Translations under genes and position numbers: made by a program
Source of the DNA: an uncultured Bdellovibrionales bacterium
GTDB lineage: Bacteria; Patescibacteriota; Minisyncoccia; Moranbacterales; UBA1568
Assembly: GCA_964384235.1 (NCBI GenBank)
Contig: CAYLJX010000005.1
Coordinates: forward strand, 5,289 to 69,288
DNA length: 64,000 bases
Direction of reading: 5' to 3'
The notes under the pieces: model-generated
Database searches by the model: none
Told to the model about the DNA's origin: nothing
What the model saw: only the letters and a program-made list of their open reading frames with translations
In this document: positions 1-64,000 of the stretch, piece after piece
How positions within the stretch are numbered: the first letter of the stretch is position 1
How the letters are laid out: each line of letters opens with the position of its first letter

Positions 1-2274
1 TCCATGCAGGTCACCAAGGCGGACGACTCCAAGGAACGCTTCGATCTCGGCAAGATCCAGGCCGTCTTCGACCGGGCTGTGAAAGGATATGAGGAACAGT
101 GCCGCTTCGAGGATCTCATCGAGGCCTTCAAGAAGAACATCGTCGAGGACATCAAGACGTCCGATATCGTCAAGCTTCTCGTCAAGACCTGCATCGATCT
201 CGTCACGGTCGAAAACATCGCGTGGCAGAATGTCGCCGCCCGCATCCTCTTGGGCGACCTGTACAAACAGGCCGTCAAGAACCGCGGCATCAAGCACAAT
301 CAGATCTACACGCCGGAAAGCTACAAGGCTCTCTTCGAGGACTACGTCAAGAACGGTCTCTATTTCAAGGATTTCTATCAGTACTACTCGGGTGAGGATA
401 TCCTCGAGGCGGGCCGCCACCTCTCCATGGAGACCGATGAGACGTACGAATACACCACCATCCTCTCGCTCGCCAAGCGCTACCTCCTCAATCCCAACAA
501 GGTGGTCAAGGAGCTTCCGCAGGAAATGTACATGTCGGTCGCGCTCTTTCTCGCCATCCCCGAGAAACGCGAAAACCGGCTCAAGTTCGCCCTCGAGATC
601 TATGAACACTGCTCCAAGCAGCGCATCTCCCTCCCGACGCCCACCCTCATCAACGCCCGCACCAATTATCACCAGCTCTCCTCCTGCTTCAAGATCAACG
701 TCGACGACGATCTGCGTGGTATCTATCACGCCATCGAGAACATGGCGCAGATCTCCAAATTCGGCGGCGGTGTCGGTGTCTATCTCGGCAATATCCGCTC
801 CCGTGGCGGCATGATCCGCGGCATCGAAGGCGTCTCCGGCGGCATCAACCCCTGGGTCAAGGTGATCAACGACACAGCGGTCGCCGTCAATCAGTTAGGG
901 AGCCGCCTCGGCGCCATCTCAGTGACGCTCGATTTCTGGCACCGCGACATCCATGACTTCCTTGATCTTCAGACGGAGACCGGCGACATCCGCTCCAAGG
1001 CCTTCGATATCTTTCCGGCCGTCTCCGTACCCGATCTCTTCATGCGTCGGCTCCAGGAAGACGGAGATTGGACCCTTCTTGATCCGCACGAGGTCCGTCG
1101 TTTCTATGGCAAGGCCCTCCAGGATCACTTCGGGGACGAATTCGACGCTTTCTATGTCGAACTCGAAAAGGACGAGCGTCTCAAGATGAAGCAGACCATC
1201 AAGGCCAAGGAACTCTTCAAGAAATTCCTCAAGACCACCGTGGAAACCGGCATGCCCTACGTCTTTTTCCGCGACACGGTGAACCGTCTCAATCCCAACA
1301 AGCACGCCGGCAACATCTATTCCACGCAGCTCTGTACCGAGATCTGCCAGAACACCTCCGCGACCAAGTTCGTCGAGGAAGAACTGGAAGACGGCAAGAT
1401 TGTCATCAAGTACGAGCCCGGCGACCTGGTCGTCTGCAACCTCGCTTCCATCAACGTCGCCAAGGTCTTCGAGGATAAGGACATCGAGACGGTCTTCCCG
1501 GTGGTCATGCGCGTCCTCGACAACGTGATAACGCTGAACTACTACCCCATCAAGGAAGCCGAACGGACTGCGCTGCGTTACCGGAGCGTCGGCCTCGGCT
1601 ACCTCGGGCTCGCCGAATACCTCGCCACTCACAACCTCGCCTACGAAAGCGCCGAGGCGAGAGAAGTCGTCGACAAGCTCTTCGAGCGCTACGCTTACCA
1701 CACCTACCGCGCCTCCGTCGACCTCGCCAAGGAACGTGGCCACTACGAACTCTACCCGGGAAGCGAATACGAGAAAGGTATTCTCCTCGGCCATGACCGC
1801 GCATGGTTCGCCCAGAATACGGCGCACGGCAAGGACTGGGAGAAACTCTTCGACGACATGAAGGAGAGTGGGGTACGCTTCGGCTACCACACCGCTCCCG
1901 CCCCCAACACCTCGACGGCCGGCGTCGTCGGCACCACCGCGGCCCTGCTCCCCATCTACAAGCGCTACTTCGTCGAAACCAACCTCTCCGCCCCGACCGT
2001 GCGCGTCGCGCCCAAGCTCTCCAAGGAAAACTTCTGGTACTACAAGGAGTACGTCAACATGGACATGGGGGATGTCATCAACATGATCGCCGTCATCTAC
2101 AAGTGGGTGGACCAGTCGATCAGCTTCGAGTGGATGATCGATCCGGCCCGCGTCTCGCCGGCCCAGCTCTACGGCTACTACACCAAGGCCTGGGAAGACG
2201 GCGTCAAGACCGTCTACTACGTGAGGAGTCTCTCCGCGGAAGTGAAAGACAACTGTGTCAGCTGCAGCGGGTAA
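1..2274 (+). CDS. nrdA: Ribonucleotide reductase class I alpha subunit, 5' partial at window edge
   Basis: 756-aa ORF continuing from the window start; ATP-cone-like N-terminus; catalytic-site motifs CTEICQN and VCNLASINV; followed directly by nrdB. Confidence 0.9.
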   Translation, partial: SMQVTKADDSKERFDLGKIQAVFDRAVKGYEEQCRFEDLIEAFKKNIVEDIKTSDIVKLLVKTCIDLVTVENIAWQNVAARILLGDLYKQAVKNRGIKHNQIYTPESYKALFEDYVKNGLYFKDFYQYYSGEDILEAGRHLSMETDETYEYTTILSLAKRYLLNPNKVVKELPQEMYMSVALFLAIPEKRENRLKFALEIYEHCSKQRISLPTPTLINARTNYHQLSSCFKINVDDDLRGIYHAIENMAQISKFGGGVGVYLGNIRSRGGMIRGIEGVSGGINPWVKVINDTAVAVNQLGSRLGAISVTLDFWHRDIHDFLDLQTETGDIRSKAFDIFPAVSVPDLFMRRLQEDGDWTLLDPHEVRRFYGKALQDHFGDEFDAFYVELEKDERLKMKQTIKAKELFKKFLKTTVETGMPYVFFRDTVNRLNPNKHAGNIYSTQLCTEICQNTSATKFVEEELEDGKIVIKYEPGDLVVCNLASINVAKVFEDKDIETVFPVVMRVLDNVITLNYYPIKEAERTALRYRSVGLGYLGLAEYLATHNLAYESAEAREVVDKLFERYAYHTYRASVDLAKERGHYELYPGSEYEKGILLGHDRAWFAQNTAHGKDWEKLFDDMKESGVRFGYHTAPAPNTSTAGVVGTTAALLPIYKRYFVETNLSAPTVRVAPKLSKENFWYYKEYVNMDMGDVINMIAVIYKWVDQSISFEWMIDPARVSPAQLYGYYTKAWEDGVKTVYYVRSLSAEVKDNCVSCSG

Positions 2275-2315
2275 ATCAACGAACAATCAACAAAGAACAG
2301 CGAACAGAAAATGCT

Positions 2316-3356
2316 ATGACGGAAATACACCAAAACGCGATCTTCAATCCGGCAGGGGACGATGATGTCTCACACCGCACCATCATCAAAGGCGCGACGA
2401 CGGGCCTCTTCAACCTCAACGCTACCAAGTACCCCTGGGCCAAGGCCCTCTACCAGGTGATGATCGGCAACTTCTGGGTCCCGGAAAAGGTTTCCGGTCT
2501 CAAGGACGACGCCCGGGCCTTCCATGCCGACCTCACCCCCGAGGAACAGAAGGCTTACAAAGGCATCCTTTCCTTCCTCATCTTCCTCGACTCCATCCAG
2601 ACCGTGAACCTGCCCCACTTCTCCGACTATGTCACCTCGCCGGAAGTGAATCTCATCCTCTCCATCCAGGCCTACCAGGAAGCCATCCACTCCCAGTCCT
2701 ACGCCACCATCCTCGAATCAGTGGTGGATTCCAACGAGCGCGAAGAGATCTACTACTTCTGGCGCACCGACCAGATCCTCCTGGAACGAAACAAGTATAT
2801 CGGCCAGATCTATCAGGACTTCATCGATGCCCCTTCGGACAAGAGCTTTTTCCGCGGTATCGTCGCCAATTTCCTCCTGGAGTCCCTCTACTTTTACAAC
2901 GGTTTCGCCTTCTTTGACACGTTGGTCGACCACATGAAGATGGTGGCGACCGGCCGTATGATCGCCTATATCCGCCGCGACGAGCTCACCCACGTAACCA
3001 TCTTCGCCAACCTCATCCGCGAGATCAGGAAAGAATTCCCCGACATCTATGACGAAAACCTCATCCGCGACATGATGAAAACCGCCGTCGACCAGGAGAT
3101 CGAGTGGAGCCGGCATATCCTCGGCGACCGCATCCCCGGCATCAACGGCGAAACGACCGAAGGCTATACCAAGTGGCTCGCCAACAACCGCCTCGCCATG
3201 CTCAATATCTCCCCGCTCTACCCCGAAGCCCTGGAAAACCCCTACAAGCACCTCGATCGCCTGCAGGACGTGAACGCCGACAAGGGAAACTTCTTCGAGA
3301 CGACGGTCGTCAACTACACGCAGTCCTCGAGCCTCAACGGCAGCTGGGATTTCTAA
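2316..3356 (+). CDS. nrdB: Ribonucleotide reductase class I beta subunit
   Basis: In-frame ATG at 2316 (MTEIHQNAIFNP...) inside the longer track ORF; ferritin-like di-iron protein immediately downstream of nrdA. Confidence 0.85.
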   Translation: MTEIHQNAIFNPAGDDDVSHRTIIKGATTGLFNLNATKYPWAKALYQVMIGNFWVPEKVSGLKDDARAFHADLTPEEQKAYKGILSFLIFLDSIQTVNLPHFSDYVTSPEVNLILSIQAYQEAIHSQSYATILESVVDSNEREEIYYFWRTDQILLERNKYIGQIYQDFIDAPSDKSFFRGIVANFLLESLYFYNGFAFFDTLVDHMKMVATGRMIAYIRRDELTHVTIFANLIREIRKEFPDIYDENLIRDMMKTAVDQEIEWSRHILGDRIPGINGETTEGYTKWLANNRLAMLNISPLYPEALENPYKHLDRLQDVNADKGNFFETTVVNYTQSSSLNGSWDF

Positions 3357-3385
3357 GGCCTCAAGAAACGTACGAGTAGTATCAC

Positions 3386-3417
3386 AAAAATCCTCTTTCG
3401 AAAGAAGAGGATTTTTG
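3386..3417. terminator. Bidirectional rho-independent terminator after nrdB
   Basis: Hairpin aaaaATCCTCTTtcgaaaGAAGAGGATttttt with A-run and T-run on either side. Confidence 0.6.
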
Positions 3418-3470
3418 TAAAAAAAGAAAAGAGTTGTGATATAATGATGACACATATCTTTCTTTTTGTT

Positions 3471-4814
3471 ATGAACAAAAATAAAATCTTGTCGATTTTT
3501 TCCGTTTTCTTCTTGCTTGGATTCTTCGCATTCGTCAACGATGCCACCGCCAAGATGTGCGGCAGTGACAATACCGGTTCATGCCAAGTAGCCTGTTCCG
3601 GCAGCCAAAGATCGATCAATGACTCTACCAATGCCTGTTCCGGAGCATTGTCTGGGGCAGGCGGAACGGTATGCTGCTCACCCGCACAGGTGTCCGAGTG
3701 GCCATCGGCCCAGTGCTACGCCCTTGGCGGAGCCGCTGCGACTGATTGCGCCGACCAGTCGAACACGTTCGACGCTGGCATTCTCCTGACATCGGATTGC
3801 AAACCCTCTGTCCGCTGCTGTCTCCCGAGCGGGAAATTCAATGCCAGCAATCCTCTCCCGAATCCGCAGGCATGTACTACGAAGAGTTGCACAGATACCT
3901 CCGGTCAGCGCTGCACAAGCGGACCCCTTACAACCTGTAATGCTGGGGAACGAAATGTCACCGATGTCTGCCCAAGCAACGGAATATGCTGTCAGACCGT
4001 TCCACCGAACAATAATACAGGGAACGGGAACGGCTCTGGAAGCACCGGCACCGGCCTGACCGGGCAACTGAACTACACCCTCCTTGAAAAGATCCCTGGT
4101 GCGGAAGAGGCGGGAAGCGACCTCAAGAGCTATCTCGAGGCCCTCTACAAAATCGCCCTGGTTCTGGTGACGCTCTCCGCTGTCCTCATGCTCTCCATCG
4201 GCGGCTTCATGTACCTGACGAGCGCCGGGAACACCGCCCAGATGGGCAACGCCAAGGGCGTCATCACCGATGCCCTCATCGGCCTCGTCATCGCCCTCTT
4301 CGCCTGGCTCCTCCTCTACGTCATCAACCCCGATTTCGTCGGTGGAAGCATCAACGGCCTCTCGCCGGTAAGCGTCGCTCCCGGCTATTCACCTGCCGTC
4401 CCGGTCTCCGTCGAAGGCCAGTACACTCACGCTGAAGCCGTCGCCGCACTTCAGGCCCAAGGCATCAGCGTCACCAGCAGCGGCAACTGCAGCGACCAGA
4501 GCAACAAAACCTGCACCAGTCTGCAGGGTATCCCCAAATCCACCGTCGATAACCTCATCAAACTCAAGCAGGGATGCGGTTGCAGCTTTTCCGTTACCGG
4601 CGGAACAGAAGTCGGTCATGCATCGCACGGAACCGGGCGGGCAGTCGTGGATGTAAGCCTGTCGCTCAGATCATTTCTTCTCAACAACAAGGGATCTTTG
4701 ACCTCCCAATACAACGTCATCAAGATCTGTGCCACCAAAGACAATCAGGACGTCGCCATGGGCTGCTCATATATCGAACCACAACCGCACTTTCATCTTG
4801 TCTTTAAGTCATAA
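3471..4814 (+). CDS. Cysteine-rich secreted protein with a TrbC/VirB2-like (T4SS-pilin-like) two-helix membrane module and a C-terminal possible metallo-hydrolase-like domain
   Basis: Extended -10 TGaTATAAT at 3436-3444 overlaps the track start 3444, so the likely start is ATG 3471 (MNKNKILSIF... signal peptide ending AxA). About 25 Cys in the first ~200 aa, an Asn/Gly linker, then two hydrophobic helices flanking a short polar loop (IGGFMYLTSAGNTAQMGNAKG...ALIGLVIALFAWLL). The C-terminal region carries an H...D...HFH pattern. Confidence 0.5.
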   Translation: MNKNKILSIFSVFFLLGFFAFVNDATAKMCGSDNTGSCQVACSGSQRSINDSTNACSGALSGAGGTVCCSPAQVSEWPSAQCYALGGAAATDCADQSNTFDAGILLTSDCKPSVRCCLPSGKFNASNPLPNPQACTTKSCTDTSGQRCTSGPLTTCNAGERNVTDVCPSNGICCQTVPPNNNTGNGNGSGSTGTGLTGQLNYTLLEKIPGAEEAGSDLKSYLEALYKIALVLVTLSAVLMLSIGGFMYLTSAGNTAQMGNAKGVITDALIGLVIALFAWLLLYVINPDFVGGSINGLSPVSVAPGYSPAVPVSVEGQYTHAEAVAALQAQGISVTSSGNCSDQSNKTCTSLQGIPKSTVDNLIKLKQGCGCSFSVTGGTEVGHASHGTGRAVVDVSLSLRSFLLNNKGSLTSQYNVIKICATKDNQDVAMGCSYIEPQPHFHLVFKS

Positions 4815-4825
4815 TCTTCTCCTTT

Positions 4826-5968
4826 GTGAGAAAGGTTTTCTATATCTCCTTCGGTCTCCTTATCCTGGTGCTCATCTTCCTGGGCGCCTACAATTTCGCG
4901 TTCCGTAACAACGTCAACAGCCCCGTCGCCGATCCGAACAAGAAAGAGATCAGGACGAACGACCAGACAAAAGGAACTTTCCAGCCGGCGACCGCCATCG
5001 CCAGTCCGGTGAACGAAAATCTCCTTGCTCCCGTCATCGGCTCCGACGGCACCCTCTACTACTACTCCCTCGACGACAAAAGCCTCAAAAAATCCACCCT
5101 GGAAGGGAAAAACAAAACGGTTCTCTTGAGCGACTTCCCCGGCACTCCGACCCGTATCCTCTGGTCCCCGAGAAAAGACAAGGTGCTCATTCTCCTCAAA
5201 GCAGAAAACGGGGCGTCCCAATGGTATTTCGCCGAACTCGGCAACCGGACGCTCGTTCCCCTGAAACCGGAAATCGGGCGCCTCACCTGGGACAATCTCG
5301 GCGAGAAGATCTTTTACCAGTATACGGACCAAAAAAGCGGTGAAAAAACGCTCAATGTCGCCAGTCCTGACGGCAGCAACTGGAAAACTCTCACCGCTCT
5401 CGGGAACCGGGATTCTTTCATTACAGCCATTCCGAAAAGTACCGTCGTCGCCTTCTGGAACCGACCCAATGCCCTGGAAAAGACCGTTTTGGAAAGCATC
5501 GGCTGGAACGGTGATGACCGTCACACGCTTCTCACTGATCAGTTCGGTGCCGACTACCTCTGGTCGCCGAGCGGGGACAGGATCCTGGTGAGCACTAGTA
5601 GTGAGAAGGGAGGCAACACCCTCTCGCTCAACCTGATGAACGGCCAGGGCGGCGAATACCGGTCCCTCTCCGTCCCGACCCTCGTCTCCAAAGTCGTCTG
5701 GTCCAAAGACGACCGGACCATCTACTACGCCCTACCTGGTGCTTTACCGGAAAACACCGTTCTTCCCAATGATTACTTCGAAAAGCCGCTCTACACGACC
5801 GACACCTTCTGGAAAATGGATGTCGTGACAGGAAAGAAAGATCGTCTCGTGGAGCTTAAAGAGGTGACCCAGAGCTTCGATGTGACTGACTTTCTCCTTT
5901 CTCCCGAAGAAGATACCCTTTTCTTCACCGACCGGCAGACGCACCGGCTGTACCGGATCGAATTGTAA
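4826..5968 (+). CDS. Membrane-anchored beta-propeller (TolB/PD40-like repeat) protein
   Basis: GTG start with an N-terminal TM helix; repeated DGS/SPDGS/WSKDDR motifs typical of PD40 propeller blades. Confidence 0.5.
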   Translation: MRKVFYISFGLLILVLIFLGAYNFAFRNNVNSPVADPNKKEIRTNDQTKGTFQPATAIASPVNENLLAPVIGSDGTLYYYSLDDKSLKKSTLEGKNKTVLLSDFPGTPTRILWSPRKDKVLILLKAENGASQWYFAELGNRTLVPLKPEIGRLTWDNLGEKIFYQYTDQKSGEKTLNVASPDGSNWKTLTALGNRDSFITAIPKSTVVAFWNRPNALEKTVLESIGWNGDDRHTLLTDQFGADYLWSPSGDRILVSTSSEKGGNTLSLNLMNGQGGEYRSLSVPTLVSKVVWSKDDRTIYYALPGALPENTVLPNDYFEKPLYTTDTFWKMDVVTGKKDRLVELKEVTQSFDVTDFLLSPEEDTLFFTDRQTHRLYRIEL

Positions 5969-7184
5969 GGGGAGGAAAAAAACCTAGTACTAGTACCGTC
6001 CAGAAAGCGGAGGCGAGGTCAGTCTTGAAGTACGGCGTGTCCGTCAGGCCGTATACGAGATAGAGAAGGAGCAGAGCGATACACAACAGCCGAAAAAATC
6101 TCTCGTCCGAAGAAGCTGTCCGCACCCGTTTCCACTGCTCCCGAAACCACACGGTCACCATCCCGATGAACCCGATGAGTCCGATCAAGCCTGTCTGAAG
6201 CCACAAAGCCAGATAGAGACTGTGCGGCTGCGGTACCGCCCACTCCAGATAGGGCGGAAAATACTGTTGATACTCCAGGTACACTTCCTGGAAGCGTCCG
6301 ATACCGATACCGAGAAGAGGGCTGTCTTCGATCATTCTTTCCGCCGAACGCCAGATCATCATCCGCGAAGCGAGTGAGGAGCGCTCGTCAAACGACACGA
6401 GGTCTTGCCACTTGTCCGTGTCTTTCTCGAAGAAAAAGAACGCTCCTCCGACCATGGCCACTGCCAAAAAAGTGAGGGTGGTCGCTTTAAAACGGGATTT
6501 TCCTTCTTGCTTACAAGAAAGTCCAAAAAAAATCCCGGCAACAGCAAGTGCTCCCCAGACACCGTATGAGTGCGTCTGATACAGGGCAAAGAGAAGAAAC
6601 ATAGCACTCAAAACAAAGAAAAAGCGAGGAAGAAAACTTCCTGAAATACGGTGAAGATAAAAAGCGATGAGGACTCCGGGCGAAAGAAAAATCGCCAGGT
6701 AATTCGGGGAGCCATACCAGGCGGACAGCCGGCCGTCATAGGTGACCTTACCAAGAACGAGATACGCGAGACTCGCCGCCGCCGTCAACACGAGAGCACC
6801 GAGCCACGCAAGCAGTATCCGCTTCCGATCACCTTCTTCGCCGACCTGAAGCCAGAGAAAAGCATAGAGCAAAGGGAACGCAAACCAGCTTTTGAGCATC
6901 CCGAGACCAGTGAACGTCTGTGGATTATACAGGAAGGATAACCAGGCTCCGAGAAGAAAAAGGTTGAGAAAGAGGATGAACCAAACAGAAACCAGGTCCG
7001 CGCCTCGAAACGTACACTGTTTTCTGAAAACCCCTGCCACAAACAAAAAAATGGCCGCCAAAACGAATCCCTCCGAAATATAGATCGGTAACCCAAGAAA
7101 AACCGCCTTCACCCGCGCGAAGGGAAGAGAAAGAATCACCCCCAAAAGAAGCCATTTTGTACCCCGGAGGAAAATGGAAGACAT
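5925..7184 (-). CDS. O-antigen ligase family (Wzy_C) polytopic membrane protein
   Basis: Many TM helices; conserved ...IWRSAERMIEDSPLLGIGIGRFQ...PHSLYL... O-antigen ligase core. The track start is 7250; an in-frame ATG at 7184 (MSSIFLRG) is the more likely start. Confidence 0.6.
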   Translation of the reverse strand: MSSIFLRGTKWLLLGVILSLPFARVKAVFLGLPIYISEGFVLAAIFLFVAGVFRKQCTFRGADLVSVWFILFLNLFLLGAWLSFLYNPQTFTGLGMLKSWFAFPLLYAFLWLQVGEEGDRKRILLAWLGALVLTAAASLAYLVLGKVTYDGRLSAWYGSPNYLAIFLSPGVLIAFYLHRISGSFLPRFFFVLSAMFLLFALYQTHSYGVWGALAVAGIFFGLSCKQEGKSRFKATTLTFLAVAMVGGAFFFFEKDTDKWQDLVSFDERSSLASRMMIWRSAERMIEDSPLLGIGIGRFQEVYLEYQQYFPPYLEWAVPQPHSLYLALWLQTGLIGLIGFIGMVTVWFREQWKRVRTASSDERFFRLLCIALLLLYLVYGLTDTPYFKTDLASAFWTVLVLGFFPPLTIRSGTAGASAGR

Positions 7185-7293
7185 AGGGTAATTATTACCA
7201 AACGTAGCACTCGCCAGATTCTGGAGGCAGGCGAGCGGCCATGACTCCAAGGCTCAGACTCGAAGAGAGTGGCGGTAAAATCGGGTTAACCCG

Positions 7294-7584
7294 TTAAATT
7301 TGCTTATTCACCTTCACTTCCCTCACTTCTTCCTTGCCGATGATCTCGTTGATCCGATCACAGAGATACTTCCGACGGAGAAAGACCTCGCTTGCCCAAA
7401 GGGAACTCCGGGGACTGAGGAAAAGTTTTTTTTCCTTGTAGAACGTCGGGATGATATTTTCTCCGCCACGTATCCCATACTCCTCAACTAAGACGCGCTT
7501 ACAGATATGGAAGAGGGTTTTTTCGTCGATTTCCTGGGGAACGACTATCTTTTTCGTCGGGAGAAGCTCCTTGAGAGTTCGCAT
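7294..7584 (-). CDS. DUF721/DciA-like small protein downstream of dnaN
   Basis: 96-aa ORF lying 2 nt after dnaN; size, position and C-terminal ...WASEVFLRRKYL...INEIIG... resemble DUF721 (DciA) family members found next to dnaN/recF. Confidence 0.45.
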   Translation of the reverse strand: MRTLKELLPTKKIVVPQEIDEKTLFHICKRVLVEEYGIRGGENIIPTFYKEKKLFLSPRSSLWASEVFLRRKYLCDRINEIIGKEEVREVKVNKQI

Positions 7585-7586
7585 AC

Positions 7587-8735
7587 TTATTTGCGAATGG
7601 GCATCATGAGATAAATATATCGTTGATCTGGTTTTTGCGTTTCATCCATCATCCGAAGAGCGGCTGGGGTAGTGCTCGCATTCGCCAGAAAGACTATTTT
7701 TTCACCCGAGAGCGCCGAAAGTCCCTCGAGAATGTAGCGCGGATTGAAAACCATCCGAAGCTCTCCCTCTCCCTGAAGAAATTGCACCGGAAGCACCGTC
7801 TGATTTTCCCCGATTTCCTGGGATTGTGATGCGACGATACAGATATTTTTCCCTGTATCGAAAGAGAGCGAAACCTCTCCGGAGCTGTACGACGAAAACG
7901 TGCTGGCGATCTTTATCGCCCGCAACAGATCCTCTTTTTGAAAGATTCCCTGGACAGAGAAGGTTTCCGGGAGAATCTGCTTGTAATCAGGGAATTTTCC
8001 GTTGATGCTCCGAGAAATCACCTGTGCCTCGTCTATCCCGAAGAAAATCTGATTCTCCTCCAGGGCGATCTTCACTTCCTTACTTTCCGGAGTGATGACG
8101 CGGAAAATTTCCTGAAGGGTGTTCGCAGGAATGATAAGAGTGGGATTCTTCTGAAGAAACTCTCGGTAACCAGCCCCGAGATCGGAAAGTATCACCTTTT
8201 CTTCCGCCAACCGGAAACTGTCCGTCGCCACGATATGCATTTCCCCCTCAAAAAATGAGATATACGCCCCGGTAAGTTCGAGTCGAGCCTCATTGATGCT
8301 GACACAAAAAAGAATGCGTGAGAGGGCATTTTTGAGCTCCTGGGCTGGTAAGGCGAAGAAATATTCCTTCTTGTACTGAGGAATGATAGGAAAATCCTTT
8401 CCATCCAACCCTTTCATCTTCATCTGATAGGTCGAAGCGGTCACTTTAAGTGTCTGTCCTTCCGTTTCCAACTCCAACACATCCCCCGAGGGAAGATTAT
8501 GGATGAAATTAGAAAGAATCTTGGCCGGGACCGTGATCCGCCCCTCCCGCTCGATCTTGGCCCCGATATGGGAGATGACACCAATCTCGAGATTGGTGGC
8601 GGAAAGCTTCAATCTTCCGTTCTCCGTCTCCAAAAGAAAGTTACTGAGGATAGGAAGAGTGGTTTGTTTTCCTACGACTCGTTCAAGATGAGAGAGGGCT
8701 CGACTCAGATTTTCCTGCGTACAGACCAGTTTCAT
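7587..8735 (-). CDS. dnaN: DNA polymerase III beta sliding clamp
   Basis: 382 aa; N-terminus MKLVCTQENLSRALSHLERVV...LPILSNFLLE typical of DnaN; immediately downstream of dnaA. Confidence 0.92.
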   Translation of the reverse strand: MKLVCTQENLSRALSHLERVVGKQTTLPILSNFLLETENGRLKLSATNLEIGVISHIGAKIEREGRITVPAKILSNFIHNLPSGDVLELETEGQTLKVTASTYQMKMKGLDGKDFPIIPQYKKEYFFALPAQELKNALSRILFCVSINEARLELTGAYISFFEGEMHIVATDSFRLAEEKVILSDLGAGYREFLQKNPTLIIPANTLQEIFRVITPESKEVKIALEENQIFFGIDEAQVISRSINGKFPDYKQILPETFSVQGIFQKEDLLRAIKIASTFSSYSSGEVSLSFDTGKNICIVASQSQEIGENQTVLPVQFLQGEGELRMVFNPRYILEGLSALSGEKIVFLANASTTPAALRMMDETQKPDQRYIYLMMPIRK

Positions 8736-9005
8736 ACGGTTCCCGTTAATAAGTAATATATTCTCTTATTATATATAAATTTATTATTATGATTAGTGTG
8801 GTGGATATCTGGATAACTCTCTCTTTTGCTTTAGAATAGGTATTTTTTATTCCCATTCTCGGAGAATATATTTTTTGGTTTCAAGGAAACTTTTGTGGAT
8901 AAGGAGAAAGAGTATATTTTTTGTATTTTTTCTCCACGCTCACCGGCAAGTTATCTCCACTTTATTCACTGGAAATTTGAACTTATACACCGGTATTAAC
9001 AGACA
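8736..9005. promoter_or_regulatory. oriC core: AT-rich unwinding element plus DnaA boxes in the dnaA-dnaN spacer
   Basis: Perfect DnaA box TGTGGATAA at 8894-8902; near-perfect boxes cTGGATAAC (8808-8816), GTGGATATC (8801-8809) and TTATCtCCAC (8950-8961); AT-rich tract ttattatatataaatttattattatgatta at 8766-8795. Confidence 0.7.
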
Positions 9006-10427
9006 CTAACTGTAATACAGGCGTTCTTTCAGGACACTAAGTTCTTCTTTGAGGCGGAGATTCGTTTCCCTTCCCGTATCTATCTTTTCAAACGCGTGCA
9101 GGGCGGTCGTGTGGTCACGGCCACCAAGGAGTTCCCCGATGGTGGAAAACGGCGTCTGGAGTTCGCTTCGGAGGAGGTACATCATGACCTGGCGCGGATG
9201 GGCAATCTCTTTTTTCCGGCCCTTTTTCACCAGATCTTCCTTGGTGACACCGTAATAATCGACGATGACCTTGAAAATATCGTCTGACTGGAGATTTTTC
9301 TTGTTGATCTCGATGAGCTGAGCAAGGATTTTCTCCGTATTTTCCAGAGTCGGAGGGAATTTGTGGAATTCCGAGTAGGCGATGACGCGGTTGAGTGCTC
9401 CTTCTAGCTCGCGGATGTTCTGGGTGATGTGTTCGGCGATGTAGCGGAGCGCGTTTTCCTCGATTTGAAAGCCTTTTTCATCCACTTTTGACTGCAGGAT
9501 GGCGAGACGGGTCTCCAGGGTCGGACGGCTGATATCGGTGATCATACCCCCTTCAAAACGGGAACGGAGCCGGTCTTCCAGAGTCGGAATAGCCTTGGGC
9601 GGGCGATCGCTCGAGATGACGATCTGTTTGTTGAGCTGGTACAGGGCATTAAAGATATGGAAAAACTCATTCTGGGTCTTTTCGCGACCGGAGAGAAACT
9701 GCACGTCGTCGATGATGAGGAGATCCATCTGCTGGTAGTATTCCTTGAACTTGTCGATGTTCTGATTCTTGATGGAATCGATGAGTTCGGTGGTGAATCG
9801 TTCGGAAGTGATGTATTTGATGCGTTTTTCCGGAGCATTTTTCACCACTTCGTTGCCGATGGATTGGAGGAGATGGGTCTTTCCCAGGCCGACACCACCA
9901 TAAATGAAGAGCGGGTTGTACACCATCCCGAGGTTTTGTGAAACGGCGTAGCAGGCCGCGCGGGCGAGTTCGTTGTTCTCGGCCACGATGAAATTCTCGA
10001 AGGTGTAGCGGCTGTTGAGATTGGATTCGTGAAAAACAGGCGTACTCGGTGCCTGTGCCGGAGAGCCGAAAAACGGCTTCTCAATGATCTTTTTCCGGAC
10101 AAATCCGGTTTCCACCGATACCGAACCGGGCGCCTTGACGGCATCGATGTTTTTGACGGGATTCTGTGGAGGAAGAGGTTTGTCTTGGGTGATGAGGCAG
10201 CGGATTTCCTGGATGTCCGGCTGGATTGATTTGAGAGCCCGGAGGATGTAGAGATTATACTTATTTTCCAACCATTCCTTGGCAAAGCCGTTCGGGACGG
10301 CGATAGTGACCACCCCGTTTTCATTGCTCAGGACGCTGGTATTCTTGAACCACGTGACGAAATTCGCCTTGGAAATGGAAAGTTCTATCTGTCCCAAAAC
10401 CGCTTTCCAAAGCTCTTCGTTGGTCAT
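9006..10427 (-). CDS. dnaA: Chromosomal replication initiator DnaA
   Basis: 473 aa; AAA+ Walker A GVGLGKTHLLQSIGNE; C-terminal DnaA-box-binding domain; canonical origin context. Confidence 0.95.
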   Translation of the reverse strand: MTNEELWKAVLGQIELSISKANFVTWFKNTSVLSNENGVVTIAVPNGFAKEWLENKYNLYILRALKSIQPDIQEIRCLITQDKPLPPQNPVKNIDAVKAPGSVSVETGFVRKKIIEKPFFGSPAQAPSTPVFHESNLNSRYTFENFIVAENNELARAACYAVSQNLGMVYNPLFIYGGVGLGKTHLLQSIGNEVVKNAPEKRIKYITSERFTTELIDSIKNQNIDKFKEYYQQMDLLIIDDVQFLSGREKTQNEFFHIFNALYQLNKQIVISSDRPPKAIPTLEDRLRSRFEGGMITDISRPTLETRLAILQSKVDEKGFQIEENALRYIAEHITQNIRELEGALNRVIAYSEFHKFPPTLENTEKILAQLIEINKKNLQSDDIFKVIVDYYGVTKEDLVKKGRKKEIAHPRQVMMYLLRSELQTPFSTIGELLGGRDHTTALHAFEKIDTGRETNLRLKEELSVLKERLYYS

Positions 10428-10619
10428 AGAGGTCTGTCTTTAAACAAGTGAAAAGTATTATATCACCTCTTGTTTCCCGAGGCGAGGAGCTGAAAGAGAG
10501 AAATCGTGGATAACCGGTGTATAAGTGGACAACGTCGGGGAATGGCTCTGTGTTGACTTTTTTTGCGTTTGCTGGCACACTGGTAACACATTGTTTTGTC
10601 TTAATCTACATCGAATCGT
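10428..10619. promoter_or_regulatory. dnaA/rpmH divergent promoter region with additional DnaA-box-like sites
   Basis: cGTGGATAA at 10505-10513 and AAGTGGACAA nearby; second half of a bipartite origin as in Bacillus-type oriC. Confidence 0.5.
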
Positions 10620-10760
10620 ATGTCAAAGAGAACGTACCAGCCAAAGGCGAGAAAGCGGACCCGTCGTCACGGCTTTCTTGAGCGGATGCGTACCAAGGGT
10701 GGTCAGGCAGTGATTACCCGTCGTCGCCGACAGGGACGCAAGAAGCTCTCGGTGGCTTAA
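10620..10760 (+). CDS. rpmH: 50S ribosomal protein L34
   Basis: Hand-translated 46-aa [49 protein letters not shown] (below the track size cut-off); classic rpmH-rnpA-yidC-jag order. Confidence 0.95.
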
Positions 10761-10771
10761 AAAAGGGTCGT

Positions 10772-11110
10772 ATGCTGGATCGGCGCTTTCGTCTGAGGAA
10801 AAAGGAAGACTTTGATCGGGTTTTTCGTCAGGGGAAGCCCCTTTTTTTTGGGGAAATCGCCTGTCGGGTGGCGCCTAATGCCCTTCCGCATCTCCGGGTA
10901 GGCTTTTCGTTCAGCAAAAAGTATCTTCCCAAGGCGGTCTCTCGCAATCGCTTGCGCCGCCTTCTTTCGGAGAGCTTGGCTCTTTCCAAGGATCAGTGGC
11001 CGAAAACAGGGGCGGATATCGTGTTTTTTGTCGTAAAAAAACCCGCATCGCTCACACTTGATGGTATACTGCCTGTAGTTTCCATGACTCTGGAAAAGTT
11101 AAACAAATAA
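10772..11110 (+). CDS. rnpA: RNase P protein component
   Basis: 112-aa basic protein; MLDRRFRLRKKEDFDRVFRQGK... and ...RNRLRRLLRE-like motif; downstream of rpmH. Confidence 0.9.
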   Translation: MLDRRFRLRKKEDFDRVFRQGKPLFFGEIACRVAPNALPHLRVGFSFSKKYLPKAVSRNRLRRLLSESLALSKDQWPKTGADIVFFVVKKPASLTLDGILPVVSMTLEKLNK

Positions 11111-11113
11111 GAC

Positions 11114-11851
11114 TTGCTCATTATGATGGAATTTTTCGATACCCTCGTCTATCAGCCGCTCTACAATGTCCTGGTTTTCCTGTATAACGCTGTTCCCGGA
11201 CAGGATTTCGGTATCGCCATCATCCTGACGACGATCGCTCTCAAGACGGTTCTCATCCCGCTTTCCAAACAGCAGATCGTTTCCCAGAAGAAACTCCAGG
11301 AGCTGCAGCCGAAGATGAAGGAGATCCAGCAGAAGCACAAGCACGACAAGGAGCAGCAGACCAAGGCGCTCATGGAGTTCTACAAGGAAAACAAGGTCAA
11401 TCCGTTCGGAGGATGCCTGCCGCTCATCATCCAGCTCATCTTTCTCATCGCGATCTATCGCGTCATCATCAATATTTCCGATGCCGGATTTGTAGTAAAC
11501 GCAAGCGATCTCTACCCGTTCGTGAGCAACCCCGGATCGGTGAACCATCTATTCCTCTCGTTCATGGATCTGACCCGGCCGAACTACGTCCTCGCGCTTC
11601 TTTCGGCGGTAGCCCAGTATTTTCAGACAAAAATGCTTTTCCCAAGCCAAAAGAACGAATCTTCCGAGAAAGAGGACTCAACGCAGCCTGATTTTGCCGC
11701 TATAATGAATAAGCAGATGCTGTATCTCGGTCCCGGCCTCACCTTCTTCATCGGTGTGACCTTTCCGGCAGCTCTCTCGCTCTACTGGCTCTTCTCGACG
11801 CTCTTCATGATTTTCCAGCAGAAATTCATCTTTAACGTACGGAAAGGATAA
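11114..11851 (+). CDS. yidC: Membrane protein insertase YidC/Oxa1 (short form)
   Basis: 245 aa; TM helices and conserved ...KQQIVSQKKLQELQPKMKEIQQKHK...NPFGGCLPLIIQLIFLIAIY...; origin-proximal position. Confidence 0.88.
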   Translation: MLIMMEFFDTLVYQPLYNVLVFLYNAVPGQDFGIAIILTTIALKTVLIPLSKQQIVSQKKLQELQPKMKEIQQKHKHDKEQQTKALMEFYKENKVNPFGGCLPLIIQLIFLIAIYRVIINISDAGFVVNASDLYPFVSNPGSVNHLFLSFMDLTRPNYVLALLSAVAQYFQTKMLFPSQKNESSEKEDSTQPDFAAIMNKQMLYLGPGLTFFIGVTFPAALSLYWLFSTLFMIFQQKFIFNVRKG

Positions 11852-11856
11852 CCTCT

Positions 11857-12342
11857 ATGGACAGCACAGCCCTCAACGAAACACTCAAAAAAATCCTTCT
11901 CGAAGTCCTCGGGAAGATGGGATTTTCGGCCGAGGTGGAAGTGTCGGAAGAAGCCGGTGAACCGGAACCGACGCTCCACTGTGCCGTCCAGGTCCAGGGA
12001 GACCAACATTTTCTCATCGGACAGCATGGAATCAATCTGGCAGCGCTTCAATACGTGGTGCGGGCGATATTCCGTAAGCAGACCGGGGAGCGGACGAACA
12101 TCGTGGTGGATGTGAACGGCTATTACGCCGACAAGCGGGCGCTCATCGAGAAAGAAGCGGAAAAAGCGGCAGAGGAAGCCCTGGAAAACCAGATATCCGT
12201 CGCGCTCCGGCCGATGCTTCCCTATGAACGGAAGATCGCTCATGCCTATCTTTCCAAGAATCCTTCCATCATGACCGAAAGTGTCGGAAAGGGAGAAGAC
12301 CGCAAGGTCATGGTGCGCCCCCGTCCGCAAACGGAAGCGTAG
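11857..12342 (+). CDS. jag: Jag/SpoIIIJ-associated KH-R3H RNA-binding protein
   Basis: 161 aa; KH domain (FLIGQHGINLAALQYVV) and R3H region; follows yidC. Confidence 0.85.
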   Translation: MDSTALNETLKKILLEVLGKMGFSAEVEVSEEAGEPEPTLHCAVQVQGDQHFLIGQHGINLAALQYVVRAIFRKQTGERTNIVVDVNGYYADKRALIEKEAEKAAEEALENQISVALRPMLPYERKIAHAYLSKNPSIMTESVGKGEDRKVMVRPRPQTEA

Positions 12343-12358
12343 TCCTTGAAAACCTCTC

Positions 12359-13813
12359 ATGGCCCTGGCTCGAAAAATCGCCTATAACGTGGTCTTCAAC
12401 TCCTTCTTCAAGGTGTTTTCCACGGTGGCGCTCTCCCTTTTTTCCATCCGTCTCATCACGGGATATCTCGGTCAGGACGGTTTCGGAAAGTATGCGACCG
12501 TACTGGCTTTTTTCGCGTTCTTTTCGGCGGTGGCCGATCTGGGGTTGGGGACGGTGACGGCTCGGGAGATTTCCCGCGAAGGAGCCGACGAAGGTCGTAT
12601 CCTGGGAAATGTCGTGACGCTCCGGCTCCTGTCTTCCCTCGGGCTCATTCTTGTCGCTCCGCTTCTCATTTTCTTCTTCGATTATTCCACCGATCTCAAG
12701 ATCGGCATCTTTTTTGCAGCTCTCGCTATCCTGTTCTCGACGTTTTCCTTGGTTCTCAACGGAATCTTTCAGAAGAATCTCGCCATGGACAAGGTGGCCA
12801 TGGTCGAGTTCTGCGGAAAAATCCTCCAGGTCGGCCTGGTGGTACTCATTGTCAAGGAAGACTTCGGCTTTCTCGCCATCGCAGCGACGCTCCTCGCTTC
12901 GCTTTCCTTCAATGCCCTGGCAGCTTTTACCTTAAGTCGTCGGTATGCGACCTTTCGTTTGCGCATAGATTTTCCTTTTTGGAAAAGCTTTCTCAAGGAG
13001 TCCTGGCCGATGGGCATGACGGCTCTCATCACGTTTTTCTACTTCAAGATGGACACCATCCTTCTTTCGGTGATGCAGTCGTCGGCCCATGTCGGTATCT
13101 ACAATGTCGCCTACAAGATCCTCGAGAACCTGATCTTCTTCCCGGCGATGCTCGCCGGCCTCATCCTCCCCTTGCTTTCGCGCTTCATTTTCACACGACG
13201 GGCGCAGTTTGAGGAGATTGCCGACAAGACATTCAAGGTCTTCTGGATCATCATCATTCCTCTGGTGGTCGGGACGTTTTTCCTGGCGCAGGATATCATC
13301 ACCATCGTGAGCGGTACGGGCTTTCCGGAATCGGTCACCGTGCTCCGCATCCTCGTTTTTTCTCTGGCCTGCATCTTTTTCGGACACTACTTCAACATGC
13401 TGCTTCTGGTCGGCAATGCCCAGAAACGTCTCATGCAGACTCTTCTTTTGGCCGCTGCGTTCAACCTCTCCCTGAATTTCTTCCTTATCCCCCGGTATTC
13501 GTATCTCGGATCGGCGTTGACGGCGGTGGCGACCGAACTCTTGGTGGTGTTCCTGACGGCGTTCCTGACCCGCCGGTACATCCGGTATGTCCCTTCATTC
13601 GAGAGCTTCTGGAAAATCCTGCTTTCAGGAAGCGCGATGGCGATTGCGGTCTTTTTCCTGGAGCCGGTTTCTTTTCTGCTCGCGGGATTTTTCGGAGTCC
13701 TCGTCTATTTCGGCGTGTTGTGGATGACTCGGGCGATCACTTCCGACGAAATCAGAAGTCTCTTTCCTCACAAGGGGGAAGAGATACCGGACGCGGAATA
13801 TCCGGTGGCATAG
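12359..13813 (+). CDS. Polysaccharide biosynthesis protein / oligosaccharide flippase (Wzx-like, MOP superfamily)
   Basis: 484 aa with ~12-14 TM helices; RfbX/Wzx-like N-terminus; adjacent to glycosyltransferases and a Wzy-like ligase. Confidence 0.7.
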   Translation: MALARKIAYNVVFNSFFKVFSTVALSLFSIRLITGYLGQDGFGKYATVLAFFAFFSAVADLGLGTVTAREISREGADEGRILGNVVTLRLLSSLGLILVAPLLIFFFDYSTDLKIGIFFAALAILFSTFSLVLNGIFQKNLAMDKVAMVEFCGKILQVGLVVLIVKEDFGFLAIAATLLASLSFNALAAFTLSRRYATFRLRIDFPFWKSFLKESWPMGMTALITFFYFKMDTILLSVMQSSAHVGIYNVAYKILENLIFFPAMLAGLILPLLSRFIFTRRAQFEEIADKTFKVFWIIIIPLVVGTFFLAQDIITIVSGTGFPESVTVLRILVFSLACIFFGHYFNMLLLVGNAQKRLMQTLLLAAAFNLSLNFFLIPRYSYLGSALTAVATELLVVFLTAFLTRRYIRYVPSFESFWKILLSGSAMAIAVFFLEPVSFLLAGFFGVLVYFGVLWMTRAITSDEIRSLFPHKGEEIPDAEYPVA

Positions 13814-13832
13814 GGTTCACACGAGAACGGTT

Positions 13833-14696
13833 ATGGGGAACAGGGTGGCTATCATCGTGCTGCACTACAAGAACGGACACCTGGAATCATGCCTGGAGTC
13901 CCTGTTTCGGCTGACGTACGAAGAAAAGGAAGTGATCGTCGTGGACAATGCTTCGGAAGACGGTTCCCTGGAAAAGGTGAAGCAGAGGTTTCCGCAGTGT
14001 CTTTTCATCGAAAACGGGAAAAATCTCGGATTTGCCGGAGGGATGAATGTCGGTATCCGGGCGGCCTTGGAACGAGGGGCGGATTGGATATGGCTTTTCA
14101 ACAATGATGCCGTTGCGGAAGGAAACTCCCTTTCTGTGCTCATGGGCGCGGCAGAAGGAAACAGGAAGGCCGGATTGTTCAGCCCCGTTATCTTGGATGC
14201 TTCTGGTCGAAACGTCTGGTTTGCCAAGGGAAGGGTGAACTACCTGCGGATGCGCACGGAACATCAGACGGTGTCACAAGCGTCGCTTCGGGAAGCATCC
14301 TATCCGAGCCAGATCCTTACCGGGTGTGCTCTCCTTATCAACAGGACAGTGATAGAACGTATCGGACTTCTCGATGAGCGGTTTTTTCTTTATTACGAGG
14401 ACGCGGACTATTCCCTGCGGGCGCTCAAGGCGGGTTTCGAGAACATCGTCGTTCCCGGGGCCCGCGTCTATCACGGCGAACAGAGTCGTTCCAATCCTGA
14501 CAAAGTTTATCATCTGGTTCTTTCAGGACTGCTTTTCTTTGCGACACATGCTCCCTGGTACTGGAGGCTCTATCTGGCGGCGTATGGTACAATACGGAGA
14601 CTGAAAAACGCATTCGATGTCCGTTTCAGGAGGGGCGGCACGTCGTTACGGGTACGGGAAGCGTACCGAGACTACCTCCATGCAAGAAATACCTGA
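13833..14696 (+). CDS. Family 2 glycosyltransferase
   Basis: N-terminal VAIIVLHYKN...VIVVDNASEDGS, DxD-like region and GFAGGMN motif typical of the GT2 GT-A fold. Confidence 0.8.
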   Translation: MGNRVAIIVLHYKNGHLESCLESLFRLTYEEKEVIVVDNASEDGSLEKVKQRFPQCLFIENGKNLGFAGGMNVGIRAALERGADWIWLFNNDAVAEGNSLSVLMGAAEGNRKAGLFSPVILDASGRNVWFAKGRVNYLRMRTEHQTVSQASLREASYPSQILTGCALLINRTVIERIGLLDERFFLYYEDADYSLRALKAGFENIVVPGARVYHGEQSRSNPDKVYHLVLSGLLFFATHAPWYWRLYLAAYGTIRRLKNAFDVRFRRGGTSLRVREAYRDYLHARNT

Positions 14697-15459
14697 ATTT
14701 TCCCTTATTTTCGTCAATTACCGGAGCGCCCGGTATCTTTCCCGGGCCCTGCGGAGTCTGTTCGCTTCCGAGAAAAAAGGCTCTTTCGAGGTTATCGTCG
14801 TGAACAATGACGAGAAAGAGGAACGCGTGCTTCAGGGGCTGCGGCAGTTTTTCCCTTTTCAATTGATCCAAAGCGGATCCAATATCGGTTTCGGTGCGGC
14901 TAATAATATCGGGGTGAGCGTCGCAAGAGGAAGCCTCATCGGATTTCTCAATCCCGATACGTTCTGGGAAGGAGAAAAGCTCCCAAACATTTCCCGGTCC
15001 TTTTCATCATATTCGAACGGAGGAGTACTGGGACTGGGGCTCATCGACGGGAAAGGAGAGCGTGAAACGTGGAGCGCGGGGCGATTTCCGACCCTTTTTC
15101 GGATAGTATGGAACAATATCGCCGGAGGGTATTTCTTGGGACAGGATGAATCCGTGGAATGGGTAAGCGGCGGAGCGCTCTTTATCCGCAAAGACGTCTT
15201 TCAGGGAATCGGCGGTTTCGATGAACGGTTTTTTCTGTACTTCGAGGATGTGGATCTCTGTGTCCGGGTGAAAGAAATCGAATACGAGGTGCGACTCGAT
15301 CCGCAGATGAACCTTCGGCACTATGGAGGAAAGAGTCATTTTTCCCGGGGGCGTCAGAAAATGGATTTTTTCCGTTCCCAGGATCGTTATTTTCGGAAGC
15401 ATCGGCCTTGGGAATACGTGGGTTTAAGAGTATTGCGATTTCTCCGGTATGGGTTCTGA
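14680..15459 (+). CDS. Family 2 glycosyltransferase (second copy)
   Basis: FSLIFVNYRSARYL...VIVVNNDEKEE...GFGAANNIG motifs. Start taken at ATG 14680 (MQEIPEF), overlapping the upstream gene by 17 nt; the track start is 14617. Confidence 0.75.
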   Translation: MQEIPEFSLIFVNYRSARYLSRALRSLFASEKKGSFEVIVVNNDEKEERVLQGLRQFFPFQLIQSGSNIGFGAANNIGVSVARGSLIGFLNPDTFWEGEKLPNISRSFSSYSNGGVLGLGLIDGKGERETWSAGRFPTLFRIVWNNIAGGYFLGQDESVEWVSGGALFIRKDVFQGIGGFDERFFLYFEDVDLCVRVKEIEYEVRLDPQMNLRHYGGKSHFSRGRQKMDFFRSQDRYFRKHRPWEYVGLRVLRFLRYGF

Positions 15460-16738
15460 AGAGACCGAAAAAGAAGGAAGGATGCTCCACTGGCTGCTTG
15501 GGGGGTATTTTTTCATTCTCCCTTTCCAGTTCGCGCTCAGTCCCCTTCCTGGTATCGATCTTCCTTTGATGCGGGCAGGCTCTCTCATCTTGGTGCTTCT
15601 GTGGCTTTCTTTCGGTCTTTTCAGGCGTCGGATCGATCTTCCTCGGAGTCCGATAGCTCTTTTTTTGGTAAGCTTTCTCGCTCTTTCGCTCTTTTCTTTC
15701 TTTGTCGCGGAAAACCAGTCGTGGTTCGTAAGAAAGAGTCTTTTTCTACTCTCGTTTCTTCCGTTTTTCTTCGTCATCGCGGCAGGAACCGTGAAGCCGC
15801 AAGAAAAAGTTTCTCTCGCCAAGGCCTTCGTCTCCGGCGCCGCCCTCTCTGCGGGCATCGGCATCCTTCAGTTCCTCTCCCAGTTCGTCTTTTCGGTGGA
15901 AACCGTTTTTTCTTTCTGGACGCGGTCGGCGCTGCCGATATTCTTGGGCCGATCGTTCGGAGAGGTGGTGGCGACATACCCGAGCCTCCTGGTCAATATC
16001 GGTGGGGAGACGGTTTTGCGCGCCTCTTCGCTGTTCCCAGACCCGCACATGGCCGCCTTTTATTTCGGTATGGCGTTTCCGATCGCTCTCGCCCTCTCTT
16101 TTCTGGTACAAGGAAAGAAAGAAAAGAAGTGGCTGCTTGCCGCTTCGGCTTTTCTTTTGGCAGCGGATCTGCTGACGTTCTCGCGAGGCGGATATGTCGG
16201 ACTGTTTGGAGCCGGCCTTATCGGTGCCGGAATATTCTTCGGTCGGAAAGTTTCCGCGAAGAAACTCATAACCGGCAGTATGGTAATCCTGCTCCTTGGC
16301 GTTCTCTTCGTAGCGAGCCCTGTGGGGGAACGCTTCCTATCGAGCTTTTCTCCGAGTGACGGATCGAACAGCGAGCGTCTCCGGCTGTGGCAGGAGGGTC
16401 TGGGGCATCTCTCGGAGCAGCCCTTTTTCGGGTACGGCTTGGGGAATTACCCGCTCATCGTCAAGCCGAGCGCGGCGTATCGTGAGCCGATCTATGCGCA
16501 CAACCTCTATCTCGATATCGCCCTTGAGACAGGACTTGCCGGCCTCGTGTTTTTTCTCCTTTTTCTTTTCGGATCTCTGTCCATAGCGTGGCGGAAGTGG
16601 AAAAAAAGTGTCGATATTTTTTCCTTAGGAATCTTCTTTTCCCTTCTGGTCTTCTCTTTTCACGCGTTTTTCGAGACCCCACTCTTTTCAGTGCATATCC
16701 TGCCGATACTTCTTCTCTTGACCGCGCTTGCGGTATAA
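15449..16738 (+). CDS. O-antigen ligase/polymerase (Wzy_C domain) membrane protein
   Basis: Many TM helices; FSRGGYVGL...RLRLWQEGLGHLSEQPFFGYGLGNY...HNLYLDIALETGLAGL motif; ATG overlaps the upstream stop (ATGGGTTCTGA). Confidence 0.7.
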   Translation: MGSEETEKEGRMLHWLLGGYFFILPFQFALSPLPGIDLPLMRAGSLILVLLWLSFGLFRRRIDLPRSPIALFLVSFLALSLFSFFVAENQSWFVRKSLFLLSFLPFFFVIAAGTVKPQEKVSLAKAFVSGAALSAGIGILQFLSQFVFSVETVFSFWTRSALPIFLGRSFGEVVATYPSLLVNIGGETVLRASSLFPDPHMAAFYFGMAFPIALALSFLVQGKKEKKWLLAASAFLLAADLLTFSRGGYVGLFGAGLIGAGIFFGRKVSAKKLITGSMVILLLGVLFVASPVGERFLSSFSPSDGSNSERLRLWQEGLGHLSEQPFFGYGLGNYPLIVKPSAAYREPIYAHNLYLDIALETGLAGLVFFLLFLFGSLSIAWRKWKKSVDIFSLGIFFSLLVFSFHAFFETPLFSVHILPILLLLTALAV

Positions 16739-16839
16739 TAACGGGCATCGACCCGATTTTACCGTCACCTCGCTCGCCTGCCTGCCGGTAGGCAGGGAAA
16801 CGAAAATGAATTTTCGTTTCACTCGCTACGTTCGGTAAT

Positions 16840-16865
16840 AAAAACCTCCCAAAAGGAGGTTTTTA
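16840..16865. terminator. Bidirectional terminator between the convergent wzy-like and PBP genes
   Basis: aaaaaCCTCCcaaaaGGAGGttttt. Confidence 0.6.
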
Positions 16866-16892
16866 AATCTTTAAATATAAAGATAGAGATTT

Positions 16893-19436
16893 TCAGAAGT
16901 CCACTTTGATATCCTTCTTGTCCTTCGCTTTGTTTCCATTATCATCCTCCAGTTCCACTTCTATCGTCAGCGTCGTGTGGTTCTTGTCCGCAGGAACGTT
17001 GTAGGAGACGGAATAGGGCTTGGAACCGGTCGAACCGGCATCGGAACCGTCGACGGTATACTTCACCCGTTTGACACCGTACGGGGCATCGACACTTGAA
17101 CTGAGAGCGAAAGAAGCGCTGTTACTGTCCCCGACAGTGAGTTTGACGGATGGTTGGTAGTCCTTGAAATCATCTTCCTTACACTCGTCTTTGGGCGGTT
17201 CGGCGAGGACGACGTCCTTTTTCTTGTCATACCAGTCCTCGACGCCTTTTTCCCAGTTCTTGTACTGTGCGTCGCGATCCGGTTTTTCCGGGATGGGTCC
17301 GCGCGGGTTCTCCCGATTGACATAAAAGAGGATGTCGTGGTCGCTGATGAAATCCTTCTTGTCTACGTCCTTGTCCCGGCAGTACTTGTTGGCCAGGCAG
17401 TATTTGTCATCCTCATCCGGAATCTCGCATACTTTCAAGTCTTCTTCCATCTCGAGCTTGCCATTGAGCATCGGTTTGTTGATTTTTCCGTCCTCATCCC
17501 CGATCTCATCGTCGGAATCGTACTTGGGAAATCCTTCCATGGCGTAGTTTCCGAGGGTCTTGTCCAGGAAGGCCCGCCAGATAGGGGCGGCGACATTGAC
17601 ACCGTCGGCCCCGGCCGCCATCGCGGAATTGTCGTTGTTGCCGGCCCAGACGCCGACCGCGAGTCCGGGAGTGTATCCGATCGTCCAGCCGTCACGGAAC
17701 TCGTTGGTCGTACCGGTCTTGGCGGCCACGGCCCGGTTGTCGAAGCGCAGCGGATTATTCTCGCCGAACACCCATGCCCGATTCTCATTGTTCGACATGA
17801 CCGAATCAAGCATCGCCACATATTTTTCCTCCACGACCCGTTCTCCGGCATCCGTTTTGAATTCTTCCACGAGGTTTCCTTTAGGATCCTCGATGCGGAG
17901 AATAGCGGTTTTTTGATGCTTGATTCCGCCGGTGGCAAGCGTGCTGTAGGCGCTCACATGATCGAGAAGCTTCACTTCGCCACCGCCCAAGACGAGTGAG
18001 AGTCCGAGACGATCGGGGGAATTGAGTCCGGTGATGCCGAGGTTTTTAGCCATTTGGATAGCGTCTTTGACACCGACCAGGTAGAGGGTCTTGACGGCCG
18101 GGATGTTGAGCGATCCGCCGAGCGCCTTGGCCATAGAGAGCGGACCGTGGAACTTCCCGTCGTAGTTGTTGGGTTCGTAGCTTTTCCCTTCAGCGGTCTC
18201 GAACTGGGTTTTGACGTCGTAGAGCATCGTTTCCGGGATGTAGCCTTTGGAAAAGGCGGTGAGATAGACATAGGGCTTGAAGGAAGAACCCGGCTGCCGG
18301 TCGCGGATGGCGACATTGACGTTGCCATCGATGCTTTCGTCGAAGTAGTCCTTGGAACCGACCATGGCGAGGATCTGACCGGTCTTGGGATCCATGGCGA
18401 CCAAGGCGGCGTTCGAGGCCTTCCATTTCTTGTTTTTTTCCGCTCCCTCACGCACCGCCTGTTCGGCGATCTGCTGTTTGTCCCAGTCGAGCGTGGTGAT
18501 GACCTTGTACCCGCCCTGTTCCACCGCGCTGTCACCGTACTTCTGTTGCAGATAGTCCTTGATGTACATGACGAAGTGCGGGGCGGCGATGATGTCCTTC
18601 TGAGGTTTGATCTTTTCAATGGTATTGGCATTGATGGCCTCGTTCATCTGCTCCTCGGTGATGTAGCCGAGCTTCTGCATCTGCTTGAGAGCAAAGGCTT
18701 GACGGCCGGAAAGGGCGTCGGTGTGCGATCCATACGGCGAATAGTAGGTCGTCGCCTGTGGGAGAGCGGCGAGGAGGGCCGCCTCGTCGAGGGTGAGTTC
18801 CCGGGCCGGTTTGCCGAAGAACGTCTGGGCAGCCGCCTCGATACCGTAGGCGTTGGAACCGTAGGGGATTTCGTTGAGATACATCGCCAAGATCTCATCC
18901 TTGGAGAACTTGGTCTCGATCTCGAGGGAGAGGATGGCTTCCTTCATCTTGCGGATGAGGGTCTTTTCGTTGGTGAGCAGGGAGTTTTTGACGAACTGCT
19001 GGGTGATGGTCGAACCGCCCTGGGTCTTGCCGAGCTGGACGATGTCCTTGAAGATCGAGCGCAGGATAGAGGTGATCTTGATACCGTGGTGGTTGTAGAA
19101 GTCCTGGTCCTCGAGGGAAAGGGTGGCGGCGCGGACGACCTCCGGGATATCCTTGAAATCGATGATGGTGCGCTTCTCCTCGCCGTGCACCTCATAGAGG
19201 AGGTGAGTGCCGGTCCGGTCATAGATCTTGGTCGATTCGGCGATGAAGCGCTTGTTGACGCTTCCCGGGCTGGGGAGGTCCTTGGCGATATACGCGAAGG
19301 CGCCGACGGTCGTGAGGAACCCGAGGGCGAAGAGAATGATCAGGGTTTTCCAGGCGATGCCCCAGAACTTCGATTTCGGCTTGTTTTCGGTGTTTGTTTC
19401 AAACTTCGGCCTTCTGTGGAAACGAAAAAAACGCAT
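16893..19436 (-). CDS. Class A penicillin-binding protein (transglycosylase/transpeptidase) with a C-terminal extension
   Basis: 847 aa; N-terminal TM helix; GT51 motifs (EDQDFYNHHGI, GGSTITQQ); transpeptidase SSFKP and KTGTT motifs; about 200 extra C-terminal residues, acidic and Ig-like. Confidence 0.9.
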   Translation of the reverse strand: MRFFRFHRRPKFETNTENKPKSKFWGIAWKTLIILFALGFLTTVGAFAYIAKDLPSPGSVNKRFIAESTKIYDRTGTHLLYEVHGEEKRTIIDFKDIPEVVRAATLSLEDQDFYNHHGIKITSILRSIFKDIVQLGKTQGGSTITQQFVKNSLLTNEKTLIRKMKEAILSLEIETKFSKDEILAMYLNEIPYGSNAYGIEAAAQTFFGKPARELTLDEAALLAALPQATTYYSPYGSHTDALSGRQAFALKQMQKLGYITEEQMNEAINANTIEKIKPQKDIIAAPHFVMYIKDYLQQKYGDSAVEQGGYKVITTLDWDKQQIAEQAVREGAEKNKKWKASNAALVAMDPKTGQILAMVGSKDYFDESIDGNVNVAIRDRQPGSSFKPYVYLTAFSKGYIPETMLYDVKTQFETAEGKSYEPNNYDGKFHGPLSMAKALGGSLNIPAVKTLYLVGVKDAIQMAKNLGITGLNSPDRLGLSLVLGGGEVKLLDHVSAYSTLATGGIKHQKTAILRIEDPKGNLVEEFKTDAGERVVEEKYVAMLDSVMSNNENRAWVFGENNPLRFDNRAVAAKTGTTNEFRDGWTIGYTPGLAVGVWAGNNDNSAMAAGADGVNVAAPIWRAFLDKTLGNYAMEGFPKYDSDDEIGDEDGKINKPMLNGKLEMEEDLKVCEIPDEDDKYCLANKYCRDKDVDKKDFISDHDILFYVNRENPRGPIPEKPDRDAQYKNWEKGVEDWYDKKKDVVLAEPPKDECKEDDFKDYQPSVKLTVGDSNSASFALSSSVDAPYGVKRVKYTVDGSDAGSTGSKPYSVSYNVPADKNHTTLTIEVELEDDNGNKAKDKKDIKVDF

Positions 19437-19547
19437 AGAAAATACAGTTAAGTGTCTCCATTACCAAGCGTAGCGAGCGAAACGAAGGCTTGTTTTCGTT
19501 TCCGAGCGAAGCGCCGGTAAAAACGGACCTGTCGTTATTGTATACCA

Positions 19548-19583
19548 TAAAACAAGCAAAAAGAGAAGCCGCGAGAGCTTCTC
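19548..19583 (-). terminator. Rho-independent terminator of the ATP-grasp operon
   Basis: Minus-strand AGAGAAGCucucgcgGCUUCUCUUUUUGCUUGUUUU directly after the stop at 19584. Confidence 0.6.
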
Positions 19584-20465
19584 TTATAAGGAGTGAAGCG
19601 AAGATTTTCCTGAATGTTTTTTTAGGGCATACTCGACGATGTGTTCGGCGGGGTTGATGCCGGTGGCTTTCTTGAACGCCTGCCACTGCGGAGTATGGTT
19701 GACTTCCAAAATGCTGTATCCGGAGGAGGTTTCCACGAGATCCACTCCGGAGACTTCGTATCCTAGCGTGGCAGTAGCCTGTCTGGCGATATCTTCCATT
19801 GCTGGGGTTGTTGCGATTGCCTCACTCTTTGCTCCAAGGGAAGCATTTGAACGTATGTCACTATCGAGTACATGTCGTCGGATGGCGCCGAGCACTTTGC
19901 TGCCGATAATAAAAATGCGGATATCGGAACGTATCGGCAGATATTCCTGAAAGAGGTGAGATCTGGAATGTTCCTTGAAAAAATCAAGGACCTCACCTTT
20001 CGTTTTGAGGAGCGAGATATCTTCCCCGCGAGCGCCATCAATCGGTTTGGCTATGAGCGGCAGACCAAGATGTTCCAGGGTTGTTTCAAGGATTTCAAGA
20101 GAGGACGTATAGAGGGTTTTCGGGTGTGGGAGTCCTGCACTTTGGAAAAGTTGCGCTTGGGAAGCTTTGTTGGCGATGTCCTTGGTGGCGACAGCATCAT
20201 CAACGATTGTTTTTTTTGCATGGAGCGCGGCGCGGCTGAGGATTCTTGCCAAGCGAAAGTTTTTCTCGAATCCGCGAAAGAGAAAGATGTCCGTTTCATC
20301 GAGAAGAGAGATGTCATTCCATATCACGCGGAAGGAATGGTCCTCCGAGAAGAATCCGATCTCGGAGAGGAGGGTGGTACGGGACTGATGGCCGGCCTTC
20401 TCTATCGCCTCGATGAGGTCGAGGGTGTTTTCCGATCGACGCGATCCGATGATGGTAAAGCGCAT
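19584..20465 (-). CDS. RimK-like ATP-grasp ligase (alpha-L-glutamate ligase family)
   Basis: Internal ATG (MRFTIIGSRRSEN) used as start; the track ORF begins at a TTG at 20642 that overlaps the upstream gene. RimK-like motifs: LPLIAKPIDGARGEDI, DIRIFIIGSKVLGAIRR, DIRSNASLGAK, GVDLVETSSGYSILEVNHTPQW. Confidence 0.7.
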   Translation of the reverse strand: MRFTIIGSRRSENTLDLIEAIEKAGHQSRTTLLSEIGFFSEDHSFRVIWNDISLLDETDIFLFRGFEKNFRLARILSRAALHAKKTIVDDAVATKDIANKASQAQLFQSAGLPHPKTLYTSSLEILETTLEHLGLPLIAKPIDGARGEDISLLKTKGEVLDFFKEHSRSHLFQEYLPIRSDIRIFIIGSKVLGAIRRHVLDSDIRSNASLGAKSEAIATTPAMEDIARQATATLGYEVSGVDLVETSSGYSILEVNHTPQWQAFKKATGINPAEHIVEYALKKHSGKSSLHSL

Positions 20466-20472
20466 AAGAATT

Positions 20473-21477
20473 TCAGAGCGAAAGACCGGGGAAGAGATCG
20501 TTGAGGAGGATTCCTGATATGTCGGTCGCTGTGCCCTCGACGAGCGGTTTTTCGTGCATGTTGTGGTAGGGGCGGGAATTGATTTCCAGAATGGTGTATT
20601 CTGATCTGCTGATATCCGGAGAAATGATGTCGATTCCGGCAAAGGTCAGACCGACCGCCTCGGTCGCGGCGATGCAGGCAGCCTTGGTGTCGGGATGGAC
20701 CTCGGATGTGCAGTCGATGGCGCGACCGCCGTCCGACATGTTGAGATTGTGTCGCAGGCGAAGCGTAGATCCTTTGGGAAGCACCGAACGGAAAGTCAGA
20801 TGCTCCTTTTTCAGGGTGGCCCTTACGGATTTGTCGATGCGTATCTCGAATCCCTTGTCACGTGTTTTATTGAAGGCTTGGATAAGTTCATCGATGGATG
20901 ATGTACCGTCGCCGATGACACTTGCCGGAACCTTGTTGACGCAGGCCAAGACCCTGTTTTTGAAGACGATGAGGCGGTATTCTTTTCCATCAACCATCTC
21001 TTCGACGATGAAGGGTGCCTTCCCCTTGTCTTTGGAAGCTTTTGAGAATTTCTGTGCCAAGGGAATAGCCTGCGCGAGTTCTTTCTGGGAGGAAATGTTC
21101 CAGGTGACTCCTCGGGCGAGCGATGAGTCCAGCGGTTTGCAGATGAGAGGGAAAGAAAGAGAAGACGTTTTTATTTTCCGTCTGCATTCCGAGAGCGAAG
21201 AAGCGACGATCCCTTTCGGGACGGAGATGCCGTTTTCCATCAGAACCGTTTTGGTGGCAAGCTTGTTGGTGACGGCTGCGTTGCCGTACCTCTTCGTAAG
21301 AGGGATATACCATTCGGTCGTAAAGATATCCTTCCCGTCGTAAGAGAGCTTGTATACTTTCGGTGCATCCATAAGGATCTCGACCGAAACCCCGAGCTCG
21401 AGAGCGCGGTTCATGAACGATCTGAATCCGCCGTGCTTGAAGCGTTTGATGTCTTCTTTGGTGAGTACTTTTTTCAT
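20473..21477 (-). CDS. Cyanophycin-synthetase-N-terminal-like ATP-grasp ligase
   Basis: Start taken at internal ATG (MKKVLTKEDI), 7 nt after the upstream stop. Strong resemblance to the CphA-type ATP-grasp: PASVIGDGTSSIDELI, LRLRHNLNMSDGGRAIDCTSEVHPDTKAACIAATEAVGLTFAGIDIISPDIS...ILEINSRPYHNMHEKP. Confidence 0.65.
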   Translation of the reverse strand: MKKVLTKEDIKRFKHGGFRSFMNRALELGVSVEILMDAPKVYKLSYDGKDIFTTEWYIPLTKRYGNAAVTNKLATKTVLMENGISVPKGIVASSLSECRRKIKTSSLSFPLICKPLDSSLARGVTWNISSQKELAQAIPLAQKFSKASKDKGKAPFIVEEMVDGKEYRLIVFKNRVLACVNKVPASVIGDGTSSIDELIQAFNKTRDKGFEIRIDKSVRATLKKEHLTFRSVLPKGSTLRLRHNLNMSDGGRAIDCTSEVHPDTKAACIAATEAVGLTFAGIDIISPDISRSEYTILEINSRPYHNMHEKPLVEGTATDISGILLNDLFPGLSL

Positions 21478-21484
21478 AATGGTC

Positions 21485-22897
21485 TTACTTGTGCTTATTC
21501 GTATCGATAAGAAATCTTCCCAGATTTTTCCGTCCGATGATGACAGGGTATTCCAGCTGTGATCGGTCGATGATCGATACGCGAGCGGGGATTTCCGCGC
21601 CGTCGAGAACAAAGGATATCTTCACCTTCGGTCGCATCGTGAAGCCGTTGGAGGAATAGGTGAATGCGATGCCGTCCAGGTCCGGGTGGGCATTCTTGTA
21701 TTTCGCATCGTACTGGTCCGAAACCTGTTTCAGTTCCTCGCGGTTTCCGGATTCCGGCTTCGGAATGGTCTCGAAAAACTCGAGCACCGAAGAAAATCCC
21801 AACTGTTTGGCGAGTTCGGTGTCGATGGAGGTGGAGTCGGCGCCGGTGTCGATCTTGGCCTCCACCTCGATCTCCTTGCCGTCCTTGCCGATGAGCTTCA
21901 CTTTCTCCACGGTGCCGATGACGCGCTTGCCGGAGAGCTCCTCGATTTCCTCCTCGATCTCGCCGCCGAAGATGTTTTTCGCGACGCGCATGCCGTGCTC
22001 GACGGATTTGATCTTGAGACCTTGGACGCGCGTGAGGCGTTCCTTGAGACCGGAGAGGTTGGCGAGCTGGATGGAGAGTCCCGGGCGGGCGTTGAGCTCG
22101 AGGATGACCGGGCCCTGTTCGCGGTCGATGGCGATGTCGGCGCCGAGGAAACCGAGGCCGGAGATCTCCTGTGCCTGGATGGCCATGCGGAGGATGTCTT
22201 TCCAGTAGGGGATCTTGATACCGGAGAGGACCAGGCGGGTGCCGGGGACGTATTCGATCAAGTGTCCCTTGCCGAGGATGGCGGTCGTCGTGGTGCCGGA
22301 GGCGAGGTCGATGCCGACCCCGACCGCACCCTGCTGAAGGTTCGCCTTGCCGTCGGAGGCACGCGTCGGGAGGCGAAGCATCGCCATGACGGGCACGCGG
22401 TTGAAGACGATGACGCGGATGTCGGGGATACCCTTGAAGGTGTAGGGCTTGAAGAGTTTCAGGAGCTTGAGACGTTCCTCGAAAAAGGCGACGTCGGGAG
22501 TGTTGGCGAGGGAGAAGGAACCGTCGAGGATGTTTCGGATATGGTTCTTGAGGTCCTCGATGGTGATGACGGTGCCGTCGGCCTTGATCCATCCATCGAC
22601 ACCGTTCTTCTTACGCGCGTAGACGACGAGGATGCCTTCACCGCCGAAGCCGCGATTGGGCTTGAGGGCGAAGCTGTTGGGTAGGGTCGACCAGTCGAAA
22701 CGTTCCAGTTCCTCATGGGTGCGGATCTTGCCGATCAGTCCGGAGACGCCCAAACCGTTTTTCTTGAGGATGCGTTTGCAGAGGAGTTTGTTGTCGGCGA
22801 TCTCCCGGCCATGCGCGCGGTTGTAGGAGCGGATGTAGGAGAGGTTCCGCGCGTTCATGCCGAGGAGGCCACGGCTTTTGGTGAAGAGTTCGAGCAT
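21485..22897 (-). CDS. Fusion: alpha-L-glutamate-ligase-related ATP-grasp (N-terminal) plus clan AA DTGA retropepsin-like protease domain (C-terminal)
   Basis: N-terminal LGMNARNLSYIRSYN...FALKPNRGFGGEGI...GADIAIDREQGPVILELNARPGLSIQ is ATP-grasp-like. The C-terminal ~150 aa carry the DTGA active-site signature (EAKIDTGADSTSID) and a ...VIIGRKNLGRFLIDT tail typical of DUF785/RimK-associated aspartic proteases. Confidence 0.65.
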   Translation of the reverse strand: MLELFTKSRGLLGMNARNLSYIRSYNRAHGREIADNKLLCKRILKKNGLGVSGLIGKIRTHEELERFDWSTLPNSFALKPNRGFGGEGILVVYARKKNGVDGWIKADGTVITIEDLKNHIRNILDGSFSLANTPDVAFFEERLKLLKLFKPYTFKGIPDIRVIVFNRVPVMAMLRLPTRASDGKANLQQGAVGVGIDLASGTTTTAILGKGHLIEYVPGTRLVLSGIKIPYWKDILRMAIQAQEISGLGFLGADIAIDREQGPVILELNARPGLSIQLANLSGLKERLTRVQGLKIKSVEHGMRVAKNIFGGEIEEEIEELSGKRVIGTVEKVKLIGKDGKEIEVEAKIDTGADSTSIDTELAKQLGFSSVLEFFETIPKPESGNREELKQVSDQYDAKYKNAHPDLDGIAFTYSSNGFTMRPKVKISFVLDGAEIPARVSIIDRSQLEYPVIIGRKNLGRFLIDTNKHK

Positions 22898-22961
22898 AGT
22901 CTAAAAAGACAAAAGGCAAGAGGCAGTAGGCAGGAGGGAGAAAAAGAATTCAACGTGCCTT

Positions 22962-23618
22962 TTAAAAGTTTCGCAAGATTTTTCGGAAGCGAAAATATTC
23001 TGTCAGTCGCAATCCCGTCCACTTGCCGAGGCCGAGGTTCACGAGGAACGTGAAGAGTACGGCCCACGGATACTGCAGGAAGAAGGTGGTGAGCGTTTCG
23101 GAACTCACGAGGAAGTAGCCGACGACAGAGATGATGAGCGTTTCGACGGCGAGGAGAAAGGCGACGCGCGTGCCCTTTTCGATCTGGGTGGCGACGAATT
23201 TTTCCGTGAGCGTGATCATGATGAGGAGGGGGAAGATGGAAACGGACGCCAGGCCGGTGCGCTGGAACATGCCGCCGAAGACGAGGATGCCGAGGATGGC
23301 GAGCGAGACGATGGAGAGAGTGATGGCGACGCGCGGGAGGTAGAGGAGGCGGAAGCGCCGCAGGGCGTAGCGCGAGAGCATTCCCACCAGGATGATGGCG
23401 ACAAAGATGGCGATGCCGTACTTCACGCCGTTCGGATCAAAGGCGAGCAGGGCGAACGTGATGATGGACGGCGTATAGATGCCGAAAGCCTTGATGCCGA
23501 CCACCTGGCGGAAGAAGGCGACGAGCGTGGCGATGACGGGCAGCATCAACAGGAGCTGTACCGTCTGGAGCGGCACGCCCTGTTCGACGAAGAAGAGGAT
23601 GAAAGGATGGTAGTCCAT
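22962..23618 (-). CDS. Polytopic (~6-7 TM) membrane protein, first gene of the ATP-grasp operon (7TM module of ATP-grasp/transglutaminase-type systems?)
   Basis: 218 aa from ATG 23618 (MDYHPF); almost entirely hydrophobic helices; position upstream of the ATP-grasp genes. Confidence 0.45.
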   Translation of the reverse strand: MDYHPFILFFVEQGVPLQTVQLLLMLPVIATLVAFFRQVVGIKAFGIYTPSIITFALLAFDPNGVKYGIAIFVAIILVGMLSRYALRRFRLLYLPRVAITLSIVSLAILGILVFGGMFQRTGLASVSIFPLLIMITLTEKFVATQIEKGTRVAFLLAVETLIISVVGYFLVSSETLTTFFLQYPWAVLFTFLVNLGLGKWTGLRLTEYFRFRKILRNF

Positions 23619-23735
23619 ATGCTTAAAAACTCGAAATACGAAACCCGAAATACTAAACAAATCCTAAAATCGAAGCGATAAATCCCAAATACTCGTTTAA
23701 AATTTCTGTTTTGAAATTTAGATTTTGTTTCGGAT

Positions 23736-24233
23736 TTAGGTATTCGAATTTCGGATTTTTTCCATCCTTCTCCTGCTCGCATGGCAGAGCGCGATGGCGA
23801 GGGCGTCGGCGGTATCGTCGGGCTTCGGGATGCTCGGGAGCTTCAGGACGCTCTTCACCATCAATTGTACCTGGGTTTTGTCCGCTCTCCCATAATTCGT
23901 CAAGGCCTGCTTGACTTCCAGGGGAGTGTAACCGGAAATACTAACACGTAAACGCTCCAATGTCAAGAGAATGACGCCGCGTGCCTGTGCTACTGAAATG
24001 GCGGTTTTTTGGTTGTTGAAGAAGAAGAGTTCTTCCACTCCCGCCTCTTCCGGCCGGTACTGATCGACGATGGCTCCGATATCGTCGGCGATTTCCGCGA
24101 GACGCTTCTCAAGGGGCAGATCTTTGGACGTCGAAATATGGCCGTAGGCGACCGAAACCGCCTTCCCGCCGTTTGTTTCGATGACGCCCCACCCCACCGT
24201 CGCCGTCCCCGGATCGATGCCTAAAATGCGCAT
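23736..24233 (-). CDS. ruvC: Holliday junction resolvase RuvC
   Basis: MRILGIDPGTATVGWGVIE... with catalytic D and E residues. Internal ATG at 24233 is used as start; the track start 24338 is an upstream extension. Confidence 0.85.
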   Translation of the reverse strand: MRILGIDPGTATVGWGVIETNGGKAVSVAYGHISTSKDLPLEKRLAEIADDIGAIVDQYRPEEAGVEELFFFNNQKTAISVAQARGVILLTLERLRVSISGYTPLEVKQALTNYGRADKTQVQLMVKSVLKLPSIPKPDDTADALAIALCHASRRRMEKIRNSNT

Positions 24234-24332
24234 AGACTTACTTATAATTGACAACAAGTCTAGGATAAGTCGAAAATATCTTCTTGTCATTCTTTTTGAG
24301 TAAAGAAGCGGTAGATCCTGTTTTTCTGATGT

Positions 24333-24364
24333 ACACAATCCATAACAACTGTTATGGATTGTGT
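24333..24364. promoter_or_regulatory. Perfect 15-2-15 inverted repeat, candidate operator (SOS/LexA-type?) upstream of ruvC
   Basis: ACACAATCCATAACA-ac-TGTTATGGATTGTGT lies 100 bp upstream of the ruvC start, in a divergent promoter region. Confidence 0.4.
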
Positions 24365-24453
24365 GAAGGAACTTTTTGGATAAGAGGATTTCCTTGAAGG
24401 AAAGGGTGGTTATTTAGTATAGTATCGATAGATAATGATTTATACCGCGTCGT

Positions 24454-24753
24454 ATGGAAATGGAAAAATTCTATTCCCGGAAGGCATATGAGAACGCGAA
24501 GGACGATCATGAGAGGGAAGAACTTCTTGATCTCGCACGAGAGGAAGCAAAGAAGATGAATGATGATTTAATGCGGCAAGAGAAGGCGGAGGAAATGGAG
24601 AAGGAGCACAGAACGCTCGATGATAAAGAAATACTGGGAGGACTGGAAGGGCCAATAGGTGACGATGAAGTGCAAGGGACAATGGACGACACTGGCACCC
24701 CTCTCTCGCCTGATGAAGAAAAAGGTCTCGATGATAAGAAGAAGGAAGAATGA
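24454..24753 (+). CDS. Small acidic hypothetical protein (Glu/Asp/Lys-rich)
   Basis: 99-aa ORF in a divergent intergenic region with its own downstream hairpin plus T-run (24763-24800); low-complexity composition. Confidence 0.35.
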   Translation: MEMEKFYSRKAYENAKDDHEREELLDLAREEAKKMNDDLMRQEKAEEMEKEHRTLDDKEILGGLEGPIGDDEVQGTMDDTGTPLSPDEEKGLDDKKKEE

Positions 24754-24830
24754 TGACACAAAAAGCTTCGACGAATACTGTCGGAGCCTTTTCTTTCTAA
24801 CAAGCTAACGAAGCTAGTGAAGCTAAAAAG

Positions 24831-25547
24831 CTAGTTTAGATTGTCCCACACCGTCTGGACATCTCCGTGGTCGTCGAGGGTCTCGCGGAGTTTCTCGTAC
24901 GTGGCGAGGTCGTCGTCCGAGAGGGTGACGGTCTGGGTGGGGAGGTAGCCGAGCTCGGCGGATTCCGGGGCCATGTTTTTTCCTTCGAAATACGTGCGGA
25001 CAGTCTGGAGGTTGTCTGGTTTGGTGACGACGAGAAAGACCTTGTCTTCGATCCGGAAGTCGTCGGCACCGGATTCGAGCGTCTCGTTCTCCAGTGTCTC
25101 GACGGGATACTTGTCCGTGTCGAAGGCGATGAGACCGTGGCGCGAAAATATGAAGGAGACCGATCCAGTGGGGACGAACTTGCCGCCGCCCTTGGTGAGG
25201 ATGTTCTTCACCTCGCTCACCGCGCGGTTCTTGTTGTCGGTGATGCATTCGATGAGGAGGGCGACCTGTCCGGGACCATACGCTTCGTAGGTGAGCTCCT
25301 CGAGGGCCGCGCCTTCCTTGAGCTCGCCGGTGCCGCGCTTGATGGCACGCTCGATATTCTCCTTGGGCATGTTGACGGCCCGGGCGTTGTCGATGACGAG
25401 GCGGAGCTTGAAGTTGGCATCAGGGTCGCCGCCCTCGCGCGCCGCGATGGTGATGAGACTCCCAAGCTTAGTGAAGACGGCCGCACGCTTGTTGTCCTGG
25501 GCTTCCTTTCTATGTTTGATACCTGACCACTTATTATGTCCTGACAT
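24831..25547 (-). CDS. yebC: YebC/PmpR family DNA-binding transcriptional regulator
   Basis: MSGHNKWSGIKHRKEAQDNKRAAVFTKL... is the canonical YebC N-terminus. Internal ATG 25547 is used; lies in a ruvC-yebC-ruvB neighbourhood. Confidence 0.9.
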   Translation of the reverse strand: MSGHNKWSGIKHRKEAQDNKRAAVFTKLGSLITIAAREGGDPDANFKLRLVIDNARAVNMPKENIERAIKRGTGELKEGAALEELTYEAYGPGQVALLIECITDNKNRAVSEVKNILTKGGGKFVPTGSVSFIFSRHGLIAFDTDKYPVETLENETLESGADDFRIEDKVFLVVTKPDNLQTVRTYFEGKNMAPESAELGYLPTQTVTLSDDDLATYEKLRETLDDHGDVQTVWDNLN

Positions 25548-25564
25548 ATTCTTGGCAGACTTGC

Positions 25565-25692
25565 CTATTTGGCGCATTCCTTCGTTGCAAGTTCCGGTGC
25601 GCGACGCCGTACTTGCATCAGTACGGCTCGGCGTGCCATCGGGCACCCCTCGCTTCGCTCCTCGCTTGCGCCTCGGACTGCATCCAAATATG
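25565..25692. repeat. Structured intergenic repeat, family A, copy 1
   Basis: CTATTTGGCGCATTCCTTCGTTGCAAGTTCCGGTGCGCGACGCCGTACTTGCATCAGTACGGC...CTTGCGCCTCGGACTGCATCCAAATATG is near-identical to 52334-52439 and has a diverged copy at 27963-28055. Confidence 0.6.
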
Positions 25693-25787
25693 CAAGTCTT
25701 TACGATTGCAGGTAAAGATTTTGAACAAAAGAATTGTAGCCTATCTGAGCCAAAAAGAAAACCCCTCCACTCGGGAGGGGTGGAGGG

Positions 25788-26366
25788 CTATGCATTCCCT
25801 GCGTTCTTGATGGCGGTGGCCATCTTTTGGATGTTTTGATCGGCAGACTGCTGCGAGAGCCGCATGATCCGGTCCTTGATGCGATACGGATCAGGCACCT
25901 GGCGAAAGACGAAGCGTTCCTCTTCGGCGGCCGTCTGGACCAAGACGTCGCCGTAGTTTAGCACCGTCGGGATGAGTCCTTGGACGATCGTGGTCACGTC
26001 CTGGACGTTGGAAAATTTGAGCTCGCTCGTGTGACGTACGAACAGTCCCTTCTGTTCGATATTGATGATGCGTTCGTCGGTGATGATCCACACGTCGAAG
26101 TAGTAGTCGATCCAGATGAGAAAGCTGTAGAGCCAAAGGAAGACGAAGAGCGTGTTCTCGACGAAGAGGAAAAATCGCCCCTGTTTTTCACCGAGCTCGG
26201 GGAAGAGGAGTGAGACGAAGATGAGGCTCCCGAGAAGTGCGAACGTGAGCAAGAAAACCGCGATGAAGTGCGTGAGGATGTTGAACCAGTGGCGGTGGAT
26301 GACTTCCTGCACCCGTTCGCCGTCGTGCTGGCCTTGGAAGTGATAGCGACTAAAATCCTTTCCCAT
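25788..26366 (-). CDS. Bacterial PH-domain (bPH_2/YdbS-like) membrane protein
   Basis: Internal ATG 26366 (MGKDFSRYHFQ...) is used. Two TM helices are followed by a PH-like beta region, as in the DUF304/bPH_2 family. The track start 26567 is a Ser-rich extension that overlaps a terminator. Confidence 0.55.
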   Translation of the reverse strand: MGKDFSRYHFQGQHDGERVQEVIHRHWFNILTHFIAVFLLTFALLGSLIFVSLLFPELGEKQGRFFLFVENTLFVFLWLYSFLIWIDYYFDVWIITDERIINIEQKGLFVRHTSELKFSNVQDVTTIVQGLIPTVLNYGDVLVQTAAEEERFVFRQVPDPYRIKDRIMRLSQQSADQNIQKMATAIKNAGNA

Positions 26367-26580
26367 AGCTCTTAGGTAAAAATGAATCGAACGGGAGCGA
26401 GAAGAAGATGAGTGCGTTGGTGAGGAGGAGCACAGTGAGAACGGTAAGGAAGAGGACGACAGCAAAGAACGCCATCCGCTTGCTGAGCGAATAGCGGACG
26501 ATATGGAAGACGATGAAGAGCGCTGTCGCGACATACGCGAAGAAGAGAACGGTATACAAGAGACCAAGTACAGTTTTCAT
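26350..26580 (-). CDS. Small two-TM membrane protein
   Basis: 76-aa hydrophobic ORF overlapping the start of the PH-domain gene; may be co-translated. Confidence 0.3.
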   Translation of the reverse strand: MKTVLGLLYTVLFFAYVATALFIVFHIVRYSLSKRMAFFAVVLFLTVLTVLLLTNALIFFSLPFDSFLPKSYGKGF

Positions 26581-26615
26581 CGATGTGTTTGTTTCTTTTT
26601 ATATTCTACAACAAA

Positions 26616-27650
26616 CTACAACAGTTTGTCCTGGTGGTTTTCCGGGGGAGTGATGTCGAGATGCCTGTAGCCGTGCTCGGTGACGACACGGCCGCGCGGG
26701 GTGCGGGCGATGAAGCCCAATTGGATGAGATACGGTTCGTAGACATCCTCGATGGTCTGGATCTCCTCGCCCGTGACGGCGGCGATGGCCTGGATGCCGG
26801 CCGGGCCGCCCCTGAACTTCTCGATGACGGTCTTGAGGATATGCCGGTCGGTCGGTTCGAGTCCGAGAAAGTCGATCTCGTAGAGGGCGAGGGCTTCCTG
26901 CGCGAGATCCTCGGTGATGGTCGGTTCGTCCTTGGTCTCCACGAAGTCGCGCACGCGCTTGAGGATCCGGTTGGCGACGCGCGGGGTCTGGCGGCTGGAG
27001 TGGGCGATGGCCCGAGCGCCGCCTTCGTCGATGCCGATGTTTAAGATGCCGGCGGAGCGGCGGACGATCCGCTCGATCTCTTCCGGCGTGTAGAACTCGA
27101 GGCGGTGCGTGGAGCCGAAGCGGTTGCGCAGGGGATTGGTGAGCGAGCCGAGGCGGGTGGTGGCACCGATGAGCGTGAAGCGCGGCAGATCGAGCTGGAT
27201 GGTGCGGGCGGCCGGTCCTTTGCCGATGATGATGTCGAGCTTGTAGTCCTCCATGGCCGGGTAGAGGACCTCCTCGATGGACTTGTTGAGGCGGTGGATC
27301 TCGTCGATGAAGAGCACGTCGCCGTCCTCGAGGTTGGTGAGGATGGAGCCCAAGTCGCCGACACGCTCGATGGCGGGGCCGGAGGTGACTTTGATACCGA
27401 CACCCATCTCCTTGGCGATGATGTTGGCAAGTGTCGTCTTGCCCAAGCCTGCCGGACCGTAGAGGAGGACGTGGTCGATGGATTCTTTGCGCTTCTTGGC
27501 GGCCTGGATGAAGATGTCGAGGTTGCGCTTGATCTTTTCCTGGCCGACGTAGTCCTCGAAACGCTTTGGGCGGAGCGTATTGTCGAGGTTCTGGTCCTCG
27601 ATCTTTTCTTCCCGGCTTTCTTCAGGTGTGATGGCAGCGGTATTTAACAT
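26616..27650 (-). CDS. ruvB: Holliday junction branch migration helicase RuvB
   Basis: AAA+ Walker [20 protein letters not shown], sensor motifs and a winged-helix C-terminus. Confidence 0.93.
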
Positions 27651-27962
27651 ATTTTTGGCTTATATATGGGGTGAAATACGGACTCGTGTCACTTGATTGT
27701 ACCACTGCTTGACACAAAAACAAAGATGTGCTATTCTCAGGGGTCGTTTCGAAAAGCTCGAAACCGGTTTTTTGCAAGGGTGGCTTCATCTGTAGACAAT
27801 TGGGGATCACTATCTTTTGTCCTCAATCATGGGAACAACTGTCCAGACACGGGTAGGGTGGTTTCGGCTGCGCTATTCCTCGACACTGTTCCTTTCCTCC
27901 GACTCCTAATGTTAGAGGGTTGTCTACAGGTGAAATTACCTTTGGTGGCAGGAGTTTCTGTG

Positions 27963-28055
27963 TCGGCACATTCCTTTGTTGCTGCTCCGGTGCGCGACAA
28001 CGTACCCTACGAGTACGTCTTACTGTGCTCCTCGCAGCGCCTCGGACTGTACTCG
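27963..28055. repeat. Structured intergenic repeat, family A, diverged copy 3
   Basis: GGCACATTCCTTTGTTGCTGCTCCGGTGCGCGACAACGTACCCTACGAGTACGTC...GCGCCTCGGACTG aligns to copies 1 and 2 with a compensatory change in the internal hairpin. Confidence 0.45.
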
Positions 28056-28120
28056 ACACAAAAACTCTTTTAAGTTGACTGTATACTCTTCGTTAGTCGC
28101 ATAGAAAAGTTAGTCGCATA

Positions 28121-28152
28121 GAAAAAAGAAGCTCTGCGGAGCTTCTTTTTTG
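28121..28152. terminator. Bidirectional terminator downstream of the tandem PilB gene
   Basis: aaaaaaGAAGCTCTGCGGAGCTTCtttttt; preceded by a direct repeat GTTAGTCGCATAGAAAA x2. Confidence 0.6.
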
Positions 28153-28178
28153 TTTGTCTTTCGAATCGCTTTCCAAGC

Positions 28179-31100
28179 CTATTCTTCCGTGACGCGTTCG
28201 ATCTCTTCGAGAGTGGTCTTGCCTTCGAGGACGGAGAGAATGCCGTCCTGGGCGAGGGTGATCATGCCGTTCTCGATCGCCTTGCTTTCGATCTCGTGGG
28301 CGAGCGCTCCTTGGGTGATCAGGGCGGCGATGTCTTTGTCGAGAGAGAGGACCTCGCTTATGATGACCTGCCCGTTGAAGCCGCTCCCGTTGCATTCGGG
28401 GCAGCCCTTGGCACGGAAGAGGGAAACAGTGTCAGATACCTGTTTTTTGAGTGCGGGTGGCAGCGTGGCGATGATTTTTTCCATGAGCGCGCGTTCTTCC
28501 GGGGTGGTGTCGGATTTTTCTTTGCAGTGGTCGCAGAGGCGGCGCACCAGGCGCTGCGCGATGAAGGCGTTCCCGGCGTTCGCGAGATCGTCGCTGCTGA
28601 TACCCATGCCGAGAAGGCGGGGAATGGTGCCTGAGGCGTTGTTGGCATGGAGCGTCGAGAGGACGAGGTGGCCGGTGACGGCGGCCTGGACGGCGATTCC
28701 CGCGGTCTCCTGGTCGCGGATCTCACCGATCATGAGGATGTCAGGGTTCTGCCGGAGAAGCGAACGGAGTGCGGTGGCGAAGGTGTATCCGTCCGCCTCG
28801 TTGATCTGGGTCTGGAGCAGTCCCGGGATCTGATACTCGATCGGGTCCTCGACGGTGATGATCTTGATTTCCGGCGTGTTGATGTGGGAGAGGAGGCTGT
28901 AGAGCGTGGTAGTCTTGCCGGAGCCGGTCGGACCGGCGTTGAGGATGATGCCATAGGGCTTCTTCACGGCTTCCAGGATGCGGTCGAGGTTTTCCTGGCG
29001 GATGTCGAGGGACTCGAGCTTGAGGGAAGTGGCGGACTTGTTGAGGAGACGCATCACGACCGTCTCGCCGAAGCCGCCGAGGATGAGCGAGAGACGGACA
29101 TCGATCTTGGTGTCGGTGACGGAGCCGTAGGGTTCCTGGAGGGTGAGAGAGAAGCGTCCGTCCGTGACCCCGGCGCGTTCGCCTGATTTCAATCCGGCGA
29201 AGATCTTGATCTGGCCGAGGATGGCCGGGTATTCGTCCAGAGGAAAGGAGAGGGCGTTCTTGAGAATGCCGTCGATACGGTAGCGGACCAGGACGTTCTC
29301 TTCGGTCGGTTCGATGTGGATGTCGCCGGCCCGCAGGAGGAGCGCCGCCGCAAAGACCGTCTTGAGGAAGGTCTGCTGGTCGATCGTCCCGACGTAGGCG
29401 GCGAGGTCGTCGAGCGAGGCGAGGTGGGTTTCGGTTTCCGCGAGGATCGCCGGCGAGAGGAAGGAGTGCGACGAGAGGGCGCTCGGCATGAGTTCCGCGT
29501 AGACTTTCTTGAGCATGTCGCCCTGATCCGCCACGCGCCAGACTTCCTCGAAGGTGGTGATGCCCTCGATGGCCTTGAGGATACCGTCCTGGGTCATGGT
29601 GATCATACCGTCCTCGAGGGCGACCTTGGTGATCTCGTCTTCGGTGCCGAGATCGTTGATGATCTTGATGAGGGTCGGGCTCATGACGAAGACTTCGAAG
29701 ATGCCGATCCGGCCACGATAGCCGGTGAAGTGACACTCCGCGCAGCCGGCCGCTTTCCAGAGCTTGTCGATGGTCTTGGGGACGGTGATCTTGGCCTTGG
29801 GGGAAACGATGGAGATGAGCTGCTTGAGGGAGGCGACGGTCTCTTCGGCCGGGGCGTAGGACTCTCTGCAGGACGGGCAGAGCTTGCGGACGAGGCGCTG
29901 CGCGATGAGGGCGTTGACGGAAGAAGTGATGAGGTTCGGTTTGACGCCGAGCTCGAGGAGGCGCGGGATGGAGGCCGGGGCGCTGTTGGCGTGGAGCGTC
30001 GAGAGGACGAGGTGGCCGGTGAGGGCAGCGTTGATGGCGATGTCGGCGGTCTCGTCGTCTCGGATCTCGCCGACGAGGATGACATCCGGGTCCTGGCGGA
30101 CGACGGCGCGCAGGGCTTGGGCGAAGGTGTAGCTCTTGCTTTTGGAGACCTCCGTCTGGAGGATGCCGGGAAGGTTGTATTCGATCGGATCCTCGACGGT
30201 GATGATCTTGACGCCGGGCTGGTTGATGGTGTTGAGCAGACTGTAGAGTGTGGTGGTCTTGCCGGAGCCGGTCGGACCGGTGTTGAGGATCATTCCGTGA
30301 GGCTTCTCGATCTGCTTGCGCACTTCCTCATAGGCGAGGCCGCGCAGTCCGAGGTCTTCTACTTCGACGATGATGTCGTCGCTACTGAGGAGACGCATGT
30401 TGAGGCTTTCACCGTGCTTGCCGGGGATGCTGTTGACACGGATGTCGATACGCTTTTCATCCATGGTGACGAAGAAGTGTCCGTCCTGGGCCCGGTCCCG
30501 CACGTTGAGGCGCATCTTGCCGAGCATCTTGATGCGGGAGAGCGCGAGGTGATAGATATCCGGGGAAAATTTCCCCACGTCTTGCAGGACGCCGTCGATA
30601 CGGTAGCGGAGGCGCGCATCATCTTCTTCCGGTTCGATATGGATGTCGCTCGCCTTCATCTTCTTGGCGCCGGCCAGGATGACTTCCAGGATGTTCGAGA
30701 CGGAAGTCTGGTGCAGGTTGTCCTTGAGCTGGAGGAGGGCGCCGAAGTTCTCCTCGAATTTCTCGAGATCGTTTCCCGAGAGGTTGACCCGTATCAGGTC
30801 CAGGCTTTCCAAGAGCGAGGTCCGGGTGTAGGCGGCGAGGGCTTTCTCGAAGGACGGTCGGGAAACGACGTGGAGAGTGGTATCCCAGCCATGCCCGGAG
30901 GCGAGTGTCTGAACGTACTCGAGCGTTGCCTGGTTTCCAGGATCGACGATGGCGATGTGGGTCGTCTCGCCGGTCTTCTGGAAGAGGGCGACCTCATGTT
31001 TCTTTGCGTCTTCCTTGGGAATGAGCGCGAGGTCCTCGGGATCGAGCGGGAAGAGGTGGAGATCGATATAGGAGAGACCGTTTTTGGCGGCGAGTGTCGC

Positions 31101-31208
31101 GGCCTCCTCTTCGATCGAGGCTTCGTGCATCTTCTTGAGGAGCGCGTCGGCCCTGGCTTGCTTTTCGGGATCGCCGATTGAAGGGATGGAGGAGATGACT
31201 TTGGGCAT
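28179..31208 (-). CDS. Tandem-fused double GspE/PilB-family secretion ATPase (N1-N2-CTD-N2-CTD in one polypeptide)
   Basis: 1009-aa uninterrupted ORF. An N-terminal T2SSE_N domain is followed by two complete ATPase modules, each with Walker A GPTGSGKTTTLYSLL, an Asp box, Walker B DPDVILVGEIRD / NPDILMIGEIRD, a His box TGHLVLSTLHAN and a tetracysteine motif (CPSC...CAEC and CDHC...CPEC). Confidence 0.85.
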   Translation of the reverse strand: MPKVISSIPSIGDPEKQARADALLKKMHEASIEEEAATLAAKNGLSYIDLHLFPLDPEDLALIPKEDAKKHEVALFQKTGETTHIAIVDPGNQATLEYVQTLASGHGWDTTLHVVSRPSFEKALAAYTRTSLLESLDLIRVNLSGNDLEKFEENFGALLQLKDNLHQTSVSNILEVILAGAKKMKASDIHIEPEEDDARLRYRIDGVLQDVGKFSPDIYHLALSRIKMLGKMRLNVRDRAQDGHFFVTMDEKRIDIRVNSIPGKHGESLNMRLLSSDDIIVEVEDLGLRGLAYEEVRKQIEKPHGMILNTGPTGSGKTTTLYSLLNTINQPGVKIITVEDPIEYNLPGILQTEVSKSKSYTFAQALRAVVRQDPDVILVGEIRDDETADIAINAALTGHLVLSTLHANSAPASIPRLLELGVKPNLITSSVNALIAQRLVRKLCPSCRESYAPAEETVASLKQLISIVSPKAKITVPKTIDKLWKAAGCAECHFTGYRGRIGIFEVFVMSPTLIKIINDLGTEDEITKVALEDGMITMTQDGILKAIEGITTFEEVWRVADQGDMLKKVYAELMPSALSSHSFLSPAILAETETHLASLDDLAAYVGTIDQQTFLKTVFAAALLLRAGDIHIEPTEENVLVRYRIDGILKNALSFPLDEYPAILGQIKIFAGLKSGERAGVTDGRFSLTLQEPYGSVTDTKIDVRLSLILGGFGETVVMRLLNKSATSLKLESLDIRQENLDRILEAVKKPYGIILNAGPTGSGKTTTLYSLLSHINTPEIKIITVEDPIEYQIPGLLQTQINEADGYTFATALRSLLRQNPDILMIGEIRDQETAGIAVQAAVTGHLVLSTLHANNASGTIPRLLGMGISSDDLANAGNAFIAQRLVRRLCDHCKEKSDTTPEERALMEKIIATLPPALKKQVSDTVSLFRAKGCPECNGSGFNGQVIISEVLSLDKDIAALITQGALAHEIESKAIENGMITLAQDGILSVLEGKTTLEEIERVTEE

Positions 31209-31249
31209 ATTGGTTTTCTGGTTACGCTTTGTTTCCCTTATTGTACCGC

Positions 31250-31300
31250 AAAGGGGTTTTTTTGAGTATGAAAAACCCCTCTCTTTCGAGAGGGGTTGAA
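31250..31300 (-). terminator. Terminator hairpins after the DHH-family gene
   Basis: GGGGTTTTTTTGAGTATGAAAAACCCC and CCCCTCTCtttcgAGAGGGG; on the minus strand the latter is followed by a U-run. Confidence 0.55.
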
Positions 31301-31320
31301 GGTTTTGCCGGAGGAGGATT

Positions 31321-32472
31321 TTATGACGGCAAGGTCTTGAATATCTGCTGCCACTTCTCTATCGTCTTGAGTTCGGCTTCCTCGAGGCTCCTCGCGTCGA
31401 CGGTGAAGGAGAAGAGATCGCCCTGAAGTTCGCCTTCCCGGAAACGCTCGGCGAGCGCCGTGAGATTCTCCTGGGAAACGGCCTTGACGATGCCGCGCAC
31501 CATCGAGACAGATTCCGGATAGAGGAGGAGGAAGAACGTGGCGGAAGAATAGTTGCTCTTGATGCGTTCCAGGACGGCCGGCAGGTCCTCGACGCGCGAA
31601 CGGCTCTGCACGAGGTCCTCGAGGGAGACGGGCGCCCAGATGAGCTTGAGCTCCTCGTTCCATTTGACTCCCGCCATGACGCGGCCCCAGAGTTTGAGGA
31701 GATTGAGGGGCTGCGTCTTGTAGAGCGAACGGACGATTTTCTGCTGGTCGGCGCCTTTGTCCATGAGCTGGGAGGCGAGCTGGAGCGCTTTGGGAGTAGT
31801 ATTCTTTTTCTGGAAGCTCTCCGTGGCGGAGATGATGCCGGTGAGGAGACATTCCGCTATTCTTTCGTCAATGGCGTCGGGAGCGGCACGTTCGATGAGC
31901 TCCGTCGCGATCTCGGAAACGGACGAAGCGGTGATGTCGACGAAGTTTACCTGACCGAAGAGTTCGTTCTGCGAATGGTTGTCGATGTTGATGAGCGGGA
32001 TCTCGTAGAAGATGTCGGCGTTGTTCTCGTAGATCTTCCCGACGGATTCCTTGTCCGGGGCACCGACGATGAGACACAGGTCGAACTTGAACTGCGCGGG
32101 GATGAAGGAGAAATCGCGCGGGTCGATGGTGTTGTGCTCGGGCGTGAGGTAGATGCGGAGCTCCTGACCGACCGTCTCGGTGCGCACGTCGATGATCTTG
32201 TTGCGTTCGGTGTTGAAGGAAAGCACGAAGTCGCGCGCTCCCTCGATGGCCGAGAGGAGTCCTTCCGGTTCCGGGAGGAACGCGAGCTCAGTCTTGTCGC
32301 GGAGCACGTTGTCGCCGGCCACCGTCGCGTCCTTGCCATGCTTCTTGAGAAAGAAGGCGAGGGCGTAGGCGGAAGCGACGGCATCGCGGGTGGGATAGGT
32401 CGGGAGGAGAATGAGGGGACGGGAGGATTTTTTGAAGAGTTCCTGGAATTGTTGGACAGAGGTCAAGGACAT
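31321..32472 (-). CDS. DHH/DHHA1 family phosphoesterase-like protein (NrnA-like) with degenerate catalytic motifs
   Basis: DHH-family architecture with a C-terminal DHHA1-like GGGH-less region. Motif III reads IDNH instead of DHH and motif I reads PTRDAVAS instead of PDGDAxGS. Start at internal ATG 32472. Confidence 0.55.
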   Translation of the reverse strand: MSLTSVQQFQELFKKSSRPLILLPTYPTRDAVASAYALAFFLKKHGKDATVAGDNVLRDKTELAFLPEPEGLLSAIEGARDFVLSFNTERNKIIDVRTETVGQELRIYLTPEHNTIDPRDFSFIPAQFKFDLCLIVGAPDKESVGKIYENNADIFYEIPLINIDNHSQNELFGQVNFVDITASSVSEIATELIERAAPDAIDERIAECLLTGIISATESFQKKNTTPKALQLASQLMDKGADQQKIVRSLYKTQPLNLLKLWGRVMAGVKWNEELKLIWAPVSLEDLVQSRSRVEDLPAVLERIKSNYSSATFFLLLYPESVSMVRGIVKAVSQENLTALAERFREGELQGDLFSFTVDARSLEEAELKTIEKWQQIFKTLPS

Positions 32473-32729
32473 ACGATCGGAAAGGCAAAAGTCAAAAGAC
32501 AAAAGTCAAAACGGGCTGAAACTGGGGAGCGGGTAAGAAATCAAGATACCAGAGGAAAACGTTCGTGTCAAACGAAGACGCATTTCACAAGAAGTAATAA
32601 TATAGAGTACTATGAGAATGTTTTTTATTTGTCATTCCGAGCGATTCCGCGTTGCGGAAGAGTCGAGGAATCTATTTAAGCACAAAAAAGATCCCTCGGC
32701 TTCGCTCGGGATGACAGTTTTATAAGCAT

Positions 32730-33173
32730 ATGAAACAATACACCACTCATTCCGCGGAAGAAACGAGAGAACTTGGCAAAGAGATTGCCAAGACGTTGCG
32801 GCCAAAGACACTCGTGTGTCTTACGGGCGATCTCGGTGCAGGCAAGACGACCCTGGTGCAGGGTTTACTTGAAGAGCTGGGCGCCGAGCGCCCCTACGTC
32901 AGTCCTACGTTTGTTATCATGAAACAGTACGACCTTGAAACATCGAATGCGAACGGCATCGTACGTATCTACCACGCCGACGCCTACCGCGTCGAGACCA
33001 AGGACTTCGAGACCATCGGTTTCTCCGAATGGCTCTCCGACCCAGAGGGCCTCACTCTCCTCGAGTGGCCCGAGCGCGTCGCGGAGCTTCTTCCGCCTCA
33101 GTGCATCGAGATATCGCTCAAGAGCGTGAGCGAAACAGACCGGGAAATTTCCGTGGAACAAAAAACTGCCTGA
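32730..33173 (+). CDS. tsaE: tRNA threonylcarbamoyladenosine biosynthesis ATPase TsaE
   Basis: 147 aa; Walker A LTGDLGAGKTTLVQGLL; typical YjeE size. Confidence 0.85.
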   Translation: MKQYTTHSAEETRELGKEIAKTLRPKTLVCLTGDLGAGKTTLVQGLLEELGAERPYVSPTFVIMKQYDLETSNANGIVRIYHADAYRVETKDFETIGFSEWLSDPEGLTLLEWPERVAELLPPQCIEISLKSVSETDREISVEQKTA

Positions 33174-33218
33174 ACAGGCAGTTTTGCTTTCTTTGAGCCA
33201 AAGAAGTATACTCACAGT

Positions 33219-35846
33219 ATGGAAAAGAAGCCGAAAAAACTGGTGTTGTTGGATGGGAACGCGCTTATTCATCGGGCGTACCATGCGCTGCCGCCGCTGA
33301 CGACCAAGGAGGGAGAGGTGGTCAATGCGGTGTACGGTTTCGCGATGACCTTGCTCGCGGTTGTGGAGAAATTCAAACCCGACTATATCGCGGCATCGTT
33401 CGATCTCGCCGGGCCGACCTTCCGTGACGGGCTGTACGAAAAGTACAAGGCGACGAGGCAGAAAGCACCAGACGATCTCTACGCGCAGATCCCTCGGGTG
33501 AAGGAAGTGGTGCGAGCCTTCAATATCCCCATTTACGAGCAGGAAGGTTTTGAGGCAGACGACTGCGTGGGGACGCTCGCTCGTCAGGCGGAAAAAGAAA
33601 ACGTCGAGACGATCATCGTGACCGGTGACAACGACGCGCTCCAGCTCGTGACACCGCTTACGAAAGTGTTTTCCATCCGCAAGGGCATCAAGGATCTCGT
33701 CCTCTACGATGAGGCGGCAGTCGAGGCGAAGTATGGTTTCAAGGCGGCGAACATTCCCGATTACAAGGGGCTCGCCGGCGATGCTTCGGACAATATTCCC
33801 GGCGTGAAGGGCATCGGGGACAAGACGGCCTGTGATCTCCTGAAACGATACGAAACGCTCGAAAACCTCTACGATCATCTCGACGAGCTCAAGGACGCGG
33901 TGCACAAGAAGTTGGAAGCGGACAAGGAGAACGCCTTTCTCTCGAAGAAGCTCGGTACGATCGATACTAATGCACCGGTACAGATCAATCTTTCTCATGC
34001 GGTGGCGGTCGAATATGACCGGGTGCAGGTGACGGAGCTTTTTCGGGACTTGGGATTTTTCAGTCTCCTCAAGAGACTCGGGACGAATGATGGTGACAAG
34101 GGACAAGCGACAAGTGACAAGAGAGATACCAAGACAGGAAACAAGGCGAAGTCAAAGAAACTGAAGAGCAGTGAAGAGGTGGAGAAGTGGTTGGAAAAAA
34201 ACAAGGGCAAGGGTGTGGCGGTGTGGATCGGGAAGGGCGAAGCGTCGCTCTTCGGCGGTGAGGGAATCGCCGAGGTGAAGTTCGCGACTTCCGAGGATGA
34301 ACAGACGGTTGTCGTGTGGAACGATGAGACGAAACGAATACTGAAGATATTTTTGGAAGATACGAAACGGCCCAAGATCGTCTACGACGCGAAGGCCATG
34401 ATGCACCTCTTGGCGAATGAAGACATCGGACTCGGAGGCGTCGCGCGCGACGTGCTCCTCATCGCTTACCTCCTCCACTCCGGCGGCAACGTCGAATTCG
34501 AGCAGCTCGTCTTTCAGGAGCTCGGGCACGATCATTCCGACGCGGAAGCGGCGCACCTCTACGGCGTGAACGCGCGCCTCGGCGAACAGATGAAAAAGAT
34601 ATCTTCCGAGCAGGAGGCGGGCCGCACACTCCTCGACGTCTACGGTGAGATCGAACTCCCGCTCATCCCGGTGCTCTTCCGGATGGAACGTCACGGTATC
34701 CGTCTCAACGGGAAAAAATTCGAAGCGCTCTCGAAGGAACTGGAACAGGAACTGAAAGCGCTCGAACAAGACATCCACATGTTCGCCGGAAGAGAGTTCA
34801 ATATCAACTCGCCCAAGCAGCTTTCCGAAGTGCTCTTCACCGATCTCAAGATCCCGACTACCAACATCAAGAAGACCAAGACGGGCATCTCCACCGCGTC
34901 GACGGAACTGCAGAAGCTCGCCGAGTATCCGATCGTCGCGAAGATCGAGAGCTATCGCGAACTCTTCAAACTCAAGACTACCTATCTCGACGTCCTGCCG
35001 ACACTCGTCGACAAGAACTCGCGCCTCCATACCACATTTCACCAGGCCGTGGCGGCGACAGGGCGGCTCTCGTCATCCGATCCCAACCTGCAGAACATTC
35101 CCGCGCGTAATTCCTGGAGCGAGCGCGTGCGTGGAGCGTTCGAGGCGAGCGAGGGATACGTGCTCGTCGGAGCGGACTACTCGCAGATCGAGCTTCGCGC
35201 CATGGCGCACATGTCAGGAGACCCGTCGCTTGTCGAGTCTTTTAAAAAGGGCGAGGATGTCCATCGTACGACGGCATCGGTCGTCTTCAAGGTGAAGCCG
35301 GAGGAAGTGAACGCCGATATGCGACGCCAGGCCAAAGTCTTCAACTTCGGCATCATGTACGGGATGGGGAGTTTCGGACTCTCGCAGGCGGCGCAGATCG
35401 ACCAGAAGGAAGCGGCGACATTCATCGCGGAATACTTCAAGAAATTCGCGCGCGTGAAGGAGTTCATGGAGACGATGAAGCAGCAGGCGCGCGAGAAAGG
35501 ATACGTCGAGACGGAGGCGGGGCGTCGTCGCTACGTGCCGGAGATCGAGAGCGGCAACGTGCAGATCGTCCGGGCCGCGGAACGAATGGCGATCAACATG
35601 CCGATTCAGGGACTGGAAGCGGATATCGTGAAGCTCGGAATGATCCAAGTGGACAAGATCGTCCGTGAGTACGGCGACGATGCGCGCATGGTCCTCCAGG
35701 TCCACGACGAGCTCATCTTCGAAGTGCGCAAGGAAAAAGCGGACGCTTTCGCGAAGGAGATCAAGAAAGCGATGGAGAGCGCTTATCCTCTCCGTGTCCC
35801 TCTCATCGCCGAAGTAGCCATCGGAAAGAACTGGGGAGAGATCTGA
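33219..35846 (+). CDS. polA: DNA polymerase I
   Basis: 875 aa; N-terminal 5'-3' exonuclease (LVLLDGNALIHRAYHAL); polymerase motifs A, B and C (DYSQIELR, RRQAKVFNFGIMYG, VHDELIFE). Confidence 0.95.
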   Translation: MEKKPKKLVLLDGNALIHRAYHALPPLTTKEGEVVNAVYGFAMTLLAVVEKFKPDYIAASFDLAGPTFRDGLYEKYKATRQKAPDDLYAQIPRVKEVVRAFNIPIYEQEGFEADDCVGTLARQAEKENVETIIVTGDNDALQLVTPLTKVFSIRKGIKDLVLYDEAAVEAKYGFKAANIPDYKGLAGDASDNIPGVKGIGDKTACDLLKRYETLENLYDHLDELKDAVHKKLEADKENAFLSKKLGTIDTNAPVQINLSHAVAVEYDRVQVTELFRDLGFFSLLKRLGTNDGDKGQATSDKRDTKTGNKAKSKKLKSSEEVEKWLEKNKGKGVAVWIGKGEASLFGGEGIAEVKFATSEDEQTVVVWNDETKRILKIFLEDTKRPKIVYDAKAMMHLLANEDIGLGGVARDVLLIAYLLHSGGNVEFEQLVFQELGHDHSDAEAAHLYGVNARLGEQMKKISSEQEAGRTLLDVYGEIELPLIPVLFRMERHGIRLNGKKFEALSKELEQELKALEQDIHMFAGREFNINSPKQLSEVLFTDLKIPTTNIKKTKTGISTASTELQKLAEYPIVAKIESYRELFKLKTTYLDVLPTLVDKNSRLHTTFHQAVAATGRLSSSDPNLQNIPARNSWSERVRGAFEASEGYVLVGADYSQIELRAMAHMSGDPSLVESFKKGEDVHRTTASVVFKVKPEEVNADMRRQAKVFNFGIMYGMGSFGLSQAAQIDQKEAATFIAEYFKKFARVKEFMETMKQQAREKGYVETEAGRRRYVPEIESGNVQIVRAAERMAINMPIQGLEADIVKLGMIQVDKIVREYGDDARMVLQVHDELIFEVRKEKADAFAKEIKKAMESAYPLRVPLIAEVAIGKNWGEI

Positions 35847-35882
35847 AACAGCGATCGGTATTTAGAAAACATACCTTATATT

Positions 35883-36800
35883 ATGAACATGGAGAGATTC
35901 AGATTACCGGAGGAAATGTCCCGGGCATCACGGGAAGCATCGTCTGAGCGAGAATCGGAAGAGAGGTTTTACGATTTGCTTGAGACGTTGGTACCCCAAT
36001 TGAGAGAACGGTGGGAGAGGGAACTGGAAGAGAAGGTCGGGACCGGCGAGATGGATTTTTCTCAGGCATGTCGGAAAATAGAAAGCGTCATCGCTGAACG
36101 GGAAAAGGCGCTCTATCATTCGTATACACCCGTCACGAAAGGCTCGTTCGATTGGATGGAGATCCCGCTCGAGAGCGAGAAGCTCAACAGTACCGTCGAA
36201 AGACTGCTTTCCTCCCGTCTTGAGGAAAACCTGCTGGGAAGCGGGGCCGTTGCGAAGGTGTACCGTGTCGAAAATACCGAGAGTATCTGCGTGAAGGTGG
36301 TCGAGAACGAGCAGACATATCGCATGGGGAACACCATTTTTCAGGAATCCCAGTTTTTGGAAGATTTGTCCGATTATGAGGTGGACGGGGTGAGGACGCC
36401 GCATTTCATCCAGTGTTTTTCCGGAGGAAGGATGAACGCGATCGTTATGGAAGAGATACGTGGGGCGAGTCTCGAGCAGATCATGAACGGGGATGAGGGG
36501 TTTCCGGAGCAGTTCGATTTTTCCGATTTCTTCGCGCGACTGAAGCGTTACTTCGAGGCCCTGCATCGAAAGAATTATTTTCATCTGGATATAGCCCCGC
36601 GCAACATCATGGTGGATAGGGAAACCGGTCTGCCGGTCGTCATCGATTTCGGGAAAGCGAAACACTTCCAGTTTTCGGAGGAGGTCACGCTGGAAGCGGA
36701 AAGGGACCTGGCCGGTTTTGAGGCGGTCAAAGCCGAGACAAAGAACTTCCTGGGAGGGAAGTCTCGGAAGGGCAGTATTGACAAAAAATCGTTTCTCTAG
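35883..36800 (+). CDS. Protein-kinase-like fold protein (atypical eukaryotic-like kinase / APH-like)
   Basis: Gly-rich loop LGSGAVAKVY, lysine in ICVKVV, catalytic loop HLDIAPRNIMV (HxDxxxxN) and VIDFGKA (DFG). Confidence 0.6.
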   Translation: MNMERFRLPEEMSRASREASSERESEERFYDLLETLVPQLRERWERELEEKVGTGEMDFSQACRKIESVIAEREKALYHSYTPVTKGSFDWMEIPLESEKLNSTVERLLSSRLEENLLGSGAVAKVYRVENTESICVKVVENEQTYRMGNTIFQESQFLEDLSDYEVDGVRTPHFIQCFSGGRMNAIVMEEIRGASLEQIMNGDEGFPEQFDFSDFFARLKRYFEALHRKNYFHLDIAPRNIMVDRETGLPVVIDFGKAKHFQFSEEVTLEAERDLAGFEAVKAETKNFLGGKSRKGSIDKKSFL

Positions 36801-36824
36801 TATAAATAACCCACCCTATATCCT

Positions 36825-37040
36825 ATGGAGGAAGACGTGTTCTCGAAAAAGCTCTTGGAAAAAGCCCGGAAAGAAGCACAAGTGATGCTCAAAGAAGGGC
36901 GCAGTGAAGGAGAAATCGTAGCAGGGAAAAAGGGGAAGCTGCGCATCACCGAGAATGCTGAAAAGGACGCAATGACGTCGTTTGAAATCGAGGGACGAAG
37001 ATTCTTCATCGTCCTTCCGAAACGTGACCTGGTTGCTTGA
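36825..37040 (+). CDS. Small hypothetical protein
   Basis: 71-aa ORF filling the gap between the kinase and fpg; no recognisable motifs. Confidence 0.25.
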   Translation: MEEDVFSKKLLEKARKEAQVMLKEGRSEGEIVAGKKGKLRITENAEKDAMTSFEIEGRRFFIVLPKRDLVA

Positions 37041-37077
37041 AGTTTGCGGCCAGGTTTTTTGTTGGAAATTTTTCATT

Positions 37078-37929
37078 ATGCCTGAACTGCCTGAAGTACA
37101 AACGGTCGTGTCGCAGCTGGGACGGAAAGTCACCGGCCTGAGAGTAGAGGGTTTTTGGACGGACTGGCCGAAGCAGGTTCGGGTGCCGCTTCGGACGCTC
37201 AAGAAGCAGATCGTCGGTGCGACCATCATCGGCACGCGCCGCTTCGGCAAGCACATCGTGATCGATCTCGGAAACGGTCTCTCGATCCTCATCCATCTCA
37301 AGATGACGGGGCACCTCCTCGTGAAGACACCGGCTAACCGGGACGCGAAGCACTTCAGAGAGGACCCGTACAATCAGTTCATCCATCATATTTTCATGCT
37401 CTCCCATGGGACGACCGTCGAGTTTTCCGACATGCGCAAGTTCGGTTGGATCGACGTGGTGGAGAGTCATCAGGTAGACAAGGTGGCGAGCGTCGCAGCC
37501 TTGGGTCGTGACGCGCTGTCCAAAGAGATGGATCTCGGACACTTCTCTGAGATCCTTGCTCGCAATACAAACAAGAAGATCGGTGCGTTGCTTCTCGAGC
37601 AGGAAAAAATCGCCGGCATCGGAAACATCTATCGGAGCGAGATACTCTTCCGGGCCGGTATCCGTCCCGTGCGCCTGACCGGATCGCTCACTCGCAAAGA
37701 GAAGGAGAAGCTTTTCGAAAAGATGAAAGAGACGCTCAAGGAAGCGACGAGGCTTCGTGGCACGTCGGACGGCGATTTTCGTGACACGAGCGGCAAACAA
37801 GGGAGTTTCCAGAAGACACTTTTCGTCTACGACCGCGAAGGAGAGCCGTGCAAGAAATGTGGTACAATGGTGGAGCGTAAAAAGATAGGACAACGGAGTG
37901 CTTTTTATTGCCCCCGCTGTCAGAAGTGA
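37078..37929 (+). CDS. mutM: Formamidopyrimidine-DNA glycosylase
   Basis: Starts MPELPEVQTV (catalytic Pro2/Glu3); H2TH region; C-terminal zinc finger CKKCG...CPRCQK. Confidence 0.92.
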   Translation: MPELPEVQTVVSQLGRKVTGLRVEGFWTDWPKQVRVPLRTLKKQIVGATIIGTRRFGKHIVIDLGNGLSILIHLKMTGHLLVKTPANRDAKHFREDPYNQFIHHIFMLSHGTTVEFSDMRKFGWIDVVESHQVDKVASVAALGRDALSKEMDLGHFSEILARNTNKKIGALLLEQEKIAGIGNIYRSEILFRAGIRPVRLTGSLTRKEKEKLFEKMKETLKEATRLRGTSDGDFRDTSGKQGSFQKTLFVYDREGEPCKKCGTMVERKKIGQRSAFYCPRCQK

Positions 37930-37940
37930 CACCGATAGGT

Positions 37941-37965
37941 GTCATCCCGGACTCGATCCGGGATC
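37941..37965. repeat. Short hairpin repeat, family C, copy 1
   Basis: TCATCCCGGACTCGATCCGGGATC (8-bp stem, 5-nt loop) recurs at 47617-47641 with a conserved 3' flank (C)YSGTAGWAA. Confidence 0.45.
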
Positions 37966-38018
37966 CTGTAGTAAATAAGTAAGATCCTGAACCAAGTTCA
38001 GGATGACAATATATAAAT

Positions 38019-39119
38019 ATGTCGAATAGCAAAAAAATCATCGTCGTGGTGGTCGCGATCGCCATCGTCGGTATCGGGTATTTCGTCTTCGGCAAGAAAG
38101 ACGCCCGGAAGCCGATCGAGCTTAACAACAAGGGGCAGTCGGTGCAGCAGGAATCCGGTCCTATCAATACCGGTCCCGTGAGTCCGATCTCGGGGCTTCC
38201 CTGTGACAACTGGAACCGCCGGCCTATCGCCGTGATGCAGCCCTCCGATGTTCCGGCCCGTCCGGCAGCCGGATTCGCCGCGGCGGACATGGTCGTCGAG
38301 ATGCCGGTCATCACCGCTTCGGTCACGCGACTCATGGGTGTGTATGTCTGCAATGATCCTGAGGACGTCGGTTCGATGCGTAGTTCCCGCCATGACTTCA
38401 TCCACCTGGCCAAGGGCCTCGACGCCATCTATGTCTCCTGGGGCGGTTCGCACTTCGCCAAGGAGAAACTCAACGAGGGCGTGATCGACAACCTCAACTG
38501 CAACAACGACGGCGGCAAGTCGGCCGGCCAGTACTGCTACCGCAAGGAAGTCGGCAAGGACGGCATCGTGCGCGGTGTCGATACCGGCTATGCCAAGTTC
38601 GCCAAACTCTTGGAGGCTGCCAAGGACAACGGGTACCGCTTGGAGGGAAAGTTCAGCGGGTACAAGCACACGGCTGAGACTCCCACGGAAGAACGCCCCA
38701 AGGGTGGACACCTCCGCGTCGCTTTTGCCGGGCCGTTCGCGGCGGAATATGACTACAACCCTGAGAACAATACGTTCCTGCGCACCTGGGGCGATGTGCC
38801 CGATGTCGATCGCAACACCAAGGAGCGTGTCGCACCAAAGAACGTGATCGTCCTCATGGCACAATCGGAGCAGATCGAGGGCCAGTACAACAACGTGCAG
38901 CTCGGTGACCCGTGGTTCGACTCGAGCGACTCCGGCGACGCCACCTACTACATGAACGGCAAACAGTACCGCGGTACCTGGAAGAAGGACAAGTCGAGCA
39001 TCGACAGCAAACTGCAGTTCCTCGACGAATCCGGCAACGAGATGGCCTTCGTCCCGGGGCAGATGTGGGTCGAGGTCCTCGAACCCGGCCAGGGTCACAA
39101 GTGGGTTCCGACGGAATAG
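38019..39119 (+). CDS. DUF3048-like membrane-anchored protein (YerB-like)
   Basis: N-terminal TM helix, then a ~340-aa domain with ...RRPIAVMQPSDVPARPAAGF... resembling the ARPQSGL motif region of DUF3048. Confidence 0.45.
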   Translation: MSNSKKIIVVVVAIAIVGIGYFVFGKKDARKPIELNNKGQSVQQESGPINTGPVSPISGLPCDNWNRRPIAVMQPSDVPARPAAGFAAADMVVEMPVITASVTRLMGVYVCNDPEDVGSMRSSRHDFIHLAKGLDAIYVSWGGSHFAKEKLNEGVIDNLNCNNDGGKSAGQYCYRKEVGKDGIVRGVDTGYAKFAKLLEAAKDNGYRLEGKFSGYKHTAETPTEERPKGGHLRVAFAGPFAAEYDYNPENNTFLRTWGDVPDVDRNTKERVAPKNVIVLMAQSEQIEGQYNNVQLGDPWFDSSDSGDATYYMNGKQYRGTWKKDKSSIDSKLQFLDESGNEMAFVPGQMWVEVLEPGQGHKWVPTE

Positions 39120-39274
39120 AGTCAGGAATCAAGAATTGAGAATCAAGAAAAAAGAGAGGCGAAACCTCTCTTTTTCCTTATAATCCCTATTCTCTATTCA
39201 TGATTCTCTATTCTTCTTTGAAGTTTCATCCCTCTCTCTGAATCCGCTATACTGGAGAAGTATCACTGAATCAT

Positions 39275-40240
39275 ATGATTTTACTCCTTCATGGTGAAGA
39301 CGGTTTCCGGGTCAATCGCAGGCGGTTGGCGTTGCAGCAGGCGTTTGCCAAAAAGTACCCTGGTGCTGATATCTTTACCTTTGATTTTGAAGACCGGCGG
39401 TCGCTTGCCGATGTGCGCGAGGCTGTGTCGCTCTGCGAGGGAGGGTTGTTCGCGAGCGAAAAGCTCGTCGTCATGTTGCATCTCATGTCGCTGGAAGGGG
39501 AGAGCGAGAAGTTTCTCATAGAGTTTCTCAAGGCGTTCAAGAAAGATACGGTCAGCAAAACGACGCTCCTCTTCGTCGAACCAGGGAAGATCAAGAAGAC
39601 GCAGCCGATAGCGAAGTGTCTCCTCAAGGAGGCGGACAAAGTGGAAACATTCGAAAAGATGTCCGAGGCGGAAGCGGCGGCCTATATCAAAAAAGAACTG
39701 AAAAGTATCGATGACGCGATGAGCTTTTCCCGGGACGGTCTTCAAACGTTTCTCTCAGTGACTGGCGGTTCAAGCGCGCGGATGCGAAGCGAGCTCGAGA
39801 AGCTCTCGAATTTCAAGCCGGGAGAGATGATCGAGAAAGAAGACGTGCTCATGTTGTCACGGATGCCGTCGGAGAGCGCGATCTTCGAGGCGCTCGACAG
39901 TCTCGGCCGCGGTGAAAAGGAAAAAGCACTCACGCTCCTCTCCCGCGAGGCGGACAAGCCGGAAGGGGTGTTTCCGGTCCTCGGGATGTGCGCGTGGCAG
40001 GTGCGAAGGATGCTTCTCGTCCGTGATGCCTTCGACGGCGGGGTACGGCGGCCGGGTGATATCGCGAGCGCGACCAAGCTCGCGCCCTTCGTTGTGCAGA
40101 AGACGCTTGGCTCGATCGAATATTTCCCCCTCACTCGTATCAAAGCCGGCCTTTCGCTTCTCTCCGAGTTCGATACCAAGATGAAGACCGGCGGCATGAC
40201 TCCCCAGGCGGCGTTGGATCTCTTTGTGTGGAAATTCTAG
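39275..40240 (+). CDS. holA: DNA polymerase III delta subunit
   Basis: 321 aa; starts MILLLHGEDGFRVNRR...; HolA-like AAA+ lid architecture. Confidence 0.7.
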   Translation: MILLLHGEDGFRVNRRRLALQQAFAKKYPGADIFTFDFEDRRSLADVREAVSLCEGGLFASEKLVVMLHLMSLEGESEKFLIEFLKAFKKDTVSKTTLLFVEPGKIKKTQPIAKCLLKEADKVETFEKMSEAEAAAYIKKELKSIDDAMSFSRDGLQTFLSVTGGSSARMRSELEKLSNFKPGEMIEKEDVLMLSRMPSESAIFEALDSLGRGEKEKALTLLSREADKPEGVFPVLGMCAWQVRRMLLVRDAFDGGVRRPGDIASATKLAPFVVQKTLGSIEYFPLTRIKAGLSLLSEFDTKMKTGGMTPQAALDLFVWKF

Positions 40241-40293
40241 AGAGATGTATCATGTATAAAGTATTACGTATCCTGTATGAGGGGAATACGGTA

Positions 40294-40324
40294 TTAAAAA
40301 CATAAAACCGCCGAGAGGCGGTTT
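40294..40324. terminator. Bidirectional terminator between holA and rpsT
   Basis: aaaaCCGCCgagaGGCGGtttta. Confidence 0.55.
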
Positions 40325-40356
40325 TATACATCATACAAGATACAAAATACACGATA

Positions 40357-40626
40357 CTACTTCGTTGCCGCCTTCTTCACCAGCGCATTGAGGCGGGATT
40401 TCTTGCGGGCGGCAGTGTTCTTCTTGACGATACCCTTGGCCGCGGCCTTGTCGAGGGCCTTGATGGCGACCTTGAGGGTCTTCTGAGCATCATCGACTTT
40501 TCCGGCCGAGACGGCTTCGCGGGTCTTCTTGATGGCGCTCTTTACGACACCTTTGACGATCTTGTTGCGCGCGGTCTTCTTGTCGGTGACGCGCATGTAC
40601 TTCTTGGCGGCTTTCTTGATGGGCAT
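40357..40626 (-). CDS. rpsT: 30S ribosomal protein S20
   Basis: 89-aa Lys/Ala-rich protein: MPIKKAAKKYMRVTDKKTARNK... Confidence 0.9.
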   Translation of the reverse strand: MPIKKAAKKYMRVTDKKTARNKIVKGVVKSAIKKTREAVSAGKVDDAQKTLKVAIKALDKAAAKGIVKKNTAARKKSRLNALVKKAATK

Positions 40627-40739
40627 AACGTTACAAAGTCAAAAATCAAAAGTTAAAAGTTTCGGAGCTGAGACATAACCATTTGTAGCATGGGAGCGCG
40701 CTTTTGGCAAGGGAAAGGGAAAAGTGCTAGTCTAGGAGT

Positions 40740-41312
40740 ATGATCGCACAATTGCAAGGAAAAATAGCGGGAATAAACGGAAACTCCATCATCCTCATGG
40801 TCGGGGGCGTGGGATACAAGGTGTTCGTCTCCCCGTATACCCTGGGCAAACTCGTTGGAAGAGTGGACGACGTGCTCCTCCATATCTACACTCAGGTACG
40901 CGAAGACATCCTCGCGCTCTATGGTTTTCTCGACGAGGAAGAGCTCAACATGTTCGAGCTTCTCATCTCCGTGTCCGGTATCGGACCCAAGGTCGGTCTC
41001 TCGATCCTTTCCATCGCGAACGTCAATACTATCAAGACTGCCATCGTCAACAAAGACCCCTCGATCCTCACGCGCGTCTCGGGAGTCGGCAAAAAGACCG
41101 CCGAGCGCGTCATCGTGGAACTTCAGAACAAAGTGGATGCCTTGGGTGTAGAAGATCAGGCCGGGGCGCTCGTCGGACAGGAAGCCCTCGAGGCGCTTAC
41201 GGCCCTCGGCTATTCCGTGACGGAAGCCCGTGAGGCGCTCAAGCTCGTGCCGGTGGAAGTCTCCGACGTCGGTGCGCGCGTCCGCCAGGCACTGAAGAAC
41301 CTGGGAAGGTAG
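40740..41312 (+). CDS. ruvA: Holliday junction DNA helicase RuvA
   Basis: MIAQLQGKIAGINGNSIILMVGGVGYKV... with OB fold, HhH motifs (GIGPKVGLSIL, VSGVGKKTAERV) and a C-terminal domain. Confidence 0.9.
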   Translation: MIAQLQGKIAGINGNSIILMVGGVGYKVFVSPYTLGKLVGRVDDVLLHIYTQVREDILALYGFLDEEELNMFELLISVSGIGPKVGLSILSIANVNTIKTAIVNKDPSILTRVSGVGKKTAERVIVELQNKVDALGVEDQAGALVGQEALEALTALGYSVTEAREALKLVPVEVSDVGARVRQALKNLGR

Positions 41313-41462
41313 ATTCCAAATCCCAAGTACCAAAATACAAACAAACCACGAATATCAATGACCAAAATCACAAAACGGTTTTTTAGGACATTGGAGTTTT
41401 GGTGATTGGAATTTTTTTGGAAATTGGGATTTGGTGCTTGGTACTTGTGTAACGACACTACT

Positions 41463-42470
41463 ATGGAAAACGAACTCACATTTTTGCAGAAACATTCGCC
41501 GGACGGAGGATTCCTCCAGTCGGAGCATTGGCGGAGGTTTCAGGAGGCAGCCGGGCATAGGGTGGTGCACGTCGAGGGGGCCGGCTTCCTCGCGAGCGGC
41601 ATCGTGCACGAGCTGCCGGTCGTCGGGGAGTACGTGTATTTTCCGCGCGGGCCGGTAGTGGATATGGGGCATACCGACCTCTCCGTCGTGGTCAAGGAGA
41701 TGGCACGTGCGTCCAAAAAAATCGGTGCCAAGTGGCTGCGAGTAGAGGTGGCCGATGAACGGATCGTCGAGAAGCTTCGGACGTTCTTCTACGAGCGGGT
41801 GGTGCGGGCGCCGCACGACGTGCAGCCGCGGGAAATCCTCGTCGCGGATCTCACCTCTACGGAAGAGGAATTGCTCACCAAGATGAAACAGAAGACGCGC
41901 TACAATATCCGTCTTGCGGAAAAGAAGGGTGTCAGAGTCTTTGAGACGCGCGAGAAGAAGTACCAGGAGGCATTTCTGAAACTCATCGAGGCGACAGCCG
42001 GGCGCAAGGAGATCGTGGCACATCCGCTCTCGTACTATCGGAAATTCTTCGAAGCGTTTCCGGCGGATGTCTGCAAGCTCTTTGTTGCGGAGTATGAGGG
42101 GACCGTGCTCGCGGCGAACATCGTGGCGCAGTACGGCAACTTCGCCTACTATCTCCACGGAGGATCGAGCAGCAAGCACCGCGATCTCATGGCGCCGTAC
42201 CTCCTCCAGTGGCACCAGATGCAGGAGATGAAAAAACGCGGCTGCCGTTTCTACGATTTCGGCGGCGTACGCGTCGCCACCAAGGGCGAGGGGAACGGTT
42301 CCTGGGATGGCATCACGCGCTTCAAGCAGGGCTTCGCTCCTGAGGCGACGCCTCTCCTTCTTCCGGGGGCCTATGACATCATCCTCGACGAAAAGCATTA
42401 TTCGCTCTACAATTATCTGCGCCATATGAAGCAGAGCTACGTGTATCTCAAGAAATTCTTCGGCCGGTAA
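41463..42470 (+). CDS. FemAB-family peptidoglycan interpeptide-bridge aminoacyltransferase (FemX-like)
   Basis: Start at ATG 41463 (MENELTFLQKHSPDGGFLQSEHW); conserved FemAB C-terminal region ...YYLHGGSSSKHRDLMAPYLLQWHQM...FYDFGGV; adjacent to a Mur ligase. Confidence 0.7.
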   Translation: MENELTFLQKHSPDGGFLQSEHWRRFQEAAGHRVVHVEGAGFLASGIVHELPVVGEYVYFPRGPVVDMGHTDLSVVVKEMARASKKIGAKWLRVEVADERIVEKLRTFFYERVVRAPHDVQPREILVADLTSTEEELLTKMKQKTRYNIRLAEKKGVRVFETREKKYQEAFLKLIEATAGRKEIVAHPLSYYRKFFEAFPADVCKLFVAEYEGTVLAANIVAQYGNFAYYLHGGSSSKHRDLMAPYLLQWHQMQEMKKRGCRFYDFGGVRVATKGEGNGSWDGITRFKQGFAPEATPLLLPGAYDIILDEKHYSLYNYLRHMKQSYVYLKKFFGR

Positions 42471-43732
42471 TGTCAAACTTTTTCCACACATTGAAAAACC
42501 TTGTCCCGCAGGGGATGAAGAACCGGTATCACTTGGCGCAGGCGGTCATCGCGTGCGTCGTTTTCGGTTTTCCGGCGAGGCGGTTGACTGTCATCGGTGT
42601 GACAGGGACGAACGGCAAGACGACGACGACGCAGCTCATCGCACGCATCCTGGAGAAATCAGGAAAGCGGGTAGCGCTCGCCTCGACGATCAACTTTCAG
42701 ATCGGTGAGAAGCAATGGACGAACGCGTCGAAGTTCACGACACTCTCTTCGTGGCGGATCCAGAAATTCCTGCGCGAGGCGGCCGAGGCCGGATGCGAGT
42801 ACGCCGTCATCGAGACGTCGTCGCATGCCCTCGATCAGAACCGCGTGTGGGGTATTCCCTACCGCATCGCCGTCCTCACCAACGTGACGCGCGAACATCT
42901 CGATTATCATAAGACGATGGACGAGTACCGCAAGGCCAAGTGCAAACTCTTTGAGATTGCCAAAGAGGGTGTGGTCAATCTCGATATGGAAAATCCGGAA
43001 TATTTCTGCAATCTCTCTGGAAAATCATTCCTCACCTATAGCACCAAGGACGCGCAGGCACATCTCTTCGCAAAGGATATCGAACTCGACTTCAAGGGAA
43101 CGGAATTCACCGTGGACGAGATGCGTTTCCGGTTGTCGCTCCCGGGCCTCTTCAACATCGAGAACGCGCTCGCGGCCCTTGGTGTGGCACGGCTTCTCAA
43201 GATTGATTTCGAGATTGCCAAAGTCGCGCTTGAGAGCGTGACGGGTGTGTCAGGACGGATGGAACTCGTACCCAACGACATCGGTGCGGATATTCTCATC
43301 GACTATGCCGTGACGCCCGACGCCTTTGAGAAGCTCTACGCGTCGATCCTACCTCTCAAGATTCCCGGGACCAAGATCATCCATGTTTTCGGCGCATGCG
43401 GGGAGCGTGATCGGGGCAAGCGCCCGATGCTCGGAGAGATCGCTTCCGGTTACGCCGATGTCATCATCCTTACCAACGAGGATCCGTACTACGAGGACCC
43501 GGAGCGTATCATCGATGAGATAGAAAATGGCGTAACAAAAAAGAAAAATAATTTCTACCGTATTTTCGACCGCCGCGAAGCCATCCGTCAGGCGCTCTCT
43601 CTCGCGGAGCTCGGCGACATCGTCCTCATCACCGGCAAGGGCGCGGAGGAAACGATAGCGATAGGCGACAAGCGTCTTCCCTGGAACGAACGACAGGTGA
43701 TAGAGGAGGAACTTCGCGCCTTGAAGGGATGA
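42470..43732 (+). CDS. murE: Mur ligase family protein (MurE-like UDP-MurNAc-tripeptide synthetase)
   Basis: P-loop VIGVTGTNGKTTTTQLIARIL; central and C-terminal Mur ligase domains; compact at 420 aa. Confidence 0.75.
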   Translation: MSNFFHTLKNLVPQGMKNRYHLAQAVIACVVFGFPARRLTVIGVTGTNGKTTTTQLIARILEKSGKRVALASTINFQIGEKQWTNASKFTTLSSWRIQKFLREAAEAGCEYAVIETSSHALDQNRVWGIPYRIAVLTNVTREHLDYHKTMDEYRKAKCKLFEIAKEGVVNLDMENPEYFCNLSGKSFLTYSTKDAQAHLFAKDIELDFKGTEFTVDEMRFRLSLPGLFNIENALAALGVARLLKIDFEIAKVALESVTGVSGRMELVPNDIGADILIDYAVTPDAFEKLYASILPLKIPGTKIIHVFGACGERDRGKRPMLGEIASGYADVIILTNEDPYYEDPERIIDEIENGVTKKKNNFYRIFDRREAIRQALSLAELGDIVLITGKGAEETIAIGDKRLPWNERQVIEEELRALKG

Positions 43733-43802
43733 TTCTATATATAAAAGAAAGAGCGGCCGCCTCGATGGGTCAGCCGCCCGGCTTTTTCTGCGCAAGTCCC
43801 GT

Positions 43803-44225
43803 TCAAACGGCAGGGCGAAGTCCTGCATGTTTTAGTGTCGAGTGTCTTTGAAGGACTCCTCGGAGGAGATCGGCCACGTCTTGATCTATGCCTTGATCGG
43901 TCATCGTTTCGATAAACCGTTCAGAGCAAAGCGCGATGAGATGCTGATCGAGAAAGTCGCTGATGAAGCTTAGCACGGAGGCGCGATCTTTTGTGGCTTG
44001 CAGAGTGCGGTACAGAGGAATGACTTGAGAGGAAAACTCCTCGACTTCCACGAAAGCGATGATTTCGTGGGCGGGGCAGGGAAAACCGCGTGGGTTGGCG
44101 AAGTAGTTCTCGTTGGCGCGGACCACGCAGTGGAAGTAGCCGAGATCGTCTCTCTCCAGCCTTTTTCCTAGGCAAAGGAATACCCGGATTTCGGAAACAT
44201 CTTGACTGCCGACCTGGTCTGGCAT
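43803..44225 (-). CDS. Hypothetical protein
   Basis: 140-aa ORF with a strong SD (AAGGAGAGAAccATG); convergent with murE; no recognisable motifs. Confidence 0.4.
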   Translation of the reverse strand: MPDQVGSQDVSEIRVFLCLGKRLERDDLGYFHCVVRANENYFANPRGFPCPAHEIIAFVEVEEFSSQVIPLYRTLQATKDRASVLSFISDFLDQHLIALCSERFIETMTDQGIDQDVADLLRGVLQRHSTLKHAGLRPAV

Positions 44226-44347
44226 GGTTCTCTCCTTAGCGCGTGGTGGGTGGAAGGTACTGCGAAATATTTCCCACTTTAGGGAAAAGAAAGACGGTTG
44301 TCAACAGACAACCGCCTCGGATACCAAGAAGGATTTTGAGAGAAACC

Positions 44348-44788
44348 CTACAGGGCGAGGGCGATGAAGACGATAGTCAGGACGAAGCCGACGACTCCGC
44401 CGACGATGACCTCGCTCACGCGGTGCCCCACGCGTTCCTTGAGACGGGGAAACCGCTCCTTGTCGATGTGGAGCTGCTCGACGAGCATGTTGAGGTAGCG
44501 TCCCTGATCGCCCAGGTGCATCCGGAGACGGGCAGCGTCGTCGATGACGATGAAGGCGAGCACTGCTGACAGGGCGAAGGCGCCGGTGTGCACGCCCTCA
44601 TAGTAGCCGACGGTCGTGAGGAGCGAGACGACGAGGGCGGTATGGGCGCTCGGCATGTGCCCATGAGTGAAGACGTATTCGAAATTCCAACCGTGTCTGA
44701 TGGAATAGACGACAAACTTGATGAGTTGTGTGAGGATGCCGACCGTGATCGGAATGAGGAAAACGGCGTAGTCGTTGAGCCAGGACAT
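44348..44788 (-). CDS. Divergent PAP2 family (DUF212, YuiD-like) membrane protein
   Basis: TM helices with HGHMPSAHTA, matching the HSGGMPSSHSA signature of DUF212; followed by a terminator hairpin CGGTTGTCaacaGACAACCG. Confidence 0.65.
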   Translation of the reverse strand: MSWLNDYAVFLIPITVGILTQLIKFVVYSIRHGWNFEYVFTHGHMPSAHTALVVSLLTTVGYYEGVHTGAFALSAVLAFIVIDDAARLRMHLGDQGRYLNMLVEQLHIDKERFPRLKERVGHRVSEVIVGGVVGFVLTIVFIALAL

Positions 44789-44908
44789 AGTGGTTGTGCT
44801 AGGTTTAATGGCTCCAGTATATCATGTCCCGCCACGTTCCGGCAGTTGCATTTTCCTCTTGTTTTGCTACTCTGAAGGCAAGGGGGGTCTACCATTAAAC
44901 TGAAAATT

Positions 44909-45463
44909 ATGAGTGTCTCATTGGTCATCCTGTTAGTCGCGGTATTTTTCGTCCTCTACGCGGTAGCCGTGTATAACGGCCTGGTCCGCCTCAAGATGCG
45001 CACGGAGGAGGCCTGGAGTGACATCGACGTCCAGCTCAAGCGCCGCTACGACCTCATCCCGAACCTCGTGAACACCGTCAAGGGCTACGCGACCCACGAG
45101 CGCGAGGTACTCGAAAAGGTGACCGAAGCGAGGACACGCGCCATGCAGGCCGGGAACGCCCACGACAAGGCCGAAGCGGAAAACATACTTACCGGCACGC
45201 TCAAGAGTCTCTTCGCTGTCGCGGAAAACTACCCCGATCTCAAGGCCAACCAGAACTTCCTCGAACTCCAGCGCGAGCTCTCCGACACCGAGAACAAGAT
45301 CCAGGCCGCGCGCCGCTTCTACAACGGCAACGTGATGGAGCTCAATACCAAGGTGGATTCGTTCCCGTCCAACATCGTCGCCGGGATGTTCAACTTCGGG
45401 AAGCGCGAATTCTTCGAACTCGAGGAGGAAGCCGCCAAAGAACCGGTCAAGGTCCAGTTTTAG
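44909..45463 (+). CDS. lemA: LemA family protein
   Basis: N-terminal TM helix then [30 protein letters not shown], typical of LemA; upstream of htpX as commonly seen. Confidence 0.85.
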
Positions 45464-45571
45464 AATCAAGAATCAGGAATCAGGAATCAGGAATGGAAAG
45501 AGAACTCTTTCCATTTTTGTACTAAAGCATTCATAATTCTTGATTCATAATTCTCAATTCTTCCTCATCCT

Positions 45572-46477
45572 ATGGCTACGCTCTACAACCAATACGACAA
45601 GAACAGCCGGCTCACCTGGGTCTACCTCACTTTGTTCCTGGTCCTGGTCATCGGGGTGGGGTATATCTTCGCCGGGGCCTTCGGCGACAGTTCCATCCTC
45701 TATATCGCCGTCATCGTCTCGATCCTCATGAGTTTCGCCTCCTACTGGTGGAGCGACAAGATCGTCCTCTCCATGAGCGGCGCGCACGAGGTCGATCCCA
45801 AGGATCCGAACGGTCTCGAGCTCTACCGTCTCGTGGAGAACCTCGCCATCACGGCAGGACTCCCGACGCCCAAGGTATACATCATCGAAGACACGGCCAT
45901 GAACGCTTTCGCCACTGGTCGCAATCCCGAGCACGGTGTCATCTGCTTCACGACCGGCATCATCAACCGTTTGGAACGGAACGAACTGGAAGGTGTGGCG
46001 GCGCACGAGCTCTCGCACATCGGCAATCGTGATACGCTCGTATCGACAGTCGTCGTCATCCTGGTCGGCATCGTGGCGCTCCTCGCGGACTGGTTCCGTC
46101 ACATGGCATTCTGGGGAGCGGGGAACCGCGACAACGACAACCGTAGCGGGCAGGCACAAGTGATCTTCTTTGTCATCGGGATCGTGCTCTCTATCCTGGC
46201 GCCGATCGCCGCGACCTTGATCCAGCTCGCGATTTCGAGGAAGCGCGAGTTTTTGGCGGATGCCTCCGGCGCGCTTCTCACGCGCTACCCCGAGGGTTTG
46301 GCTTCGGCCCTCCAAAAGATTTCCGGTGACACGGAACCCCTGGAGGCGGCCAACCGCGCCACCGCCCATCTCTACATCGCCAACCCCTTCAAGGGGAAAA
46401 ATATCGCCAAGCTCTTCATGACCCACCCGCCTATGGAAGAACGCATCGCCGCGCTCCGAGGAATGGAAGTGAAATAA
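45572..46477 (+). CDS. htpX: Zinc metalloprotease HtpX (M48)
   Basis: Four TM helices; HELSH zinc motif (AAHELSHIGNRD); typical HtpX C-terminal region. Confidence 0.88.
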   Translation: MATLYNQYDKNSRLTWVYLTLFLVLVIGVGYIFAGAFGDSSILYIAVIVSILMSFASYWWSDKIVLSMSGAHEVDPKDPNGLELYRLVENLAITAGLPTPKVYIIEDTAMNAFATGRNPEHGVICFTTGIINRLERNELEGVAAHELSHIGNRDTLVSTVVVILVGIVALLADWFRHMAFWGAGNRDNDNRSGQAQVIFFVIGIVLSILAPIAATLIQLAISRKREFLADASGALLTRYPEGLASALQKISGDTEPLEAANRATAHLYIANPFKGKNIAKLFMTHPPMEERIAALRGMEVK

Positions 46478-46490
46478 ACCAGGTAGGAGC

Positions 46491-46664
46491 GTCTTCCGTA
46501 ATTTCTTTTTTCTTCCCTTTCCTTCCGCCGAACATGTCCGACTCACTCTGCCGAACGGGGAGCTGTCCTGTCGAGACCATCCGTCACGCTCGACCGTTAC
46601 CGGCTCGCTCGTCGCACATGTGACCGACGTCAGCTGGCGAAGAGAAAAAGAAATTACGGAAGAC
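46491..46664. repeat. MITE-like element: 25-bp terminal inverted repeats flanking ~123 bp
   Basis: GTCTTCCGTAATTTCTTTTTTCTTC (46491-46515) versus its reverse complement GAAGAGAAAAAGAAATTACGGAAGAC (46639-46664), with one indel. Confidence 0.5.
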
Positions 46665-46674
46665 TTCTTTGCTT

Positions 46675-47190
46675 ATGTCGTCTCCTTATCAGGAATTTGC
46701 ACAAAAGGCGAGAGAGCGCTTTCTGGAAAAACGGAAGAAGATGGCGGCAGGGACGGGGCAGTACCAGTTCACGATGCACGCGCAGTACAAGATGCGGCAG
46801 TACGGTCTCTCCGAACAGCGCGTGAAGAGCGTCATCAGAAGTCCTAAGCGTCGCGAGGAAGGCATCGTAAAAGATACCGTCGCCGTCATGCAACCGGTCT
46901 CCGTGAAGCGCAGCACCGACGGTAAGGAGGCATGGAAACAGGAGATATGGGTGATGTTTGTTGTAAAAGGTGCTAGGCAAGAGGCAAAAGATAATAGGCG
47001 GAAAATGGCAGAGAGCAAGAAGAGAGGCGTTGAAAAAAGTTCTATTGCCTATCCTCTCCTGCCTTCTGCCTACAAAGTAATCAGTGCCTGGCGGTACCCG
47101 GGAGTCAGCCCGAAACGCAACCCTATTCCTGAAGATATTTTGCGGGAACTGGAAGATGGGAGTATACTGGGGGAAGAGGAGGGGGTTTAA
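46675..47190 (+). CDS. Hypothetical protein
   Basis: ATG 46675 (MSSPYQEF...) lies just inside the TTG track start; basic, with no confident motifs. Confidence 0.4.
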   Translation: MSSPYQEFAQKARERFLEKRKKMAAGTGQYQFTMHAQYKMRQYGLSEQRVKSVIRSPKRREEGIVKDTVAVMQPVSVKRSTDGKEAWKQEIWVMFVVKGARQEAKDNRRKMAESKKRGVEKSSIAYPLLPSAYKVISAWRYPGVSPKRNPIPEDILRELEDGSILGEEEGV

Positions 47191-47214
47191 TATTAAGAAT
47201 TAAATTCCAGTAGT

Positions 47215-47601
47215 ATGGAAGGAGAAAACATGCAGCAGGGGATGGGGGGGGAGCAGGGAGCACCGCAGCAGGCTCCGATGGGCGGACAGAGCGACGCGGA
47301 GCAGAACAAGGTCATGGCGATCGTCGGATACATCATCCCGATCCTGTTCTTCATCCCGCTTGTGACCGATGCCAAGAACAGCCCGTTTGCCAAGTTCCAT
47401 GCCAACCAGCAGCTCGTGCTCCTTTTGGCGGGTATCGCGGTGAACGTCGTCGGAACGATCATTCCGGTCCTCGGTTGGTTCATCATCCTGCCGCTCGGAA
47501 CGATCGCCCTCATCGTGTTGGCCGTCATGGGTATCATCCATGCCGCCAAGGCCGAGATGAAGCCGCTTCCACTTATCGGCAGCTTCTCGATTATCAAATA
47601 A
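47215..47601 (+). CDS. Small membrane protein, DUF4870-like
   Basis: Gly/Gln-rich N-terminus, then KVMAIVGYIIPILFFIPL...FAKFHANQQLVLLLAG and two more TM helices. Confidence 0.5.
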   Translation: MEGENMQQGMGGEQGAPQQAPMGGQSDAEQNKVMAIVGYIIPILFFIPLVTDAKNSPFAKFHANQQLVLLLAGIAVNVVGTIIPVLGWFIILPLGTIALIVLAVMGIIHAAKAEMKPLPLIGSFSIIK

Positions 47602-47616
47602 CCCTGAGCTTGTCGA

Positions 47617-47641
47617 AGGGTCATCCCGGACTCGATCCGGG
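47617..47641. repeat. Short hairpin repeat, family C, copy 2
   Basis: Same TCATCCCGGACTCGATCCGGGATC hairpin as at 37941; followed by the terminator GACCCCGATttttATCGGGGTttttt (47652-47690). Confidence 0.45.
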
Positions 47642-47720
47642 ATCTCGTAGAAACACCAAAAAGACCCCGATTTTTATCGGGGTTTTTGCTTTTTATAAGC
47701 CACAAATCATCTCTCTAGTC

Positions 47721-47749
47721 TTGACAGGACCCGTTTTTTGGAGTATACT
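47721..47749 (+). promoter_or_regulatory. Near-consensus sigma70-type promoter for the lipoprotein gene
   Basis: TTGACA, 17-nt spacer, TATACT; the downstream SD GAGGAGAG precedes ATG 47824. Confidence 0.55.
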
Positions 47750-47823
47750 ATATGGTCAAGTAAGATCTTTGACAATTATCAATCAGGCACGACCCGTGCC
47801 GCCTTCCTCTGAGGAGAGAAATC

Positions 47824-48240
47824 ATGTTTGCGAATATCATCAAGGGTCTGGTGGCTGCGGTTCTCGCCTCGCTGCTGTCCGGCTGTTTGCTGACGACTGG
47901 TGGTCCGCGCTACCAAGGCGAAATCGAACGGGTACAGGATCGGATCGTGGAGAATGCTGTCGATGCTACCACGTGCGGTGCCTCGTCTCTGATGGACAAG
48001 GCAGTGCAGCGGCTGGTGGCACGCGGTAACAGCTACAACAACTACGCGAACCAGGCGAACTTCATCGCCTGCCGCGCTCAAGAACGCGCCCAGCGCCAGC
48101 AGGAATATTGGCAAGCGCAGGCTCGCGCCGAGCAACGCCGCATGGAGCAGCGCCAGAACGCCCCGCAGTGTTACTACACGAAGCAAGGAGGCAAAGTGCA
48201 GGAATACTGCACGGAACGCGTCTACGAGCAGTGGAGGTGA
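47824..48240 (+). CDS. Lipoprotein, hypothetical
   Basis: Signal peptide with lipobox LLSGC; Gln/Arg-rich coiled C-terminal half; four Cys. Confidence 0.55.
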   Translation: MFANIIKGLVAAVLASLLSGCLLTTGGPRYQGEIERVQDRIVENAVDATTCGASSLMDKAVQRLVARGNSYNNYANQANFIACRAQERAQRQQEYWQAQARAEQRRMEQRQNAPQCYYTKQGGKVQEYCTERVYEQWR

Positions 48241-48395
48241 CAGAACATCGTTACCCTCCACAAGACCGGTTGTTCAAGAAGAAGCAATTCTTCGAGAGCA
48301 GCCGGTTTTTACATTCCTGCGGAATATTTTTTAAGGTATACTGGATATGAATTCATCCTACTGCCTACGACCTAATACCTAATGTCTGTTCAAAA

Positions 48396-49835
48396 ATGAA
48401 ACAAACAAAAATCGTCGCGACCATCGGGCCGGCATCGGAATCCAAAGAGATGCTCCGGAAACTCGTCGAGGCCGGCATGAACGTCGTACGGCTCAACTTC
48501 TCCCACGGCGAACACGCGTGGCATAGGGACATCATCAACCGCGTGCGCGAGCTCTCTCATGAGCTCAATCTTCCCATCGGTATCCTTGCCGACCTCCAGG
48601 GGCCGCGCATCCGTACGGAAGTGAAGGATGAACACAAGGTGAAAAAAGGCGACATGTTCCGTGTGAGCGACATCGGCAAGAAAGAGACGCTTACCATCGA
48701 CGATGCACAGGAGAACGAGCCGATGGTGCTTCTCGATATGCCGGGTATCGCGAGCGACCTGCAAGTCGGACATATGATCCTCATCGAGGACGGGACGCTC
48801 CAGCTCAAGGTGATCGAAGTCAGAGACAGCTTCGTGCGAGCCGAGGTGCAAAACGACGGCACGCTCAAGAATCGGAAAGGCGTGATCCTGCCGGACTCGA
48901 AGCTTACTCTTCCGATTCTCTCCGAGAAGGACAAGAAGGATCTCGCGTTCGTACTCGAGGAAGGGGTGGATTTCGTAGGATTGTCCTTTGTCGGATCGGC
49001 GGAGGATATCGCGAGTGTGCGCGAGGAGATGAAACATGTCCTCGGCGAGGGTGCGAATTTCCCGCAGCTCGTCTCCAAGATCGAGCGCAAGGAAGCCATC
49101 AAGAATCTCGCAAGCATCATCCAGGCGTCGGACGCGGTGATGGTGGCACGCGGCGATCTCGGTATCGAGATGCCGGAGTCGGAAGTGGTCATCCTCCAGA
49201 AGGAGATCATCGCCGAGAGTCTCAGGGCCATGAAGCCGGTCATCGTCGCGACGCAGATGATGAAGTCCATGACGGAGAATCCGCAGCCGACGCGGGCCGA
49301 AGTCTCGGACGTGTCCAACGCGGTCATCGATCATGCCGACGCGGTGATGCTCTCCGAGGAATCGGCTATGGGCAAGTATCCGGTGGAGACGGTCGCCATG
49401 ATGCGGGAAATCATCGAGAAGACCGAAGAATCTCCCTTCGACGATCTCTACCAGGCGCTCGACCTCAACTTTCGAAGCGAATATGCGGTCATGATCCGAA
49501 GCGTCTACGAACTGGCCAAAAGTTTTCGCACCAAGGCGATCCTCCTTCTCTCCATGAGCGGATTCACGGCGCGGCTTCTCTCTCACTTCCGTCCGGAAAG
49601 CAGGCTCTACGTCGCGACCAACAGTCGCTCGACCTGGCAGCAGCTCTCCCTCGTGTGGGGCATCGACCCGTACCTCTTCGATGGTGATCAGGAGCTCGAT
49701 ACCCTCGTCGAACGTCTCATGCAGGCGACGGAAACAGATGGGAAACTGAGCCGTGGCGACCAGGTCGTCGTCTTCCATGGCCGCACGCCGGACCAGGAGA
49801 CGCTCAAACTTGTCGGAATCAGGGAAATACGATAG
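48396..49835 (+). CDS. pyk: Pyruvate kinase
   Basis: MKQTKIVATIGPASESKEMLRKLVEAGMNVVRLNFSHG and MVARGDLGIEMP motifs. Confidence 0.95.
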   Translation: MKQTKIVATIGPASESKEMLRKLVEAGMNVVRLNFSHGEHAWHRDIINRVRELSHELNLPIGILADLQGPRIRTEVKDEHKVKKGDMFRVSDIGKKETLTIDDAQENEPMVLLDMPGIASDLQVGHMILIEDGTLQLKVIEVRDSFVRAEVQNDGTLKNRKGVILPDSKLTLPILSEKDKKDLAFVLEEGVDFVGLSFVGSAEDIASVREEMKHVLGEGANFPQLVSKIERKEAIKNLASIIQASDAVMVARGDLGIEMPESEVVILQKEIIAESLRAMKPVIVATQMMKSMTENPQPTRAEVSDVSNAVIDHADAVMLSEESAMGKYPVETVAMMREIIEKTEESPFDDLYQALDLNFRSEYAVMIRSVYELAKSFRTKAILLLSMSGFTARLLSHFRPESRLYVATNSRSTWQQLSLVWGIDPYLFDGDQELDTLVERLMQATETDGKLSRGDQVVVFHGRTPDQETLKLVGIREIR

Positions 49836-49853
49836 ACTGCCTTGCGTACTTTT

Positions 49854-49940
49854 GGAAAGGTGGCCGAGTGGTTTAAGGTACTTGCTTGGAAAGCAAGCGT
49901 AGGGGAAACCCTACCGAGGGTTCGAATCCCTCCCTTTCCG
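49854..49940 (+). tRNA. tRNA-Ser (anticodon GGA)
   Basis: Hand fold: acceptor stem GGAAAGG/CCTTTCC, D-arm GCCGAGTGGTTTAAGGT, anticodon arm CTTGC-TTGGAAA-GCAAG, long variable arm CGTAGGGGAAACCCTACCG, T-arm GAGGG-TTCGAAT-CCCTC; CCA not encoded. Confidence 0.85.
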
Positions 49941-50040
49941 CCTTGTGCGGGAAAAAGTTTACCTGCCGGAGGCAGGTAAACGCAGGGAAATCCATCCCTC
50001 ATCACTCTAATTTTTTTAACAAGCTTTAAGGGGAAAAGCT

Positions 50041-50364
50041 ATGAAGGATATGATCAATGGGTTTTTCGAATTCATCCGGACGCAGGGGGTCATCGGTCTC
50101 GCGGTCGGTTTTATCCTGGGCGGCGCCGTGTCCAAGGTGGTGACGGCCCTGGTGACGGATATCATCAATCCGCTCCTCGGTATCGTGCTCGGGGCGGCCG
50201 AAGGGTTGAAGACGGCGAAACTGAGTGTCGCCGGATCAGAAATCCTCTGGGGGGACTTCGTGGCGGTACTGATCGATTTCATCATCATCTCCGCGGTCGT
50301 GTACTTCGGCGTGAAGGGGGTCGGCCTCGACAAACTCGACAAGAAGAAAGAGGAAAAGAAATAA
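50041..50364 (+). CDS. mscL: Large-conductance mechanosensitive channel
   Basis: 107 aa; MKDMINGFFEFIRTQGVIGLAVGFILGGA... is the canonical MscL TM1. Confidence 0.9.
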   Translation: MKDMINGFFEFIRTQGVIGLAVGFILGGAVSKVVTALVTDIINPLLGIVLGAAEGLKTAKLSVAGSEILWGDFVAVLIDFIIISAVVYFGVKGVGLDKLDKKKEEKK

Positions 50365-50526
50365 GTATCGCGGTTTTTTCGAACAATATCATCGTGCGCA
50401 CGATTTCCAGCGGCCGTTAGAAAATGTGTGCAAAAAGGAGAAGTCTCTGTCGATCGGCAGGGATTTTTCGTTTTCTCAAAAAGAGGGGTATAATGCCGGG
50501 TGAACTTTACTCGTAACGATGTATCT

Positions 50527-51669
50527 ATGAAAAAGAACGATTTTGGAAAAAAAGCGCTTGCCGTCCACAAAAAACTCAAAGGAAAAGTCGAAATCAGGCC
50601 GAAAGCCAAGGTGACAAACAAGGCGGACTTGAGTGTCTATTACACACCCGGCGTGGCCGCCGTCTCGTCATATCTCGCGACGCACAAGGACAAACTGCGC
50701 GATTATACGATGAAGCGCAACACCGTGGCGGTCATCTCGGACGGATCGGCGGTCTTGGGGCTCGGGAACATCGGCCCGGAAGGGGCGCTCCCCGTGATGG
50801 AGGGGAAAGCCATGCTCTTCAAGGCCTTGGCGGATGTCGACGCCATTCCGATTGTCCTCGACACGCAGGAGACCGACGAGATCATCTCGACCATCCGGCA
50901 CATCGCCCCGGCGTTCGGCGGGATCAATCTTGAGGATATCGCCGCACCGCAGTGTTTCGAAGTGGAACGGAGACTTCATGAAGTGCTCGACATTCCGGTC
51001 ATGCACGACGATCAGCACGGGACGGCCATGGTGGTGCTCGCCGGTCTCATCAATGCCTTCAAGGTGGTGAAGAAGAACCCGAAGAAATCAACGGTGGTCG
51101 TGGTCGGAGCGGGAGCGGCGGGAAATGCTATTACCAGTCTTCTGTTGAAGTTCGGTATCGGGAACCTCATCATGGTGGACAGTCGCGGCATCGTGAGCGT
51201 CGATCGCAATGATATGAACCCTTTCAAGGTGGCCATCGCCCGCGTGACCAACAAGGAAAAGCGCACCGGGTCGCTCGACGAGGCGCTCAAGGGTGCGGAT
51301 GCGCTCGTCGGCGTGTCCAAGGGCGGTGCGGTGACGGCGGCTCATGTCAAAAGCATGGCCAAGGACCCGATCATCTTCGCGCTGGCCAATCCGACGCCGG
51401 AAATCATGCCGGATGTCGCCACAAAGGCCGGGGCGGCGGTCGTGGCCACCGGACGATCGGATTTTTCCAACCAGATCAACAACTCGCTCGGCTTCCCCGG
51501 TATCTTCCGCGGCGCGCTCGATCACGGTGTGAAACAGATCACGGAGGAAATGCTCTTGAAGGCGGCCAAGAATCTCGCGGCGCTCGTCAAAAAGCCGGCC
51601 AAAGAATCAATCATTCCCAACACCTTTGACAAGCGCGTCGTCAAAGCTGTCGCTTCCGCAATCCGCTAG
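50527..51669 (+). CDS. NAD(P)-dependent malic enzyme (short form)
   Basis: Start at ATG 50527, downstream of a TATAAT at 50489-50494; the track GTG start overlaps that promoter. Motifs LSVYYTPGVAAV and VVVGAGAAGNAI (Rossmann). Confidence 0.88.
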   Translation: MKKNDFGKKALAVHKKLKGKVEIRPKAKVTNKADLSVYYTPGVAAVSSYLATHKDKLRDYTMKRNTVAVISDGSAVLGLGNIGPEGALPVMEGKAMLFKALADVDAIPIVLDTQETDEIISTIRHIAPAFGGINLEDIAAPQCFEVERRLHEVLDIPVMHDDQHGTAMVVLAGLINAFKVVKKNPKKSTVVVVGAGAAGNAITSLLLKFGIGNLIMVDSRGIVSVDRNDMNPFKVAIARVTNKEKRTGSLDEALKGADALVGVSKGGAVTAAHVKSMAKDPIIFALANPTPEIMPDVATKAGAAVVATGRSDFSNQINNSLGFPGIFRGALDHGVKQITEEMLLKAAKNLAALVKKPAKESIIPNTFDKRVVKAVASAIR

Positions 51670-51741
51670 TTTAGCGGTAAAAAATTCTTCGATTGTTGAA
51701 AAATTTGTATGTTATAATGGAGGTACTTAAAAAACTCCATT

Positions 51742-52323
51742 ATGGAAAATCCATACGTTTCTTCGTCATCGTCGGTTCCGGTGAAACGGCACTCCGGCGT
51801 CGTCAAGTGGGCGCTCGTCATCGGTATCGCCATCGTCATCAACCTCTTTCTCACGTACCTCGTGCGTGTGATCTATCACGAGCCGGAATTCGAGGGTTTC
51901 TGCCCCGAGGAGCAGGTCAACGAAGCCATCGAGACGAAAGATGAGTGTCTCCAGGTGGGCGGGCAGTGGAACGAGAACGTCGATGCCAAGCGTCCGATGA
52001 TCCAGGGAGAGACCCCGCAGCCTATTGGTTATTGCAACCCGAACTTCACCTGCAGCAGGAATTACGAGGAGGCGGCCAAAGTCTACAACCGGAACGTCTT
52101 CATCGTGTTCGTGACGGTAGGGATCCTACTTCTGGTCGCAAGTATCTTTCTTTCCGGAGTGGAAGCCATCTCGCTCGGTCTCTCCTTCGGCGGCGTGCTC
52201 GCGCTCGTCGTCGGGTCCATGTGGTACTGGTCGGATATGAACGATATCCTGCGCGTCATCGTTCTGGGTGCGGCGCTTCTAGGATTGTTGTTTGTTACTT
52301 GGAAGAAATTCAGAAACGAATAG
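51742..52323 (+). CDS. Hypothetical membrane protein (3 TM, Cys-containing extracytoplasmic loop)
   Basis: 193-aa ORF with hydrophobic helices; no family assignment. Confidence 0.4.
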   Translation: MENPYVSSSSSVPVKRHSGVVKWALVIGIAIVINLFLTYLVRVIYHEPEFEGFCPEEQVNEAIETKDECLQVGGQWNENVDAKRPMIQGETPQPIGYCNPNFTCSRNYEEAAKVYNRNVFIVFVTVGILLLVASIFLSGVEAISLGLSFGGVLALVVGSMWYWSDMNDILRVIVLGAALLGLLFVTWKKFRNE

Positions 52324-52333
52324 AGAAATCTTT

Positions 52334-52439
52334 CTATTTGGCGCATTCCTTCGTTGCAAGCTCCGGTGCTCGACGCCGTACTTGCATCAGTACGGCTTTC
52401 TCTACTCCTCACTTGCGCCTCGGACTGCATCCAAATATG
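52334..52439. repeat. Structured intergenic repeat, family A, copy 2
   Basis: Near-identical to 25565-25692 apart from a ~30-nt internal indel. Confidence 0.6.
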
Positions 52440-52475
52440 AAAATTTTCGTAAAAAGAAGGTAGTTTCAGTTACAT

Positions 52476-53078
52476 ATGCAAGAAACCAAAGAAACCAAAG
52501 AAACTTTAGTTCCTCAGGAAAATGTTCCGGAGGAAACAAAAAAAGATTCTTCCAAAGAAGGCCTGTTTGGGGCACTTCTGATGATTATCGTCATCGTGCT
52601 GATGATCGTGGCGCTTGGCCTCGTCGGATGGTACGGGTACGGGAAGTGGCAGGGAAAACAGGTAAAGGAACAGGCACCTTCGATTACGACGCTCAAATCG
52701 AACGGTTTTCAGCCGATGCAGGAAGAAAAACCCGAACAGACTGCGGCAGAGGAGCCGAAAAGGGAAGAAGTGAAACTGGAAGCCGTAAAAGACGCGAAGA
52801 CTGTCCAAATAAGTGTTCTCAACGGCGGGGCAGCCAAGGGGAGCGCTGGCGTGGTGGCGGATCTGCTCAAGAAGGAGGGGTATACGAAAGTGACCGCTGG
52901 CAACACGACGGCTGACTATACCGGAACGACGGTCTATTACGGGAGCGGCCTGGAGAAAGAAGCCGAGGCCCTGAAAACGAGCCTTGTCAAAAAGTACCCT
53001 CAAGCGACGATCAAACCGGCAGTAGCGACCAACAAGGAAACGACCACGGCCCCGCTTACGGTCATCCTCGGGAAGTAA
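52476..53078 (+). CDS. LytR_C (LytR/CpsA/Psr C-terminal) domain membrane protein
   Basis: N-terminal TM helix, then ...KTVQISVLNGGAAKGSAGVVADLLKKEGYTKVTAGNTTADYTGTTVYYG..., matching the LytR_C signature. Confidence 0.6.
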   Translation: MQETKETKETLVPQENVPEETKKDSSKEGLFGALLMIIVIVLMIVALGLVGWYGYGKWQGKQVKEQAPSITTLKSNGFQPMQEEKPEQTAAEEPKREEVKLEAVKDAKTVQISVLNGGAAKGSAGVVADLLKKEGYTKVTAGNTTADYTGTTVYYGSGLEKEAEALKTSLVKKYPQATIKPAVATNKETTTAPLTVILGK

Positions 53079-53109
53079 AGCGGTCAATACAAAAAAAAGA
53101 AGTGTACGT

Positions 53110-54651
53110 ATGAATCTGCGCGTCAAAGCGTTCCTAGCCATCGTCTTCGTGCTCGTCGTCCTGTTCTCGGCCTTATATGCCATCCTGTCGCGGGTTCTGA
53201 TTGCCGATTTTCTGGATATCGAGCAACGTGAGGCGATCGATCATGCCGCTCGCGTGACGGATGCCTTGGAAAACAAGACCGAGGAACTTTCTATCAAGCT
53301 GTCGGACTGGGGGCAATGGGATGACACGTATGCGTTCGTCCAGGATCGGAATCAGGAGTATATTGATTCCAACCTTCAGGATGCGGCGTTGCAGATCCTT
53401 CGCATCAATTTTGTTATCATTGCTGATAATAATGATCAGATCGTTTTTGAGAAACACGTCGACTCGGAAGGAAAAGCTCAACCGGTTCCCGAGAGTCTCA
53501 AGGGGTATTTTTCTCCAAGAAGCGCGCTCTTGAGCCATGAGAATGTCGAGCATGCCCATCGAGGTATCCTCGTGCTGCCGGAGGGAGCGATCATCCTCGC
53601 GTCCCGGACGATCACGTCGAGCGACGGGACAGCTGAACCGCTTGGAACGATCTCGTTCGCCTATTTCATCGATGAGGATGTCCTCGAACATCTCTCACAG
53701 CTCACGCATCTCTCGGTAGAGTTTGTTCCGTATGCCGGAGCCAGCCTCTCGGCCGATTATCAGAAGGCTTTTCATGCCGTTTCGCAGGAACAGCGTTCTT
53801 TTCTCCGTCTCGATGACGAACATTCCCTTTCAGCGTTCGCGCTCATGGACGATATCTTCGGTGAGCCGGCACTTTTGGTAAAAACGACGATGAGCAGGGA
53901 GGTCTACGAGAAAGGAAAAGGAACCGTCACGATCTTCTTCTGGGTGATGGCCGGGGTAGGAGCCACAGTCGTTTTCGTGGTGTTCCTCCTGTTCGAGTTT
54001 CTGGTGCTCAAGAAGATCTTCCGTCTCAACTGGGAAGTAGGCAAGATCCGTGAGAGCGGAGACCTGCGTACGCGTCTTTCCTATTATGGAAAAGACGAGT
54101 TTTCCAAGCTTTCCGACGCGATCAATCAGATGCTCTCGTCCCTTCAGCGGCTCGAGGTCAAGAAGCGCGAGAGCGAGGAGCGCTTCCAGGCCATCGCCGA
54201 TTCGGTACCGGTCATGATCTGGATAGCCGACCGCAAAGGGAACTTTACCTATGTCAACAAGACTTGGCTCGATTTCAGTGGTCGGACGATAGAGAGTGAG
54301 CTCGGCAGCGGCTGGAAGGAGCGCGTCCATCCGGATGACCTGACGGAAGTGGAGAAGATCACGGCGGAAACCGGAAAAAATCCCGTGCCGTTCCACGCCG
54401 AGACGCGTCAGCGCCACAAGGACGGAACCTATCGCTGGCTCTTTGTCACCGGTATCCCACAGTTCGATCGCCGTGGCGTTTTCAAAGGATATATCGGTTC
54501 CAGTGTCGACATCACCGAGCGCAAGGAGAATGAGGAAAAGCAGCAGGAGTACATCGGGGAGATCGAAAACATGAACAAGATCATGGTCGCCCGGGAGCTC
54601 AAGATGATCGAGCTCAAGGAGAAGATCCAGAGGATGCAGCATGACGGATAA
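53110..54651 (+). CDS. Membrane sensor protein: CHASE4-like periplasmic domain, HAMP, PAS; no transmitter domain
   Basis: TM1, a ~250-aa periplasmic region with WGQWDDTYAFVQDRNQEYIDSNL (CHASE4-like), TM2, a HAMP-like linker, then a PAS domain (GNFTYVNKTWLDFSGR...HKDGTYRWL). Ends by an 11-nt overlap with the next gene. Confidence 0.6.
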   Translation: MNLRVKAFLAIVFVLVVLFSALYAILSRVLIADFLDIEQREAIDHAARVTDALENKTEELSIKLSDWGQWDDTYAFVQDRNQEYIDSNLQDAALQILRINFVIIADNNDQIVFEKHVDSEGKAQPVPESLKGYFSPRSALLSHENVEHAHRGILVLPEGAIILASRTITSSDGTAEPLGTISFAYFIDEDVLEHLSQLTHLSVEFVPYAGASLSADYQKAFHAVSQEQRSFLRLDDEHSLSAFALMDDIFGEPALLVKTTMSREVYEKGKGTVTIFFWVMAGVGATVVFVVFLLFEFLVLKKIFRLNWEVGKIRESGDLRTRLSYYGKDEFSKLSDAINQMLSSLQRLEVKKRESEERFQAIADSVPVMIWIADRKGNFTYVNKTWLDFSGRTIESELGSGWKERVHPDDLTEVEKITAETGKNPVPFHAETRQRHKDGTYRWLFVTGIPQFDRRGVFKGYIGSSVDITERKENEEKQQEYIGEIENMNKIMVARELKMIELKEKIQRMQHDG

Positions 54652-56407
54652 GGAAATGGACAAAAAGAACGCCCCGGACGGGGACAATCTGGGGGGATTT
54701 CTCACGCCTGAACACGAGGAGCTCTTTGAGGGTCTTCAGAATTTCGAGGAAGGGTACATCGAGAATCTTCGTGAACGCAACCGGTTTCTGGAAGACACCC
54801 GTCGGGCGATTTTCAACATTCTCGAGGACGTGGCCGAGTCAGAGGAGGAGCTTCGCAAAAAGACGGATGAACTGGAAAAGTTCCGCAAAGCCGTCGATAC
54901 GAGCTTCGATCATACGATCATCACGGATCCCGACGGCATCATCCTGTATGCCAACCATGCCGCCGAGATCCTCACGGGATACACGAAAGAAGAGATGCTC
55001 GGCAAGCGTCCGTCACTCTGGGGGCACCAGATGCCAAAAAAATTCTACGAAATTCTCTGGAGAACCATCAAGGAAGAGAAGCAGAGCTATGTGGGCGAGC
55101 TCACGAACCGTCGCAAGGACGGGACGAAGTTCCTGGCAAGCATCCGTATCTCCCCTATCCTGGACAAGCAGGGGGAGATACGGCAGTACGTCGGCGTGCT
55201 TCGGGACATCACCGAGGAACGCAAGATCCAGCTCAAGATCATCCGTCATTCCACGGAACTGGAGAAGGCCAACGTCCGCATCGAGGAGGAAAAGGAGCGC
55301 GCCGAAGGCATCCTGCGCTTCCTCAAGTCCATCGGTGAGGGCGTCTTCGCGACTGACGCGGACGACCGTATCATCTTTATGAACGAGACGGCCGAAGTCT
55401 TCTCCGGGAAGAAGTTCGCCCCGGACGAGAGGCCGGCGTACAAGGAGATGTTCTCGTTCGAGCGCGGCGATCACCTGGAGAAAAAGTCCTTCTCCCCGGT
55501 GGCGCTCGCCTATTCCAAGGGCGCTACGATCGCTTTTCCGGAAAAATCGTATCTTTTGCAAGGGGAGAAACGTTTGCCGGTATCCGGTACCTCGTCGCTC
55601 ATTATGGACGGCAGCGGAAAAGTCATCGGCACCATCACAGTCTTCCAGGACGTGACCAAGGAGCGCGGACTGGAGAAGATGAAGGATAGCTTCCTCTCGG
55701 TCGCGGCGCATCAGTTGCGCACCCCGCTCGGGAGCATGCGCTGGAGCATGGAGATGCTTCTTTCCGGCGACCTTGGTAAGCTGCCCAAGGAGGCCAAAGA
55801 GGCCGTCGCGATGCTCTACGAGAACAGCCAGCGCATGGCGACCCTGGTGGACGACCTTCTTGATGTTTCCCGTATCGACCAGGGACGCTCCAAGGAGGCG
55901 ATCGAGGAAACGGATCTCCTGAATCTCCTGAAGCAGGTGATGGAGACGCTTGCCGGTGAAGCCGAAAAGCGCGTTGTCACTGTCGTGTCTCATTTTCCCA
56001 AGACCAGGAGTCTCCCGGTTTCCGTCGCACCCAAGCATTTTTATGAGGCCATGGAAAACCTCCTGTCCAACGCCATTAAGTACAACCGTCCTGATGGGTC
56101 GGTGACGCTCTCCGTCGAGGAAAAGGAAGGTAAACTTCTCATCCGGGTCGCGGATACCGGTATCGGCATCCCCAAGGATGATCAGGAGAAGGTGTTCGGG
56201 AAATTCTTCCGTGCCGGGAACGCCGTCCTCAAGGAGACGGAGGGTAGCGGTCTCGGTCTCTCCGTGGTAAAATCGTACGTGGAGGAGTGCAAAGGCCGCA
56301 TCTGGTTCGAAAGTGAGGAAAATATCGGCACGATCTTCTTCGTCGAACTTCCGTATCTCAAGAAAAAAACGGCGCGCCCACGAAAGAAACTGGAAAAGGG
56401 CGCTTAA
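54641..56407 (+). CDS. Cytoplasmic multi-PAS sensor histidine kinase
   Basis: PAS repeats; HisKA H-box SVAAHQLRTPLGSM; HATPase_c N, G1 and G2 boxes (NAIKYNRPDG, DTGIGIPKD, GSGLGLSVVK). Confidence 0.85.
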   Translation: MTDKEMDKKNAPDGDNLGGFLTPEHEELFEGLQNFEEGYIENLRERNRFLEDTRRAIFNILEDVAESEEELRKKTDELEKFRKAVDTSFDHTIITDPDGIILYANHAAEILTGYTKEEMLGKRPSLWGHQMPKKFYEILWRTIKEEKQSYVGELTNRRKDGTKFLASIRISPILDKQGEIRQYVGVLRDITEERKIQLKIIRHSTELEKANVRIEEEKERAEGILRFLKSIGEGVFATDADDRIIFMNETAEVFSGKKFAPDERPAYKEMFSFERGDHLEKKSFSPVALAYSKGATIAFPEKSYLLQGEKRLPVSGTSSLIMDGSGKVIGTITVFQDVTKERGLEKMKDSFLSVAAHQLRTPLGSMRWSMEMLLSGDLGKLPKEAKEAVAMLYENSQRMATLVDDLLDVSRIDQGRSKEAIEETDLLNLLKQVMETLAGEAEKRVVTVVSHFPKTRSLPVSVAPKHFYEAMENLLSNAIKYNRPDGSVTLSVEEKEGKLLIRVADTGIGIPKDDQEKVFGKFFRAGNAVLKETEGSGLGLSVVKSYVEECKGRIWFESEENIGTIFFVELPYLKKKTARPRKKLEKGA

Positions 56408-56426
56408 TCCGAGATAATCCCCGCAT

Positions 56427-56801
56427 ATGGCTGACACTAAGTATGTTTTGGTCGTGGAAGACGATCCGTTTTACGGCAATATCTACAAGACCAAGCTTTC
56501 CAAGGAAAAGATCGTCGCGGAAATCGCTCACAACGGCAACGAGGCGCTCAAGATCGCCCGTGAAAAGAAGCCGACGCTGGTCCTTATGGACCTCATCATG
56601 CCGGAGAAGGACGGCTTTGAGGCGCTCGCGGAATTCAAGGCGGACCCCGCCCTCAAGGATGTCAAGGTGATCATCCTCTCCAATCTCAGTCAGGAAGAGG
56701 ACATCCAGCGGGTCCTGGATCTCGGGGCGGCGGAATACCTGATCAAGGCGAACGTGCCGATCCAGCAAGTGATCATGAAGATCAAGGAGAATCTCGCGTA
56801 A
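56427..56801 (+). CDS. Single-domain response regulator (CheY/PilH-like receiver)
   Basis: VLVVEDDPFYG...LVLMDLIMPEKDG...KVIILSNL has the REC-domain D/D/T/K residues. Confidence 0.85.
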   Translation: MADTKYVLVVEDDPFYGNIYKTKLSKEKIVAEIAHNGNEALKIAREKKPTLVLMDLIMPEKDGFEALAEFKADPALKDVKVIILSNLSQEEDIQRVLDLGAAEYLIKANVPIQQVIMKIKENLA

Positions 56802-56825
56802 ACAGTCTTCTCTCGATATGCGTCT

Positions 56826-58520
56826 ATGAATGACATCCTCAATCAGGATGAACTGAAGAGCGTCCTCCTGGATTCCGGTATCGTGAGCGAGGAGCAGATG
56901 AGGATGGCGGAGGAGCGTATGCGGGAGGGAGGGACGCTTGCGGAAGCGCTTCTTTTTTACAGTTTCATCTCCGACGAGGAGCTCGGGCGGCTTCTCTCGG
57001 ATTCTCTGGGGCTCCCGTTCGTTTCCCTGCGGCAGGCGTTCATTTCGGACGAGGTGCTGCGGATCATCCCGGAAATCGTCGCCAAGAAACATCGGATCAT
57101 AGCCTTTGCTTTGGATGAAAACGGTCTTTCGGTGGCCATGGCCGATCCGGGCGATCTGGAAATACGAAATTTTCTCGAGAAAAAGACCGGGCTTCCGGTC
57201 AAGGTTTCCTATACGACCGAACGCGAGATCCGAAACGCGCTTTCCCTGTACAAGAAGGAACTGCAAGCGGCCTTTCAGGATATCCTGGTGTCGGATATCG
57301 AGTCGGCGGGGGAAGGCGCGGGCGAATCCGATCCGCCCATCATCCGCATCGTCGATACGCTGGTGGCGTATGCCTATGAGAACCGTGCCTCCGATATCCA
57401 TCTCGAGCCGCGCGAGGACGAGATGCTGGTCCGCTTCCGTATCGACGGTGTCCTTCATGACATCGTGAAGCTTCCGGCCACCCTGCATCCCCAGGTGATC
57501 GCCCGTCTCAAGATCCTCTCCAGTCTGCGTACCGACGAGCATCAGGTGCCGCAGGACGGCAAGATCGAGTTCGTCCTCGAGAACGGGGAGCATCTCGATG
57601 TCCGCGTCTCTCTCATCCCCACGACGGAAGGGGAGAAAGTCGTGCTCCGTCTCCTCTCGGATCGGTCACGGCAGTTCTCGCTCTCCAATCTCGGGATGTC
57701 CCGGGATACGCTCGAGATCCTCAAGGTCGCCTATGAGAAACCGTACGGCATGGTACTCGTCACCGGGCCGACCGGTTGCGGCAAGACGACGACACTCTAT
57801 TCGGTGCTCAAGCTTCTGAACCGCCGGGAGGTCAACATCGTGACGATCGAGGATCCGGTAGAATACGACGTGGAGGGCGTGAGTCAGATCCAGGTCAATC
57901 CGGACGTGGATCTCACCTTCGCGACGGGACTCCGCTCCATCCTCCGTCAGGATCCAAACATCATATTGGTCGGCGAGATCCGCGACGACGAGACGGCTGG
58001 CATCGCGGTGAACCTGGCCATGACCGGTCACCTCGTCCTCTCGACCTTGCATACCAACAACGCCGCTACGTCCATCCCGCGTCTCATCGACATGCATATC
58101 GAGCCGTTCCTCATCGCTTCGACGGTGAATGTCATCATCGCCGAGCGCCTGGTGCGGGAGATCCATGCCGCCTGCCGGGTGAGCGAGGAAATCGCAAGCA
58201 CGGAGCTTCTCGAAAAGATCGGGGAAAAACCGTACGCGAAAGTGTTCGGTCAGGCCGAGGAGGGAAAGAACATCCGTCTCTACCGCGGCAAGGGCTGCGA
58301 CGCGTGTCACGGGACCGGCTACGAGGGACGCACGGGTATCTTCGAGGCGCTTGTGCTCGATGACAGGCTGCGTGAGGCGATCGTCGATCAGGCTGATGCG
58401 GATACGATCGAGCGCCTGGCGGTCGAGAGCGGCATGCGGACGATGTTCGAGGACGGACTGCTCAAAGTGCAACAGGGGATCACGACGCTCGATGAAGTCT
58501 TGAGGGTGACGAAGGAATAG
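56826..58520 (+). CDS. pilB: Type IV pilus assembly ATPase PilB (GspE family)
   Basis: N-terminal T2SSE_N domain; Walker A GPTGCGKTTTLYSVL; Walker B PNIILVGEIRD; His box TGHLVLSTLHTN; tetracysteine-like CDACHG. Confidence 0.9.
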   Translation: MNDILNQDELKSVLLDSGIVSEEQMRMAEERMREGGTLAEALLFYSFISDEELGRLLSDSLGLPFVSLRQAFISDEVLRIIPEIVAKKHRIIAFALDENGLSVAMADPGDLEIRNFLEKKTGLPVKVSYTTEREIRNALSLYKKELQAAFQDILVSDIESAGEGAGESDPPIIRIVDTLVAYAYENRASDIHLEPREDEMLVRFRIDGVLHDIVKLPATLHPQVIARLKILSSLRTDEHQVPQDGKIEFVLENGEHLDVRVSLIPTTEGEKVVLRLLSDRSRQFSLSNLGMSRDTLEILKVAYEKPYGMVLVTGPTGCGKTTTLYSVLKLLNRREVNIVTIEDPVEYDVEGVSQIQVNPDVDLTFATGLRSILRQDPNIILVGEIRDDETAGIAVNLAMTGHLVLSTLHTNNAATSIPRLIDMHIEPFLIASTVNVIIAERLVREIHAACRVSEEIASTELLEKIGEKPYAKVFGQAEEGKNIRLYRGKGCDACHGTGYEGRTGIFEALVLDDRLREAIVDQADADTIERLAVESGMRTMFEDGLLKVQQGITTLDEVLRVTKE

Positions 58521-58635
58521 TGGAAAAATTCCTAATTCCCAATTCCTAATTTCTAATAAAAATCCCAATGCCTATTTTTGAAGTTAAAAAATTGGACATT
58601 TCATTGGGAATTGGAAATTAGATATTGGAAATTTT

Positions 58636-59694
58636 TTGAGTATGTTTTCTTCGGTCAGTCATTTGGAAAAAATGCTTTTCACCCGGGAGTTCTCGGTGCT
58701 CTTGAAGAGCGGTGTGCCGCTTCGCGAAGCGCTTGTTTCGCTTGAGGGGAAGGCACGGAGAGGAAGCATGCGCAAAGTCTTGCAGGATATCGAAAGCCAT
58801 ATCGAGAACGGCCAACCGCTCTCCCAGGCTCTTTCGCGCTTCCCCAAAGTCTTCGATCCGCTCTACGTGAACCTGGTGAGGATAGGTGAGGCGTCGGGGA
58901 CGCTTCCGGAGAACCTGGAGTTTCTCTCTCATGAACTCGACCAAGCCTATCAGCTTCGCAAGAAGATCCAAGGAATCCTTCTTTATCCGTCGATTGTCTT
59001 CACGCTGGCGCTTGGGTTAGGGGCGGCCATCAGTGTTTTCATCCTGCCGCGTCTCATCCGGCTTTTCGATTCTTTCGATGTCGCGTTGCCGCTCTCGACA
59101 CGTATCCTTCTCGGTGTCGCTTCTTTCATGGAAGCGAACGGAGTGCTTTTTTTCGCGGTTCTTTTTTTGTTCCTTATCGTATGGCGCGTGGTCGTGTCGC
59201 TTCGGACGGTCCGACCGTACTGGCACCGGTTTCTTCTTTCCCTTCCCGGCCTTGGAACATTCTTTCAGGACGTCGCCGCGGCGCGTTTCTGCCGTGATAT
59301 GGGCGTGATGCTCCGAAGCGGCCTGCCTCTCCTGGAGGCGCTTGAGACGGAGGAGCAGGTGATGGAGAACCGGGCCCTGGCCCGTCTTATCAAAGAGCTC
59401 TCCCGCGCGGTGGCGTCGGGACAGTCGCTCGCCGAAGAATTGGAACAGGAACGCTACGCGCTCATTCCGTCGCTTGCGGCGAAGATGATCTCTGCCGGCG
59501 AAAAAACCGGTCGTCTGGGAGAAACGTTTCTCTATCTGGAGAACTTCTTCGAGACGGAAGTGGATCGTCGCGTCAAGAACATGACCGTGCTGTTCGAACC
59601 GATGCTCCTTGTCGCGATCGGCCTCCTCGTCGCGTTTCTCGCGCTTGCTATTCTCACACCCATCTACTCTTTGACAGGCTCCGTGCATCGTTAA
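58636..59694 (+). CDS. pilC: Type IV pilus platform protein PilC (GspF family)
   Basis: Two GspF repeats with TM helices; LLYPSIVF and GEKTGRLGE motifs. Confidence 0.85.
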   Translation: MSMFSSVSHLEKMLFTREFSVLLKSGVPLREALVSLEGKARRGSMRKVLQDIESHIENGQPLSQALSRFPKVFDPLYVNLVRIGEASGTLPENLEFLSHELDQAYQLRKKIQGILLYPSIVFTLALGLGAAISVFILPRLIRLFDSFDVALPLSTRILLGVASFMEANGVLFFAVLFLFLIVWRVVVSLRTVRPYWHRFLLSLPGLGTFFQDVAAARFCRDMGVMLRSGLPLLEALETEEQVMENRALARLIKELSRAVASGQSLAEELEQERYALIPSLAAKMISAGEKTGRLGETFLYLENFFETEVDRRVKNMTVLFEPMLLVAIGLLVAFLALAILTPIYSLTGSVHR

Positions 59695-59698
59695 AACA

Positions 59699-60124
59699 AT
59701 GAAAGCATTCACTTTGATCGAAGTCCTTCTTACCGTGGCGCTTCTCTCGATCGTTGTACTCGTCGTCTCGCCGTTCATGGGACGATTTCTGTTCGCTCAG
59801 AATCTCCCGATCGCCGTCGATGAGCTGCGCGGCAGCCTCGTCAAGGCGAGAGAGTACAGTCTGCTGGGAAAGAATGGTTCGCAATGGGGCGTGGCGGTTT
59901 CCGGAGAGCGTATCATCCTTTTTAGTGGCGATACGTTCGCCGGTCGGGACGTGTCGTTCGATGAAACGTACGATATTCCGTCGGGAGTGACGCTTACCGC
60001 TTCGGACGAAGTCGTCTTCGCCCGAGTGAGCGGTGTCCCGAACACGTCCGTGTCCTATGCTTTTTCCCATGATTCCGAAACGAGAAACTATTCGTTGAAC
60101 GCCGCCGGTGTGCTCGGCGAGTGA
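59699..60124 (+). CDS. Type IV (pseudo)pilin-like protein
   Basis: Class III signal MKA|FTLIEVLLTVALLSIVVLVV (Ala at -1, Glu at +5). Confidence 0.7.
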   Translation: MKAFTLIEVLLTVALLSIVVLVVSPFMGRFLFAQNLPIAVDELRGSLVKAREYSLLGKNGSQWGVAVSGERIILFSGDTFAGRDVSFDETYDIPSGVTLTASDEVVFARVSGVPNTSVSYAFSHDSETRNYSLNAAGVLGE

Positions 60125-60163
60125 AAATACCATGTACATAACTTCTCACGGTCGTGACAAATT

Positions 60164-60652
60164 ATGTACAGGGAAGAAATGAGAAGTATGAGGAAGAGTT
60201 TTCAGAAAGGATTTTCGCTGATCGAACTTATACTCGCCGGGGCAGTGTTTAGCGTGTTCGCGTGGGGCGTGGTCGAGGTGCTCGCCTTCGGACTGGAGAA
60301 TGACGCGCTCGGCGAAGAGATGGGTATCGCCACCGCCTATGCGACGGAAGGGATGGAAGCGGTGCGGTCTATCAAAGCGAAGAGTTTCGATAATCTCGAC
60401 GTGACGGCGGCGACCGGTATCGATCGGGAGGACGGTGAATGGATCTTTTCCGGTACGGATAACACGGACGGTAAGTACACACGCGTCATCTCGGTAGTGG
60501 CGGTCGATCGGGACGGTGATGGCAACATCACGGAAAGCGGTGGAAGCGATGATCCCGATACGCGCAGGGTGACCGTGACGGTTTCATGGAACACTGCGCC
60601 TTCGCGTCCGGAGTCCGTGGTATTGGAAACATACCTCACACGCTGGAAATAA
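60164..60652 (+). CDS. Type IV minor pilin-like protein
   Basis: ...MRKSFQKG|FSLIELILAGAVFSV prepilin motif; the true start is probably the third in-frame ATG (60188). Confidence 0.7.
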   Translation: MYREEMRSMRKSFQKGFSLIELILAGAVFSVFAWGVVEVLAFGLENDALGEEMGIATAYATEGMEAVRSIKAKSFDNLDVTAATGIDREDGEWIFSGTDNTDGKYTRVISVVAVDRDGDGNITESGGSDDPDTRRVTVTVSWNTAPSRPESVVLETYLTRWK

Positions 60653-60669
60653 CTATCCCTGATCGCTTT

Positions 60670-61215
60670 ATGGACTTTACGGACTTGAAAAACTTTAAAG
60701 ACTTGAAAGGATTCACGCTCTTCGAAGTCATCCTTTACCTCGCCATCTTTTTTTTGATGGCGGTCGCCCTGTTGAATTTTTCCTGGGACATGCTGGACCT
60801 CGGGACCAAGGATCGGACGCTCCGGACGACCGTGTCCGATGCGCGCTTCATAAGCGAGCGGCTCACGTCGCTCATCCGAACCTCGTCCGGCGTGGATGAC
60901 GGTGCCTCGGTCCTGGATGATGACAATGGACGACTGGTGCTTACGAAGCTCGGTTCGAGTGATACGGTGACGATCGATATCCAGAACGGCCTGGTGACCG
61001 TGACGGAGACGGGGCAGCCGGCAATGGCACTTCACTCCGCTGATACGGAGGTGCCGATACTCAGGTTTCAGAAGTACGGCTCGGCCGCTGATGGTTCCGA
61101 GTATGCGGGATTCTCGTTTACGCTCCAGTCGGCCGGATCTGGAACGACCCGCGCTCCGTATGAGGCGACGACGACGCTTCGGGGCGGAGCGTTCTTGAGA
61201 AATAATGGTCTCTAA
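60670..61215 (+). CDS. Type IV minor pilin-like protein with extended leader MDFTDLKNFKDLKG|FTLFEV
   Basis: Internal ATG 60670; 14-aa leader then G|FTLFE(+5) and a hydrophobic helix. Confidence 0.65.
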   Translation: MDFTDLKNFKDLKGFTLFEVILYLAIFFLMAVALLNFSWDMLDLGTKDRTLRTTVSDARFISERLTSLIRTSSGVDDGASVLDDDNGRLVLTKLGSSDTVTIDIQNGLVTVTETGQPAMALHSADTEVPILRFQKYGSAADGSEYAGFSFTLQSAGSGTTRAPYEATTTLRGGAFLRNNGL

Positions 61216-61235
61216 TCCTGATTCTCGGAACCTTT

Positions 61236-61655
61236 ATGGACTTTACGGACTTGAAAAACTTTACGAACTCGAAGGGTTTTGTTGCAATCATCACCGTTCT
61301 GACGCTTCTCGTGTTCTCGCTTTCGCTCACGCTCGCGACCACGTACCTCTCCATCGGTGAGGCGAAAAGCGCCCTCGCGCTCTCACAGGGGGAAGCGGCA
61401 CTCGCGCTCACGGAAGGCTGTGCGGAGGACGCACTCATCCTGAGCGGACGTGACGAGAATTATACAGGAGGGAGCTATTCATATCTCGGCGGTGCGTGCG
61501 CGGTGGATATAAGCAAGGACCTTTTGGAGTGGACGATCGATGTCGTCGGTACCAGGGATGGTTTCGAACGGCACCTTGAAATCGTGGTGCTGCGCGTACC
61601 GGGCCTCCTCGGATTGCCGGCGACACTTACGCTTCAGAGCTGGCTCGAGAAATGA
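61236..61655 (+). CDS. Pilin-like protein with the same extended leader MDFTDLKNFTNSKG|FVAIITVL
   Basis: First 28 nt are identical to the 60670 gene; hydrophobic helix after KGF; no Glu at +5. Confidence 0.55.
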   Translation: MDFTDLKNFTNSKGFVAIITVLTLLVFSLSLTLATTYLSIGEAKSALALSQGEAALALTEGCAEDALILSGRDENYTGGSYSYLGGACAVDISKDLLEWTIDVVGTRDGFERHLEIVVLRVPGLLGLPATLTLQSWLEK

Positions 61656-61675
61656 AAAACGGGTAGAATACCTGT

Positions 61676-62515
61676 ATGTTTGAGAAAAAACGTTACGTAT
61701 TGTTCGTCGGAAAACGCTTCATCGAACCGGGGATGGTGACGCTTGGGAAAACCGCTTCGTTCGAGGGGGGTGAGGCTCTTTCCTATACGAGTGAAACGCT
61801 TGCCGATGCGCTGCGGAACATCCGGGAGAGAGCGACAGGAAAAGTCCGCGTGGTCCTGAGCGAAGAGTTGGTCTATGTGACGGAAATTTCCTTTCCCGCC
61901 GGTACCTCCGTCACTCGCGAATCGATCCGGGAGAAAGCGGAAGAATTCATTCCTGATGACTTGCATGATTCGCAGTGGGACTTTGAAACGCTTCACTATA
62001 CGGAGAAACGGAAGGAATCGGAAACCTTGGTGCAGGTCGCGATGATAGAGCGTTCGTTTGCCGAAGCGTTCAAGGCTGCGCTTGCGATCGCGCCCCTTCC
62101 TCTCGAAAGCGTCGTGCCGGAATCCTACGCCCTCGCGTCCTTTATGGCTGATCGGGGAGGCGTCTCGGTCATCGTGGAACGGGATCGCGAGTCGACGGTG
62201 CTGGTCGCGACGGAACAGGGATCGGTCATCTCGACGTATGTGCAGGATTCCGTGACGACAGATGGCCTCTCGCTCTTTCTTGGCTTCGTGAAGGGGAAAG
62301 GAAAAGAGGTCAAGCGGATCGTTTTCTCCCACTTTGCCGAAGAAGAAGTGGCGCCCTTCAGAATCTTTGAAGAGCAGGGGTATGAGGTTCTCGCGGAGAA
62401 TTACAATCCGCTCATCGGAGCGGCAGCGCAGGACATCTCCGGCCGTGACGAATCGGTACTCAACATCGATATCTTCCAGACAAACAAAAAGCCCTGGTGG
62501 AGGTTCCGGTCATAA
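61676..62515 (+). CDS. Hypothetical soluble protein in the pilus cluster (possibly PilM-like assembly protein)
   Basis: 279 aa with no TM helix; sits between the minor pilins and pilA where pilM often lies; weak similarity only. Confidence 0.3.
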   Translation: MFEKKRYVLFVGKRFIEPGMVTLGKTASFEGGEALSYTSETLADALRNIRERATGKVRVVLSEELVYVTEISFPAGTSVTRESIREKAEEFIPDDLHDSQWDFETLHYTEKRKESETLVQVAMIERSFAEAFKAALAIAPLPLESVVPESYALASFMADRGGVSVIVERDRESTVLVATEQGSVISTYVQDSVTTDGLSLFLGFVKGKGKEVKRIVFSHFAEEEVAPFRIFEEQGYEVLAENYNPLIGAAAQDISGRDESVLNIDIFQTNKKPWWRFRS

Positions 62516-62618
62516 GCTGATATAATGAAATTGTCATGCTGAACTTGTTTCAGCATCTTTTCCGGGAAAACATTGTAAAGATTCCGAAACAAGTTCGGAA
62601 TGACGGGTCAAACGTTGT

Positions 62619-63080
62619 ATGCAAAAACACAAAGGCTTCACCCTCATCGAAATCCTCCTCGTCATCGGCATCATCGCTGTGTTGGCGGCGGTCGTCGTCG
62701 TCGCTCTCGACCCGGCCAAACGCTTTGCCGACGCCCAGAACTCACGCCGCCTCTCCGATATCCAGAGCGTCCTCTCGGCCGTGCAGCAGTACATCGTCGA
62801 CAACAAGGGCTCGCTCCCGAGCGGTCTGGAAACGACCGAGAAGCAGATCGGCACCGGCGGGAGCGGCTGCGAAGTCTACGGCGAACACTGCAACGTCAGC
62901 GTAGGAAGCTGTGTGGACCTTTCGAGCGACCTTGCCAAGTATCTCAAAGCCATGCCGTACGACCCCGTGACCGGTGCGGCCGAAGCGACCCATTACTCCA
63001 TCCAGACCGATGCTAACAATATCGTGACTGTGACCGCCTGCGATTCGACGGATGCCACCATCTCGTCCGTTTCCCGTTAA
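62619..63080 (+). CDS. pilA: Type IVa major pilin (PilA-like)
   Basis: MQKHKG|FTLIEILLVIGIIAVLAAVVVVAL is the canonical class III signal; C-terminal Cys pair. A TATAAT at 62521-62526 and two 5'UTR hairpins precede it. Confidence 0.85.
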   Translation: MQKHKGFTLIEILLVIGIIAVLAAVVVVALDPAKRFADAQNSRRLSDIQSVLSAVQQYIVDNKGSLPSGLETTEKQIGTGGSGCEVYGEHCNVSVGSCVDLSSDLAKYLKAMPYDPVTGAAEATHYSIQTDANNIVTVTACDSTDATISSVSR

Positions 63081-63091
63081 GCTCTCCCGTC

Positions 63092-64000
63092 ATGAAGGGG
63101 CTGACATTCAAAAAAATCCTCCGAACCCTCATCTCGCTTCCGGCGGGATGTTTTCTCATTTTTGCCTTTCCTGCGAGCACTAACTATCAGCTCAAGGATT
63201 TCAACTACGGCGGCGGAGGGGTGGGGAACGGCAGCTCCTCGAACTATTCTCTCATGGGGACGGCCGGAGAACAGAGCGCCGGTTCGCTCGACGGCACGAC
63301 CTATGACCTCGGTCCGGGACTGGTCTTTACCAACCAGGCTAATGTCCCGCCGGCGCCCACTTTCACCAATCCGAGCAACTACTACAACAAACTCAAAATC
63401 GTCCTCAATACAGGAAGCAACCCGAGCGATACGGTCTTTGCCATCGCGATAAGTTCCGATAACTTCGCCTCCGATACGCGCTACGTCCAGAGTGATGACA
63501 CGGTCGGATCGACGCTTGGTCTCGAGGACTACCAGACGTATACCGCCTGGGGCGGTGCGTCCGGCACCATGATCATCGGTCTTTCGGCCAACACCACCTA
63601 CACCGTCAAGGTCAAGGCCTGGCAGGGTAAGTTTACCGAGACGGGTTATGGTCCGACCGCTTCGGTCGCCACCGTCGGCGCCACGATGACCTTCGATATC
63701 GATGTCGCTCCGACGGATCAGGATAACAGCGTATCGACAACCACATTCAACAACCTGTATGCCGGAACAGTTACGGACAGCGTGGACAAGGTCTGGGTGG
63801 ACTTCATCACCAACGGCGAGAACGGCGGCAGGGTCTACGTCGTCGCCTCCAACGCCGGACTGACGAGCACCGTCGCCGCCTACACGATCAATGCGGTCAC
63901 CGGCAACCTCTCCAGCCTGAACGAAGGCTTCGGCGCGCAGAGCGATACCGCGACCAACGGCCTTTCGGAAGTGACCCTGTACGACCAGACCGGGAGCACA
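63092..64000 (+). CDS. Large secreted/cell-surface protein, 3' partial (pilus-associated?)
   Basis: Open frame from ATG 63092 to the window end, absent from the track because it has no stop; signal peptide/TM MKGLTFKKILRTLISLPAGCFLIFAFPA, then a Gly/Ser/Thr-rich beta-type region. Confidence 0.55.
   Translation, partial: MKGLTFKKILRTLISLPAGCFLIFAFPASTNYQLKDFNYGGGGVGNGSSSNYSLMGTAGEQSAGSLDGTTYDLGPGLVFTNQANVPPAPTFTNPSNYYNKLKIVLNTGSNPSDTVFAIAISSDNFASDTRYVQSDDTVGSTLGLEDYQTYTAWGGASGTMIIGLSANTTYTVKVKAWQGKFTETGYGPTASVATVGATMTFDIDVAPTDQDNSVSTTTFNNLYAGTVTDSVDKVWVDFITNGENGGRVYVVASNAGLTSTVAAYTINAVTGNLSSLNEGFGAQSDTATNGLSEVTLYDQTGST

Follow-up and report, generated by a model that had tools for sequence, protein, structure and literature searches.

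In the window, the whole stretch of 64,000 nucleotides that was analysed, a single gene encodes a secretion-type ATPase in which one N-terminal domain (N1D) is followed by two complete motor modules. This protein is a genuine fused variant of the PilB/GspE ATPases, and we consider it probable that three chains form one ring, which would drive a PilC-type platform.

Domain organization of the tandem ATPase

The gene lies on the minus strand, which is missing from the earlier note, and according to the ORF list and the translation it runs from an ATG start through 1009 amino acids to the stop codon with no interruption. The protein is an exact match to P0001 on an 80-kb NCBI contig. The order of domains is one N1D (T2SSE_N/MshEN) and then two full N2D-CTD modules, M1 and M2 (Table 1). 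The profile PF05157 matches residues 44-130 above its cut-off (E = 6.8e-11), giving one N1D per two motor modules, and T2SSE (PF00437) matches two stretches, the better of which covers profile positions 6-370 of 370, with a total E of 2e-226; hmmsearch likewise recovers two complete motor modules. Translation, Pfam and hmmsearch bear out the original claim of a single uninterrupted ORF carrying T2SSE_N and two ATPase modules. Where the PilB/GspE class is characterised by one module per polypeptide and by assembly into a homohexamer, two modules are present in this chain, and it is this feature that sets it apart as a variant. In the N-terminal helix (aa 14-42), inspected by eye, the RLG motif of the MshE-type c-di-GMP site was not seen.

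Table 1. Position of the tandem ATPase gene, of its parts and of other features in the window
Feature	Position	Strand	Basis or remark
Tandem double PilB/GspE-type ATPase, complete CDS	28179..31208	-	ORF list, translation, Pfam MshEN + 2x T2SSE
N-terminal helix and single N1D, aa 1-130	30819..31208	-	Pfam PF05157; AF2 pLDDT 75-90 (aa 20-130)
Flexible N1D-N2D linker, aa 131-167	30708..30818	-	AF2 pLDDT <50 for aa 130-167
Motor module 1 (M1: N2D1 + CTD1), aa 168-562	29523..30707	-	Motifs, conservation, 5TSG mapping, Foldseek
Inter-module linker, family-specific, aa 563-613	29370..29522	-	Alignment of 18 diverse doubles; AF2
Motor module 2 (M2: N2D2 + CTD2), aa 614-1009	28182..29369	-	Motifs, conservation
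Terminator-like hairpin between DHH gene and ATPase	31276..31293	-	Terminator scan, sequence
Bidirectional terminator-like hairpin directly 3' of ATPase stop	28122..28151	.	Terminator scan, sequence
NrnA-like DHH/DHHA1 gene, upstream	31321..32502	-	Pfam DHH E = 2.7e-8; PDB NrnA/DHH 1e-15 to 1e-17
ruvB	26616-27650	-	Downstream neighbour of tandem ATPase
Canonical single-module PilB, 564 aa	56826-58520	+	Pfam T2SSE/MshEN
PilC platform	58636-59694	+	Pfam 2x T2SSF
PilM-like protein	61676-62515		T4P cluster
Major pilin	62619-63080		T4P cluster

Catalytic motifs and conservation of the two modules

The intact Walker A, Asp box, Walker B, His box and tetracysteine that had been reported for each module were all found twice. 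Walker A (GPTGSGKT) is located at residues 311 in M1 and 759 in M2, with its lysine at K317 and K765; the Asp box (IITVEDPIE) at 335 and 783, with the glutamates E339/E343 and E787/E791; Walker B ((V/I)GEIRD) at 376 and 824, with the catalytic glutamate at E381 and E829; and the His box (TGHLVLSTLH) at 397 and 845, with the histidines H399/H406 and H847/H854. Pairs of CxxC at 444/489 (M1) and 892/936 (M2) form the Zn tetracysteines C444/C447/C489/C492 and C892/C895/C936/C939. The arginine fingers, whose roles are taken from PilB of Geobacter metallireducens (PilB_Gm; PMC5424180), were mapped in M1 to R257 and R272 by alignment to 5TSG (PilB_Gm R271 and R286) and in M2 to R705 and R720 by alignment of the modules. 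Among 157 homologous doubles all four arginine fingers are 100% conserved, and for the Walker A lysine, Asp-box glutamates, catalytic glutamate, His box and Zn cysteines conservation is 96% or higher in M1 and M2 alike. Such strong constraint on both halves agrees with the view that each looks competent by sequence and that neither is a decayed duplicate, and we infer that both types of site are likely to hydrolyze ATP.

Aligned over 397 aa, M1 and M2 share 45% identity (E = 1e-123). Only three substitutions are strictly module-specific, all of them in the CTD core and adjoining Walker B, namely D373 in M1 versus N821 in M2 (the latter within the M2 signature RQNPD), L378 versus M826 and N393 versus Q841. 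When the surfaces of N2D1 and N2D2 were checked for specialisation no strict type-II sites were found, and hence no sign that the two bind different partners; the mean column conservation is 0.657 for N2D2 versus 0.676 for N2D1.

Class assignment and known relatives

Each module matches the structures of PilB, PilF and GspE with E values of ~1e-84 to 1e-102, versus ~1e-30 for PilT, and in Foldseek it reaches a TMt of 0.90-0.93 against PilB/PilF chains and of 0.7-0.8 against PilT. Alignment of the halves to PilB, PilT and GspE, proposed in the earlier note as a means of finding the clade of each, thus places both in the PilB/GspE class and neither with PilT. The features of PilT and PilU, which are the absence of an N1D and of a Zn tetracysteine and PilT as closest relative, are not those of the tandem ATPase. 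Among the NCBIfam models, TIGR02538 (PilB) scores 865 against a cut-off of 676 and TIGR02533 (GspE) 888 against 630, both scores being sums of two modules and the TIGR02533 cut-off being passed only through this summing; since the scores are summed and both models pass, neither equivalog is assignable. Judged from the structure matches and the fold comparison, both modules are PilB/GspE-like, and the protein belongs as a variant with the type IV filament assembly ATPases of this class.

PilB (G. metallireducens 5TSG/5TSH/6OLJ; Myxococcus xanthus 3JC8) has the same order of N1D, N2D and CTD, and matches each module of the tandem ATPase with E = 1e-89 to 1e-102 and a Foldseek TMt of ~0.9; the tetracysteine Zn site, the arginine fingers and all catalytic motifs are common to both proteins. 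Unlike PilB, the tandem ATPase has two motor modules per chain but a single N1D, and a structured, family-specific linker of ~50 aa, its gene stands apart from PilC and the pilins, and its M1 carries H244 at the position of PilB_Gm R257. GspE/EpsE/PulE (1P9R, 4KSR/4KSS, 4PHT) give an equally strong match in sequence and fold (E ~1e-84 to 1e-91) and have the Zn motif in common, but are without the tandem architecture; moreover, CPR bacteria have neither an outer membrane nor a secretin (PMC6744442), which makes a role in a classical type II secretion system unlikely. PilF of Thermus thermophilus (5IT5, 5OIU, 6F8L), with a PilB-class core, ranks with the best matches by fold (TMt 0.93) and is a further case of domain multiplication in a PilB. 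There it is the N-terminal GSPII domains that are multiplied, on one ATPase core, whereas in the tandem ATPase the core itself is duplicated. Among the solved structures and the literature searched, no tandem form of a PilB/GspE ATPase and no account of a fused GspE dimer was found, as had been supposed at the outset.

Distribution of the fusion

The best 120 database clusters are doubles of ~1005 aa with 56-66% identity, except for one triple, and ~13 further representatives of 50%-identity clusters measure 978-1018 aa and are 39-58% identical. The clusters of doubles, more than 119 of them independent, derive from NCBI, JGI, ENA and Logan assemblies. A genome scan was seeded with the junction alignment of the 8 closest doubles, the 18 diverse doubles being too divergent for this purpose. 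Among the matches listed, the match spans the module junction in 80 of 80 loci of GTDB species representatives, a lower bound for the number of carriers, and in ~70 of these the junction is crossed by a frame of 1000 codons or more. Carriers are mostly Moranbacteria, together with other Parcubacteria, and the doubles share the locus order tsaE / NrnA-like DHH, ATPase, ruvB. Shorter frames occur at four loci, three with a frameshift inside a module and one without the first ~70 residues only, and at none of the four does the module boundary separate two intact genes. The possibility raised in the earlier note, that relatives would keep two separate genes, consequently fails, the same single frame being found in related genomes.

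The window stems from a metagenome-type contig and 3 of the 80 related loci listed have frameshifts, which would lend some weight to the idea that two neighbouring pilB genes were joined by a chimeric assembly, an overlooked stop or a frameshift. Nevertheless, the observed frameshifts sit within modules and none at the junction, the same continuous frame recurs in more than 119 independent clusters and in ~70 species representatives, far more than chance would allow, both the sequence and the length of the inter-module linker are conserved, and the halves are too dissimilar, at the 45% identity given above, for repeat-collapse, which is therefore excluded; the chance of an artefact is negligible. 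On this comparative evidence the fusion is genuine, anciently fixed in Parcubacteria and not limited to the source genome. The double has been deposited since 2015 under the generic label 'GspE' (KKU82539.1), and the present annotation, 'GspE/PulE family protein', conceals its tandem architecture, although the gene is part of the conserved core in a large lineage that is uncultivated.

Origin of the double and its linker

A single-module orthologue (L090) is found at the same DHH-X-ruvB locus, and a triple (P0002), known from one metagenome contig only, has three modules per chain. These single and triple relatives at the locus indicate that the double originated where it now lies, when an orphan PilB paralogue duplicated its entire motor unit (N2D + CTD) within the gene, giving N1D-(N2D-CTD)-linker-(N2D-CTD). 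In a neighbour-joining tree of modules the M1s group together and the M2s group together, with bootstrap values of 0-44 at the deep nodes. In two doubles, P0125 and P0129, the halves are 57% and 75% identical, respectively; independent fusions were rejected for both, as they occupy the same tsaE/ruvB locus, and intragenic homogenisation is the more likely cause of the high identity.

In a near gap-free alignment of the 18 diverse doubles the inter-module linker is of conserved length (~50 aa), with Y570 and L578 near-invariant, and AlphaFold2 (AF2) predicts a helix, a hinge at residues 575-580 and then a strand and helices. A derivation of this segment as a copy of the N1D-N2D linker was rejected, the hhalign probability being 12% once the start of N2D is excluded, while an earlier apparent probability of 97% was produced by N2D residues. 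An independent, non-CPR protein (P0142) has two PilC-type cytoplasmic domains fused to two ATPase modules, the first of which has lost the Walker A lysine.

Relation to the pilus cluster

The canonical T4P cluster, which also holds four minor pilins, is located 25 kb from the tandem ATPase gene, and its PilB is 45% identical to M1 and 44% to M2. Neither in the window nor at any of the related loci examined does a platform or pilin gene adjoin the tandem ATPase. Among the window ORFs examined the PilC of this cluster is the only platform protein; it is a candidate partner. The placement of the gene away from the main pilus locus, between ruvB and a DHH-like gene, was confirmed. Its link to a filament is drawn from family membership only. 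The fibre that it powers could be the T4P encoded 25 kb away, or else a DNA-uptake or other filament, the different fibre or secretion system put forward in the earlier note being one possibility; its position outside the pilus operon may point to a second use of such a motor that has gone unrecognised.

Proposed assembly of the ring

How the six PilB, GspE or PilT protomers coordinate ATP turnover is debated, with C2, C3 and C6 states. So is the coupling of the ring to PilC, for which a PilC dimer in sub-pores and a PilC trimer offering six cytoplasmic domains are the alternatives (PMC5424180, PMC10790770, PMC11656802). In other ring ATPases subunit coordination has been approached by artificial linking, for example in Msp1 (PMC12793716). 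For the tandem ATPase, we infer that a pseudo-hexamer of three chains is the best-supported assembly, which makes the hard-wired trimer of dimers of the earlier note a reasonable proposal. Three chains would close into one ring of six modules, (M1-M2)x3, with only three N1Ds, and this ring would drive pilin polymerisation via a PilC-type platform. That platform has itself been modelled as a trimer of internally duplicated subunits, each touching two ATPase N2Ds, which a 3:3 ratio of chains would match; in the PulE6:PulF3 model two ATPase N2Ds are bound per platform subunit (PMC10790770). The numbers of modules per chain seen, 1, 2 and 3, are each a divisor of 6. PilC/GspF (PulF) offers an analogy, with a tandem duplicate in each chain and three chains producing six-fold pseudo-symmetry, although it has another fold and is a membrane platform instead of a motor. 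Engineered Msp1 linked dimers (PMC12793716), artificial and of another ATPase family, also have two modules per chain and form pseudohexameric trimers of dimers; they illustrate that such rings can function and allow position-specific mutation.

In PilB rings each N2D packs against the CTD of the adjacent protomer (PMC5424180). The alternation of protomer conformations assumed in the earlier note is that of a C3 state. PilB crystallises in a C2 state with the pattern CCOCCO (PMC5424180), and there an M1 would face an M2 across the ring. AF2 does not fix the relative position of M1 and M2, either in the full chain (pTM 0.54) or in the CTD1-linker-N2D2 piece, tried as a rigid covalent 'packing unit' (pTM 0.64), the low-confidence hinge at aa 575-580 being present.

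Tandem RecA/AAA+ modules mostly stack, as in KaiC, p97/NSF/ClpB and EccC of the T7SS; KaiC, p97 and EccC are natural tandem ATPases of other families with modules stacked instead of placed in one ring. By the same arrangement, six chains of the tandem ATPase would form an M1 hexamer and a coaxial M2 hexamer, only one of which would touch the platform. The hinged linker would allow such stacking and the AF2 models give no confident in-plane contact. Against it, N2D(n):CTD(n+1) packing units are what keeps PilT-like rings closed (PMC5424180), N2D2 is as conserved as N2D1 although in a lower ring it would not face PilC, the module counts fit divisors of six, and in P0142 two ATPase modules go with two platform cytoplasmic domains. 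A stacked double ring is, in our view, unlikely.

Within a ring, the two modules could also form an asymmetric pair, one of them being mainly regulatory or structural, or extension and retraction being divided between them, for which F1 alpha versus beta and PilU versus PilT are parallels. M2 evolves faster, with 60-70% identity among orthologues versus 64-75% for M1 and a conservation of 0.559 versus 0.666 in the C-terminal subdomain, the three fixed differences adjoin Walker B, and the first module of P0142 is without its Walker A lysine. In Moranbacteria-type M1, alignment to 5TSG places H244 at the position equivalent to PilB_Gm R257, so that M1 and M2 may differ kinetically. On the other hand, the catalytic residues, arginine fingers and Zn sites are retained in both modules across the 157 sequences, neither module is PilT-like, and the homogenisation of the P0129 modules to 75% identity argues against an obligatory specialisation of M1 and M2. 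A division of labour of this kind seems to us quite improbable.

Returning to the ring of three chains, we tentatively propose, as a possibility short of an even chance, a natural covalent-dimer motor in which a three-chain pseudo-hexamer would stand 1:1 with trimeric, internally duplicated PilC, and M1 and M2, as two chemically distinct types of site, would hold fixed alternate positions. If true, this would imply a three-fold alternate-site logic or steps of 120 degrees, as opposed to the six equivalent positions of current rotary models. Among type IV filament motors it would then form a mechanistic class apart, and it would serve as a ready tool for mutating the ring position by position. 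The fusion is in effect a natural linked dimer, with one linked trimer too, in which M1 and M2 are separately mutable, and it occurs in CPR bacteria whose way of life is believed to rely on type IV pili (PMC6744442).

Flanking elements

The DHH gene is syntenic with the ATPase at ~70 of 84 loci and absent at two (L086 and L088). A functional link between the two genes is not claimed, given these absences and the hairpin that separates them, and the association is regarded as a housekeeping synteny block. The same intergenic hairpin suggests separate transcription of the ATPase. Just 3' of the ATPase gene, a conserved structured RNA of ~157 nt was observed on the plus strand (27779-27936); Rfam gave no family for it, whether with gathering thresholds or with a limit of E <= 5. 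The bidirectional hairpin directly after the ATPase stop is common to the ATPase and this convergent ncRNA.

Architecture and class of the tandem ATPase

One ORF, 1009 codons long with an ATG start and located at 28179-31208 of the window on the minus strand, encodes one MshEN/T2SSE_N domain (N1D, residues 44-130) and two T2SSE stretches (Pfam, combined E = 2e-226), and a regex scan for catalytic signatures located each motif once in either motor module. The earlier note's reading of a double PilB/GspE ATPase in one ORF was right in every detail, the strand being the addition made here. The two halves are 45% identical over 397 residues (E = 1e-123). Against PDB sequences, module 1 with the N-terminus matched PilB of M. 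xanthus and Geobacter (1e-100 to 1e-102) and PilF and GspE (1e-87 to 1e-93), and module 2 matched the same PilB/PilF/GspE set (1e-84 to 1e-89), the matches to PilT, PilU and BfpD being weaker (~1e-21 to 1e-32). In an AlphaFold2 model of the protein (mean pLDDT 82) either module superposes on PilB/PilF chains with a TMt of 0.90-0.93 and an rmsd of 2.5-3.0 Å. By every sequence and fold criterion both modules belong to the PilB/GspE clade, far above PilT, which answers the question of clade that the earlier note had raised for each half. The defining departure is that members of this clade carry one motor module per chain, whereas the tandem ATPase carries two; in a fold search of the model against solved structures, no solved chain spanned more than one module (TMq <= 0.36).

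Key residues were mapped by alignment to PilB of Geobacter metallireducens, with the roles described by McCallum et al. 2017 (PMC5424180), and the module 2 equivalents were taken from the module alignment. The one notable departure is H244 of module 1, which replaces R257 of the G. metallireducens protein. This arginine, reported to form a salt bridge to the Asp-box glutamate only in the open, ATP-analogue-bound interface (PMC5424180), is kept in module 2 (R685) and in module 1 of deeper-branching two-module homologues (doubles).

Positions of features in the tandem ATPase and in the ATPase-ruvB spacer
Feature	Module 1 (aa)	Module 2 (aa)	G. metallireducens PilB	Window (nt)	Strand	Basis or remark
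Walker A, GPTGSGKT	311	759				regex
Asp box, IITVEDPIE	335	783				regex
Walker B/catalytic Glu, GEIRD	376	824				regex
His box, TGHLVLSTLH	397	845				regex
CxxC pairs, two per module	444/489	892/936				regex
Arginine fingers	R257, R272	R705, R720	R271, R286			alignment
Asp-box Glu	E343	E791	E357			alignment
His-box residues	H399, H406	H847, H854	H413, H420			alignment
Structured RNA, ~157 nt				27779-27936	+	RNAalifold, covariance model R1
Promoter-like				27709-27737	+	conserved TTGACA-17-TAnnnT (window: TATTCT), upstream of RNA
Shared terminator				28122-28151		3' of RNA and ATPase

In an alignment of 157 doubles and 94 single-module relatives, the columns at least 93% conserved in the latter are all conserved in module 1 and all but six in module 2, and none of these six exceptions is a catalytic, arginine-finger or zinc residue. 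Only three positions are fixed differently between the modules of 54 diverse doubles (D373/N821, L378/M826 and N393/Q841), all of them flanking Walker B, and module 2 evolves somewhat faster than module 1, chiefly in its C-terminal subdomain. Neither half is decaying: key residues are conserved in both modules across the 157 doubles, in accordance with the previous view that neither is a decayed duplicate.

Occurrence of the fusion and novelty

In a word-indexed search of 5.8 billion proteins, the matches listed comprised the exact protein and at least 119 further clusters of ~1004-1022 aa, aligned over their full length with 56-66% identity, except for one 1460-aa protein (50% identity). Their source assemblies are from NCBI, JGI, ENA and Logan, and those with a name are annotated 'GspE/PulE family protein' and assigned to Moranbacteria/Moraniibacteriota, Minisyncoccota or Patescibacteria. 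An exhaustive search of 50%-identity representatives yielded about a dozen remoter doubles (978-1018 aa, 39-47% identity), some of them from Paceibacterota and from Parcubacteria group bacterium GW2011_GWA2_47_8, whose protein KKU82539.1 was deposited under the name 'General secretory pathway protein E'. When one genome per GTDB species was scanned with the aligned module junction, at least 80 species loci matched; all 80 of those listed match across the junction, and ~70 have a stop-to-stop frame of at least 1000 codons running through it. Four loci have shorter frames: in three a module is interrupted by a frameshift, and the fourth lacks just the first ~70 residues; none of the four shows a clean gene boundary between the modules. 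Repeat mis-assembly is excluded, since the halves are so dissimilar. Consequently, a missed stop or frameshift, or relatives with two separate genes, either of which according to the earlier note would have spoken against the fusion, does not account for it, and the search of related genomes that it proposed recovered the same single frame. The frameshifts in three species representatives (L030, L028 and L048) could reflect sequencing errors or pseudogenes; one of the three, L030 (CP064994.1), is a Moraniibacteriota genome labelled complete. Loci L005, L009, L012, L018, L023 and ~15 more come from TPA MAGs titled 'uncultured Bdellovibrionales/Pseudobdellovibrionaceae bacterium' with full Moranbacteria-type synteny, and the record taxonomy of these MAGs is probably wrong.

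The impression that no fused GspE dimer had been described held up in the literature and structures searched. The tandem form was not mentioned in full-text literature on tandem, fused or duplicated PilB/GspE/T2SSE, CPR pili and pseudo-hexamers, nor in a TFF-superfamily survey, a CPR protein-family study and a 2024 PilB review, and sequence and fold searches of the PDB found no entry with it. Sequences of doubles have been publicly available, with generic names, from 2015 onwards, so that what is new is their recognition. The doubles are of value chiefly to mechanistic studies, as a natural linked-dimer motor, and also as a marker of a conserved pilus-motor paralogue that had gone unrecognised in Parcubacteria.

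Genomic locus and origin of the double

The block around the gene is a housekeeping one, conserved across the group, and runs from tsaE, on the opposite strand, through the NrnA-like DHH gene, the ATPase and a 300-600 bp spacer to ruvB, a bPH gene, yebC and ruvC. In another CPR lineage (L090, 1400-3097) the slot between the DHH gene and ruvB holds a single-module, M1-like PilB of 565 aa (P0139), an arrangement of the locus that is probably ancestral. A triple, P0002, of 1460 aa is known from one contig only, of JGI metagenome 3300022698 (L004, 8001-12383), where it occupies the corresponding tsaE/DHH locus; in this protein N1D precedes three complete N2D-CTD modules, 46-59% identical to each other, the first M1-like, the last M2-like and the middle one intermediate. 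In a neighbor-joining tree of 179 modules the first modules cluster, the second modules cluster and the two groups are neighbours, with low deep bootstrap, and the inter-module linker of ~50 residues, with Y570 and L578 near-invariant, is nearly gap-free among doubles only 27-35% identical over the aligned junction segment. Taken together, the single in the slot, the triple, the tree grouping and the conserved linker indicate that an orphan PilB paralogue had its motor unit duplicated once, long ago and in situ, within the gene, and that the double did not come from fusion of neighboring genes. Two doubles have halves more alike than the ~45% found elsewhere, P0129 (75%; L088, 3226-6213) and P0125 (57%; L089, 8001-10985), which suggests gene conversion between modules or re-duplication; independent fusions were considered, but intragenic homogenisation fits better, both being at the shared tsaE/ruvB locus.

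The upstream NrnA-like DHH/DHHA1 protein (window 31321-32502, minus strand) has catalytic motifs that by eye appear degenerate (PTRDAVAS for PDGDAIGS, IDNHS for DHH); its gene keeps its synteny with that of the ATPase across a range from Moranbacteria to Parcubacteria GW2011_GWA2_47_8, but is absent in L086 and L088. Farther along (window 21485-23660, minus strand), a 7TM_transglut membrane protein is neighbored by an ATP-grasp protein (ATPgrasp_ST) whose C-terminal domain is Zn-protease-like, and the relatives L001 and L003 have this conserved pair next to ruvC, along with further RimK-like ATP-grasp genes.

Putative partner machine

As stated previously, the gene lies apart from the main pilus locus: a complete type IV pilus (T4P) cluster is found 25 kb away in the window, with one PilC and its own single-module PilB, which is 45% and 44% identical to modules 1 and 2, respectively. 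No platform, pilin or PilM gene adjoins the tandem gene in any locus examined. Terminator-like hairpins on both sides suggest that it is transcribed alone, and its ruvB/ruvC/polA surroundings are a housekeeping block, not read as a clue to function. In T4aP, PilB, PilT and PilU share one platform. The tandem ATPase is possibly a second motor on the PilC of the T4P cluster, or possibly acts in a separate process such as DNA uptake. Directly upstream of the canonical pilB-pilC-pilin cluster (window 53110-56801, plus strand), a CHASE4-HAMP-PAS protein, a PAS histidine kinase and a stand-alone receiver suggest two-component control of the pilus operon.

Proposed assembly of the ring

In PilB rings, each N2D packs against the CTD of the adjacent protomer, and the ring acts like a string of six packing units (PMC5424180). 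The platform is currently modelled as a trimer of internally duplicated subunits, each binding two ATPase N2Ds (PulE6:PulF3, PMC10790770; also cited in the 2024 PilB review). Chains with one, two and three motor modules were observed; a chain with two would close a PilB-like ring in three copies, and one with three (P0002) in two copies, in each case with six modules. Three tandem chains would match the trimeric platform chain for chain. The same 2:2 unit would fit P0142 (L087, 8001-11144; GCA_964384625.1), a truly independent, non-CPR tandem of 1047 aa in which two PilC-type cytoplasmic T2SSF domains precede two T2SSE modules. Its first module is devoid of the Walker A lysine (GSGTTT), and its gene lies downstream of an ECF sigma/anti-sigma pair, in the company of sulfatase and MoxR/BatA genes, with no pilins nearby in that locus.

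Based on the packing-unit ring, the module counts, the PulE6:PulF3 match and P0142, we favor a pseudo-hexamer, (M1-M2)x3, which would have three N1Ds and six active sites. The rivals are a stacked double ring and a functionally asymmetric pair of modules. AlphaFold2 does not fix the module-module geometry (pTM 0.54; 0.64 for a CTD1-linker-N2D2 construct), and in the model the N1D-N2D1 linker is disordered and the inter-module linker largely ordered except for a hinge at 575-580. In the pseudo-hexamer, opposite protomers of the C2 'CCOCCO' state of PilB would be one M1 and one M2, and a rotary cycle would thus require both modules to be competent, a putative need that agrees with the conservation of both.

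A structured RNA beside the gene

The DNA of the ATPase-ruvB spacer is far more conserved (75-88% identical to relatives) than the flanking proteins (45-65%). RNAalifold predicted 41 pairs, with compensatory changes in 26, and many conserved G-U pairs place the putative RNA on the plus strand, convergent with the ATPase. A further helix, found by eye, covaries between GGGAAC/GUUCCU, GGCGUC/GACGCU and GGUUGC/GCAACU, and the loop CUAUCUUUU is invariant. Rfam 15 gave nothing, whether gathering thresholds or E <= 5 was applied, and a tRNA/tmRNA check of the region found neither. With the covariance model R1, the RNA was detected immediately beyond the 3' end of the double or triple gene at more than 70 loci, and there was a weak match (22 bits) in the 3' spacer of the single-module gene at L090.
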